A stretch of DNA of 64,000 nucleotides from Macrostomum lignano (GCA_002269645.1 NIVC01003464.1:1901-65900); one strand, 5' to 3'; positions 1-64,000 are shown, counted from the stretch's first letter. The notes: generated by a model from the sequence alone, not told the origin. Numbers and translations are program-made.

Positions 1-686
1 TCTTTCGGAGGACGTCATTACTTAACTTACCATTTTCGGTAGACGATCACGATTGAAATTTGTCCCTGTTCTCTGTTTTCACTGTGTGGTGCACTGTACT
101 AGATTCTTTTGTGCGCAGTGTGCGCATGCACCCCAAAATTTGAAATCGCACCCCTGAAATTGAAAAAGTGGGTGCAGTTTAGGTGCAGTCTCATGTCATA
201 ACCTATTTCCTTTTTAAGCCTTAAAGCCTTTTTGCACTGCCTTGAAATAAGAAAAAAGAGGAATTGGGCATAGATTGCGATTTTGCGCCTTGTCTCAGTA
301 AAAAATATTACCCACATGCACAGGAGAAGGAAATTTCAATTCAAAAAGGAATATTTATCCCAGATATCTAGATATCTGGATATTTAGGCCTATCCTATTC
401 CTATACAGGAATTTCTGGCTGTAAGCCTGTATAGCAATGATCATTATGCATATAGGGCCTACCCATATACCCTACCCATATAGAGAGAGAGAGAGGGTAT
501 AATACCATGTTCCACTTTGTAAGGCATAGATAGTTCTTATTTCTTTATACTAGATAACTAGGCAGGCCCTAGGCCTATATAGAATTGATAGTGAGGCCTC
601 CATGCAATGGGGCTATTTCATTCAAGATATCATGTATGACATGCAAGTAGTTTAAGGCTTAGAAAAGAAAGACAAGAGGTATTATA

Positions 687-1963
687 TGAAGGTTGTCATA
701 AATTTGCTGACAACTACAAATATCAAAGAAACAAAACAAAGAACAGTTAGGCCTAATTGTCAACATTGCATTTCTCAACATAGTTGCCCCCAAGCTGCAT
801 ACATTTGTGCCATCTCTCTGGCAGCTTGCTGCTGTCCTGGGTGAAGAATTCCATGGGGTCCCTTGTACCTACTGGCTGATGGCCGAGCTGAGTGCAGAAA
901 GGCTTCTATAGCAATGGCCACAAAGAGGCTCTTTCATTTTAGGAAACAACCAGTAGTCACTAGGGGCCAGGTCAGGAGAATAGGCAGGGTGAGGCAGCAA
1001 CTTGAAGCCTAGTCTCCTGATGACATCCATAGTTGCATTGTAGGTATGCGGCCTAGCATTGTCCTACTGCAGCACAGTGCCCCTGGTGAGCCATTCCAAT
1101 ATTTCACAGTAGTACTGGGCATTGATGGTTCTGCCTTCAGGTAGCCACTCAATCAGCAAGATGCTTCTCTGTCCCAGAACACGGTGGCCATGTGCTTACC
1201 TGCTGACTATACTGCCTTGGCCTTGACTAATTGGGGTTTGTGAATAGCCTTCCAGATGCTGCTCTGCTGTTTCGTTTCCAGTTCGTAGAAGTAAAACCAC
1301 ATTTCATTACCAGTCACCAGGCAGCCAAAAAGTCAGGCTCATTTTGATAGGCATTGAGCAGGTGGCAGCACATCTGGACCCTCTCTTGCAGTTGGACAAG
1401 AGTCAGCAGTTTAGGGACCCATTGTGCAACAACTTGTGTCATATGTAGATGGTCAGAGATGATGAAAAGAATGCTCTTCATTGGTATTGCCAACAAGTCC
1501 TCTAACTGCCTCAGGGTTGCTCCACAATCATCATCCAGGGTATGCTGCACACGCTGGATATTGTCACTAGAAGTAGATGACCACGGTGCACCTAGGCAGG
1601 GAGCATCATCAACTGTCTCCTAGCCGTCCTCAAAGCACTGCACCCACTTTGACACAGTTTGTTTTGAAGGTGCATCCTCACCAAAGATTTGCAGTAGCTT
1701 GCAATAAATATCAGCCTGCTTCTTCTGCTGCTTCCACAAACAACCAAATGACAGTGCGCTTGGCAGCTTCACTTTTCTCTATACTGGCTAGAAGGGTGGT
1801 TTGAATGCCACTCAATTTCGGCTTTATCTCAAAAGCCAAAAGGAAGATTTTCCATAGACAATAAGATCAATGGTGCCTTAGTCTATAACAAAAATTTTGC
1901 CCCAAAGTACAAAAGAAACAGATGCTATATAAGTTTGTCAGCAAATTTATGACACAACCCTCG
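687..1963 (-). mobile_element. Mariner (Tc1/mariner, DD34D) DNA transposon, decayed, ~1.28 kb
   Basis: Imperfect TIRs 687-714 (tgaaggttgtcataaatttgctgacaac) and 1932-1963 (reverse complement cgagggttgtgtcataaatttgctgacaaac), each flanked by TA (685-686, 1964-1965). Minus-strand translation gives mariner motifs WVPKLL, VTG(N)EMW, SAGKHMATVFWD, DNARPH and YSPDLAPSDYWLF, with 34 residues between the 2nd and 3rd D. Several stops are present and the first catalytic D reads N. Confidence 0.92.
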
Positions 1964-3492
1964 TACTTTTCAAACTTAATCATTTCAAAGCAATTTTCAT
2001 ATTAAGTGATTGTCATAAAAACTAATATAATGATATAATAGGGCCTATTTAAAGTGCTAATTTATAAAACTACTAGAATTTATAATATATAAAAAACATA
2101 AAAAGATTACAAATCTCTAAAATTTTAGGCTTCATTACTTAAGCTTAGCAAGGGAACTCTTTGCTTTGCTTGAAACCACAATGGCTATCACCAAAAAGTT
2201 TTATTCTTATTACTATAATGAATTACTTATTACCAAAATTACTAAAATATCTTGTGATTGTAATTTAACCAATTATAGTCTATATATAACACAGTAGATA
2301 GTATGTAAATATGCAAAGCAAAGCATAATACCTAAGAATTGATTGAATTATATATAGTCATGTGTATATAAGTTGCATGTACTATATTATATGCACTTTA
2401 TAGTAGAATATCTAAAAATAAGTAAACATGTTAGCAAGGCTCTCTCTAGCAAAACTAGAAACTATTTAGAGGTAAGTAAGGGTCTATTACAACTTAAACT
2501 ATATATCTTTTTGGCTATAAAAATTTTCATGGCAGATAAAATAACCTAATTGGCAAACAAAATAAACAAAATGACTATGAAAATTAGTAAACAAAAAGTT
2601 AACAAATAAAATGACCACATACCTATCATTGCATTAACTTATTTTGGCTTTTTGAATCCTGATTTCTTCCTAAGCTAAAAGCCATTAAATTGAAGTTTTT
2701 TATTTTTAAACTCAATACATTAAGGTGATATATATAAACATAATATGTACTATTAAGCATATATAGATGCCTAGGCTAGCCTAGGACTATAGTATAAAGA
2801 TAAGAAGCTACATTTCTATTCAAGAGGCAAGTTTACCAAAAAAAGAAATAGAAATTTCGATAAGAGATCTTTTAATATCATTTGCCTTTCTTATATAGCT
2901 CCATTGATATAGAGCTTATGTATAAACTAATAGTCTATACTCAAAAAATAATGTAGCACCCACTGTCCAAGTGTGGCTCTGTCTTAATCTTATAAGAATA
3001 ATGAGCCTTCATTAAAGTAGAATACAATACTTTTATTATAGTTTAATATATAGATTATATTTATAGGAAAAGCCTAGCCTAGTCAATATTGTCTCATTTT
3101 TATAAATGCTTAGATTATTTTAGAATTATTGCTTTAAAACTAAGTAGTATTGAAAACAGGAGCATCAAAAACATGCAATATTTCTTTTTCAAATTTGTTT
3201 GCCTGTGTTTCATCCTAAGCTAACATATTCAGGGCAATTACTATTGGTTCATATTGGGTTGTAGATATTTATTGATCAATAGTGTTTAAAAAAAATTATA
3301 GATATTGTGCTGAAGGATCGAACAAAATCAAAGACAGTTTTAATGCAAATTGTATGTAGTCCAAGTACAAGTCAAGTCAGTTTAGCCAGTGTAGAAAAGC
3401 AAGTATACTGTCCATCAGAGCACTTTGAGCTTATGCTCTACACCCTTAATCATCAGCTGCAGTAGCGAGGTTAGTATATAGGAACTGTATCC

Positions 3493-3525
3493 ATGCTGCA
3501 AGCGCAGTCATCAGATGCTGCTTAA
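3493..3525 (+). other. Duplicated copy of the ARMT1 start region forming a 10-aa uORF (MLQAQSSDAA*)
   Basis: 3462-3523 is a direct repeat of 3566-3627 including the ATG. The upstream copy ends in TAA. Confidence 0.75.
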
Positions 3526-3596
3526 TGAGATTTAAGATGGCATTATTCTATGGCCTGTACTGTCAGTAGCGAGGTTAGTATCTAAGAACTGTATCC

Positions 3597-5262
3597 ATGC
3601 TGCAGGCGCAGTCATCAGACGCCGCTGCTCAAGTAGACAACCTGCCCGAGCCTCTATCGGCCAGATTTGTCGATTCATTCGCTTATAAAACTGTGCGCGA
3701 CCGGCTGCCAGTGATCCTAGCCAAGGTGGCCGACTCAGTGTGTCGCAGAAAGTCGGAGTTTAATTCCACCAACATGGACCGAGTCAAATCCGTCATCATT
3801 GGCGGCGTCTCCCGGTTGCGCAACGAACTGCAGACAGACAAGCCGCTGCTGCCGCTGTCCGACTCCGCCTCGGACACGACCGCTTGGAATGACTACCTGG
3901 CCGAGCTGACTGAAACGCTTGGCCGAGCGCCGAGTTGGTTTAAAGAGCCCTGGCTGTATGTTGAATGCTACATGTATAGGCGGCTGCTGGAGCTGGTCAA
4001 TCTAGCCGATCTGACGGTCGGCATTGATCTGTTCGCGCCCGAGAAACGGCAAAGTTTGCTTGGCTCCGCCGCGCTGGCTGCCGCTGCCGCCGAAGCCGCT
4101 CTGGCAGCCGAGGCCGAAGCAGAGGCTGCCAACGGCGCGCCTCAGCTGCGCCGGCTGCTCCGGCTCTGCCTGTCAGCCAATCTGGCCGACCTGTCGCTGT
4201 CAGCTTTGGCCGAGGCGCACCAGCTGGCCGCGGATGACGCCAACTCCTCCGGATTGATCATCCTGCTGGACCACACCGATCAGTTTGTCGACTGTTTGCG
4301 CCAGCGCGGTCCTGCTGTCGCTGTTGTGCATGTGAGCTCCGACTGGAAATACTCTGCACACCTGGAGTGGAATTTGTCACTAATATATTTACACGGAATT
4401 CAAATAGGCATAGCATTCTGACTCACGCCATCAACCCCTGTGTGAGCGTGTGTATGAGTGCGTGCCTGTGTACAGTATTGGCGCCCTTGTGTGTAATGTG
4501 TTCAGGAGTCAGCGCCGATAACTATATCGGCGTGTATTACTTCACTGTGTTATTATTATGATCCAGAGTCCCCTCCCCCCCCAAAATTCCAGGTGTGCGC
4601 ATTGACGACATTTCTCGTTCTCTGAGTACGTGTTTGAGCAAGACTGAATGTACAATCATGTCCCGCAGATCGTGCTGGACAACGTCGGCCCGGAGCTGGT
4701 GTCGGACCTCTGCCTAGCCGAATGCCTTCTACGCGGTGGTCACGCTGGAAAAGTCCGGCTGCACACCAAAGCGGCGCCCTGGTTTGTGTCCGACGCTACT
4801 GAACTGGACTTGGCTGCCACGCTTGACTGGCTGGCCTCCGGCTCGGCCGGCCAATCATCCGTCCAGCTGGCCGAGTCGCTTCGGTCTCGCCTGTCTACCG
4901 GACAGCTATCGTCCGGTAGCGACCCGTTTTGGACAACTTGGCTAGCATTTGCCGACATGGAAACTTCGCCGCTGGGCGCAAAGCTTTATAAAAAGCTGAG
5001 CCAGGCTGACTGCGTTGTGCTCAAAGGCGATCTCAACTATCGCAAGGCCGTCAGTGATCTGGCCTGGCCGCCAACCGCACCATTGGCCAAAGCCGTCGGC
5101 CGCTTCCGTCCGGCGCCTCTGCTGTTAGTTCGCACTCTCAAATCGAACGTGGTGGCCGGTTTAGCGCCCGGACAAGCCGAGGCGGCCGACGCTCAGCATT
5201 CCGACTGGATGGTGGCCGGTAAATGCGGTGTTCTGCAGTTCCTGCCTGCGGAGAATGCTTGA
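3597..5262 (+). CDS. ARMT1: ARMT1 / DUF89 damage-control phosphatase, 2 exons (3597-4331, 4669-5262), ~442 aa
   Basis: Motifs FAYKTVRDRLPVIL, WLYVECYMYRR, VVH|IVLDNVGPEL joined across a GT..AG phase-0 intron (4332-4668), PWFVSD, KGDLNYRK, RTLKS. AATAAA at 5383. Confidence 0.92.
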
Positions 5263-5418
5263 CTTTTCCCTGGCTGACTGACTGACTGACTGACTGCTTA
5301 GTCCAGGCAAACAGATTCTAAAATGATGTACGGTAGTAGAAGAGATTTAAAAATACAGATTGGCGCAGAATTCTACAAGTATAATAAAAATATAATATTT
5401 GATTGCTGCCCCCCCAAT

Positions 5419-5640
5419 TTGGCCAGATGTGCAACCGACGCATCTGAAGGCTGCGTACGGCTGTTCAGTCCAAGGACTGGGGGTTGAAACACACACCCTC
5501 AATTACCCCAGCTAATGCTGGCACCCATGCAGAGTTTTAAAGTGTTTTTCTCAATGACACAAATTGTTCCAGTGGAATCGGGAATCGAACCCCCGACCTT
5601 CAAGTCGTGAGTCCAACTCTCTAGCCACTAGGCTACACAG
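5419..5640 (-). mobile_element. tRNA-derived SINE family A, copy 1
   Basis: Minus strand reads gtagcctagtggctagag...ggttcgattc (Pol III A/B boxes), followed by a body shared with 22101-22370 (ccccagtccttggactgaacagccgtacgcagccttcagatgc). Confidence 0.8.
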
Positions 5641-6354
5641 TTAATGAGAAATTAGTCAGTATAAATATTTTTCGTGATTTCTCATTACCAGTAACTGGTT
5701 GAATTTTGTAAAGTTTGAAGACAGTGCCTGTATTGGTTCAAAAGTTATAACATCCATCCCGTATTCCATCCTATTTAGAAATATAAAAAGCTATCTTTAC
5801 TACTCATGAAATTAGACGAACGCATTTTTTGCAAGTGATGTAGTAAGCTATTTTAGAGGATTATGAAGTGTTTGTTTGTAATTGCACATAGAATATTTCA
5901 AACGGCAGATTTCATGTCAGCACGAAATGTCATGTGCAGTTAGCAATGTTGCAGGCGTTTGAATCTATGGCGGAAAAATAGTGGCTTTGCTAGTACCATA
6001 TCTGATGGCATCCTTCGGGATAATTATTGGCATTGGTAATCAGGAAATCTATAGGAAACTTTAGACTAGAAAGTTATCACTCTTTTTCAACTATATATTG
6101 TCATTTTCTTTCGTTCATGTTGATGTGTTATTAGTCTTGCTTACAAACCGTTTTGAGCTTCCTATCTGCCTCTACTAGTGAATTGCGGCCATTCAGTCAA
6201 TGCTAAAATGTGATTTAACTGATTTCGTGTTTTTGCACACTGAAAAAGTAAATGTTACTAATACAATGTACGTCTTGTGTTTCTATTTACTATCACTTTC
6301 ATTATTTCATTCGTGATTACAACTAAGTGAATTCAGGGTTATTGTGCGATTCAC

Positions 6355-6556
6355 GCCCATGAGGGCCAGCCCCCGAGGCACAGAGTGTACATGCCTGACG
6401 ATTAGACAGTCAGTCAGTGCCGCTGTACACCCTGTGTGTGCCTGTGTACAGTATTGGGGCACTTGTATGTGCTCAGGACTCAGCGGAATGTGCGGATTTG
6501 CCTCAGTGCTGCTTTATGGCGAGTCGATGTCGCTATTATTATTAATTATTATTAAA
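6355..6556 (+). mobile_element. Dispersed SINE-like family B (catgagggcc...gagtgtacatgcctgacgatt...tgtacaccctgtg...(TTA)n tail)
   Basis: Related blocks at ~4430-4560, ~14825-14930, 27180-27815, 34945-35570, 40555-40650 (minus) and 50860-51000. The last copy is preceded by a B-box-like ggttcgatt. An AT-rich tail ends the 6355 and 34945 copies. Confidence 0.6.
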
Positions 6557-6652
6557 TCAATGTCTAACGATTTCAGCCAAACAAAGACTCAAAAGAACCA
6601 AGAGCCGTCTATTAGATTAAATAAAACTCGATCATAAATTAAATTATTAGCG

Positions 6653-7253
6653 ATGCCGCCAAAAGCAGCAAAAAGTAAAACAACCAAGACTGCTGCTGCT
6701 ACTGCTTCGGCAAAGAAGACCCAGAAACAGCAAAAGGTGTCTGCTGAAGTGGAAGCCGACGACTCGCTACCGAGCAAATCGACTCCAGGTAAGAAGCGCC
6801 GGCGCACCCTGCCAATCAGACCGGCCCGGCAAGGCGGCCACTGCGTACTGATTTCGCACCTGCCGACGGCCTGCGCGAGCCGCAGCTTCGCCGATTTCTC
6901 AGCCAATTCGGCCGGGTTCACCGTGTCGAGTGCCCCGCTCGAAGTCCGGAGCCGGCAACGCCAAAGGCATCGCTTTTGTTGAAATGGCCGAACCGGCAGC
7001 TGCCAAGACGGTGGCCGAAACGCTGGATAATTACCTAATGTTCACCCGGCTGCTCAGGTGCAAGGTGGTGCCGGATCCAAAACGATTGACGTTCGCGTCG
7101 GACGGCCGGCTGAAGAAGCAGCCCAAGGCTAAGGAGCAGCCGACTGCCGTTTCTACAAAAGACTCCGCGGCGGCTGCGCGCGGTCGTTCGCGCCGATTGC
7201 GCGCTAAATTGCAAAGATTGAAGCAGTTGGATCCGGAGTTCGAGTTTGCTTAA
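6653..7253 (+). CDS. NIFK: Nucleolar RRM protein NIFK/MKI67IP/Nop15-like, intronless, ~200 aa after correcting two 1-nt deletions (~6865, ~6927)
   Basis: K-rich N-terminus. Joined frames read VLISHLPDGLREPQLRRFLSQFGRVHRVRVPRSKSGAGNAKGIAFVEMAEPAAAKTVAETLDNYLMFTRLLRCKVV, the NIFK/Nop15 RRM signature. AATAAA at 7312. Confidence 0.85.
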
Positions 7254-7522
7254 GCCTGGTTTCCAAGGCCCAGTTGATCGCCTTGCTTTTGTGACGCCTA
7301 GTTGACGTTAAAATAAAATATATGGACGCGCATCGCATATTATTGCATTTTTTAATCTGCGAAATACTTCGTTCTTCAGTAATTTCATTAAATCAGTAAC
7401 AAGGCATTTCTTGGAAGCTAGCTTCAGCATAATCGTATTATTTTTATGCATATTGGCTACCTTACCATGTTGTCTGTACCAGCACCGTGCTAGAGCGTTT
7501 AGTTGTAATATTTAATCAATGC

Positions 7523-8435
7523 TCCAGATCCTCTTAGTTCTATCCTAGCTATACCCTCCCAGATCCTCTTAGTTCTATCCCAGCTATACCCTCCCAGATC
7601 CTCTTAGTTCTATCCTAGCTATACCCTCCCAGATCCTCTTAGTTCTATCCTAGCTATACCCTCCCAGATCCTCTTAGTTCTATCCTAGCTATACCCTCCT
7701 AGATCCTCTTAGTTCTATCCCAGCTATACCCTCCCAGATCCTCTTAGTTCTATCCTAGCTATACCCTCCCAGATCCTCTTAGTTCTATCCTAGCTATACC
7801 CTCCCAGATCCTCTAGTTTTATCCTAGCTATACCCTCCCAGATCCTCTTAGTTCTATCCTAGCTATACCCTCCCAGATCCTCTAGTTCTATCCTAGCTAT
7901 ACCCTCCCAGATCCTCTAGTTCTATCCTAGCTATACCCTCCCAGATCCTCTTAGTTCTATCCTAGCTATACCCTCCAGATCCTCTTAGTTCTATCCTAGC
8001 TATACCCTCCCAGATCCTCTAGTTCTATCCTAGCTATACCCTCCCAGATCCTCTAGTTCTATCCTAGCTATACCCTCCCAGATCCTCTAGTTCTATCCTA
8101 GCTATACCCTCCCAGATCCTCTAGTTCTATCCTAGCTATACCCTCCCAGATCCTCTAGTTCTATCCTAGCTATACCCTCCCAGATCCTCTAGTTCTATCC
8201 TAGCTATACCCTCCCAGATCCTCTTAGTTCTATCCCAGCTATACCCTCCCAGATCCTCTTAGTTCTATCCTAGCTATACCCTCCCAGATCCTCTTAGTTC
8301 TATCCCAGCTATACCCTCCCAGATCCTCTTAGTTCTATGCCAGTGATACCCTCCCAGATCCTCTAGTTCTATGCCAGTGATACCCTCCCAGATCCTCTAG
8401 TTCTATGCCAGTGATACCCTCCCAGAACCTCTAGT
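7523..8435. repeat. Minisatellite, 34-35 bp unit (ccagatcctcttagttctatcctagctataccctc), ~26 copies
   Basis: Direct tandem periodicity visible in the sequence. Confidence 0.97.
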
Positions 8436-8562
8436 TTTATTCGAGCAAACCTCCAAGCCATATTCTGATACAACTTCTCGTAAACGAATGACTTGTGTTC
8501 CTCACTTTTTCAAATAAAATTGATAATCTTGAAAAATACTTGCAGCAACAGCATCGGCAGCC

Positions 8563-8802
8563 ATGAGCAAAGCCCAAAATCCCGAACTGAAAAATACCTG
8601 GATAAGCGCGTCTCAATCCAGCTCAACGGCAAACGTCGTATTAGCGGCGTATTGCGCGGCTTCGACCCTTTCATGAATGTGTGCTTGACGAAGCTGTCGA
8701 GATTCTGCGGCCTGACCAGCAACAGCAGCAGCAGCAGCGCATGGGCATGATTGTGGTGCGCGCAATTCCGTTGTCATCCTGGAATGCCTAGACAGGATCT
8801 GA
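8563..8802 (+). CDS. SNRPG: Small nuclear ribonucleoprotein G (SmG), intronless, 80 aa after correcting three 1-nt deletions
   Basis: Reconstruction MSKAQNPELKKYLDKRVSIQLNGKRRISGVLRGFDPFMNVCLDEAVEILRPDQQQQQQQRMGMIVVRGNSVVILECLDRI* matches the SmG Sm1/Sm2 motifs (LRGFDPFMN, GMxVxRGNS). Deletions at ~8592, ~8687, ~8762. AATAAA at 8904. Confidence 0.9.
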
Positions 8803-8966
8803 TCTGAAAAATAGCCTTATTGATCTGCTATTGATTGAATGAAATAACAAAATTCAACAATTTTTCTATCTCAATTGTTCATAGCAAGTCCGTGCTAGTT
8901 TCGAATAAAAAAATGTTTTGATATTAACCAGCTTACAGTACCCTGTTAGTGCCGAGATGTTAACAC

Positions 8967-9692
8967 CCCTCTAGATCCTAGAGTTGGTAGCGTCACCACC
9001 CCTCAAGATCCTAGAGTTGGTAGCGTCACCACCCCTCAAGATCCTAGAGTTGGTAGCGTCACGACCCCTCAAGATCCTAGAGTTGGTAGCGTCACCACCC
9101 CTCTAGATCCTAGAGTTGGTAGCATCACCACCCCTCAAGATCCTAGAGTTGGTAGCGTCACCACCCCTCAAGATCCTAGAGTTGGTAGCGTCACCACCCC
9201 TCTAGATCCTAGAGTTGGTAGCATCACCACCCTCAAGATCCTAGAGTTGGTAGCGTCACCACCCCTCTAGATCCTAGAGTTGGTAGCGTCACCACCCCTC
9301 TAGATCCTAGAGTTGGTAGCGTCACCACCCCTCAAGATCCTAGAGTTGGTAGCGTCACCACCCCTCAAGATCCTAGAGTTGGAAGCGTCACCACCCCTCT
9401 AGATCCTAGAGTTGGAAGCGTCACCACCCCTCAAGATCCTAGAGTTGGAAGCGTCACCACCCCTCAAGATCCTAGAGTTGGAAGCGTCACCACCCCTCAA
9501 GATCCTAGAGTTGGAAGCGTCACCACCCTCAAGATCCTAGAGTTGGAAGCGTCACCACCCTCAAGATCCTAGAGTTGGAAGCGTCACCACCCCTCAAGAT
9601 CCTAGAGTTGGAAGCGTCACCACCCTCAAGATCCTAGAGTTGGAAGCGTCACCACCCTCAAGTTCCTAGAGTTGGAAGCGTCACCACCCCTC
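8967..9692. repeat. Minisatellite, 33 bp unit (caagatcctagagttggtagcgtcaccacccct), ~22 copies
   Basis: Direct tandem periodicity. Confidence 0.97.
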
Positions 9693-11561
9693 TCCCAGCT
9701 CTCTAAACTTAGTAGGCATCTTATTTCCCGTAAGGCCTGTTTTCTATTTGCTAGCAGCCTGTTGTTTCTGTAACTAATCTACGAAAAAATGTTAAATATT
9801 TCTTGCAGTAAAGAACTATGCTCCGGTGGCTGACCTGTTATTGGGAACTTAATTAATGTAATTTTGCTTGCATTTTCGCTAAATAATGTAACATTGTTTT
9901 GCGTAATTTTATGCTTTTTAGGTTCAATAAAGTAAGTGTTGGTGATTAATCACGGTTGAAATATGTCATTTGAAACCTGACACACTTGAGCGTATGAAAA
10001 GTTTTTTATGCTTATGTTCTTCTAGCTCGTATTTCTTGTTTCAACATTAGGACATAGGGCTCAGAAGCACAGATATAAAAGGTGATGATATTAACTCCTG
10101 TATCACTCTTGTCCGTGTACTACATGTAAATAACTTCATTCCGACAGTAGTCGAAATTATAGTAGAGTAGTTATTTTCATTCTGCTCTGGCGTCCGCTTG
10201 GGAATTGCTTTGAGCTCAGTCTAGTTATAGCCAGCAACGAAAGCAATATCTGGTCATCTCTTTGTGCCAACAGATCGCGCGGAATCCATCAGCTTGCTGA
10301 TTGTGTGCCTGCCAGTGCAATCTTTGCATGGAAAATGGAAATATATATTGCTCAAGCCAGTTATTCAGTCAGTTTCGGGTGAAGCCGAAGCTTCCACACG
10401 ATGCAAAAAAATAGCGTGAACTCCTCCATCCATATCGCTAGCAGTTGTCTATTAGTGAGTTCCCTTCTGTCCCAAACTGCGTTGATTACTTTTCCCAGAC
10501 TGAATCGCGTTTTTTCGTTGGTTGGAATTCCTGCGTGGTCGTGCGCCTGTTTTTTCTCTAAGATATTCGTAAGATTGCCCGGCTATTGCATTCATTTCTG
10601 CTTTGGTCTTTGCGAAAACCAAGTCAATCCCGATGATATTCCGATGGTTCTGCCCGGTTTCCAGAAAGTTTATACCGCATTCCATCGGCTTTTATTGAGA
10701 AGTGTTAATATTATGAATAAATAAGAAACCATTGTTGCTTATGCCTTGACGAAGTCTGTCGCGCGATAGTCCTCGAATGTTGGCGTGGTTGGGATAAGTG
10801 CCGCTGCGGGGCGTGAAAATCCCACGCTACTTGCCGCCGCTAATACTCTCTTGTCAAGAGTGATTCTCGTTGCGTAGATCTCAGAGCTGTCGGCTGCAGC
10901 TTCTCTCTTTAGACCTTGCATCGTTGCTATCGCGGGATTCGATTCGTCAATTCCCAGTAAGACCTCACCTTCAAGGGCTCCTTTCTCACCGGTATGGCAA
11001 TCTAATTAATAATCTGGCTGCGGAAGAGGCTGTAAGTGGTTCCGCTAGCGCCTACGGATCTGGCTAGCCGGAGCACTGCAGCAGTGCTAGCGATTCTCTT
11101 CGATGCTTTAAGCGCCGCTGCAGAGGAAAAAGTAATACCTCTACACTTGCACTTGCTCGGAGATTAGAATTCGATTAATGGCCGCGCCAATAGCAGCAGC
11201 AGAGGACGTTTTTTCGCTTCAATCCGAATTTCAAATTCCAATATATCGAAGTTAATGGTTACAAGTTTTTTAAATCAATAAACGCTCGTATCAGAGCTGA
11301 TTCGCTACTAATGGAGTGAACAATAGTGAAATATATATTTATGAATTTGTGCAGAAGAAGGGCTCGTTTCTCTTCTTCAACTAGGACATTGATGTTTAAC
11401 TTGGTTTATTTCTGTTTTCAACCTGCACGCAATGGTATATATTTATCGAACGTTCATGTAAGCTGGTTTATGCAGCTTAACTAGTACACTGATTGAAGCA
11501 ATATCAGTCTGGGATTTTTTCATTCTGGTTGTCTTTGACATGGCCGTCTTTGTCTGTTGGC

Positions 11562-12301
11562 TCACCTGCCCCATGGCATGCTTCCGTAGGCTCGCTTTCC
11601 CCATGGCATGCTTCCGTAGGCTCGCTTTCCCATGGCATGCTTCCGTAGGCTCGCTTTCCCCATGGCATGCTTCCGTAGGCTCGCTTGCCCCATGGCATGC
11701 TTCCGTAGGCTCGCTTTCCCCATGGCATGCTTCCGTAGGCTCGCTTTCCCCATGGCATGCTTCCGTAGGCTCGCTTTCCCCATGGCATGCTTCCGTAGGC
11801 TCGCTTGCCCCATGGCATGCTTCCGTAGGCTCGCTTGCCCCATGGCATGCTTCCGTAGGCTCGCTTGCCCCATGGCATGCTTCCGTAGGCTCGCTTTCCC
11901 CATGGCATGCTTCCGTAGGCTCGCTTTCCCCATGGCATGCTTCCGTAGGCTCGCTTGCCCCATGGCATGCTTCCGTAGGCTCGCTTGCCCCATGGCATGC
12001 TTCCGTAGGCTCGCTTGCCCCATGGCATGCTTCCGTAGGCTCGCTTGCCCCATGGCATGCTTCCGTAGGCTCGCTTTCCCCATGGCATGCTTCCGTAGGC
12101 TCGCTTTCCCCATGGCATGCTTCCGTAGGCTCGCTTGCCCCATGGCATGCTTCCGTAGGCTCGCTTCTCAGCATCGAATTCTTGATCTTCCCCGCCTTCA
12201 GAAGCTGAGGCAGCCCCGGAAGCGCACGTGATGGCTAGAAATAGCAGCATAATGGCTAGGTGAGCTCGGCCCCACACTGCAGCTGTCGTCCATGGCTTCA
12301 T
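11562..12301 (-). CDS. npp-5: Neuropeptide precursor: signal peptide + acidic spacer + 20 x AYGSMPW-G-KR (AYGSMPWamide; flatworm PWamide/NPP-5-like)
   Basis: Hydrophobic N-terminus (AHLAIMLLFLAITCASGA), spacer EGGEDQEFDAE-KR, 20 units of 30 nt (11568-12166) with Gly amide donor and dibasic sites, ending PWGR-TGA at 11562. One 1-nt deletion at ~11629. Unit variation GGA/GGC is synonymous in this frame. Acceptor ttttcttag one base before the ATG. Minus-strand AATAAA at ~11405-11410. The family name is from recall. Confidence 0.92.
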
Positions 12302-13267
12302 CCTAAGAAAATAGAGGAGTGAAATATTAAAAGCAATGATGAATTGACACCGCGTGCGTTTATCTTCGACAGGCCTGTGTAGTCAGTTAATCAGAGATGG
12401 ACCACCATCAATCAGCTGGCATACGTTTGCATAGACAAGGCGTTTCACTATATGCGCCGGCGATTAATTTAAATAGTGACAGCGCGATAAATTTTGCGGA
12501 TATTAAAATTTCCTTGCTAGGTGGTAGGTTCCTATGGTTCCTGAGTCGTAACGTACAAATTTTAGTTCGATTTCCGAAGTTTCCCGTGTGTTATCTAAAC
12601 GAATGTGGCCTGTGCTTTATTGATCTTCCTAATCTTTACTGTCTCACAGTCAAGGATGCTGCGATTGATCCTAAGAATAGCATCATTTGTCGGTGTGTTC
12701 GATCGTCTACAAAGCACCTTTTTAGCAGGTGTACCGTCTCTGGTTTGAGCATAGCCAGTTCTTGATTAGGTTCTCAAAAAGTTCTTGAATTTACTCATGC
12801 CAAGCTTCACTCACTTGATTCTCGCACTTACTTTGGACAGCTTGACTCCAAGAGGGTACTCGTTCTCTCTCCTTCGGTGCCTGCCTGCGTGAAGATTTTT
12901 CAGTTCACTGAAACTTTCAGGACCGGCCTGTCTTCCGATCGCTTTCTTACTTGCTGCGAGAAGCGAAACTGCGAAGCTCTCCCTACTGGAATTTTATTGA
13001 CTGAGCCGCGATCCCTTGCGCTCATCCCGACATCTCCATCGCAGGTGGCGCCCGCCACCCCATCTCGCCCCCACAGTTCCGATAAGCGCGTCTTCTCTGC
13101 CTGCCGTAGTTGATTGGGCGAATTGGGAGCGAATCAGTGCGCGGAATGCCAAAGCACTGTGTTTTGGGTCGCCTTAGTGGTAATTGGGAGAAAACTAAAT
13201 TAAACAAAATTATTGGTCCCGGATCTGCTATACACTCCCGAAAACTGTAAACGAAGCAAGGGCTTGT

Positions 13268-13942
13268 AGCATGTCTAGATCGAGTGAGAGTAGCTTGTGT
13301 CGAGTAGGAGTAGCTTGTCTAGAGTAGGAGTAGCTTGTCTAGAGTAGGAGTAGCTTGTCTAGAGTAGGAGTAGCTTGTCTAGAGTTGGAGTAGCATGTCT
13401 AGAGTAGGAGTAGCTTGTCTAGAGTAAAAGTAGCTTGTCTGGAGTAGGAGTAGCTTGTCTAGAGTAGGATTAGCATGTCTAGAATAGTATTAGCTTGTCT
13501 GGAGTAGGAGTAGCTTGTCTAGAGTAGGAGTAGCATGTCTAGAGTAGGAGTAGCTTGTCTAGAGTAGGAGTAGCTTGTCTAGAGTAAAAGTAGCTTGTCT
13601 AGAGTAGGATTAGCATGTCTAGAGTAGGATTAGCATGTCTAGAATAGTATTAGCTTGTCTGGAGTAGGAGTAGCTTGTCTAGAGTAGGAGTAGCATGTCT
13701 AGAGTAAAAGTAGCTTGTCTAGAGTAGGATTAGCATGTTTAGAATAGTATTAGCTTGTCTAGAGTAGGAGTAGCATGTCTAGAGTAGGAGTAGCTTGTCT
13801 AGAGTAGGAGTAGCTTGTCTGGAGTTGGAGTAGCTTGTCTAGAGTAGGATTAGCATGTCTAGAATAGTATTAGCTTGTCTTGAGTAGGAGTAGCTTGTCT
13901 AGAGTTGGAGTAGCTTGTCTAGAGTAAAAGTAGCTTGTTTAG
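13268..13942. repeat. Minisatellite, 20 bp unit (tagcttgtctagagtaggag), ~33 copies
   Basis: Direct tandem periodicity. Confidence 0.96.
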
Positions 13943-14643
13943 AGCTGAAAAGAACTCGAAAGTCGAGCAGAAGAACAAAATAAGGTCAGCAAAGTATAAA
14001 TATCATCCATCACTTGAATCAATCACAGCATTGAATTTTCAAATTTTCACATAAACCTTAGAGCAACTGACATGGTGACCGCCTGATCCGAAGATTTGTA
14101 TACGAGCGTAAATCTGGATTCCAGGGCTAATTGAGTCTCAGATTGATCACTTATCAGAGAATTATTTCGTTGTCAAATTAGATACGAGAATTGGTTTCTA
14201 CGCTTGTACCGGCAAATTATGATTGTTTTTTAACTATAGGGCTTCTCCGGCACGCAGGCTGGATTTAAATCCACGTTGTTTCAGAAAAGAGATTTGGGAG
14301 CACGGGATCTGAAAGATTGCGAGAAAGGTAAATGAGAGGGAAGCCGTGAAAGAGCAGCAAATCTAGTTGATGAGTTTGAAGCCTTTAGAACTATATTTAG
14401 AAGCTTTTGTACAAAGAACCAATTAATTATGTCGTCTTCGGCTTATGACTGAGCAACGGTGAAGCCGCTTAACGCTATCACAAACTTAACTGAGCAATGT
14501 GTGCATGTAGATTTGTAGGTCGAGACTCAAGCCACTATCATGACAGTCAGTGATTTGTTTACCTGAACGTTGTAAAGAGTGGCACTCTTCTTTATTAATG
14601 CCTGTCAGCTGCAACAAATAGCTCGTACTTGCGCTGGGGCACT

Positions 14644-14712
14644 GGGGGTAGCTCAGCGGTAGACGCATGTAATTCTCGTGCCAAATTACATTGGTTTGAT
14701 TCCATGCGTGAC
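14644..14712 (+). pseudogene. tRNA-like sequence (degenerate tRNA or SINE head)
   Basis: A-box-like tagctcagcggtag and B-box-like ggtttgattcc with tRNA-like spacing. No complete acceptor stem. Confidence 0.4.
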
Positions 14713-15089
14713 TGCATATTAATTTGGGGCTTGTGCATGAAAATTTGCCGGGAGTTGGTGGGAATTCTGGCTCATGAAGGCCAATCTCCAAGACACCGTG
14801 CGTATATTCCTGAAAATGAGTAAGTCAGGGCCGCTGTGTACCTTGTACACCCTGCGTGAACATGTGCCCCGTACATATCTGTGTTTGTGCGCTCAGATGT
14901 CAGGGCAATGGGCATGGCTGCTTGCCTCCTTGCGGGCTGCAAGTTGACTGTCGCCTGAGATTTGAGGCAATTACCCGAAGTCCCTGCAAACTAAGTAACG
15001 CTAATGATAGTATAAAAGGCTAATATAAGATTATATGCCGGGATTTATCGGTAGAATTGGGTATCCGTGGCGCTGGCATGTCATAAGGC

Positions 15090-15290
15090 AGTCGACGAAA
15101 CGCCGAGTATTACGGGGTCAGTACCGGCTGTGAAAAGTAGCCTGCTAGCTGGAGTCGCAACAGGTGGTCTAAGACAGGCCAATAGGTTCGCCGGAGTCCT
15201 TGTCTCGGGAATTGATGCAACAGCACGGTCTCGACTACGACCGTCTCGTACCGTCCGAAACAACGACGCTCTCTGGTGGTTAGATAGATA
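15090..15290 (-). mobile_element. Possible degenerate 3' fragment of a non-LTR retrotransposon ORF2
   Basis: Minus frame ...GLRRTYWPVLDHLLRLQLAGY... loosely resembles the post-RT 'LRxAGH' region of RTE-like LINEs. Weak resemblance only. Confidence 0.25.
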
Positions 15291-16446
15291 AATAGATCTG
15301 TTGTGATGTTAAACATGAATCAATGTAGACCCGCTCTCTCTGAGATTCTTCCTTCACTCACTCAATTCACGCGCTCTGGTTACACCAAACGGGAACGGCT
15401 TCTTTTGTAAAACCAAGAAAATAAAATGTAACAAAACTTTAGCAGAAAGTTTTAGGAGAAAAATCAACAGTTCACGATTATGACACAGAAAACCTAATGA
15501 AAGGTACGATTGTGACAATTTGGTTTGCAATGCGAATGCAGTGAAATATCCAAAGCAGAAAAGTGGAGGATAAAAGCCCGGAGAGGAAAACTTCATGCAG
15601 ATAAGAGTATACAAAGAATTGTCTCTGTCGCTGATCGATGTGGAAGGTGAAAAACTGCAACTGACGAGAGCTACCCTGCTGCTCAGTCGGCGCGGTGGGT
15701 GGTGAAGTGGTTGAGGAGTGGAAGACAAGGCGTATGCATAGCTCGTTTACATCGCAAAAGTTGCTTGTTGGTGGCACACGCCAAATTTCGGCCTTGGAGA
15801 GCATGTTCGCGGTGCGTGCCCTGGCCTAGCCCTGGCGGTGGCTTGAGACGACAGAAAATAGCAACTATAGGTCTGATCGCTTCAAGACCGACCAGCTGGT
15901 ATTATTGGACTATATTAACGCCGCGCATTGAGGTGCAAACACAGCCTAGTCACTATATACGTGACGGTGTATTGAGAGCTGATTAACCTGTCAATCAAGA
16001 TTTATTGGCGAGTTGAGCAGGGCTCGCCAGTCTCGTCATGCGTATCGCTTCTCAGCCTTAACCTCCCCGTCATTCTGCTCTGCGCTGACTCCTTGCCTCA
16101 CCATTCACAATTTCTGGCTAACTCACCTTTTCCCAGCCCGACAACTGTTGTAGGTCAGCCTAATGTGATATTCATAAAAGGCTGCCGAGAGTGCTGAATG
16201 TTTGGGTACTCCAGTCTTTCAGCCGAATACGATTTTCTATAGCCAATCTTTACTTGTCATTTCTTTTCTGTCTCGTTGATAATAACTCAGGTGTTGGCAG
16301 CTCAAGAAACGCTGAGTCCTCAAAGCAGGATAGAAGGATATATGGTTAAAGAAGGGTGCAGGTTAAGAATGCAGACAAGGATATTAAGGATACGGCTGCA
16401 CAGGTAGGAAACACAATAGACGCTTGAGTCTACTCTCGGATCTGTA

Positions 16447-17858
16447 TTTGCACAGCAGCCAAGTGAAAAAAATTGATCCTTGCCAACACTCCCAACCCTG
16501 CAGTCTGCGCGTGGCGTTACCTTTTCGGTTTCTTTTCAACAACTCATTTGCATAAAGTGCACGCCGAATGTCGTGGTGAAGTTCTTGAACGTTCGGAGAG
16601 ATGGCGCTTAGTTGTTTTTTTCCGAATTCGGCTATTTAACAAGGTTAGCAGTCTACAATGTAAGGAAAGGATCTGCGAAGCTAATCAAGCCTTACTTCAT
16701 CGAGCTAATAATAGCGCACACTAAAAGATGATGCTCCGAGGAAGATACAAGCCACTCTCCGATCGTCTCGTAATAAGTAGGAGGAAAGATAGGTTTGGGG
16801 CAAATTTTTGTTGATTCATACGAACGTATGAGATTATAGTAACTAAAAAATGAACAAACAAGAAGACGAATAGGGACATTGGGAGTTCCGTCAACTGGGT
16901 CACTCGATCTTTCCAGCTGGTCCGTCTCTCAGAGTCAAATGCAGACTGCTTCTGCTGCTGCTGCTGAAATGTCACGCGCGCCGAACTTCTGCATTAGTCA
17001 GTCAAAGCGCTGAGTCTGTCTTCAAAATAGACGACAAACTGAAGACAAGGAGACGGACTTGATCGATGCCGTTCGCCAAAGTCTGCACGGAAATCATCCG
17101 CAGTGGCAGCCCACAGCGCACGCAACCGAGCTCAGGGCCATGCAAACCTAGCATTATCGAAAAGCTGCTACCCAATCCGATATCTGTTCACGAATGCTTT
17201 GCAATGTCGTATTAACTTTTTTAAAGCTGTTTTCGCGCTACTGCAGACATCTCGCGTTATAATTAATTCGATCTTTGATTTATTAGGCAAAAAAATTATA
17301 CCCTCCTGACTGACTAACATCAATAATGTTGCCGGCGGAATTCGACGTGAATCAGAGGAACCAGAGTTTTTTATTGACGATCTCGCAACAGTCTAGGAAC
17401 CACTTCATGGTTTTCAGCCAGCCAGTTGCAGCAACGATATGCCTCCTCATTGTTCTAGTTTTTTTACGAGCTACCTTATCTGAAGTGGCTTCACTGGATA
17501 TTTTAAATAACCAATGCAACGATTTTTCTCATTTGTTTGTCTTATAAAGGAAGTCTAATTTGGTTTCATTTTAGTACGAGCGGGTTTCCAGCATAGATAA
17601 CATTTAGCATGCTACGAGCTTCCTTACATTGTAGACTGCTAACCTTGTTAAATAGCCGAATTCGAAAAAAAACAAATAAGCGCCATCTCTCCGAACGTTC
17701 AAGAACTTCACCACGACATTCGGCGTGCACTTTATCAGTAAAGCATGCATGCAAATGAGGTGCTGAAAAGGAACCGAAAAGGTAACGCCACGCGCAGACT
17801 GCAAGGGTGTTGGGAGTGTTGGCAAGGATCAAATTTTTTCACTTGGCTGCTGTGCAAA
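16447..17858. mobile_element. Non-autonomous element with ~220-240 bp terminal inverted repeats (16447-16667 / 17620-17858)
   Basis: The two arms are reverse complements with small indels, which is why mirror ORFs MILANTPN... appear at 16473+ and 17832-. Termini tttgCACAGCAGCCAAGTG. Confidence 0.8.
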
Positions 17859-19467
17859 GTATTCTCAAGAGACAAGAAATACACTTTCCTTCTACTTCAA
17901 TACGAGAGTATACTGCATAGTTCATATATATTTATTATCCCTGCTGGATTGCAATCCTCCGAGGCTGTCATTGTCACCGCTAAAAGCAGCTTGAGGCTTT
18001 AAAAATAGTTATACGAGCTATAGTCAAAAGTCAGCCAGTCTGCTTGGGCTTAAAGTTTGAGAACGTGAAGGGACTGACCTAATCTCTATTGAGGGGATCA
18101 GCCATTATGCTAATGCCCTACTTCTTATCAATCAGGATTTACTGCCATTCAAAGAGAGAGTAGTCAAAGCCGAAATCTCTTTTCCTATTCGCGCATCGAA
18201 AAATTGGATTCCGCAGCTGTCACAGGTGACAAAATGCGTGGGTCGCAGCGATAATCTCTCGAATGGTAACTTCAGGACTAACTGCTCACTTTTAAGGTTA
18301 GCCATCTTCGACTTAGAATGCCGCTATTGACTCTAGAGTGCATCACTTTAAAGATGATTTTCTATTGTTCAATTCTCTGAAGCACCTTCACAGCGTCGAC
18401 GCAGCAGGCGTCTTGTTTGACAATAAATTGACGTCTTCATTTCAAATCCAATACGATGACCGACAGAGCTTGTATCTCGATCGAACAGTTTGCTATCAAA
18501 CGAGGCCAATTTTTAACTAGCCACGACACTGGCTTGTACTTCGTCGATTCGTACATCAGCGCCTGGGATCTAATGTTGAATTTGAATGCTACACTCTAAC
18601 CAGTCTTGCTCTGATTACCACCGGTCAACTACTAGCTTGTACATTTATATCGATTACTCCAGAAAGGATCCCAATTTCATTTGAGACTCAAACGTGCTCT
18701 AGTCTGTCTTTTGACTTTGTTGATTGATGAAATCCGACCGAGGTTTTTCGACTATCGTCTGTGCCCTGAACTCAAATCATTATAGCGACTGGGTCAATCA
18801 TTAGTGAGTTGATCATAAAGCGACCGTGGACGCTGAACAAAGGACAAAGAAGGACGCCAGCAGCAACATCTTTCAGAAAAATCATGGTCAAGCATCGATT
18901 TCCATGTAGTTAAGATCAGAATTATCAAATTGCTTGCCTCCTCCCATCTGTCTGTTGTCAACTGGGAATTCTCAACTTGGTTGGCTTAGCAAAGATTTAT
19001 ATCTCAAATGAAACAGGGCCTAAATATCTGTGCTGAAGTGCAGAAAACGACCCTTCCGGCCTCTCAGACCTTTTATCATCAGATTGTTCCTGCTTATCTG
19101 ATTAGTGACTTGAAATTGGTTCCTAATGTCGCATCATTCTTCTTGTTAATTTAATCGCTGTTTACTATCCTTCTGTCTACTATCCATTATTGATTTTGAT
19201 ATTCCAGAACTTTCAGCCTTATTTTGAAAATATATATGCTTGCACTTCCGCGCAGTTTGTATTGGAGCCAGCCAGCTGTTACCACGACTTAAATTATGCT
19301 GCGCCTGTTCACTTGGCTCATTAATTATTAATTATTTCATTTTAGCCAGCAATATACGCTCGTAGATGAAACTTTTCTACACAGCTTGATCCGGGTTTAA
19401 GCAGGAGTAAAAAAGAACGCAACAGTGCCAAATTGACCTATTTAGTGGGAATATTATTGTTGAAGTG

Positions 19468-20763
19468 ATGCACTCACTGACTTGGTGAATGATTCACTCA
19501 CTGACTTGGTGAATGATTCACTCACTGACTTGGTGAATGATTCACTCACTGACTTGGTGAATGATTCACTCACTGACTTGGTGAATGATTCACTCACTGA
19601 CTTGGTGAATGATTCACTCACTGACTTGGTGAATGATTCACTCACTGACTTGGTGAATGATTCACTCACTGACTTGGTGAATGATTCACTCACTGACTTG
19701 GTGAATGATTCACTCACTGACTTGGTGAATGATTCACTCACTGACTTGGTGAATGATTCACTCACTGACTTGGTGAATGATTCACTCACTGACTTGGTGA
19801 ATGATTCACTCACTGACTTGGTGAATGATTCACTCACTGACTTGGTGAATGATTCACTCACTGACTTGGTGAATGATTCACTCACTGACTTGGTGAATGA
19901 TTCACTCACTGATTTGGTGAATGATTCACTCACTGATTTGGTGAATGATTCACTCACTGACTTGGTGAATGATTCACTCACTGACTTGGTGAATGATTCA
20001 CTCACTGACTTGGTGAATGATTCACTCACTGACTTGGTGAATGATTCACTCACTGACTTGGTGAATGATTCACTCACTGACTTGGTGAATGATTCACTCA
20101 CTGACTTGGTGAATGATTCACTCACTGACTTGGTGAATGATTCACTCACTGACTTGGTGAATGATTCACTCACTGATTTGGTGAATGATTCACTCACTGA
20201 TTTGGTGAATGATTCACTCACTGACTTGGTGAATGATTCACTCACTGACTTGGTGAATGATTCACTCACTGACTTGGTGAATGATTCACTCACTGACTTG
20301 GTGAATGATTCACTCACTGACTTGGTGAATGATTCACTCACTGACTTGGTGAATGATTCACTCACTGACTTGGTGAATGATTCACTCACTGACTTGGTGA
20401 ATGATTCACTCACTGACTTGGTGAATGATTCACTCACTGACTTGGTGAATGATTCACTCACTGACTTGGTGAATGATTCACTCACTGACTTGGTGAATGA
20501 TTCACTCACTGACTTGGTGAATGATTCACTCACTGACTTGGTGAATGATTCACTCACTGATTTGGTGAATGATTCACTCACTGACTTGGTGAATGATTCA
20601 CTCACTGACTTGGTGAATGATTCACTCACTGATTTGGTGAATGATTCACTCACTGATTTGGTGAATGATTCACTCACTGATTTGGTGAATGATTCACTCA
20701 CTGATTTGGTGAATGATTCACTCACTGACTTGGTGAATGATTCACTCACTGATTTGGTGAATG
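19468..20763. repeat. Highly homogeneous minisatellite, 24 bp unit (gattcactcactgacttggtgaat), ~54 copies
   Basis: Direct periodicity with essentially one variable site (gaC/gaT ttg). Confidence 0.98.
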
Positions 20764-22100
20764 GTTCTCCATTTGTTCCGTTATCATTTCCTTCACACTG
20801 GAAGATGACGTCATTCAGAAAGCTGTCCTCGAAGTGCCGCTGCTGTTTTGAACTTTTGCTTCTTCTTCCAAAAAGGGGCAAAGCCCAATTTCCTTTCGCT
20901 TAGCCTCTTGTATTCAAGTCGCTACAGCGCTCTCAGTGTGGTGCGAAATTTAATACACAAGACTGCGAACAGAACATAGTCTCATTATTCTGGCCCAGTA
21001 AAACAAATGACTGATAGCAACATAGCCAAGGGGAGATTCTGGGTAGATTAGTCCCTGATCGAGATGGATTGTATCGGCTAAGGTCTGCAGGTATTGGATG
21101 GGAGAAATTGACTTGTCTGAAATCTGGCCCTGCTGGAAATCCGATTACCAGACAGCCTGTTGGCTCTGGTTCGTGGCTGAGTTAGTCAGGAAAGGGTAGG
21201 GATCTGGGATCGGGATCTGGATCGTAAAACATTGAGTCTGCAAATGAAACTTCAATTTTTATAGTGAATCTACATATTTATTGAATAATAAAGGTTTACT
21301 TGGAACAATTATTTATTGCTTTATAAAAGGTGACTCCAGCTGACCAAAAGACATTATTGCCATATTTGCAAGCCAAAAAAGGTAAAAAAACAGTCTGTTT
21401 AAAAAAGCTGTATCCTAAAATCAGATTCTACACATAGAGCTACTGTATAAGCGGAAAATAAAACGAAAAAAATAAAACGAAAAATAAATACCAAAAGGAA
21501 TATTGGGCAGTTAGTTTTGTTCGCTTAAACTTGAATAGCGCCTGTTTGCGTCTAGCAAAAATAAATATTAATGATCGAAAACTGCTACTGTAAAGTAGAT
21601 AGTCAAGTAGCAATATAAGCGCATTTGTTCAGACTGATTTGGAATGTGATGATTAAGGAATGCACAGTTCTGAGTCAGGACTAGCCAATTTAGAGTTCGA
21701 CTTTCGTATCGTTTAAAAAACTGCTTAAAAAAGAAAATGAAAATTGGTGCAAAATAAGTATCTATAAAATGTAATAGCGTGGCAAGGTTTCAGCTGTATA
21801 CTACACAATTCAACTGCGTTTTTGGGCATAAGTGAACATTTTATTTAGTTGGAGTTGTTGCCTTTCTGGATTTGACCATAGACGATTAAGAAGAGTTACC
21901 ATTTCAGTATATAGGATCGTACCATAGACATTCTGCATAAGCTACACTTTATGAGCGAAGGACGGAGTCACTACCATAGACTATTCTTTGTTTTCTTAAA
22001 ATAAATTTCAAAAATGACTGGGCAGTTAATGGTTTTAATAGAGTTTTTGCCATAGACAGTTCGTTGTTTTAACTAATTTTAAACTGATGTTATCGAAAAA

Positions 22101-22370
22101 GGGGTTGCAGCCTAGTGGTTAGCTAGAGCGTCGGATTCACGACTGAAAGGTCGGGGGTTCGATTTTTCTCGACCCACTCCGGAACAATTTGTGTCCTTGA
22201 GCAAGACACTTAACTCTGCATTGCTTCAGTTCACCCAGCTGTAAAGCTGTAGCTGGAGTAGTTAAGGCTGTGTGTGGCGACCCCCAGTCCTTGGACTGAA
22301 CAGCCGTACGCAGCCTTCAGATGCGCAGCGCAATTGCTGCGGCTGAGCTGTCGGTTGTACATCTGGCCAT
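22101..22370 (+). mobile_element. tRNA-derived SINE family A, copy 2
   Basis: gcagcctagtggttagctagagc...ggttcgatt head. Central tgtgtccttgagcaagacacttaac resembles the conserved CORE/V/Meta-type SINE central motif. Body shared with 5419-5640. Confidence 0.82.
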
Positions 22371-23048
22371 TATGTGATACCAATAATATGGCCATGGCCA
22401 TGGTACTACAAACAAAATGATTTTCACTTATTCCTGGAAAAACTGTTTAAAAGGTATATTATACAAGTCACAAGAACTGGAATGTAATTAAGTATATTAA
22501 CGCTATATACCATTTGCCTTTGCAAATCTAAGTTCCATAGCTAGCTAGAGGCCAATTAAAGTTAAAATCGTTAAACTTAATTTTTATGGGGAAATTTTAA
22601 ATTTTCTACTTTCAATGATTTCATAGTGAAACTTCTGACCTGAAGTCTTTAAAAAATTGATGCAATCAACTTTTTCTGCTTTGATTGACATTGGAGCTTG
22701 CATTGGCAAAAGCAAATAAATAATGGTACTGACATGGATAGGCAACTATTTACACTGAAGGAATACTTTATAGCAATAATAATATTAATAACAACAAACC
22801 AATCAGTATTCAACTGTGCGGTACATTTCAAAATACGAGCGTAAGTGTCAGAATTAACAGCATAATAACCAGTACAAGAATACCAAACTTTAGAATGAAT
22901 ACAGCTCCATCCATTCACATTGACATCCAGAAACTTTCATTGAAGATAGCCACGAACTGAAAATTAGTTTAAGGATTAATTTAGTGAGCAATTAGTGCAT
23001 TGTTATTTGTTGTTTTCATTCTACCTGGCTCTAGATATGAGTCTGGAC

Positions 23049-23501
23049 CACAGATACTAGAATAACTAGATGGGCCACTCAGCACATTTGCGTGTAAGCT
23101 ACTTTCAGTTCAGTAGCAAGTTAAACAGAAGCATTTTAATGTATTTTTAAAGCCAAGGCTTATTTATTGACTCTTACCCCGCTTTAAACCCTCTAAATGT
23201 GCCTTTCCACACTAAACCCCCCCCGCCCCGCCCCCAATTTAATTGCCTTTCTCGGGGGAATTCCAGCCTAAAGCTGCCATGTACATTTCAGTGGACTGGC
23301 CAATGTACATTATTGCTGAATCAATTAGCAAGTTGTTTACGGCTGCAAGCTTGGGCTTCTAAACTTATTAAAGTCATTTCAGTTGCCTTTATTTTTATAA
23401 AATAAAGCTTATATATTCTTCTTTGCTACTGAACTGAAAGTAGAAATGTTTTACTAAGTATATACGCCTGAGTGGCCCATGTAGCTATTTTAGTATCTAA
23501 G
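23049..23501 (+). mobile_element. hAT-type MITE, copy 1 (~450 bp)
   Basis: TIR cacagatactagaataactagatgggccactcag / ctgagtggcccatgtagctattttagtatct. 8-bp direct repeat GTCTGGAC at 23041-23048 and 23502-23509. Confidence 0.82.
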
Positions 23502-23599
23502 GTCTGGACTGGGATGGCTTTTCCAGATCCTCATTTTTCACAGGAAATGACACAGCAAAGGGGATCGTTTAAAGACATCAAATATATCGATGTTACCAT

Positions 23600-23892
23600 T
23601 CCAGATTCTAGGTCTAGATCTCGTTGGCGCTATAGGCCTCTAGGCGTAGCTACGCTATGGCTACTACTCCAGATTTTAGATCTAGATCTCCTTGACCTAG
23701 GCCTTTAGATGTATCTGCACTTTGGTTACTGCTCCAGATTCTGGGTCTAGATCTCCTTGTCCAAGGACTTTTGATTCAGTAGCTGTATTTTGGTTACTGC
23801 TCCAGATTCTAGATCTAGATCTCCTTGTCCTAGGACTTTTGATTCAGTAGCTGTACAGTGGATACTGCTCCAGATTCTAGATCTAGATCTCC
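23600..23892. repeat. Short degenerate tandem repeat (~60-70 bp unit rich in tctagatctagatct)
   Basis: Repeated ctgctccagattctagatctagatctccttg blocks. Confidence 0.8.
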
Positions 23893-23919
23893 TTGAAACC
23901 GAATATTCCCAATCCTGAT

Positions 23920-26900
23920 TCAGCGGCCCGCCTCACCGGCCAGCCTGCTGGCCTCGGTGCCGACGTGCTCCCGCTCGGCCAAGGCCAGTTCGCGGCGGCG
24001 CCGCTCCTCGGCCAGCGACAGGCCGCCCAGCTCCTGCCGGGTGAACTCCTGCAGGCTGTAGCCAGCCAGCACCCGACGGATTCGAGCTTTTCGATCGGTA
24101 GCGGCGGCCGAGTCGTCGAATTCGGCATGGCTGACGTTATTTGGGCCGCGGAGCGCCATCGAGTTCAGCTGCTCCTGCACTGACACGGACTTGACGTGGC
24201 TGTTGGAGGCGTACCGGCGCTGCGGCAAGGGTGGCGGCTGCTGCTGCATTGGCCGGGGAGGCGGAACTTCTGGCGCGTTCAGCGAAGTCACAGAGAGGGC
24301 CTGCTCTACACGGGGTCTGCGATTGACTGCAATAGATTTGATTGGTAATTATAGGGTATTTACTAGAGCGTGGAATTCATTTGTTTCATTACATACTACT
24401 AATAGTAGTTTTCAGTAGGCAAAATATTTTATTAAGTTTAGAAAAAAATTGTGCTTCTTTAAATAGCTAGAATTAAATGAGGGCTTTAAAAGAGCCCTTG
24501 TACGGGCTGAAGGGCTAAAATACTGATCAAATAAGACTGAAATTTCACATCGTAGAAAATTCAATATGAGGGCCGCCAAAGAACGCCAATAATTTTGCAT
24601 GGTCCTTATTGTATTAAAGTTTCTACGATGTGAAATTGCGGCGTTATGAAAGTTTGGTATTTTGAAAGCGACCCAATTAAATACTCAGATCCTAGATGAA
24701 GAAGGTTCACACTGAATGGTTGTGAACATGTGGCTTCTTTAAAATTCGCTCGTTCGAGCTTAACTTGTTCCAACAGCAAGGTCTAACTCCTTTTCACTGC
24801 GAAGCTCCCTAGAAACGAGCCTGGGACCTCTTCAATAAAGCGATGCAAACGCTGGCTCACCTTCTGAATGACCGCCCACGCTCGGACGCAACGACGGGTT
24901 GCTGATGCCAGACGCGCCAAAGTATCCGCTCTCGCCGTCGGCCTCGCCGTAGTCGTAGCCGCTGAGGTCGACTGCGTTCAGCGCAGGCGTCGAAACCGCC
25001 GCTCGAAGCGACGAAGCGGCAGACCGCGCTGTTGATGGGCCGGCGCCTCCGACGCCGCCTCCGGCAGCAATAAGTCGGCGAGGAAATTTAGCGGCCAAAT
25101 CGATGCACTCGCCGGTGTCCAAGTCGGTCTCCAGGTAGGTGCCGCGGTTGCCAAGGCGTCTCCGATTGGCACCGGTGACGGCGACTGCCGCAGTGCCCCG
25201 CCTGCCCAGTTCGGCCATGAAGTCGGCGAGGCCGGACTTTCTGCGCCGGTGCTCAGCGTAGGCGGCCTCCAGCGCGGCCAGCTCGGATTCCAGGCGGCGG
25301 CGAGTCCGACGGAACTCTACGTCGCCGCTGTCGCCGCCGCCGGCAATGTCGATTTCAACGGTTGCAGCAGGGTCCGAAGACTGGCACTGGCGGGCGATCT
25401 CCATCTCCTGGCGGCGCCGCTGCCGCCCGATGACTGGGTTGGACGGCTTGGCCTGGCCCGGCTGCAGCAGGTGCCGCCGGTACTCGCTAGCGAATGCCAG
25501 ATCGTCTCCCTGGTACATGGCGCCCATGGCGATGATGTTGGCTATGAAGCTGAGCAGCGGCTCGCTCAGCTCCGCCTGCTGTTCGGCCTCGCGAATCTCC
25601 TGGCGCAGCCGTTCGGCCGTGGCGGAGGCGACCGGGTGGGAGCCGATGAGGCGGAGGCAGTGCTCGCGGCGACGCTCCAGGGCGGCCTTCTCCCGCTGCA
25701 GCTGGATGAGCAGCAGCAGCAGCTCGTCGTGCGGCTTGCCGAGCAGATCGGAGGCGGCGATGCTCATCCGCTTGGCCAGGCCGCTGACCGGGTAGCGGCG
25801 ACGGATCTCCTCTAGGGGCGCCGTGGCCTGCCGATCGATGGGATACTCAGTGAGAGATACTCAGTGAGAGATACTCAGTGAGAGATACTCAGTGAGAGAT
25901 ACTCAATGAGAGATACTCAGTGAGAGATACTCAATGAGAGATACTCAGTGAGAGATACTCAGTGAGAGATACTCAGTGAGAGATACTCAGTGAGAGTTAC
26001 TCAGTGAGACATTCGCAATGAGAGATACTCAGTGAGAGATACTCAGTGAGAGATTCTCAATGAGAGATACCCAGTGAGAGATACTCAGTGAGAAATACTC
26101 AGTGAGAGATACTCAGTGAGAGATACTCAATGAGAGATACTCAGTGAGAGATACTCAATGAGAGATAATCAATGAGAGATACTCAGTGAGAGATACTCAA
26201 TGAGAGATAATCAATGAGAGATACTCAGTGAGAGATACTCAGTGAGAGATACTCAGTGAGAGATACTCAATGAGAGATACTCAGTGAGAGATACTCAATG
26301 AGAGATACTCAGTGAGAGATACTCAATGAGAGATACTCAGTGAGAGATACTCAGTGAGAGATACTCAATGAGAGATACTCAGTGAGAGATACTCAATGAG
26401 AGATAATCAATGAGAGATACTCAGTGAGAGATACTCAGTGAGAGATAAGCAGTGAGGGATACCCAAGAGATAATCAGTCAGAGATACCCAATTAGAGATA
26501 ATCAGTGAGAGATACCCAATGGGAGATACTCAGTGAGGGATACCCAATGAGAGATACTTAGTGAGAGATACCCAGTGAGAAATACTCAGTGAGAAATACC
26601 CAATGAGAGATAATCTGTGAGATATACCCAATGGGAGATACTCAGTGAGAGATACTCAGTGAGAGATACTCAGTGAGAGATACCCAGTGAGAAATATTCA
26701 GTGAGAGATACTCAATGAGAGATACCCAGTGAGAGATACTCAGTGAGGATACTCAATGAGAGATCTCAGTGAGAGATACTCAGTGAGAGATACTCAATGA
26801 GAGATCTCAGCGAGAGATACTTAATGAGAGACCTCAGTGAGAGATACTCAATGAGAGATCTCAGCGAGAGATACTCAATGAGAGATACTCAGTGAGAGAT

Positions 26901-29900
26901 ACTCAATGAGAAATACTCAAACTCAATAACCAAAAGTCTATCGTATACGCAGAAAAGAACGCTTGTTCCTGAACTCACCAGCACTTGAGTATCATCCATG
27001 GCGGGGTCCTCTCTCACAGTTTCAATCATCCGCAAGTTGCCGGCTGGGCTGCCGCCGTTTGTCCAGCGCGGCCCGCCTGCAGGAAGACAAGTCGGACGGC
27101 CCGAGATGGAGAAGAGGCAGGTCAGTTCAGTGGAGACGTACGTGTTTGCCTCTGTACTCAGAGAGAGTACTGTTCCCACCCATGAGGGCAAGGTCGCAAG
27201 ACATAGTGAGTGTGCCATACATGCCTGACAATAAGAAACTAGGGGCCGCCGTGTGCACACCCTGTGTGAGCGTGTGTACACCCTGTGTGAGCGTGTGTAC
27301 ACCCTGTGTGAGCGTGTGTACACCCTGTGTGAGCGTGTGTACACCCTGTGTGAGCGTGTGTACACCCTGTGTGAGCGTGTGTACACCCTGTGTGAGCGTG
27401 TGTACACCCTGTGTGAGCGTGTGTACACCCTGTGTGAGCGTGTGTACACCCTGTGTGAGCGTGTGTACACCCTGTGTGAGCGTGTGTACACCCTGTGTGA
27501 GCGTGTGTACACCCTGTGTGAGCGTGTGTACACCCTGTGTGAGCGTGTGTACACCCTGTGTGAGCGTGTGTACACCCTGTGTGAGCGTGTGTACACCCTG
27601 TGTGAGCGTGTGTACACCCTGTGTGAGCGTGTGTACACCCTGTGTGAGCGTGTGTACACCCTGTGTGAGCGTGTGTACACCCTGTGTGAGCGTGTGTACA
27701 CCCTGTGTGAGCGTGTGTACACCCTGTGTGAGCGTGTGTACACCCTGTGTGAGCGTGTGTACACCCTGTGTGAGCGTGTGTACACCCCGTGTGAGCGTGT
27801 GTACAGTGTATGTGTGTCGACATGACTGCTTGTCTCCTCACTGGCTGCGGGTCAGCTGGAAAAACCTCAGACGATTTCCAGTTCATCAAACCGACACTCA
27901 CCGCCAGCTCCAGCAGCAGCAGCAGCAGCAGCAGGTGCTACTCCGTTATTGACGTGAACAGATCGACTGACATACTGCCGCTGGTATTGCTGCTGCTGCT
28001 GTTGTTGCTGCTGCTTCCAGACTGCAGCAGTGTTGGGCTCACGAACCACCGCGTAGTGAGCCTCCTCTGGTTCATCAGCAACGCGACGAAGACTGCCGCT
28101 GCCCCTACTAGAAGCAGCGGCAGAGTAGACAGCGTAAGGCAGCTGATAGTCCGGCTGCTGCAGTCCGGCGCCTCGAGCTACCGGCTCTCCTGACAGGTCG
28201 AGGTTCGGCTGCGACACGGTCAGCTGGCGACGATAGTTGCGCAATTCTGAGCCACCGCCGCCGCCCAGTTGCCGATCGCGCTGAAGATCGCTGCTGGTAA
28301 CTACCGTGTCTGTTAGTGTAATGAGTGACGCTGTGGCATCAATGAGTGACGCTGTGTCATTAATGAGTGACGCTGTGGCATCAATGAGTGACGCTGTGGC
28401 ATCAATGAGTGACGCTGTGTCATTAATGAGTGACGCTGTGGCATCAATGAGTGACGCTGTGGCATCAATGAGTGACGCTGTGTCATTAATGAGTGACGCT
28501 GTGGCATCAATGAGTGACGCTGTGGCATCAATGAGTGACGCTGTGGCATCAATGAGTGACGCTGTGTCATTAATGAGTGACGCTGTGGCATCAATGAGTG
28601 ACGCTGTGGCATCAATGAGTGACGCTGTGGCATCAATGAGTGACGCTGTGGCATCAATGAGTGACGCTGTGGCATCAATGAGTGACGCTGTGGCATCAAT
28701 GAGTGACGCTGTGGCATCAATGAGTGACGCTGTGGCATCAATGAGTGACGCTGTGGCATCAATGAGTGACGCTGTGTCATTAATGAGTGACTTCTTTGTA
28801 AACAATACTAACTTGAGAGTAAGCACGGAGTTTGAAAACTCACAATTACTGCCGTACATGTCCGAGTGTCTCTGAAATTCAAATCGAAAAATGCTACTAA
28901 TTACTAAAAGCATACAGTTAACTTTCTTGCCTTAGACTAACATTATCTGTGTAGCTATCGTCTCACTCTACCACTCCCCGTTGTCATTCTCACCTGACGC
29001 TACCATTTCCGGTTGCAAGTTACACCCAGTAACACAACCATTTCCGGTTGCAATTTACACCCGATAATACAACCATTTCCGGTTGCAATTTACACCCGAT
29101 AATACAACCATTTCCGGTTGCAATTTACACCCGATAATACAACCATTTCCGGTTGCAATTCACACCCGATAACACAACCATTTCCGGTTGCAATTTACAC
29201 CCGATAATACAACCATTTCCGGTTGCAATTTACACCCGATAATACAACCATTTCCGGTTGCAATTTACACCCGATAATACAACCATTTCCGGTTGTAAGT
29301 TACACCCGATAACACAACCATTTCCGGTTGTAAGTTACACCCATGACACTACCATTTCCGGTTGCAATTTACACCCATGACACTACCATTTCCGGTTGCA
29401 ATTGACACCTATGACATTACCATTTTCATTTGCAATTTACACCTATGACATTACCATTTCCATTTGCAATTTACACCCATGACACTACCATTTCCGGTTG
29501 CAATTGACACCTATGACATTACCATTACCATTTGCAATTTACACCTATGACATTACCATTTCCGGATGCAATTTTTTTCCGGTTGCAATTTCCATTTCTG
29601 GTTGCAATTTACACCTACTCGTAATAACACAGGTTATTTCGGTTATTTCCGGTTGCAGATTACGCCATCTTTACCTGCGCATGACCAGCCCAACCGCTGC
29701 TAATCTGGTTTTGCCGCTGCTGCACCTGCGGCTGATGGGCGGAAGTCGCCACCAGCAGAGCCTGGTACCAGTCGTCAAACTCTTCGGGCGTACCGGTGCT
29801 GAGGTACACTGCCACCTGGTTAGGCTCTTCCAGCTGGGAATTAAACGAGTTGAATTTTGTTGGAATTCTTTCGATTGGCGTGTCTCTAGAAAATATTAAA

Positions 29901-31308
29901 CAAATAGTTTTACAACCCTGGGTACCTTAATAGAGCTTCGATATTGCCCGGTAGAATCGTGGGACTGAGTCACTCTGGCGGTTGACAACAGCAGGGCGTA
30001 CAGGCACTCTTTGCTGTCTGGATCTGCAGAATTGTATGTCAGGGCGTAACTGGTGCGCATATTGGGCCAGTTTATGGTCACGGTATGCCGGTAGCCACTC
30101 ACCTTTGTACAGGTACAGGCAGTGGTCACTGAGGACCGCCCATCGACGCTTCCAGCCACTTATGCCATTGGCTGTCTCCTAGAAGGAAAGTTCAAGTGTC
30201 TGCTTTTAGCTAGGCTTGGAGTGTCTGCATTTAGATACTCCAGTTTTTAGTGCGTCCAGGTACGAGGCTGTGAATAGGGAGTGGGTAAGACTGTAAATAG
30301 GGAGTAGATAGACTGTGAATAGTGAGTGGGTAAGACCGTGAATAGTGAGTGGGTAAGACCGTGAATAGGGAGTAGATAGACTAAATAGGGAGTAGATAGA
30401 CTGAATAGGGAGTAGATAGACTGAATAGAGAGTAGATAGACTGAATACGGAGTGGGTAAGACTGTGAATAGGGAGTAGATAGACTGTGAATAGTGAGTGG
30501 GTAAGACCGTGAATAGGGAGTAGATAGACTGAATAGGGAGTGGGTAAGACTGTGAATAGGGAGTAGATAGACTTGAATAGGGAGTGGGCAAGACCGTGAA
30601 TAGGGAGTAGATAGACTGAATAGGGAGTGGGTAAGACCGTGAATAGGGAGTAGATAGACTGAATAGGGAGTGGGTAAGACTGTGAATAGGGAGTAGATAA
30701 GACTGTGAATAGAGAATAGATAAGACTGTGAATAGGGAGTAGATAAGACTGTGAAAAAGGAGTAGATAAGACTGTGAATAGGGAGTAGATAAGACTGTGA
30801 ATAGGGAGTAGATAAGACTGTGAATAGGGAGTAGATAAGACTGTGAATAGGGAGTAAGTAAGACTGTGAATAGGGAGTAGATAAGACTGTGAATAGGGAG
30901 TAGATAGACTGTGAATAGGGAGTAGATAAGACTGTGAATAGGGAGTAGATAAGACTGTGAATAGGGAGTAGATAAGACTGTGAATAGGGAGTAAGTAAGA
31001 CTGAATAGGGAGTAGATAAGACTGTGAATAGGGAGTAGATAGACTGTGAATAGGGAGTAGATAAGACTGTGAATAGGGAGTAAGTAAGACTGTGAATAGG
31101 GAGTAGATAAGACTGTGAATAGGGAGTAGATAAGACTGTGAATAGGGAGTAGAAAAGACTGTGAATATGGAGTAGATAAGACTGTAAATAGGGAGTAGAT
31201 AGGACTGTGAATATGGAGTAGATAAGACTGTGAATAGGGAGAGTAGACTGTGAAAACTCACGTATCTCAGCAGGTAGCCCTGACGATCAAGGCTTCGCAT
31301 TGGTGGCA

Positions 31309-31340
<32 letters not shown>

Positions 31341-31348
31341 AGCGACAT
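23920..31348 (-). CDS. PH-domain / coiled-coil protein, PLEKHA5/6/7 (kramer)-like; exons 31348-31262, 30178-30103, 30023-29926, 29833-29675, 28871-28844, 28309-27902, 27076-26979, 25845-24861, 24326-23920
   Basis: All junctions are GT..AG with matching phases. The spliced PH domain reads RQGYLLRY|ETANGISGWKRRWAVLSDHCLYLYK|DPDSKECL...YRSSIK|LEEPNQVAVYLSTGTPEEFDDWYQALL. A later block MSIAASDLLGKPHDELLLLLIQLQREK resembles the conserved PLEKHA5/7-kramer segment. An upstream acceptor (31377) and an alternative donor (23936) leave both ends uncertain. Confidence 0.75.
25841..26918. repeat. Intronic minisatellite, 14 bp unit (gagatactcagtga), ~75 copies
   Basis: Direct periodicity; abuts exon 8 of the PH gene. 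Confidence 0.97.
27252..27805. repeat. Minisatellite, 21 bp unit (caccctgtgtgagcgtgtgta), ~26 copies, inside a SINE-B copy
   Basis: Same unit as 35015-35430. Flanks are shared with family B. Confidence 0.97.
28318..28790. repeat. Intronic minisatellite, 21 bp unit (gacgctgtggcatcaatgagt), ~22 copies
   Basis: Direct periodicity, with a variant gacgctgtgtcattaatgagt. Confidence 0.97.
29000..29650. repeat. Intronic minisatellite, 35 bp unit (caaccatttccggttgcaatttacacccgataata), degenerating rightwards
   Basis: Direct periodicity. Confidence 0.93.
30268..31252. repeat. Intronic minisatellite, ~21-23 bp unit (gaatagggagtagataagactgt)
   Basis: Direct periodicity in PH-gene intron 1. Confidence 0.95.
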
Positions 31349-31769
31349 GAGCAAAGAATGTTTTTCAAGATTCAGGGCTGTAAAAAGCATGCATTACACT
31401 AATGATTAATGCTATTAGATTCTTAGAAACTATTGACAATGATTTTAAAAGCTCTATATAGTCCTGTAGTAGAATTATAGGACAATTTGAGTGCCGCACA
31501 ACTAATGTACACTTGGATTGTGAGCAGTCGGATAAAAATGGGGGTTAAAGGGTTGATTCAATCATTCTATTGGGTGCCAAGCAGATCTCTGGGGCGGACC
31601 TGTTTGGGGAGGATGCGGAGGGGGGGGGGGTAAGACGCGAGACCAGTAGCGCATGGACCCCTGAAGATCTCAGTGGACTGGTGTCAACTTCTACAACTTC
31701 TAGCTCCTGTGCTTAGTGCTGGAATCTAATGCGGATTCGACAGTATGGAGAAAAGAGTGTAGTGTAAAG

Positions 31770-32095
31770 CGAAGAGTGTAGATTTTAGATTTTAGAGTGT
31801 GTAGAGTGAATATTTTATAGCGTAGATTGTAGTGTACAGTGTAGATAGCAAAGTGTAGATTTTATAGTATAAATTGCAGAGTGTAGATTGTAGAGTGTAG
31901 ATTGCAGACTGTAGATTTAAAAGTGTAGATTTTTATAGTATAGATTGTAGAGTGTAGATTGTAGTGTTGATAGTAAAATAAAGAGTGTAGATGGTAGATT
32001 GTCGAATGTAGATTATAGATTGTAGCGTGTAGATTGTAGAGTGCAGAGTGCAGATTGTAGAGTGTAAAGTGTAGAATTTAGAGTGTAAAGTGTAA
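31770..32095. repeat. Degenerate ~14 bp repeat (gtgtagattgtaga)
   Basis: Low-complexity periodicity. Confidence 0.8.
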
Positions 32096-33259
32096 CAAGC
32101 ATGAAGATTTTACACTCAATACTCTCCTTCAAGGCCTCCTAGACTCATTTCCAGTCCAGGCAAGTTTCAGGGGTCCCTGCGCAGGGCCAATACCCCCCCC
32201 CCAGTGTGTACTCTGTAAACCGCAGCTCAATCGAGAGAGACGCGCTGCTCAAGCAGTAAGAAAATCGATTGCCTAAAGCGGCAAAAAACAATGAAAACAT
32301 GAACGGTTGAGGAGAGCTACTGCTGGCGTATTGAAAAACACTATCCTGTATTGGAATGAACTTTAAACTACTGCTGATCGGGCGTGTCCTGGGTAAACGG
32401 CAGGAGAAACTATACGCGTATTTTTCAAAGCAAATTCCTCGTCATCTACTTAGTTAAATAAATAAGTCTAGAAACAAACTCTGTGCAAAACCACGCACCA
32501 ACGGTTACTACATGCATTTATTAGATTTAGGGAAAACCTAGGATAATAAATGGGGAGACAACAGTCGGGATGAATCTAATATAATAAGCTAAGAGTACTA
32601 GTGCTCCATTCGCTAGATTGGGAGTACGAGTTGTCAATCATTGAAATTAGAATACGGTTTAGTTACAGGTGAACTAGCAGATAAAATAGATTTAATTAAC
32701 ACGCGGTGAAAGACCTAATACATAAGCCTAATACACTTCACCTGGGTTGGCATTTTGAAAGAAAAGTTACATCATAGCAAATGTGGCAGCTAGGGCTTTT
32801 GACAGATAAATGACTACAGAAAAAGCAAAGTTCCGCTTCTGACAGCCCGACTTGTAGCAGCACCAACTCAAGCGAGTGGTTAAACTTCTAAAACTGAAAA
32901 AGTCGACAGTGTAAAAATTTTAATAAAAAAAACTAAAAATCAAATGTCAAAAAATAAAAACAAAATCAAATACAAGAAGTCATTCCACTCTATTTCCATT
33001 GTCAGCTCACATCAGTTGTACAACAGAAACAAGAAATTTATCCAGTTGGAAGAGCTAGGCTGAAAACTGTCAGAAATCGCAATTCAGTTAAACAAATTTC
33101 ACAAAACACGAATGCGGATAGGGGCGGATGCGGTCACAACGAGTGCTTGATGTTGAATAGGGTTTGGATAGAAATAGTTAAACTGCCTTTAATACACTGC
33201 TGCCTGATACCCAATATACGACTATCTGCATGGCTCGCTGCAAAATCTGCTTTCAGGAT

Positions 33260-34160
33260 TTGGGAGGCTAGCCTAGCAACTGAAGATCTGGGAGGCTGGC
33301 CCAGCAACTGAGGATCTGGGAGGCTGGCCCAGCAACTGAGGATTTGGGAGGCTGGTCCAGCAACTGAGGATCTGGGAGGCTGGCCCAGCAACTGAGGATC
33401 TGGGAGGCTGGCCCAGCAACTGAGGATTTGGGAGGCTGGTCCAGCAACTGAGAATTTGGGAGGCTGGTCCAGCAACTGAGAATCTGGGAGGCTGGCCCAG
33501 CAAGTAAGGATTTGGGAGGCTGGTCCAGCAACTGAGGATCTGGGAGGCTGGTCCAGCAACTGAGGATTTGGGAGGCTGGTCCAGCAAATGAGGATTTGGG
33601 AGGCTGGTCCAGCAACTGAGGATCTGGGAGGCTGGTCCAGCAACTGAGGATCTGGGAGGCTGGTCCAGCAACTGAGAATTTGGGAGGCTGGTCCAGCAAC
33701 TGAGGATCTGGGAGGCTGGCCCAGCAAGTAAGGATTTGGGAGGCTGGCCCAACAACTGAGGATCTGGGAGGCTGGTCCAGCAACTGAGGATTTGGGAGGC
33801 TGGTCCAGCAACTGAGGATCTGGGAGGCTGGCCCAGCAACTGAGGATCTGGGAGGCTGGCCCAGCAACTGAGGATCTGGGAGGCTGGCCCAGCAACTGAG
33901 GATTTGGGAGGCTGGTCCAGCAACTGAGGATCTGGGAGGCTGGCCCAGCAACTGAGGATTTGGGAGGCTGGTCCAGCAACTGAGGATCTGGGAGGCTGGC
34001 CCAGCAACTGAGGATTTGGGAGGCTGGTCCAGCAACTGAGGATCTGGGAGGCTGGCCCAGCAACTGAGGATTTGGGAGGCTGGTCCAGCAACTGAGGATC
34101 TGGGAGGCTGGCCCAGCAACTGAGGGTCTGGGAGGGCAGCCCAGCAACTGAGTATCTGGG
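33260..34160. repeat. Minisatellite, 28 bp unit (ggaggctggcccagcaactgaggatctg), ~32 copies
   Basis: Direct periodicity. Confidence 0.97.
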
Positions 34161-34944
34161 TGGTGGGCAGGTATAAGCAGGTTGGGGCAGCTCAAGCCAG
34201 CAGACATATTTACTGAAGAGTTCGGCAAGTAAGTATCGGAGCCCGGTCGAGGCCCAAAAAATCAACAGCGAAAAATCGAATCAAAAATGATAAAAAACTG
34301 GTTATAAAAACGCTGAGGTGATAAATATAGGTCTATATATTCGTTGCAGACGCAATGCAGAGTGTGGGCTGGCTTGGCTTGGGATTTCGAGGTGCAAATT
34401 CTCAAATTCTGTCTTCGGTGCAGAATTACATAAACGGTACAGACTGGTGCAGGGTGCAAGGCAGCCCAGTGACAACACAGAATATTCATAGCTAGGTTAG
34501 ACTGCAGCGACCTAGAACACAGCGACAAAGAATTCAGCGACAACAGCAATATACTACTAAAAGCAACTACAGCTTTTTTGATACTATTTTTATGCGAATT
34601 TAAACAGTTTGAAACGCATCAATGCTATGGACGCTAAACCTGCCAGTCTACAAAATAGGCGTGTTTTCGTGTATTTGGAGTACAGTTTTCAAAATTTTCA
34701 ACAGTAAATATCAATTGTGTCAAGTTGGAGTAGTCTGTCAACATCGAGTCTGCAGACTTTTGAACTTCTGCAGGGGTCAGAGAGGCTCATCAGAGTAAAG
34801 GGTAGGGTAGAAATGATTGATTTAAAGTGTCTTGTTTGGTCATAAAGTACATGTACTTTTACTTTTACAGGCAGCCTCTGACGCATCTGACAATGTAATG
34901 GCCGATAATGGCAGCGTATGGTCGAGGGGTTGTCATGATTTACA

Positions 34945-35570
34945 GCCATGAGGGCCAACCCCCAAGGCGCAGAGAGTGTACATGCCTGACGATTGGAAAG
35001 TCAAAGCTGGCCGATGTACACCCTGTGTGAGCGTGTGTACACCCTGTGTGAGCGTGTGTACACCCTGTGTGAGCGTGTGTACACCCTGTGTGAGCGTGTG
35101 TACACCCTGTGTGAGCGTGTGTACACCCTGTGTGAGCGTGTGTACACCCTGTGTGAGCGTGTGTACACCCTGTGAGAGCGTGTGTACACCCTGTGTGAGC
35201 GTGTGTACACCCTGTGTGAGCGTGTGTACACCCTATGTGAGCGTGTGTACACCCTGTGTGAGCGTGTGTACACCCTGTGTGAGCGTGTGTACACCCTGTG
35301 TGAGCGTGTGTACACCCTGTGAGAGCGTGTGTACACCCTGTGTGAGCGTGTGTACACCCTGTGTGAGCGTGTGTACACCCTATGTGAGCGTGTGTACACC
35401 CTGTGTGAGCGTGTGTACACCCTGTGTGAGCGTTTGTATGAGTGCGTGCCAGCGGAATGGGCAGAATTGCCTCAACGCTGGTTGTGGGGTGATTTCGCCG
35501 AAGCGCTTGCGCCAGGGTGCCCCACAGCCCAGCTGCGAGTTATTAATTAATTATTAATTAATTATTAAAT
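34945..35570 (+). mobile_element. SINE-like family B copy with internal 21-bp array (35015-35430, ~20 copies) and (TTAA/TTA)n tail
   Basis: 5' block catgagggccaacccccaaggcgcagagagtgtacatgcctgacgatt matches the 6355 copy. Confidence 0.7.
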
Positions 35571-35686
35571 ATGAATTTTTACTTTCTAAGAAAACGTACA
35601 GAATGTTCTACCTCTCAGCCCTTCTAAGCGCGCGTTTTTAAATACTACATCTGTATCATACTATAACAGGTTATCTAATAATGAAT

Positions 35687-38600
35687 TTAAACTTCGAGCT
35701 CCACAGAATTGCGAAGATTCATGCTCAGCACACGGCCGCTGCCGCCGCTGCCGCCGCCGCCGCCGCCGCCGACTCCGTAGGAGCTCGGGAAGAATCCGGG
35801 CTCGCTGCGATTCCTCGGCAGGCCGCGCCGGCTGCCAAAGCCCTGAGCTGTGCCGGCGGCAGCGGCGGCCGAGGCGTTTGTCGACACCACTTGGGCGGCG
35901 GTGGCTGTCGCCGGCTCGCAGCTGTTGGTCCGGCTGCGCACCTCCGAGATGAGGCGGCGCCGGGTCTCCGGATAGTCGGCCAGGGCGGTCAACACGGCGT
36001 CGTGCACGGAGACGAACATGACGGATTTGTCAACGAACTCGCAGCGATCCCGCATCCGGCGCACCTGGTGCTTGCAGCCGGCCAGCAGAATCTGCACCCC
36101 GGCCAGCTGGTAGTCGGACACCAAACTCGTCAGGAAGGTCGCCCCGACGCTGTCGATATAGTTCACCCCGGAGCAGTCTACGATCACGTGATGCAGGCCG
36201 CCGGAGTCGTGCTTCTCAACGTCATCGTCTCGAGCTTTGTCAGCTTTAACCACGTCGGCGACCGTTGCCTCTTCAGCCCCATGGTCGTTGTCTGAGTCAA
36301 CGCCGCCGCTGTCCGTCTTGACGTCCACGGAGGCTCGACGCTTCGGGTCGAAGCCGGTCAGCTTGACCAGGCGGTAGCGGAAGTTGTCCACGCTGGCAAA
36401 GTACAGGGCGCCGTCGAAGCGGAATACGACCACGCCAGGGATCTGGGATTTCATTGGTTGCGACGGCAAAATTTTTGGTTGCTGGGGGACTGATTTTAGT
36501 TAGAGACAGGAGCTGTGTGCACCCTGGCGCACTTTAAGCGACATTGTCACACGATTACCGCTGAGAGGCATTACTGCCCATTCCGCCGACTCCCCTGAGA
36601 GCCAAGCCGAGATTCAAATTCAGCCCCAAATTAATGTGACTGCACTTGGAATCGAGCCTGGGCCGCGCTGGACCACCTGGGCCACGCCCCCCCTCAGGGG
36701 ACTGTCTCGGTAATTGTTAGTTTTATTGGCTGAATTCCAGTGATTGTTTAATGCCTTGAGAATGATTCACACAAAAATTTTCAGTGATTCACAGACAAAT
36801 TACAGACGACTATTACTCCCACAAGCTCCACTGCCGTTGTCACCACTGTAAACTCGAACTTCATCACCTAGAGCAGCCAGCCTCACCTGCAGGGCATCCG
36901 GGTAGAACCGGGTGTCCTTGTAGATGTCGGTCATGGGCAGCCGGCCCAGAATGGAGGCGCCAGGCGACTGTGTGCGGCAGACCACCGTCAGCAGGCTGTA
37001 GGCGAACCCGATCACCAAGCCGTAGCTCACGTTGCCAATGACAACGCCTAGAAAGCAAACTAGCCAGATGCTCAAATCGTATTTGGACATTCGGTACAAT
37101 CGGCGAATGTCGGCGAACTGCATGAAGAGGCCTTTCAAAGCCACGATGATTATGCTGGCCAGCACCGCCGTGGGCAGCGGCTTGAACAGCGGGCCCAGCA
37201 CCAGCAGCACGAGCAGCATGAGAGATGCGGCTACCAGGCTGGTCACCTGGGTGCGCCCGCCCATGTCGTCTTGGACCTAGATTGAAGTGGAAGGTTGACT
37301 GCGATTCTGACCTGTTTGCTTTTGAGGATTTTTCTGAGCTGTTGCTTCTGGGGATTCAGATCTGTTTGCTTGTGGGGATTCAGATCTGTTTGCTTTTGGG
37401 GATTCTGAACTGTTTGCTTGTGGGAATTCTGAACTGTTTGCTTGTGGGGATTCTGAACTGTTTGCTTGTGGGGATTCTGACCTGTTTGCTTTTGGGGATT
37501 CTGAACTGTTTGCTTGTGGGGATTCTGAGCTGTTAGTACAGCTTGCAGATTCACATTGATTTGAGCTAGTAGAATCAGATATTTATTTACCTAATAATTA
37601 CGTATTAGATTTGAGTCGTTAATCTGGGACTTGGGAATGAAGACAGGAATTCCTGATGGTACCTGACACAGCAATGTGTTTCATCGCATACTAATGCGTG
37701 AATGCATACACCTGACACTGCCTCACCTGAGATCTGCTAAGCGACCCGGCCGAGAAATAGCAGCCAAAGCAGGCACCAACAGAGTTTACCAGACCGCAGG
37801 CCAGCAGCTCCTGGTTGGAGTCCAGCGGATAGCCGTGCCTGTCAGCGTACAGCTTGCAGATGGAGAAGGTGCAGGCGTACATGATCACAGCCAGCTGGGC
37901 CGCGTCCTGCACCACCTGGGGGAACAGCGACACTGGCGGCAGGCGGGGCGCCGACAGGCCGCTGGGTATGTCGCCAACCACGGCTACGCTGTAAGTGGCC
38001 TGGGCGGGGGGAGATGAAATTCAAGATACAATGTTGTCGGCACACAAGAGAATGGCAGTCCAGCTGAGAGAATGGCAGCCCAGCTAAGAGAATGGCAGCC
38101 CAGCTGAGAGAATGGCAGCCCAGCTGAGAGAATGGCAGCCCAGCTAAGAGAATGGCAGCCCAGCTGAGAGAATGGCAGCCCAGCTGAGAGAATGGCAGCC
38201 CAGCTGAGAGAATGGCAGCCCTGTGGAGAGAATGGCAGCCCAGCTGAGAGAATGGCAGCCCAGCTGAGAGAATGGCAGCCCAGCTGAGAGAATGGCAGCC
38301 CAGCTGAGAGAATGGCAGCCCAGCTGAGAGAATGGCAGCCCAGCTGAGAGAATGGCAGCCCAGCTGAGAGAATGGCAGCCCAGCTGAGAGAATGGCAGCC
38401 CAGCTGAGAGAATGGCAGCCCAGCTGAGAGAATGGCAGCCCAGCTGAGAGAATGGCAGCCCAGCTGAGAGAATGGCAGCCCAGCTGAGAGAATGGCAGCC
38501 CAGCTGAGAGAATGGCAGCCCAGCTGAGAGAATGGCAACTCAGTGGAGAGAATGGCAGCCCAGTGGAGAGAATGGCAGCCCAGCTGAGAGAATGGCAGCC

Positions 38601-41600
38601 CAGTGAGAGAATGGCAACTCAGTGGAGAGAATGGCAGCCCAGTGGAGAGAATGGCAGCCCAGCTGAGAGAATGGCAACTCAGTGTAAAGAATGGCAACTC
38701 AGTGGAGTGAATGGCAGCCCAGTGGAGAGAATGGCAGCCCAGTGAGAGAATGGCAACTCAGTGGAGAGAATGGCAGCCCAGTGGAGAGAATGGCAGCCCA
38801 GCTGAGAGAATGGCAACTCAGTGGAGAGAATGGCAGCCCAGCTGAGAGAATGGCAACTCAGTGTAAAGAATGGAAACTCAGTGGAGTGAATGGCAGCCCA
38901 GTGGAGAGAATGGCAGCCCAGTGGAGAGAATGGCAGCCCAGCTGAGAGAATGGCAACTCAGTGGAGAGAATGGCAGCCCAGTGGAGAGAATGGCAGCCCA
39001 GCTGAGAGAATGGCAACTCAGTGGAGAGAATGGCAGCCCAGTGGAGAGAATGGCAGCCCAGCTGAGAGAATGGCAACTCAGTGTAAAGAATGGCAACTCA
39101 GTGGAGTGAATGGCAGCCCAGTGGAGAGAATGGCAGCCCAGCTGAGATAATGGCAACTCAGTGGAGTGAATGGCAGCCCAGTGGAGAGAATGGCAGCCCA
39201 GCTGAGATAATGGCAACTCAGTGGAGAGAATGGCAGCCCAGTGGAGAGAATGTCAGCCCAGTGGAGAGAATGGCAGCCCAGCTGAGAGAATGGCAACTCA
39301 GTGGAGAGAATGGCAGCCCAGTGGAGTGAATGGCAGCCCAGTGGAGAGAATGGCAGCCCAGCTGAGATAATGGCAACTCAGTGGAGAGAATGGCAGCCCT
39401 GAAAATAGAATGGCAGCCCTGAGAAAATAATAACAACCCAGCGAAGAGAATGGCAGCCAAAATAAGGATACTGTTAGCCCAACGTACAGCCAGACCCAGC
39501 ATTGCTCTCACCTGGAATTGGGCAAAATGCGAAGACAGAGCGCCGGCCACAACAAGCGTGAGCTCCACCGGCACAGGAAAGCGGCACCGCTTGGCCAGCC
39601 GTGGATTGATGAACAGCCTGAACAGCAGCAGCACGCCGATGCACAGCGCGGAGATCACCATGCTGGCTGCGTTGGCGCCGCCGATGCGTTTGAACACGTC
39701 GGCATAGGTGAGGGCCAGCTTGAAGAAGCCGCTGTGCCGGGGCACCTTGATGCCCAGCACGGATGGCACCTGGAAGATAAGGTTTTTTATTGAGGTGTCT
39801 GGCCTTTTGAGTGCTCTTGCACTTTTTTAGTTGTTTTTGCGTGCGCCCTAGGCGGCCATCTCCAGACCAGTTCTGGCTGGTTGGGGGGGGGGGGCGCTCG
39901 TCCCGGCTTGAGTCTTTCCCCGCGGCGGCCACTGATTGGCTGGGCTTGTGTTTTTGTGTTTTTCTTTTCTGGCCCCCAGTCAATCAGATCTGCTCGGCGG
40001 GCACGCTGATTGGCTGAGGGGTCGTTTCTTTTGTTTGGCGTCTCTCTCTCTCACGCTGTCTGCCCCTCTACTCTGTTAAGTGGTATATAGTGCTCAAGCC
40101 TGGCCCAGCCAGCTCCCCGCTCTCCGCTCCGCGCCCCACGCCTAGCTCTCTAAACTAAACCAGCGATACTCAGGCGAGCCGTGTCTATACGGTCTCTTAC
40201 TACGAAGATTCAATTAATTGCGAGCAAATAAAGCGGTCAGGTGGTAGAGATATTCGAACGAGCCTCACAGCTTCTGGCACCGGTAAGACCCCCGAGTTGA
40301 TTCGCTTCTTTAGCTTTTCCGAGGCCTTACCGTAGCAGTGGTTCCATAGCTAGAGCGTCATCACGCCTGCGACTGTGACCACTGCGGCACAGCAGCGGAT
40401 TGTGTATTCTTACCGGTTACTTTATATAGTGTGTACAACCTACAGTATCGAAACTAGAAGCACTCGAGATCACAACACCAGAGGGATCGAACTATTATCG
40501 CAGAGCGTCGTCACGCCTGCTCGCATCCATACAAGTACAGACAGAGCGTCACTACGCCAATACTGTACACAGGCACGCACACGCTCACACAGGGTGTACA
40601 GCAGCCCTTTGACTTTCTAATCGTCAGGCATGTGCACTCTCTGTGTCACGGGTACAAGTTGTAAACAAGTCGTGAAAGAGTCGCCTAAGAGTCAATTTGA
40701 GGCGTTTTATTGTCTGCGACCGTAGGGTCGTATCTGAGGCGTGCCAGAGTCGCTGCAGAATCACTGAGCTGCATCTAAAGCGCATCTGCATCATTTTAAG
40801 AATTAGAATCGCATTTCACATTTATATAGCAACTCTATTTAGTCTACTTGAGTTAGTAGATAGTTAAGCGCTAACACAGCGATACTTAGACGACTTTTTC
40901 ACTACTCTTTTACGATTCTGCAACTCATGTGATGCGTTCGTGACTCAATTAACAGCCGCCTCTTGGTCCAATTAAAGTTGTTTGAGTCGTTGAAAATCCA
41001 CAAGAGAGCCCAGAGTCGCTAGTGAGTTGTTCCTGTCCCGGTAGCTTTTACAACGGGAGGTTTCGCGGCAGAGAGAGCCCACCGAGCCACTCTGACCCAC
41101 AGATACTAAAATAACTAGATGCATGGGCCACTCGGGCATATATACTTTAAAAAAAGCTTTCTACTTACAGTTCAGTAGCAAAGGAGAATACATAAGCTAT
41201 TTTATAAAAATAAAGGCAGCTGAAATGACTTTGATAAGTTTAGAAGCCCCAAGCTTGCAGGCATAAGCAACTTGCCAATTGGTTCAGCCATAATGTACAT
41301 TGGCCAGTCCACTGAAATGTACATGGCAGCTTTAGGCTGGAATTCCGAGAAAGGCAATAAAAATTGAGGCGGGGCGGGTCGTGTGGAAAGGAGCTGGTTG
41401 GAGGGTTTAAGCTGGGGGTAAGAGCCAATAAATGAGCCTTGGCTTAAAAAAATTAATTTAAATTAAAATGCTTCTTTTTATCTTACTACTGAATTGAAAG
41501 TAGCCTACACGCTAATGTGCTGAGTGGCCTATCTAGTTATTTTAGTATCTGTGCTCTGGACCCCAAAAGCAAATGTAAAAATAACTCCAATTGCCAACCA

Positions 41601-43882
41601 ACCTGCGAGGTGAGCACGTGAAACGCTGCACCAGTGGTGAATCCGCTAACCAGAGGCGTGCTCAAATAAGTAGTGATGAAGCCGAATCGAAGCAGCCCAA
41701 GGCCCAGCTGGATGAGCCCGGCCAGCAGGCTGACGCTGAGCGCCACCTCGGTGCGGTAGGCGGCAGCGTCTGGCGCCTCGGTAATCAGCGTCCCGTTGAT
41801 GCTGTCGCCCGTCTCGTTGCCGACCAACGCGGCCAGTGTTGTCGAGGACGGCGGCGACGGAGCGGTCCCCTGGCTGGCGAGGCGAGTGACCGGGACGGCC
41901 ACCATGAGGCTGGAGATGGCGAAGGTGCCCATGCTCACCTGCGTGTGAACGCGAATGATTTTTCGTATACTTTAATAGGCCCTTTAACTCTGACGTCATT
42001 TAAGCTCGTGAGCTGGTTTTTTCCGTTAGGGAATTCTTAGGTGTCATTCGGCTTAGCAAAATAAATAGATTCTTAACGCCGCAGGTGAGAGTCTAGCGCC
42101 AGTTTAGCGCTACAGGTGAGAATCTAGCGCTAATTTAGCGCCACAGGTGAGAGTCTAGCGCCAATTTAGCGCCACAGTTGAGATTTTAGCACCGAATATG
42201 AGATTCTAGCACCAATTTAGCGCCACAGGTGAGATTTTAGCACCGAAGATGAGATTCTAGCACCAATTTAGCGCCACAGGTGAGATTCTAGAGCCAATTT
42301 AGCGCCACAGGTGAGAGTCTAGCGCCAATTTAGCGCCGCAGGTGAGAGTCTAGCGCTAATTTAGCGCTGCAGGGGAGTCTTAAACGCCAATTTAAAAGAT
42401 TTTTCAAGAAACATGACACTCCATTTCCACTAGGGGAGGGGGTAGCCGACACGGCATTATGTTTTGGCATCCGTTTGAAAAATCTTGATGAAAGAATTTA
42501 TGTTTGCGTTGCAGGCCCAATGACAGTTTCGCCAGTTTCGCCAGTGCTTTGCAGAAATAAAGCTTTGCACAGAGACGAATAAAGGTCGTAGACAGAATCT
42601 TTTACAGCATCATAAACAGGACGCAAAAAAACATAACTTACAAACAGCCATTAGCGAACTGGGGTTCATCAAGTTTAGGTCTTGTGAAGTTTAGGTGAAG
42701 TGAAATTGAGGTCTTGTGAAGTTTAGGTGAAGTGAAATTGAGGTCTTGTGAAGTTCAGGTATTTTGAAGTTGACGTCTTGTGAAGTTCAGGTATTTTGAA
42801 GTTGAGGTCTTGTGAAGTTTAGGTGAAGTGAAGTTGAGGTCTTGTGAAGTTCAGGTATTTTGAAGTTGAGGTCTTGTGAAGTTTAGGTGAAGTGAAGTTG
42901 AGGTCTTGTGAAGTTCAGGTATTTTGAAGTTGAGGTCTTTTGAAGTTTAGGTGAAGTGAAGTTGAGGTATTGTGAAGTTTAGGTGAAGTGAAGTTTAGGT
43001 GAAGTGAAGTTGACGTCTTGTGAAGTTCCGGTCTTGTGAAGTTCAGGTCTTGTGAAGCTTAGGTGAAGTGAAGTTTAGGTGAAGTGAAGTTGACGTCTTG
43101 TGAAGTTCCGGTCTTGTGAAGTTCAGGTCTTGTGAAGCTTAGGTAAAGTGAAGTTGAAGTGAAGTTAAGTTGAGGTCTTGTGACGCTTAGGTGAAGTGAA
43201 GTTAAGGTCTTGTGAAGTTGAGGTGAAATAAAGCTCAGCCATTGAGCTTCGCAACCCGCCCCTCCCAGGAACTCACCTGACGCGAAGTGCCGAACAAAAA
43301 GTACAGCAGCAGCGGATAGAATCCCAGGTAGAGGCCGCACACTGGCGGCAAGTCAGCCAGCATAGCGTAGGCCATGCCCTGCGGTATGTTCATGATGCCA
43401 ACAGTCAGGCCAGCTATGATATCCGCCACCAGGTCCTTCTTCAGCTTGTAGTGTCGCATGATTGTCACGCAGGGCAGCAGGCGGAGCAGGCAGTTCAGCA
43501 GGCATCGGCCAGTCGGCTTGTGACAGGCGGCTGCGCCGAAACGTTCGGCTACGCTGCGCGCCTCGCCCCCGAATCCGCTGGGCGCCTTCGGCCGGGTGAA
43601 ATGGTAGCGGGCGTCAAAGCCGGCCTGGGAGAAAATTGGCCGACTGACGTGCACCCGCTTGCTGGTGACGGAGTGACCGTGCGGCCTGCACCGATGGATA
43701 TGCGGCGGTGGCGGCGGCGATGTCTGCTTGGCCTGCTGCGCCTCATGGTCATCGCCGTCGACTTGGGCGACATCGTCGGCGGCGTCAGCTTTGGCGAATG
43801 CAGTCTCGTCCTCCTCGGCTATGCCAGCGTGGTTGCTATCCAGGCGTCTGAGCCTGGCGCTGGCCGAGCGTTCTTTGGGCAT
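35687..43882 (-). CDS. SLC26/SulP anion transporter (prestin-like) with STAS domain; exons 43882-43277, 41938-41603, 39769-39512, 37999-37727, 37276-36887, 36442-35687 (~872 aa from the ATG at 43882)
   Basis: Motifs [23 protein letters not shown]...YFLFGTSRQ|[33 protein letters not shown]|[11 protein letters not shown], and [15 protein letters not shown] and [15 protein letters not shown]. All junctions are GT..AG phase 0. Confidence 0.93.
37340..37535. repeat. Intronic minisatellite, 24 bp unit (gggattctgaactgtttgcttgtg), ~8 copies
   Basis: Direct periodicity. Confidence 0.9.
38049..39420. repeat. Intronic minisatellite, 20 bp unit (agaatggcagcccagctgag and variants), ~68 copies, with higher-order patterning
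   Basis: Direct periodicity. Variants cccagtggag and actcagtggag alternate in the right half. Confidence 0.97.
40178..40224 (+). ncRNA. Spliced-leader (SL)-like sequence: divergent SL RNA or relic SL
   Basis: GCCGT-gtctat-ACGGTCTCTTACTACGAAGATTCAATTAATTGC carries the flatworm SL 5' hairpin GCCGT..ACGGT. It matches the M. lignano SL as I recall it (GCCGTAAAGACGGTCTCTTACTGCGAAGACTCAATTTATTGCATG) with 3 mismatches over 33 nt from ACGG, but lacks the terminal ATG|GT. Confidence 0.65.
41098..41553 (-). mobile_element. hAT-type MITE, copy 2 (inverted relative to copy 1)
   Basis: Same TIRs and body as 23049-23501. Flanks are CTCTGACC / CTCTGGAC (near-identical direct repeat). Confidence 0.8.
42078..42385. 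repeat. Intronic minisatellite, 31 bp unit (gccacaggtgagagtctagcgccaatttagc)
   Basis: Direct periodicity. Confidence 0.9.
42672..43226. repeat. Intronic minisatellite, ~32 bp unit (gaggtcttgtgaagtttaggtgaagtgaagtt)
   Basis: Direct periodicity with 16-bp sub-structure. Confidence 0.92.
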
Positions 43883-44124
43883 GCCGTGTGTGGCCGGTGC
43901 TGCAATACAATGCACAAGCTAAGTTAATAGCTTGTAAATCTGTCATAAGTTATATGCCATGATAAGAGCGAGCCAAATTCTATATCGCACAATTATAGAT
44001 TAAAATATTGCGTAATAAACTAACTCGTTGGGGCGTTATTGCTTTTCAATAACCTATTTTTGGCCCAAATTATGTTTGAAGTCCGGCCTAAGCCATGATG
44101 GATACATAGGAAAAATTGGACAAT

Positions 44125-44890
44125 TCCTGACACCTAGTTGGGCCACTTCTGACACCTAATTTGGCAACTACTGACACTAGTTAGGCAGTTTCTGATACCT
44201 ACTTAAGCCACTCCTGACACCTACTCGGGCCACTCCTGATACCTACTCGGGCCACTCCTGACACCTACTCGGGGCCACTCCTGACACCTACTCGGGCCAC
44301 TCCTGACACCTACTCGGGCCACTCCTGACACCTACTCGGGCCACTCCTGACACCTACTCGGGCCACTCCTGACACCTACTCGGGCCACTCCTGATACCTA
44401 CTCGGGCCACTCCTGATACCTACTCGGGCCACTCCTGACACTTACTCGGGCCACTCCTGACACTTACTCGGGCCACTCCTGACACCTACTCGGGCCACTC
44501 CTGACACCTACTCGGGCCACTCCTGACACCTACTCGGGCCACTCCTGACACCTACTCGGGCCACTCCTGACACCTAGTTGGGCAACTCCTGACACCTAGT
44601 TGGGCTACTCCTGACACCTAGTTGGGCCACTCCTGACACCTAGTTGGGCCACTCCTGACACCTAGTTGGGCTACTCCTGACACCTAGTTGGGCCACTCCT
44701 GACACCTAGTTGGGCCACTACTGACACCTAGTTGGGCCACTCCTGACACCTAGTTGGTCCACTCCTGACAACTATTTTGGCCACTCCTGACACCTAGTTG
44801 GTCCACTCCTGACACCTATTTTGGCCACTCCTGATACCTACTCGGGCCACTCCTGACACCTATTTTGGCCACTCCTGACACCTACTTAGG
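44125..44890. repeat. Minisatellite, 22 bp unit (actcctgacacctactcgggcc), ~34 copies
   Basis: Direct periodicity; same family as 48720-49030. Confidence 0.96.
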
Positions 44891-47017
44891 CCGGCCGCAG
44901 TTTCGCACCCGGGCTTTACAATAATGAGTTCTAATTAAGGCACGAGCTGAACTCATTTAAAAATCATATAGGGCTGTATATATTCTGTATAGATCAGATA
45001 TAGGACCGAACAAGTTTAAAAGAAACGAAAAAATCAAACTTACTGGAAATAAGTTTCTGGACAATTTGCGGGAGAATCAGCTGTTAAAATTATTCTGACC
45101 TCGGTAAAAACTGCGAGTACTAATGAGTTTAACACCAATTTATGCTTTTAAGAAACTTAATTAAGCACTTGAACGCACTTGAATAGTTCTAGGAAGCAAC
45201 CCAATAAAATGTTTAAATAGCTAAGTGGGCAGTCCAGCGGAGAGACGAAAGTAGATTTAACATTGCCTGTCAATATTCGCTTAGTTGCTATGCGGTTCAA
45301 TTAATTTCACAGCGGAAATGGCCACTGCGCAAATTTTATCTATAAATTGTTAACAGCCTGGGGGTTGGGCCAATGAATAATCTTCTCTGTCCCGTAAATT
45401 TTCCAACCACCAGGACTAACCAAAGCTGTTTGGGTGATAAACTAGTAATGACTGACAAAAAAAACTCACAGCAGGTATATTACCCCATGTACTGGGCAGT
45501 GGCAAGCTTGCTCTCTATCTACTGCTGCCAATTTCAGTCTGTCTATTTGCCTGAAAAGAAATTCTGAAGTAATTTGCTGCGAACTTTGTGCTAAATTGAA
45601 ATTATTTACACTGTATTGCAGTAACTTTATGCGTAGAAAACATTATTAGGCTTTAAAATAGCTTTAGTTTTATTTCACCAGTAATATATCATTTTCTAGC
45701 CAATGTGTATCTGAATTTGAAAATCTATTTTAATGGCCACTTTATCATTGGGTCTAAAATTAGTTTGAAATCAGGGGCTAGATTAAAAGCCAGATCTGAC
45801 TTTATAGATTTTACCTATAGAGTGGAGTTTGGTGACCCTAACTTTTACCTGATTTTACCAGATATGACCTGCCTTTAGTGTTATCATTATCATTATTAAT
45901 ATCAATATTTTAATTTTATTACACAGTAGACAAAGTTAATTACTAGCAAAGACAAAAATTGCAGAATTTATTCTTGAAAGTTAAAATAATATTTTTATAA
46001 ATTATTAATTTGTTTATAAAAGCTTACACTACAGGTTCTGCATAGATTTTAAATGCATTCGTTTGTTGCATTTAATAGAATAAAGAAATATTTATCTAAA
46101 TCACGATCTAAATCAATCTATTTTCTTGTCATTTTGTATCATTACATCTATAGTATAATTGTATAAACAATGGTTTTTATAAAAAATAATATATTATAAC
46201 GAGACTTGTAATTTTTTAAATTGTCATTCCTTAACAATCAAATGTGCTCAAATCCAGATAAAATATTTTGATATACACAATCACTATATTGGAAAACTAC
46301 AGCAATACATGGCCATGGTCATAATAACCCATAGCTAAATTAATATAAATTTCTTTTCTTTTCGAAAGTGTTTTCACAGTGAGAAAAGCTATTTTCAGTA
46401 ATCTTATTTTCAGTACATCTTATAATAAGCTTCACCAAGGTCCCTAAATGTTTCAATACAAAAAATATCTGCAAATTTTGCTTCAGATATGTCGATCACT
46501 TTGTTTTTGCAAGGGGTTGAACCAAAACTGTAAAAAGTACTAGTACATATCATCCTTATGTTTAAAAAAATTCATATTGATTTTGTCTGATTATAGCGGG
46601 GTCAATCGATTGAGAGACTACTCTAAATTGATATATATCTTTGGGAAATACTAAAATAGAAAAAAATGGAGAAGTACTGTAGCTACCACAGAACGATCAC
46701 TCGAGAACGTCAATTGAATGGATTTAATGGCTTTTTAAATTTAAGCAAGTTTTTATTATTTTTTTATTATCGCAGGCCTTTGTATGAAAGGTTAGTAAAA
46801 CATTCTGTTATGAAATTTAATAAATACATTTTCAACAAATCTGGTAAACACAGAGAAACTTATTGTTCAACAAAGATAAACAATGTTTGTTTTTTCTTTG
46901 GATCTTAAGTTTTTAAATTCATTTTATTTCCGAGCTTACTATATACATTATGATATAATATTATTCATTAAAACTGGTATATTGTTGTTTGGATACACTT
47001 ATTTTGCTTATGGACAA

Positions 47018-47020
<3 letters not shown>

Positions 47021-47071
<51 letters not shown>

Positions 47072-47082
47072 CGTGTGTGTGT
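47021..47082. repeat. (GT)n microsatellite
   Basis: Dinucleotide run. Confidence 0.97.
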
Positions 47083-48719
47083 AAAGCGCTATAGCTCGTA
47101 ACATTCGCACGTGCATTTTGAATTCTTGGCTTTGTCCCACCATAAAATTCATGCATGGCGACGCCCCTGCTATATATATACTATACTATACTATATGCTA
47201 TATATATATATTATTGGGTATTGATCGTTTGAGAAAAGTTAATTCGTACCTACGAGTAGTACATGTACATTTATATACTCATGAGTATGTCAATCTGCCA
47301 CAGATACAAATGCGTCAGCATCAACATGTCAAGCAAATTAAAACTGAAGAGGAAATAAGCCACTGCTGTTTACTACACTGATGATATTACTCATCTCATC
47401 CATTAGATCTCATTAAATGAGTAATTGGGCCATTAGAGAATTCTCTAAAAAACGAAAGTAACCTAAATTTACCTCATAATTAAATCGTACCAATACTACT
47501 GGTGAGTATTATTGAGTGCTTGCTGCGAAGTGTTATTGCTCCATCTTTACCACGAACTTTACTGTAGCAACTTAAAGTTCAATTAGTGCTATTATTGGTC
47601 CTAACAGCTCTATAAATTTATATGTTGATTGATCGAGACTCCTCGTTGCCCATGATACTCGCAGGGACTTACTTAAACTTGAAGTAGTCTGGATACTCGT
47701 AGTAGCAGTACATATCAAACACGCATGTCGCAATAATACCAAGCAGTCTGACTTTGGCCGTAGGGTGCACATAGCTGCTAATACGTACAATATCGCGCAA
47801 CGGTGGAAATTGCGCGTTATAAGCTTTCATGGCCCCTGTGGGACTCAAGCAGCTGTAATAAATATTTTATTCGCTTCAACAATTGTGTCCCAGCACGAAT
47901 AAAAATTTTGCATATGTGCTCATGAGAGACTCATAGAGGCACAAAAGACAGCTTGAGTCCTACAGATAATTGGTGTAGATTCGGTAAGTTGAGGCCGACC
48001 GCTACCAGCGCTGTCACGTACTGGAGTTGCGGCAATGATCTCAGACTGACCAAACGCCAAAAACATTCGTTTCAAATCGGTGCACAAACCAATGCAGCAT
48101 AACAAATCGACAAATATTGAAATCTCCGTTTCTTAGAATTTGAACTTGCAATGAAATGAATTGAAATCGGTATATGGTAGGTATTATTGAATTTGAATAG
48201 CATCTTTTCAATGTCACTAGGGTGAATCAATTGCAATATTCAAAGAATTGCTTATTGAAAAATTTTAAGAAAGGGCCGCTTTATTTTCTGGTAGAAAAAG
48301 AAGAAGACCTCTCCCTTTGGCAAAGCAGAAAGAAGCTCGCAGACATGAAGGCAAGCAGTGAGAAACGCCCTGAGGGCAGAGATGCCAGTCCAAGTCCCAA
48401 TTTTCTGCGTTCGCCGAACGAACCACTGACTGAAGCCGCGGCTCCGCAGTCGACCGAATCACGCGATGTCCTTTTTTGAATGAACTTTTTTCGTCTTCTA
48501 CAAGAAAATGGAAGATGGAAAAACAGAACTAGACACGCCTAACTAGAGATGAGGTCAAGTCTGTGGGATAACATATACGTCAATACAGCATTTCTTGGCT
48601 TCGAAGCTTTCAAGATGAACAGCAGTATCTTGTAATCAAAATCTGTCTATGGCTAAAAACTGTTTTGATGGGAACAGAGTGTCAATGAAGGTCGGGACCT
48701 CAGGTCTACCATAGTTAAG

Positions 48720-49030
48720 CTCTTGTCCTGACACCAACCCGTGGCACTCCTGACATCTGCGTGTACTTGAGCTACTCCTGACACCTACTCGGGTCACTCC
48801 TGATACCTACTCGTTCTACTTCTGAAACCTACTCGGGCCACTCCTGACATCTACTTAAGCCACTCCTGACACCTACTTGGACCACTCCTGACATCTACGA
48901 GTACTTGGGCCACTCCTGACACCTACTTAAGCCACTCCTGACACCTACTTGGACCACTCCTGACACCTACTTGGACCACTCCAGACATCTATTTAAGCCA
49001 CTCCTGACACCTACTTGGACCACTCCTGAC
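48720..49030. repeat. Minisatellite, 22 bp unit (ccactcctgacacctacttgga)
   Basis: Direct periodicity; related to 44125-44890. Confidence 0.92.
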
Positions 49031-49266
49031 CCACAGTCGGGGAGCTATGAGAATTTTCAGGAAAAAAATAAATCTTCCTCAGACAGCTTTCCCGACGTAT
49101 TTTTTGCTTTGCCGTCGCCAACTGAGCTAAACTTCACCCATCGAACCCGGAGTCGAAGTGAAAAAGTGGGGAGAACCCGGGCTGATTGGGGAGGAGGGGG
49201 AGAAGAAAAGAGTCAGAACGTGATCCCATGACGGCCGAATTAATTTTCTTTCCTTCCCCCATTTAC

Positions 49267-49357
49267 CAAACCACTCGCCGCCATGGCTACCGTCCCGGAG
49301 ACCCCCAGGGGGATGGTGATGCCGGTAGGACGGCACTTTCTTTCGGCGCTTTCCCAT
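49267..49357 (-). CDS. Candidate first coding exon of the SLC26 gene (MGKRRKKVPSYRHHHPPGGLRDGSHGGEWF)
   Basis: ATG follows a (CT)n tract. The phase-1 donor tttg|gtaaat matches the phase-1 acceptor tattgcag|ca at 43899, which is in frame with the SLC26 ORF. Confidence 0.4.
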
Positions 49358-49829
49358 AGTAGAGAGAGAGAGAGAGAGAGGGCCTTGACTACCCGCTCTT
49401 AACTTTTCCCTACTCGAATTTTTTACTTCGCGGGTATCTTGCGGAAGAAGCCAAGAAGCGCGTGCGCGTCCGAGTCTCTCTTTCGCGCTAATCAGGTCAA
49501 TCGTCCCTGGGGGATGGCCGTAGTCAACGATATCCCCTGCCTAAGCTTGATCGGATAAGGTCGTTCGCTCAACTCGGATTCAATCGTGTTTAAACGACAG
49601 CGGCCGTGTTTTATTATGGTTTGAAAAATTTGATTTTGTGTAATGTTAATTTCACTAGTGGAAGTCTAACTTTAGCCTGCCGTAAAATTGGATTGCTGGA
49701 AATTCTGACAACTAAATCGGAATTTTCTAGGAAATACGAACAGCACGTTGCTCATAATTTTGACACAGGAATTACAACTTTCCAGGAAATTAGCGCCCTA
49801 AAGTCCTGTCCAAGAAAATCCAACTTGCT

Positions 49830-50040
49830 ATGAAATTGGTATCTCAGAGTCCTGGCAAATAAAATCCAACTTTCCAAGAAATTGGTATCTCAGAGTCCTG
49901 GCAGATAAAATCCTACTTTGCAGGAAATTGGTGTCTCAGAGTCCTGACCCAGAAAATCCAACTTTCTAGGAAATTGGTGTCTCAGAGTCCTGACCAAGAA
50001 ACTCTGACACAAAAACTTGAATTTTCCAGGAAATAAGTTG
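49830..50040. repeat. Short tandem repeat, ~45 bp unit (ggaaattggtatctcagagtcctgg...aaaatccaacttt), ~4 copies
   Basis: Direct periodicity. Confidence 0.85.
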
Positions 50041-51019
50041 CTCAGTGCTAATTTTGTTATATTCGACTGGTGAGAACTTTCAATTTGGCATCACAGAAAC
50101 ATCAGCTATAAATAAAATACTATAAATTAGTTTGTAACTAAGGCCTGACGATGCTTTTTCGGCAAGAGCGGCTTCTCGATTTGCCGAAAGAATGACCAAA
50201 GCCTTTGGCAGGGGGTTACCAAGACCAGTGAAAAGCTGGATTCGAACAAGGAAAACCACTTTGCCCCTGCAAATCAGTGCACTAGGAGACAAAAGCTAGA
50301 AGTGAAAACATTGCCAAAAAGACGGTTAGCTAAGGTGGCGACGGTCGCTTCACGGAGACCTAAGAAGGCTCGAGAGGGGTTTCGGGTCAAAGAAACGGAA
50401 GCAAAGCAATTTATGCAGCCTCTCTCCATCATCATCAGTAGCAGCAACATCATCATCATCATCAACGCCATCGAGTCTGTCTAGTGAGTGATTGCGTCCT
50501 AGCTGGGAGCGAAGTCAACTGGGATTTGGTGATCAGTCCGCCCATCCCCCTTGTTTAAGTTCCCTCCCTGACCCTCTCTTTCTTCCCCTTCTCCCCTCTC
50601 CCCCAAGTTCCGAGACCTTGCTGCACAGCCGTCCCAGCTGACGCGAGGCGGTGGGGTGCGGCCGCAGCGCAATTAGCGACAAGAATTATCCTTCGCAGAA
50701 CCGACGAGGGTCAAAGGCGCTCCAAGGGACTAAACGGACTTGGTTTAAAAAAACATAAGATAAGAATTTTACCAAAGCAATGTACTAATTCCTGGTTAAT
50801 TAAGGTTTCTTTATCTTTTTTTAAGTCGGAACACCTGAATGTTAACTCAGATGTCTGGTATGGTTATAGCAGCAGAGAGCAGCTCTGCCGTTAGCGCGTC
50901 AGGATGCCCAGGTTCGATTTCGTGCGGGACCAAATTCATTTGGGACCTGTCGTACACAGTAATCGCACAGAGAGTGTACATGCCTAGTCTTTTACTTAGT
51001 CTTCTTAGTCTACTGAAGC

Positions 51020-51362
51020 TAAACTAAACTGAAATAAACTAAACTAAACTAAACTAAACTGAACTGAACTAAACTAAACTAAACCAAACTATACTAAACT
51101 AAACCAAACTATAAAACTAAACTAAACTAAACTAAACTAAACTAAACTAAACTAAACTATACTAAACTAAACTAAACTAAACTATACTAAACTAAACTAA
51201 ACTAAACTAAACTAAACTAAACTATACTAAACTAAACTAAACTAAACTAAACTATACTAAACTAAACTAAACTACTAAACTAAACTAAACTAAACTTAAA
51301 AACTAAACTAAACTTAAACTACTAAACTAAACCTAAACTATACTAAACTAAACTAAACTAAG
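51020..51362. repeat. (AAACT)n pentanucleotide satellite
   Basis: Run of ctaaa, directly after a SINE-B fragment. Confidence 0.97.
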
Positions 51363-52094
51363 CTTAGCTTAACCTACATTCAAGTCTAGACAGACGGCCC
51401 GAATTTATTTTCCAACTGCACCTCCCCGCTACTCGAGCTCTCGAACTGCGATGCACAATACAAGGGTTCGAACATAAGACCTCAATCAGCTCCCGTATCG
51501 AAGCTAAAGCGAGGTCAGTTCCAAACCAATCCAACTAACCCGACCTCGGCAACAATTGATCAGCCAACTCCCCCCACCCCCAGCTTACTAATCGAGTTGG
51601 CTATCGATCTGGGCAAGCAGACAGTTCAGCCCCGACAGCTAATGAAGTCCCGGCTGCTGGCTGGCACAGAAAATCCATGTAGCTAACTGTCGTTTGAGGC
51701 GGCCTACTCTCGGTCTCGACTTGAGTCTATTTTAGCCGGAAGTGAGAGGGAGAGAGGCTGTTAGTAAAAGCGGATCAGCTCGGATGCAACAGAGTTCGAT
51801 GCGGTACAGCTAATCCTAGTCCTAGCCCTAACCCTAGTCCTTAAACCTGGGGCCCCATCTGGCATTCGGGATTGCGACACTCTGCTCTTGGGTGCGCGTT
51901 TGCTGCGGTGCTCAGTTGCGAGGATTTTTCCGAAACTAAAGCCAAAGAAAAAAAAGATTTTTTAGGCAGCTAAATGGCAAGCAGTGCAGTTATAACCAAT
52001 GAGAGGAAGCACTTTTAGGGACGGATCAGAGTGACGGTTTGGGGCGGATCAGAGTCCGCTTCTTTGAGACTAATTTGACCGGAAAAACTGGTGA

Positions 52095-53640
52095 GAAGAG
52101 TGACCGGGTGAGAGGAGTGACCGGGTGAGAGGAGTGACCGGGTGAGAGGAGTGACCGGGTGAGAGGAGTGACCGAGTGAGAGGAGTGACCGGGTGAGAGG
52201 AGTGACCGAGTGAGAGGAGTGACCGAGTGAGAGGAGTGACCGGGTGAGAGGAGTGACTGGGTGAGAGGAGTGACCGAGTGAGAGGAGTGACCGGGTGAGA
52301 GGAGTGACCGGGTGAGAGGAGTGACCGGGTGAGAGGAGTGACCGGGTGAGAGGAGTGACCGGGTGAGAGGAGTGACCGAGTGAGAGGAGTGACCGGGTGA
52401 GAGGAGTGACCGGGTGAGAGGAGTAACCGGGTGAGAGGAGTGACCAGGTGAGAGGAGTGACCAGGTGAGAGGAGTGAGCGGGTGAGAAGAGTGACCGAGT
52501 GAGAGGAGTGACCGAGTGAGAGGAGTGACCGGGTGAAAGGAGTGACCGGGTGAAAGAAATCACCGGGTGAGAGGAGTGACCGAGTGAGAGGAGTGACTGG
52601 GTGAGAAGAGTGACCGGGTGATAGGAGTGACCGGGTGAGAGGAGTGGTAACCGGGTGAGAGGAGTGACCGAGTGAGAGGAGTGACCGAGTGAGAGGAGTG
52701 ACCGGGTGAAAGGAGTGACCGGGTGAAAGAAATCACCGGGTGAGAGGAGTGACCGGGTGAAAGGAGTGACCGGGTGAAAGAAATCACCGGGTGAGAGGAG
52801 TGACCGAGTGAGAGGAGTGACTGGGTGAGAAGAGTGACCGGGTGATAGGAGTGACCGGGTGAGAGGAGTGGTAACCGGGTGAGAGGAGTGACCGAGTGAG
52901 AGGAGTGACCGAGTGAGAGGAGTGACCGGGTGAAAGGAGTGACCGGGTGAAAGAAATCACCGGGTGAGAGGAGTGACCGATTGAGAGGAGTGACCGAGTG
53001 AGAGGAGTGACCAGGAGAAAGGAGTGACCGAGTGAGAGGAGTGACCGAGTGATAGGAGTGACCGGGTGAGAGGAGTGACCGAGTGAGAGGAGTGACCGAG
53101 TGAGAGGAGTGACCGAGTGATAGGAGTGACCGAGTGAGAGGAGTGACCGAGTGAAAGGAGTGACCGAGTGAGAGGAGTGACCGAGTGAGAGGAGTGACCG
53201 AGTGAGAGGAGTGACCGAGTGAAAGGAATGACCGGGTGAGAGGAGTGACCGAGTGAGAGGAGTGACCGGGTGAGACGAGTGACCGGGTGAAAGGAGTGAC
53301 CGGGTGAGAGGAGTGACTGGGTGAGAGGAGTGACCGAGTGAGAGGAGTGACCGGGTGAGACGAGTGACCGGGTGAAAGGAGTGACCGGGTGAGAGGAGTG
53401 ACTGGGTGAGTAGAGTGACCGAGTGAGAGGAGTGACCGGGTGAGAGGAGTGACCGGGTGAGAGGAGTGACCGAGTGAGAGGAGTGACCGGGTGAGACGAG
53501 TGACCGGGTGAAAGGAGTGACCGGGTGAGAGGAGTGACTGGGTGAGTAGAGTGACCGAGTGAGAGGAGTGACCGGGTGAGAGGAGTGACCGGGTGAGAGG
53601 AGTGACCGGGTGAGAGGAGTGACCGGGTGAGAGGAGTAAG
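52095..53640. repeat. Purine-rich minisatellite, 17 bp unit (gagaggagtgaccgggt), ~90 copies, with higher-order duplication
   Basis: Direct periodicity. The variant pattern at 52561-52740 recurs at ~52785-52965. Confidence 0.97.
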
Positions 53641-54260
53641 GATTAAGTACGAGTAAGTGGGAAATATTGCGCGAACAGCAAATAAAGATTTAGTGCAACT
53701 GGAAGCGAATCTGATACGGCAAAGAATGCGAGTCGCAATTATCGCTCATCTTTTTTGTCGATTTTGGCAGCAATTCAAATGAATTCTGTTCTATGATGCG
53801 AAGATTATCTACTTTTTGGGATATTAATGAGCCAAAATTATACATTTATTTAATTGGCAGTTTAGTACAGATTACATGTAAAACCCCCGTGAAACATCCC
53901 TAACTTACTTTTCAAACAAACAAACTCGGAATGGGAGCAATGCTTTTCGATAATTAACCAATAGAGGGATTTACACAGACAAGCTAGAGCTGATAATGAC
54001 AAGTAGAAGGATGGGAAACTACGTCTCTTTGAAAATTTCGGGAAGATTTATCAAACTAATGAGTCGAACTGTGCTCATTTTTTCGATTTTTAAGCGCAGG
54101 ACATTCACGTAGGATGTAAAATTTATCATAGAATCCCAATTTTCTAAACAAAAAGCTCCGTGAATGTCCTTCTACTAACGTAGTTTCCATTCCTTCTACT
54201 TGAGCAGTCCTTGGACTACTGCTGAAGTACAGAAAGGGGGACGCTACTGTAGTCCATGGG

Positions 54261-56247
54261 TCACACTGCCGTGCTGTAGCCCTCGTCGTCTTGAGGATGC
54301 GGCTTGTGCCCGATCCCGGCCGCCGGGCAAGCCACCAAAGGAAGCCGCTGCTGCACCTGCTGCGGCTGCGGCGCCTGCTGCTGCCTTCCATCCGGGATGC
54401 AGTCGTCAACTTTGGAGGCGCGCAAGTAGGTACCCGAGGCTGTCGAAGCCGCGGCGGCTGTACCCGGTGCCGTCGGCGGCCCCTTGGCGATGGTAGCGTA
54501 GAGGTCGCCGTGCAACGGACACGGCCGGGCGGCCGCAGCAGCCGCCGACGCCGAGCCGCCAACTGACGGTGTGGGCCGCGAGCCCGACGGCGTCGGCAGG
54601 GTGGCTGAAGCCGCCGAGGTGCCAGGCGGCTCGTTGCCACCGCAGCCGTGCACCGGACACACCGGAAACAGTTGCCGCGTTGAGTTACCGCCGCCACCGC
54701 CTCCGCCGACTCCGCCGTGAACCGGACACTCGCGATGCAGCTGCAGGGTATATTCAGCCTCCGGATGAGCCGGCGGACGCGGCTGTTTCTTCATCGTCCG
54801 TCGCTCGTTGACGCCAATTTCAATTTGCTCGCCGCCGGCTGAGTAGAATCCGTTCTCTCGAGACTGCAGCAACTGGCTGTAGCCGCGCTGCTGCGGCTGC
54901 TGCTGCTGCTGCTGCTGCTGCTGGTTCGCCTGCAGCTGGTGCTGCTGCAGTTTGCCGTCGCGCTGACGCCGTCTGGACGCCCCTGCCCGGGTGTAGTGAT
55001 AGAAGAACACACCGCCAATCATGAGCGCGCACGTGATGACAACGATGACGCCCACGCTGACCACCGTCACCAGCTTGCGGCTAACCGCCGCCGAACGAGT
55101 CGAGTCAACCGTGACTCGGTGCTCCAGGCTAGCGTTACCGCGACCGTTGGCAACTCTGCACCTGTACAGGCGCGAGTCGCGTGCGGCGGCGCCAACAATG
55201 GTGAGGCTGGCAACGAAGTTCACCTGGCCGGAGCTGCGCCACATGTGGTAGCGCGGCTGCAGCGGCAGCACGGAGTTGGCCGTCTCGGAGCCGTAAAGCC
55301 ACACGACTTGGCCGGGCGGGTCGCTGTAGAAGCTGCAGGACAAGGTGACATTGTCGCCCTCGTTGACCCGATGGACAGTCCTGGTGCTGCTGACCGAGTC
55401 AACGTACACCTCCGGCAGGCACTGGAACTGCGACTCGTGAGTTGTCTCGTCGAACAGGTGCACCCCCGCCATGCCACTGTAGCCGGTGCCCGGTCGGCCG
55501 GCGGCCCGGCGCACTGCGGACTGCCGGTGACGTTCAGACCGGACCGCTCGCGTACTGCTTGCCGCGCCAGCGGACCAGCCAGCGCAGCCGGCAGTCGCAG
55601 ATCCAAGGATTGTTGGACAGGCTGAGCAGTCGCAGCTGAGAGCCGTCCAAGTTGCTGGCCATGAGGCCTGTGTTTGGCAGGGTCTTCAAGTTGCAGTTCT
55701 GTAGGTCTAGCAGTCGCAGCCGGTGGAGGCCGTTGAAGGCGCCCTCGCGAATGATGAGGCGCACAGTGTGCCGGAGACTGAGTTCGAGCAGGCTGCTCCG
55801 TTGGTACTCGAAGAAGCCGCGGCTGAGCACGACTTCTCCGGGACTGCCGCCCATGTGCAGCACCTGCAGGTTGACCAGCGGCCTCAGAAAGTTGTTGTTT
55901 CGAATGTTCAAATAGTTGTTGGAGATGTCCAGCTTCACCAGCTTCTTCAACGGCTTGAAAGCTCCGTCGGAGATCTGCTCGATCTTGTTTCCGTCAAGCA
56001 GCAGGGTGGTGACGTTCACGTAGCCCGTGAAGGAGTTGTCATGCAGATTGCGGATGAGGTTCCGGCTTAGCAGGAAGTCTTCAACGTCTCGCTCGCTCGT
56101 CATCGAGGGCACGTCTTCGAGTTTGTAGCCGCTGCACACCGCCCGCTGTTTGAGCCGGCCATTGTGCTGGACGTTGACTCTTGAGCACGCGTCCGCTGCG
56201 CCGCTGAATAGCAAAATGAGCGACAGCGGTGGCAGCAACAGCAGCAT
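54261..56247 (-). CDS. LRR-LRRCT-Ig-transmembrane receptor (LIG / kekkon-like), intronless CDS, ~662 aa after correcting two 1-nt deletions (~55564, ~55500)
   Basis: Signal peptide, LRRNT (ACSRV...AVCSG), LxxLxLxxN repeats, LRRCT NNPWICDCRLRWL...PQCAGPP...FQCLP, Ig domain (VTLSCSFYSDP..VVWLY; DSRLYRCRVANGRG), TM (LVTVVSVGVIVVITCALMIGGVFFY), C-terminal class I PDZ ligand STAV. Confidence 0.9.
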
Positions 56248-56593
56248 TGCTGTTTTGTCGCGTGTCGAGTGCTTATTTTCTGGGAGCAGAGGAAGAGCAG
56301 ATCTGCAACAGGATGAGGCGGGATGGGCGTCGGTTTAGCATAGCCGTCTGAATATAAGCACATTGGCGTATTAATTCCATGCTGGGCTTGGCCAGGATTC
56401 CCCCTTGCGACCAACCCCCCCCCCCCCACCCTGAGCTGCCTGCCTCTCTCCCCCATCTTCCCGCCTTCCTCCCCGACATCCTCCTATCCAGTCTCCTTTG
56501 CGCCCCCCCCACCCTTGGTGTCGGTCGATGAATCGGTGGCGCGAGAAGTGGCCAGCGGCAGACGGATGAGTCGGGGACCCCGCGCTTAGAGCA

Positions 56594-56594
<1 letters not shown>

Positions 56595-56666
<72 letters not shown>
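56595..56666. repeat. (GT)n microsatellite
   Basis: Dinucleotide run. Confidence 0.97.
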
Positions 56667-56706
56667 CTGGACCCAGCGGCGTGACCACATGGGCCATACA
56701 GTGGGG

Positions 56707-59340
56707 AATCGACGAGTGTCATAGTCGGGCAGCGGGGAGCGGGGTAAGAAAAAGGGATTGGAGTTGGAGCTCAGAGGAAGAATTGAGATCGCGCGAGCAG
56801 AGCGAAGATGGAGCTTTAGCCGGGTTGGGAAGATAGAGAAGTGGTGGGAGAATGAGAATAAACGGTTTATTGCTAAGCGGTTCCATCCGGCAGATTTTTT
56901 ATTATCGCTGCAACCTACTAAGACATCTGAGTCTCACTTCGCTTCACTTGTCTTGTTTTTTATTTCATTTTCAAATTATTTTTTTCTCACGGAAATATTT
57001 TTCGATACATATAGGCAGTCTATCTCACTTTTACACTTCGGTTTGAGAGAAGTCGTCCAATAATCTATAGATCTAGCTGGATAATCTATAGACCTAGCTG
57101 GATAATCTATAGACCTAGCTGGATAATCTATAGATCTATCTGGATAATCTATAGACCTAGCTGGATAATCTATAGACCTAGCTGGATAATCTATAGACCT
57201 AGCTGATAATCTATAGATTAGCTGGATAATCTATAGATCTAGCTGGATAATCTATATACCAAGCTGGATAATCTATAGATCTATCTGGATAATCTATAGA
57301 CCTAGCTGGATAATCTATAGACCTAGCTGGATAATCTATAGATCTAGCTGGATAATCTATATACCAAGCTGGATAATCTATAGATCTAGCTGAATAATCT
57401 ATAGACCTAGCTGAATAATCTATAGACCTAGCTGGATAATCTATAGATCTTGCTGGATAATCTATAGATCTAGTTGGATAATCTATAGACCTAGCTGGAT
57501 AATCTATAGACCTAGCTGGATAATCTATAGATCTAGCTGGATAATCTATAGATTTAACTGGATAGTCTATAGATGTACCTGGATTATCTATAGACCAAGC
57601 TGGATAATCTATAGATCTAGCTGGTTAATCGTTAGAATACACTCATTCGCAGTGCTATCCTCAGTAAACAGGCATCCTGATAAACTCAGCCGTGTTTCAA
57701 CCCGATGTGTCAGTCAATTCTACTCTGGCAAAAGCAGTTTCACCCGGTTGCTGCTGTTTGTCTGTCAAGCACTTTCTTTCAAACTTTTCGCGCTCTAATG
57801 TCCGGATGAAGAAGAAATTGATAGGTTTGGCATGGTTGAGGCAATAAATCCCTGCTGCCTACGCCTAGCCGTGCGCCATCAATTCCTGTCCATACTCTCC
57901 CCCTCCCCCATCGCTGTCCCCATCAGCTGGCTGAAATCTTGTCGCAGATGTAAAAAACACAGCTAAAATTTGTGTGTATTCTCGCACGCCCACTGATTCA
58001 GTCCAGTCCAGTCTAAAAAAGAGCGAGAGGGGATAGGGGAAAGGAGGATGAAAATCGACGAGTGTCATAGTCGGCAGCGGGGAGCGGGTAAGAAAAAGGG
58101 ATTGGAGTTGGAGCTCAGAGGAAGAATTGAGATCGCGCGAGCAGAGCGAAGATGGAGCTTTAGCCGGGTTGGGAAGATAGAGAAGTGAGTGGGAGAATGA
58201 GAATAAACGGTTTATTGCTAAGCGGTTCCATCCGGCAGATTTTTTATTATCGCTGCAACCTACTAAGACATCTGAGTCTCACTTCGCTTCACTTGTCTTG
58301 TTTTTTATTTCATTTTCAAATTATTTTTTTTCTCACGGAAATATTTTTCGATACATATAGGCAGTCTATCTCACTTTTACACTTCGGTTTGAGAGAAGTC
58401 GTCCAATAATCTATAGATCTAGCTGGATAATCTATAGACCTAGCTGGATAATCTATAGACCTAGCTGGATAATCTATAGATCTATCTGGATAATCTATAG
58501 ACCTAGCTGGATAATCTATAGACCTAGCTGGATAATCTATAGACCTAGCTGGATAATCTATAGATCTAGCTGGATAATCTATATACCAAGCTGGATAATC
58601 TATAGATCTATCTGGATAATCTATAGACCTAGCTGGATAATCTATAGACCTAGCTGGATAATCTATAGATCTAGCTGGATAATCTATATACCAAGCTGGA
58701 TAATCTATAGACCTAGCTGGATAATCTATAGATCTTGCTGGATAATCTATAGATCTAGTTGGATAATCTATAGACCTAGCTGGATAATCTATAGACCTAG
58801 CTGGATAATCTATAGATCTAGCTGGATAATCTATAGATTTAACTGGATAGTCTATAGATGTACCTGGATTATCTATAGACCAAGCTGGATAATCTATAGA
58901 TCTAGCTGGTTAATCGTTAGAATACACTCATTCGCAGTGCTATCCTCAGTAAACAGGCATCCTGATAAACTCAGCCGTGTTTCACACGATGTGTCAGTCA
59001 ATTCTACTCTGGCAAAAGCAGTTTCACCCCGGTTGCTGCTGTTTGTCTGTCAAGCAACTTTCTTTCAAACTTTTTCGCGCTCTAATGTCCGGATGAAGAA
59101 GAAATTGATAGGTTTGGCATGGTTGAGGCAATAAATCCCTGCTGCCTACGCCTAGCCCGTGCGCCATCAATTCCTGTCCATCCCACTCTCCCCCTCCCCA
59201 TCGCTGTCCCCATCAGCTGGCTGAAATCTTGTCGGCAGATGTAAAAAACACAGCTAAAATTTGTGTGTATTCTCACGCCCACTGATTCAGTCCAGTCAGT
59301 CTAAAAAGAGCGAGAGCGGGATAGGGGAAAGGAGGATGAA
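56707..59340. repeat. Direct tandem segmental duplication, ~1.3 kb x2 (56707-58052 and 58053-59340), each with a 21-bp minisatellite (ctatagacctagctggataat; 57058-57628 and 58405-58912)
   Basis: Both copies begin aatcgacgagtgtcatagtc and end ggggaaaggaggatgaa. They differ mostly by 1-nt indels and array length. Confidence 0.93.
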
Positions 59341-59699
59341 AATAAAAGATATTCTCCTCATCTCAGTCAGTGCCCAGCTGCCGGCGTCTTCTCCAGTTTT
59401 TAGTTGAGGCAGGAAAACGCGAATCATCGCCAAATCGAAATTGTTGAAAGGAAATTGGCGGTAATTGGCCAAAGCCACTCCCTGGTGGCATTGCTGACGG
59501 CCCGCATATTCAATGCTCAGAGTCTGTGCTCAGATTGGACTGAACATTCCTTCATTTGTTGGAGAGTTAATTTCGCAAATTCAATGCATTTGGATTGAGC
59601 AGTCTTTTAGCTTTTTAGCTTTTTGCACTGCTTATTGAGGTCTATCAGAGTTGCAAATGAACATTGTGACTGTGTGACAGTTGCTGAGTGAACTGAACA

Positions 59700-60360
59700 C
59701 TCAACGAACTGGAGTGAACTCAATGAGCTGGAGTGAACTCAATGAGCTGGAGTGAACTCAATGAGCTGGAGTGAACTCAATGAGCTGGAGTGAACTCAAT
59801 GAGCTGTTCAGAGTGATCGACTCAATGAGCTGGAGTGAACTCAAATCAGCTGGAGTGAACTCAAATGAGCTGGAGTGAACTCAAATCAGCTGGAGTGACC
59901 TCAATGAGCTGGAGTGAACTCAAATCAGCTGGAGTGAACTCAAATGAGCTGGAGTGAACTCAAATCAGCTGGAGTGACCTCAATGAGCTGGAGTGAACTC
60001 AAATCAGCTGGAGTGACCTCAATGAGCTGGAGTGAACTCAAATCAGCTGGAGTGAACTCAAATGAGCTGGAGTGACCTCAATGAGCTGGAGTGAACTCAA
60101 ATCAGCTGGAGTGAACTCAAATGAGCTGGAGTGAACTCAAATCAGCTGGAGTGAACTCAAATGAGCTGGAGTGAACTCAATGATCTGGAGTGAACTCAAA
60201 TCAGCTGGAGTGAACTCAAATCAGCTGGAGTGACCTCAATGAGCTGGAGTGAACTAAACGAACTAGAGTGAACTCAATGAACTGGAGTAAACTCAATGAA
60301 CTGGAGTAAACTCAATGAGCTGGAGTGAACTCAAATGAGCTGGAGTGAATTAAGAACTCA
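59700..60360. repeat. Minisatellite, 19-20 bp unit (ctcaatgagctggagtgaa / ctcaaatcagctggagtgaa)
   Basis: Direct periodicity. Confidence 0.96.
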
Positions 60361-62221
60361 ATGACCTCGAAACATGAAACTATCATTTACACATTATGAA
60401 GCACTGTTGTTATTGTTAGCTTTTAATCAACGCCCACCCCCTTCCAGCGTCCATAGGACCTCTCGCCGCTTGCCTGTTGCTAAATATTTAATTGAGCATT
60501 TTTCACAGTACCTGTAGAGAATGCAGAGATGTAAAACCGTGATGAGTTAGACGCATGAAGCCCTCATGACAGTCGTGGCCACGCTTCCTGACAGGCCATT
60601 ATATGACTCATCATAGCGAGAAGTTAAGCCAGAGTTAGTAGCCACTTCATATCTGAGAACTATTGGTAGATAATAGACAGGTAGATAGGTGAGTAACGCC
60701 CCCACATTGAAAGCTAACTGATATAGATCAATCAATCAATAGTTTAAATGAGCAAGTTTGCAAAGTAATTTAAGTGCACTTTAAGTGCTTGTACGGTTGA
60801 ATCTTGAATACTTTACTGGAGGCCAATTTTCAATGCAAATTAATAATTAAAAATGCAAATGAATCCATGTGGCTCAACGATTGTCTATGGCCGAAACCAT
60901 GTACGGGGTAGGGCATTGAATTTAAGACATCGAGTAGACTTGAAAATCAGACTTGAATTCAACTGCTCTGTGTATTAAACTCAATGCTCTATCTGTGCCA
61001 TAGACAATAGACGGTGTTTCGACCATAGACAAAAGTAGAAACATTATTTGATTTTGATTGGCAGTGTCTTAAAATGAAACGCTCAAATTTTTGAATTGTT
61101 CTTTCTAGACGGAGATTTGTCTATGGTAAAACTATATTTGGTTTGATCACAGGGTATTGTTATAGGGTAGATTTGTAGCGACCTTCTGGATGCATACTTT
61201 AAATATGATGAATAAATGATAAAGACTTGCGATTAGCTCACCGGAACCGGAACTCCGAACCAGGAGCTGGGAACTGCGGTCTACGGTCCAAAGAATTTCA
61301 GTCGAACTTGGGCAAACTTGGGCAGGCAACTGCTTTTTAAAGAGGAAGAAATAATGTTATTCTTACTGAACTATTCAGGCCAGTTGTTGGAAAGTCTTCT
61401 TCCTTCGCTTTCTCTATCCTCTCTCTCTCTCTCTCTAGTTATCCTTGCCAACTATGGGGATATTTCTACTTTGAGGGGGTCCCCCCCAGTTCCACTGACC
61501 CATGGCCCACAGTCCAGCCCTACTATTGGTTGGCATCTGTCCACCCTGCTGAATCGTCTCGTCTGTAGGCTGAGGGTGCGGATAGTTAGTAGCCCCGGCT
61601 TATTCTTATATTATTCATCTTTCAGTAACCATTCGACCTTATTCGTGGCTTCCATAAACTCCTGGGTTACGAGATCAGCTTAACAAGATACTTGCGCTGG
61701 GAAGAAAAGCGCATTGTCTATGTAGCAATGATGTCTTTTTTGCCCCCCCCACCCGACTGTTATCGATTCCGAACTAGGGAAGAAACTGCATGGGGAAGTT
61801 TTATTTAGCTGGTCGCCTACCTGAATAGCAACTGGCGCGACAGGCTTTAGGAGAGAAATTCGATATTGCAGCTGAGGGTCGGGGGGGGGATGGCAGGTCC
61901 GGCATTCCATTCGAGTATTCACTGCCGGCCCCATGCACCAGCTTACTAGATATCGGGCTCCTTTTTACAATCTTGATACGATCGGCACTAGGCCAAGGCT
62001 TGAACACTGAACTTCACTGGCTCTTGGTCAAGCGTTAAGAAATAATCAAGTACATCGGGTGGGGGACAGAGCTTGCTCTAAAGTAAAATAAATGGCTACT
62101 GTCACTTGACTTTAAGCAATTTTAAGTACGTGTCATTCTTTACTTGGTTGTCTTTTAAACCAGAGAGAAGAACCTTAAACAGTTGTTGTGGCTTGTAGTC
62201 TGTGGTAGAGGTGCAGCTTGG

Positions 62222-63930
62222 AATTGCGAGCTGTCTGCTTGATTGGCTTTATTGTCTATGGCCGAGTGCAGTTCTGCTGCAGTAAGTGGCTTTGATTGGC
62301 TTTATTGTCTATGGCCGAGTGCAGTTCTGCGGCAGTAAGTGGCTTTGATTGGCTTTATTGTCTATGGCCGAGTGCAGTTCTGCTGCAGTAAGTGGCTTTG
62401 ATTGGCTTTATTGTCTATGGCCGAGTGCAGTTCTGCGGCAGTAAGTGGCTTTGATTGGCTTTATTGTCTATGGCCGAGTGCAGTTCTGCTGCAGTAAGTG
62501 GCTTTGATTGGCTTTATTGTCTATGGCCGAGTGCAGTTCTGCTGCAGTAAGTGGCTTTGATTGGCTTTATTGTCTATGGCCGAGTGCAGTTCTGCGGCAG
62601 TAAGTGGCTTTGATTGGCTTTATTGTCTATGGCCGAGTGCAGTTCTGCTGCAGTAAGTGGCTTTGATTGGCTTTATTGTCTATGGCCGAGTGCAGTTCTG
62701 CGGCAGTAGTGGCTTTGATTGGCTTTATTGTCTATGGCCGAGTGCAGTTCTGCTGCAGTAAGTGGCTTTGATTGGCTTTATTGTCTATGGCCGAGTGCAG
62801 TTCTGCTGCAGTAAGTGGCTTTGATTGGCTTTATTGTCTATGGCCGAGTGCAGTTCTGCTGCAGTAAGTGGCTTTGATTGGCTTTATTGTCTATGGCCGA
62901 GTGCAGTTCTGCTGCAGTAAGTGGCTTTGATTGGCTTTATTGTCTATGGCCGAGTGCAGTTCTGCTGCAGTAAGTGGCTTTGATTGGCTTTATTGTCTAT
63001 GGCCGAGTGCAGTTCTGCGCAGTAAGTGGCTTTGATTGGCTTTATTGTCTATGGCCGAGTGCAGTTCTGCTGCAGTAAGTGGCTTTGATTGGCTTTATTG
63101 TCTATGGCCGAGTGCAGTTCTGCGCAGTAAGTGGCTTTGATTAGCTTTATTGTCTATGGCCGAGTGCAGTTATGCGCAATCAGTGGCTTTGATTGGCTTT
63201 ATTGTCTATGGCCGAGTGCAGTTCTGCTGCAGTAAGTGGCTTTGATTGGCTTTATTGTCTATGGCCGAGTGCAGTTCTGCTGCAGTAAGTGGCTTTGATT
63301 GGCTTTATTGTCTATGGCCGAGTGCAGTTCTGCTGCAGTAAGTGGCTTTGATTGGCTTTATTGTCTATGGCCGAGTGCAGTTATGCGGCAATCAGTGGCT
63401 TTGATTGGCTTTATTGTCTATGGCCCAGTTCTGCGGCAGTAAGTGGCTTTGATTGGCTTTATTGTCTAAGTGGCTTTGATTGGCTTTATTGTCTATGGCC
63501 GAGTGCAGTTCTGCTGCAGTAGTGGCTTTGATTGGCTTTATTGTCTATGGCCGAGTGCAGTTCTGCTGCAGTCAGTGGCTTTGATTGGCTTTATTGTCTA
63601 TGGCCGAGTGCAGTTCTGCTGGCAGTAAGTGGCTTTGATTGGCTTTATTGTCTATGGCCGAGTGCAGTTCTGCTGCAGTAAGTGGCTTTGATTGGCTTTA
63701 TTGTCTATGGCCAAGTGCAGTTCTGTGGCGGCAGTCAGTGGCTTTGATTGGCTTTATTGTCTATGGCCGAGTGCAGTTTCTGCTGCTAGTAAGTGGCTTT
63801 GATTGGCTTTATTGTCTATGGCCGAGTGCAGTTCTGTGGCAGTCAGTGGCTTTGAGGGCTTTATGTCTATGGCCGAGTGCAGTTTGCTGCCAGTAAGTGG
63901 CTTTGATTGGCTTTATCATGGCCGAGTGCA
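62222..63930. repeat. Minisatellite, 53 bp unit (gtggctttgattggctttattgtctatggccgagtgcagttctgctgcagtaa), ~32 copies
   Basis: Direct periodicity, degenerating at the right end. Confidence 0.97.
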
Positions 63931-64000
63931 GGATCGCCAGAATGATGGAAAATGTGAAAAGTTAGATTTGAACTGGGAGTCAACTTTTGCTGTTGAAAGG

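Follow-up and report, generated by a model that had tools for sequence, protein, structure and literature searches.

A stretch of DNA on the plus strand of the Macrostomum lignano contig NIVC01003464.1 closely resembles the Macrostomum spliced leader (SL), and we interpret it as a dead, decaying SL relic that most likely came from an SL-bearing RNA retroposed antisense into an intron of an SLC26 gene. We would give this interpretation a probability of roughly 60%. It is drawn from the analysis of 64,000 nt of the contig, referred to here as the window, together with a second copy of the locus and two genuine SL RNA genes.

Results

A 47-nt stretch matches the spliced leader from its first nucleotide to the end of the mini-exon

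Positions 40178 to 40224 of the window read GCCGTGTCTATACGGTCTCTTACTACGAAGATTCAATTAATTGCGAG (47 nt, plus strand). The published 45-nt Macrostomum SL, GCCGTAAAGACGGTCTCTTACTGCGAAGACTCAATTTATTGCATG (PMC10468722, Table S3), is identical in M. lignano, M. cliftonense and M. hystrix (PMC10468722, supplement), and a 35-nt version of it has also been reported (PMC8629364). The SL on which the original prediction had relied agrees with the published one. Alignment with the latter confirmed the match, 30 of 33 positions being identical in the core that runs from ACGG to TTGC, with the 5' GCCGT in addition, or about 37 of the 45 SL positions overall. The local alignment scored 51, whereas the best scores obtained after shuffling the entire window 20 times were 21-28, and an nhmmer profile made from the two genuine SL RNA genes described below recovered 40178-40224 with an E value of 4.9e-07. 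The shuffle scores and the nhmmer E value rule out a chance resemblance. The first base of the similarity is nucleotide 1 of the SL (G1) and the last is the end of the mini-exon. A partial SL match was also seen at 18421-18438 on the minus strand, with unrelated flanks, and is probably due to chance (nhmmer E=4.3).

The stretch departs from the SL by replacement of the loop AAAG with GTCTAT, by the substitutions G23 to A, C30 to T and U37 to A, and by the change of the terminal ATG to GAG. Every difference named in the original prediction, the loss of the ATG among them, is present in the sequence, but its list was incomplete, the C30 to T change (AAGACTC to AAGATTC) having been overlooked. 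As also predicted, no GT follows the exon end, across which the sequence reads TTGCGAG/CAAATA (slash, exon end), and an AATAAA is found 3 nt 3' of the SL-like part.

The locus lies in an SLC26 intron and is shared by two homeologs

An SLC26/SulP anion transporter gene occupies the minus strand of the window at about 35.7-43.9 kb. The closest database protein to its product is 99% identical, and the cluster of that protein includes M. lignano PAA51317.1 and PAA72707.1; a JGI member of the same cluster (P0122) is on a bacterial contig. Mapping of PAA51317.1 placed the minus-strand exons on either side of the host intron at 41600-41941 (upstream in gene sense) and 39512-39771 (downstream, 39771 being approximate), and the SL-like stretch is antisense within this intron of about 1.8 kb.

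Positions 25687-53897 of the window are 100% identical to the GenBank sequence of NIVC01003464.1 (Mlig_3_7 assembly). A second copy of the locus, on NIVC01001066.1 (L002), is 98.6% identical over 39500-41000, and the insertion described below is present in both homeologs (NIVC01003464.1, or L001, and L002). The homeologs are separated by 24 difference events in 2.3 kb. The difference-free run around the locus, at 258 nt, is shorter than a run of 468 nt in the neighbouring intron; there is no sign of selection or excess conservation at the locus in this comparison, which is uninformative on constraint because the two copies have diverged by just about 1%. At L007, a paralogous SLC26 locus that adds 23 kb of M. 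lignano sequence, neither an SL-like stretch nor a copy of the insert is present.

The features of a genuine SL RNA gene are absent

A pattern scan of JGI metagenomes yielded two transcripts whose 5' ends carry the canonical leader (L004 and L005) and a 3-kb genomic contig, L006, which carries a complete Macrostomum-type SL RNA gene at positions 615-723. A scan of a prokaryote genome collection provided a second gene, L008 (about 1590-1697), on a contig assigned to a Flavobacteriaceae MAG, of which it is evidently a flatworm contamination. The eight genuine SL RNA genes of M. lignano are each 109 nt long (PMC8629364). Both L006 and L008 consist of the canonical exon and intron hairpins and read SL-ATG/GTAAGACACCG.TGATCCAAT..TGGATC..TATTTTTAGCAGCCCT...ATGGGCT (slash, exon end). 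These two Macrostomum-type SL RNA genes, a by-product of the analysis, have identical exons and conserve the two intron hairpin stems and the Sm-like site, whereas their loops vary. L006 is predicted to fold in the classic manner, its donor base-pairing with the exon (z=-3.3). The window relic aside, the SL exon is invariant in five Macrostomum sources, and AUG forms the 3' end of every flatworm SL (PMC10468722, supplement).

What the window locus has in common with a genuine SL RNA gene is the 45-nt mini-exon, in the form of the core and the 5' GCCGT. In the genuine gene the ATG is followed by an exon-paired GTAAGACACCG, the hairpin GATCCA/TGGATC, the Sm-like TATTTTTAGC and the hairpin AGCCC/GGGCT, and none of these intron features is in place at the window locus. 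The Sm-like site and both hairpins of L006 and L008 are absent from it, in keeping with the original observation that no clear Sm site is visible, and its upstream flank has nothing in common with that of either gene.

The segment 40178-40345 folds no better than shuffled sequence (z=+0.8), and the folds of the leader alone, of a 105-nt "exon" and of a hairpin at the downstream donor-like site are likewise unremarkable. It had been proposed that the differences from the SL fall in loops or between three small stems. Those mini-stems have z values of about 0 and are thermodynamically not meaningful, the loop of the third being 2 nt. Moreover, in the predicted fold of L006, G23 pairs with C42 and U37 with G28, and two of the five substitutions (G23 to A and U37 to A) disrupt these predicted pairs. 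The proposal that structure was spared does not hold for the modelled fold of the genuine SL RNA, and it depends on mini-stems that were chosen ad hoc. A search of Rfam gave no match at the locus at the gathering threshold and only noise up to an E value of 10. A covariance model from a single SL RNA gene, with which every match had E>1, is too weak to discriminate.

A direct repeat brackets a putative non-coding insert

The 23 nt that abut SL nucleotide 1 (CTAAACCAGCGATACTCAGGCGA, 40155-40177) recur on the same strand 716 nt downstream (CTAACACAGCGATACTTAGACGA, 40871-40893), with 19 of 23 positions identical and two mismatches in a 17-nt core. We regard this pair as a putative target-site duplication. 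Its score was reached by only 2 of 500 shuffles, the pair was recovered independently by a separate repeat search of the window, and no further occurrence of the 17-mer core was seen in the 64 kb when up to 3 mismatches were allowed. The flanks of the two sites share no significant similarity past the 23-mer, which rules out a tandem duplication. A motif akin to the repeat is present in inverted form at 40657-40693, inside the insert, and 40879-40915 (75%); this slightly blurs the interpretation as a target-site duplication and is a minor caveat.

The end of the 5' repeat copy coincides with SL nucleotide 1, the point at which homology to the genuine genes starts, and this coincidence would be the signature of an RNA-mediated insertion. 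That the homology breaks off where transcription starts favours an RNA intermediate. The divergence of the SL core (3/33, about 9%) and that of the repeat copies (2/17 to 4/23) are mutually consistent.

The body of the putative insertion (40225-40870, plus strand) is non-coding. It contains no ORF, and neither an A-rich tract nor a poly(A) tail is found before 40871. An exact look-up of the reading frame at 40375-40620 in the protein database gave no match, and neither did a composite pseudo-protein of reading frames from the insert together with variant-leader peptides. Leader peptides retrieved no candidates from the protein database, as did the canonical leader used as control, and this search is thus no gauge of leader usage. 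Other copies of the head or body of the insert were found neither in the window nor in L002 (past the orthologous site) nor in L007, which together amount to about 87 kb of distinct DNA from a 760-Mb genome. Part of the body (40480-40652, minus strand) is a fragment of a dispersed M. lignano repeat, elsewhere accompanied by a 21-nt tandem array; it is a common repeat that lies in reverse orientation in the insert.

Two other readings of the region were discarded. One, that it is an LTR, was suggested by eye from CCAAT, TATA and AATAAA motifs and a primer-binding site; it was dropped because the window holds no second LTR copy. No convincing tRNA-complementary site was found for it, and ARAGORN detected no tRNA. 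The other, that 40326-40370 is a tRNA-like A-box region, was unsupported.

Discussion

Origin of the relic

Among the three origins put forward in the original prediction, a relic SL from a retroposed trans-spliced RNA fits best, given the boundaries, the unrelated upstream flank and the direct repeat. According to this hypothesis, an RNA would have gained the SL by trans-splicing, and the SL-bearing RNA would then have been reverse-transcribed and inserted antisense into the SLC26 intron. The resulting insertion would comprise about 0.69 kb (40178-40870) between the two copies of a target-site duplication about 17-23 nt long, and would be older than the duplication that gave rise to the two homeologous copies in M. 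lignano. The empty site before the insertion would read CTAAACCAGCGATACTCAGGCGA followed directly by CTTTTTCACTAC. Because neither a poly(A) tail nor an ORF is left, the parent RNA was probably a non-coding or transposon-derived transcript, and we infer that the locus has no present function. Several observations are at odds with this reading. The insert does not end in a poly(A) tract, and its body could be matched to neither a parent gene nor a repeat family. The alterations in the loop and from ATG to GAG go far beyond what the core decay of about 9% predicts, which would reflect either a variant source leader or complex mutations. Finally, the donor-like sequence that lies 58 nt downstream and the short extension of the nhmmer alignment past the exon, both considered next, may hint at unspliced SL RNA sequence.

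These last features are the basis for an alternative hypothesis, namely, that the relic derives from SL RNA itself, exon and intron together, and not from its trans-spliced product. It could then be a retropseudogene, a copy of a read-through transcript, or a chimeric retrocopy formed by template switching onto SL RNA, and the degenerate intron would either directly follow the exon or have been displaced to 40283 by a 58-nt insertion. A consensus donor-like GTAAGA is found at 40283-40288 on the plus strand (GGTAAGA at 40282-40288, with the GT at 40283-40284, in the context GGTAAGAC), and the sequence downstream of it weakly resembles the SL RNA intron. The expectation for GGTAAGA is about 7 per 128 kb, and about 0.5% of 100-nt stretches hold it. 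Extension anchored after the GTAAGA against the intron of L006 reached a score of 7.5, which was attained by 18 of 600 shuffles and 3 of 600 genomic segments; CTTCTTTAGC is at a position comparable to that of the Sm-like site of the genuine genes; and the nhmmer alignment runs on past the exon for 12 nt of intron (ATGGTAAGACACCGG versus GAGCAAATAAAGCGG). However, an alignment with the SL RNA intron that was anchored at the exon end was not significant (55-165 of 1000 nulls, with stricter gap penalties). A window-wide intron scan did not list 40283 among its best matches, and the two-gene nhmmer profile gave an E value of 22 at that site. The two hairpins of the genuine intron are missing, the insert bracketed by the repeat (about 0.69 kb) is far longer than the SL RNA of 109 nt, and the single-gene covariance model is uninformative on this question. 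The donor-like site is also part of an inverted repeat, CGGTAAGACCCCCGA/TCCGAGGCCTTACCG (40281-40332, plus strand), which would sequester it, the fold being not significant (z=-0.8). Judged from such matches, remnants of an SL RNA intron at the locus are possible, but derivation of the relic from SL RNA itself seems to us unlikely.

The donor-like site has a place in another scenario as well, in which an antisense transcript, probably non-coding, now has the SL-like stretch within its first exon, with a promoter at 39932-40092 and the donor at 40283. The two CCAAT boxes, the TATATAG and the GTAAGA donor that the original prediction had noted are all present. The boxes are consensus CTGATTGGCT elements (NF-Y-type inverted CCAAT) at 39932 and 40006 (span 39932-40015, plus strand), 74 nt apart, with GATTGGC at 39934 and 40009 inside them and an oppositely oriented CAGTCAATCAG between them, and two of the three such sites in the 64 kb are at this locus. 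The TATA-like TATATAG is at 40086-40092 on the plus strand, upstream of the consensus donor, and both boxes and the donor are retained in the homeolog. On the other hand, the GenBank annotation holds no plus-strand gene across 25687-53897 of the window, and the region has no ORF. The TATA-like box and the start of the SL-like stretch are separated by 92 nt, which would place the SL inside the exon, the AATAAA follows the SL-like part within 3 nt, and the homeologs show no excess conservation. We consider such an exon, as read from its motifs, improbable. One could also envision that the locus records a second leader type of Macrostomum, no longer recognised, or a lineage of retroposons derived from SL RNA, and that it is an SL-RNA-derived module which was mobilised or else recruited to start an antisense ncRNA as its first exon, because of the loop GTCTAT and the GAG end, the weak intron remnants and the NF-Y/TATA-type promoter upstream; this, too, is improbable. 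Very unlikely, in our view, is that the stretch heads a family of SL-derived SINE-like or other non-autonomous retroelements with a hard-wired leader. The unit is short and non-coding, with the SL at its start, no poly(A) and a target-site-duplication-like repeat on either side, and units without poly(A) are expected for elements mobilised by RTE/CR1-type LINEs. A second sequence, at 24490-24527 on the minus strand, resembles the SL RNA 3' domain; however, it is not similar to the SL-like locus and was not recovered with the two-gene profile, and the roughly 87 kb of M. lignano DNA (window, homeolog and L007) holds no second head or body. The scenario to which we assign hardly any probability is that of an active, divergent SL RNA gene, whose product would be a second leader class trans-spliced onto mRNAs. 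The loop and the 3' end have changed more than simple decay would predict and could be those of a distinct leader type. Nevertheless, the divergent SL-type snRNA of the original prediction fails with regard to an adjacent donor, an Sm-like site flanked by hairpins and a stable fold, the region upstream is unrelated to that of genuine SL RNA genes, and both the otherwise invariant exon and the AUG shared by flatworm SLs speak against it.

Relation to known systems

If the retroposition of an SL-bearing RNA is the correct interpretation, then reverse transcription and genomic insertion of SL-capped RNAs take place in a flatworm that is free-living and basal, and leader relics could be used to identify and date retroposition in Macrostomum, as they are in dinoflagellates. 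In mammals, snRNA retropseudogenes and chimeric retrocopies of the U6-L1 type carry a whole small RNA, target-site duplications and unrelated 3' sequence. The window locus is like these in having a 5' module that begins with the first nucleotide of the RNA, flanking duplications and an unrelated 3' part, but differs in that only the mini-exon is clearly present.

Relic DinoSL sequences tag retrogenes in dinoflagellates (PMC6050394, PMC5585692, PMC12014239). There, as proposed here, the retroposition of trans-spliced RNAs has hard-wired the SL into the genome, where it marks an RNA-mediated origin. The dinoflagellate relics precede functional retrogenes, are usually truncated and are often stacked, whereas the relic in the window has kept a full-length leader and has no surviving coding body.

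The suggestion that such a locus may be undescribed in flatworms was only partly right. In parasitic flatworms, 597 partial-leader loci tied to LTR/LINE elements have been reported and attributed to integrated trans-spliced retrotransposon transcripts, along with SL RNA pseudogenes without AUG or donor (PMC12582326, Mol Biol Evol 2025). The window locus resembles the partial leaders as a genomic leader-only remnant without other SL RNA features, and the pseudogenes in the loss of AUG or donor. Unlike the partial leaders, it is a single locus of a free-living macrostomid, with a visible target-site-duplication-like repeat and no recognisable LTR/LINE coding sequence. In M. lignano itself, a genomic SL copy is known at the 5' end of Mlig013257.g1, where it was once mistaken for an SL RNA gene (PMC8629364), an example of how genomic leader copies can mislead both the search for SL RNA genes and the annotation of gene starts from SL reads. 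Such relics are thus already known elsewhere, and the locus is real but ordinary. In both M. lignano cases the SL is encoded in DNA outside SL RNA genes; the Mlig013257.g1 copy stands at the head of a protein-coding gene and matches the SL so well that it was reported as the SL RNA, whereas the window relic is diverged, intronic, antisense and non-coding.

Repeated and palindromic sequences in the window

The putative ~0.69-kb insertion that is bracketed by a direct repeat (40178-40870, the insert) contains three copies of the sequence AGAGCGTC-RYY-ACGCC, positioned at 40352-40367, 40502-40517 and 40543-40558, where about 0.01 would be expected by chance. Each copy is a small GCGT/ACGC palindrome.

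Tandem arrays, whose periods range over 14-53 nt, are unusually dense across the whole window. A dispersed repeat family, built of a conserved head and then an array of the 21-nt unit TGTACACCCTGTGTGAGCGTG that varies, is found at 4436-4560, 6370-6560, 27190-27900, 34961-35560 and 40480-40652. The SLC26 intron that holds the SL-like relic also carries, at 41091-41561, a MITE-like element that is about 0.45 kb long and has 23-nt terminal inverted repeats, and a second, inverted copy, 85% identical to the first, lies 18 kb away at 23041-23498. Another inverted repeat pair (5439-5625 and 22122-22325) contains a tRNA-like box B (GGTTCGATT), which suggests that the pair is a tRNA-derived SINE; ARAGORN called no tRNA genes in the window. 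A long hairpin, the outer arms of which are 13 nt and perfect (TTCACATCGTAGAAA...TTTCTACGATGTGAA), occupies 24544-24634, and an Rfam search of it returned only weak miRNA-like scores, far under threshold.

A candidate neuropeptide precursor

The minus-strand ORF at 11504-12301 begins with a signal-peptide-like start, which is followed by about 17 KR-AYGSMPWG units in tandem. Judged by this organization, the ORF looks like a neuropeptide precursor, the predicted product of which would be an amidated AYGSMPW peptide.

Other SL-like sequences and SL RNA genes outside the assembly

At 18421-18438 (minus strand), the sequence GAAGACGTCAATTTATTG matches the 3′ part of the SL at 17 of 18 positions; its flanks are unrelated, and it is probably a chance match. 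The top Smith-Waterman match in the window (z about 5.8) is GATCAGTATTTTAGCCCTTCAGCCCGTACAAGGGCT at 24490-24527 (minus strand), which is similar to the Sm-like site and the last hairpin of the SL RNA from the JGI metagenome contig L006. Because no leader lies upstream and the nhmmer profile built from the SL RNA genes of L006 and L008 did not match it, its status is uncertain.

L008 (GenBank JAGQZA010000190.1), deposited within the Flavobacteriaceae MAG HKST-UBA79, carries a complete Macrostomum-type SL RNA gene at about 1590-1697; the bacterial bin is evidently contaminated here with DNA of a flatworm. The SL RNA gene on L006 (Ga0302322_100095745), at 615-723, is genuine and belongs to a Macrostomum-like worm from the environment. 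Its exon does not differ from the published SL, and about 1.1 kb downstream of it an intronless ORF (1774-2922) resembles a Na/K-ATPase beta subunit.
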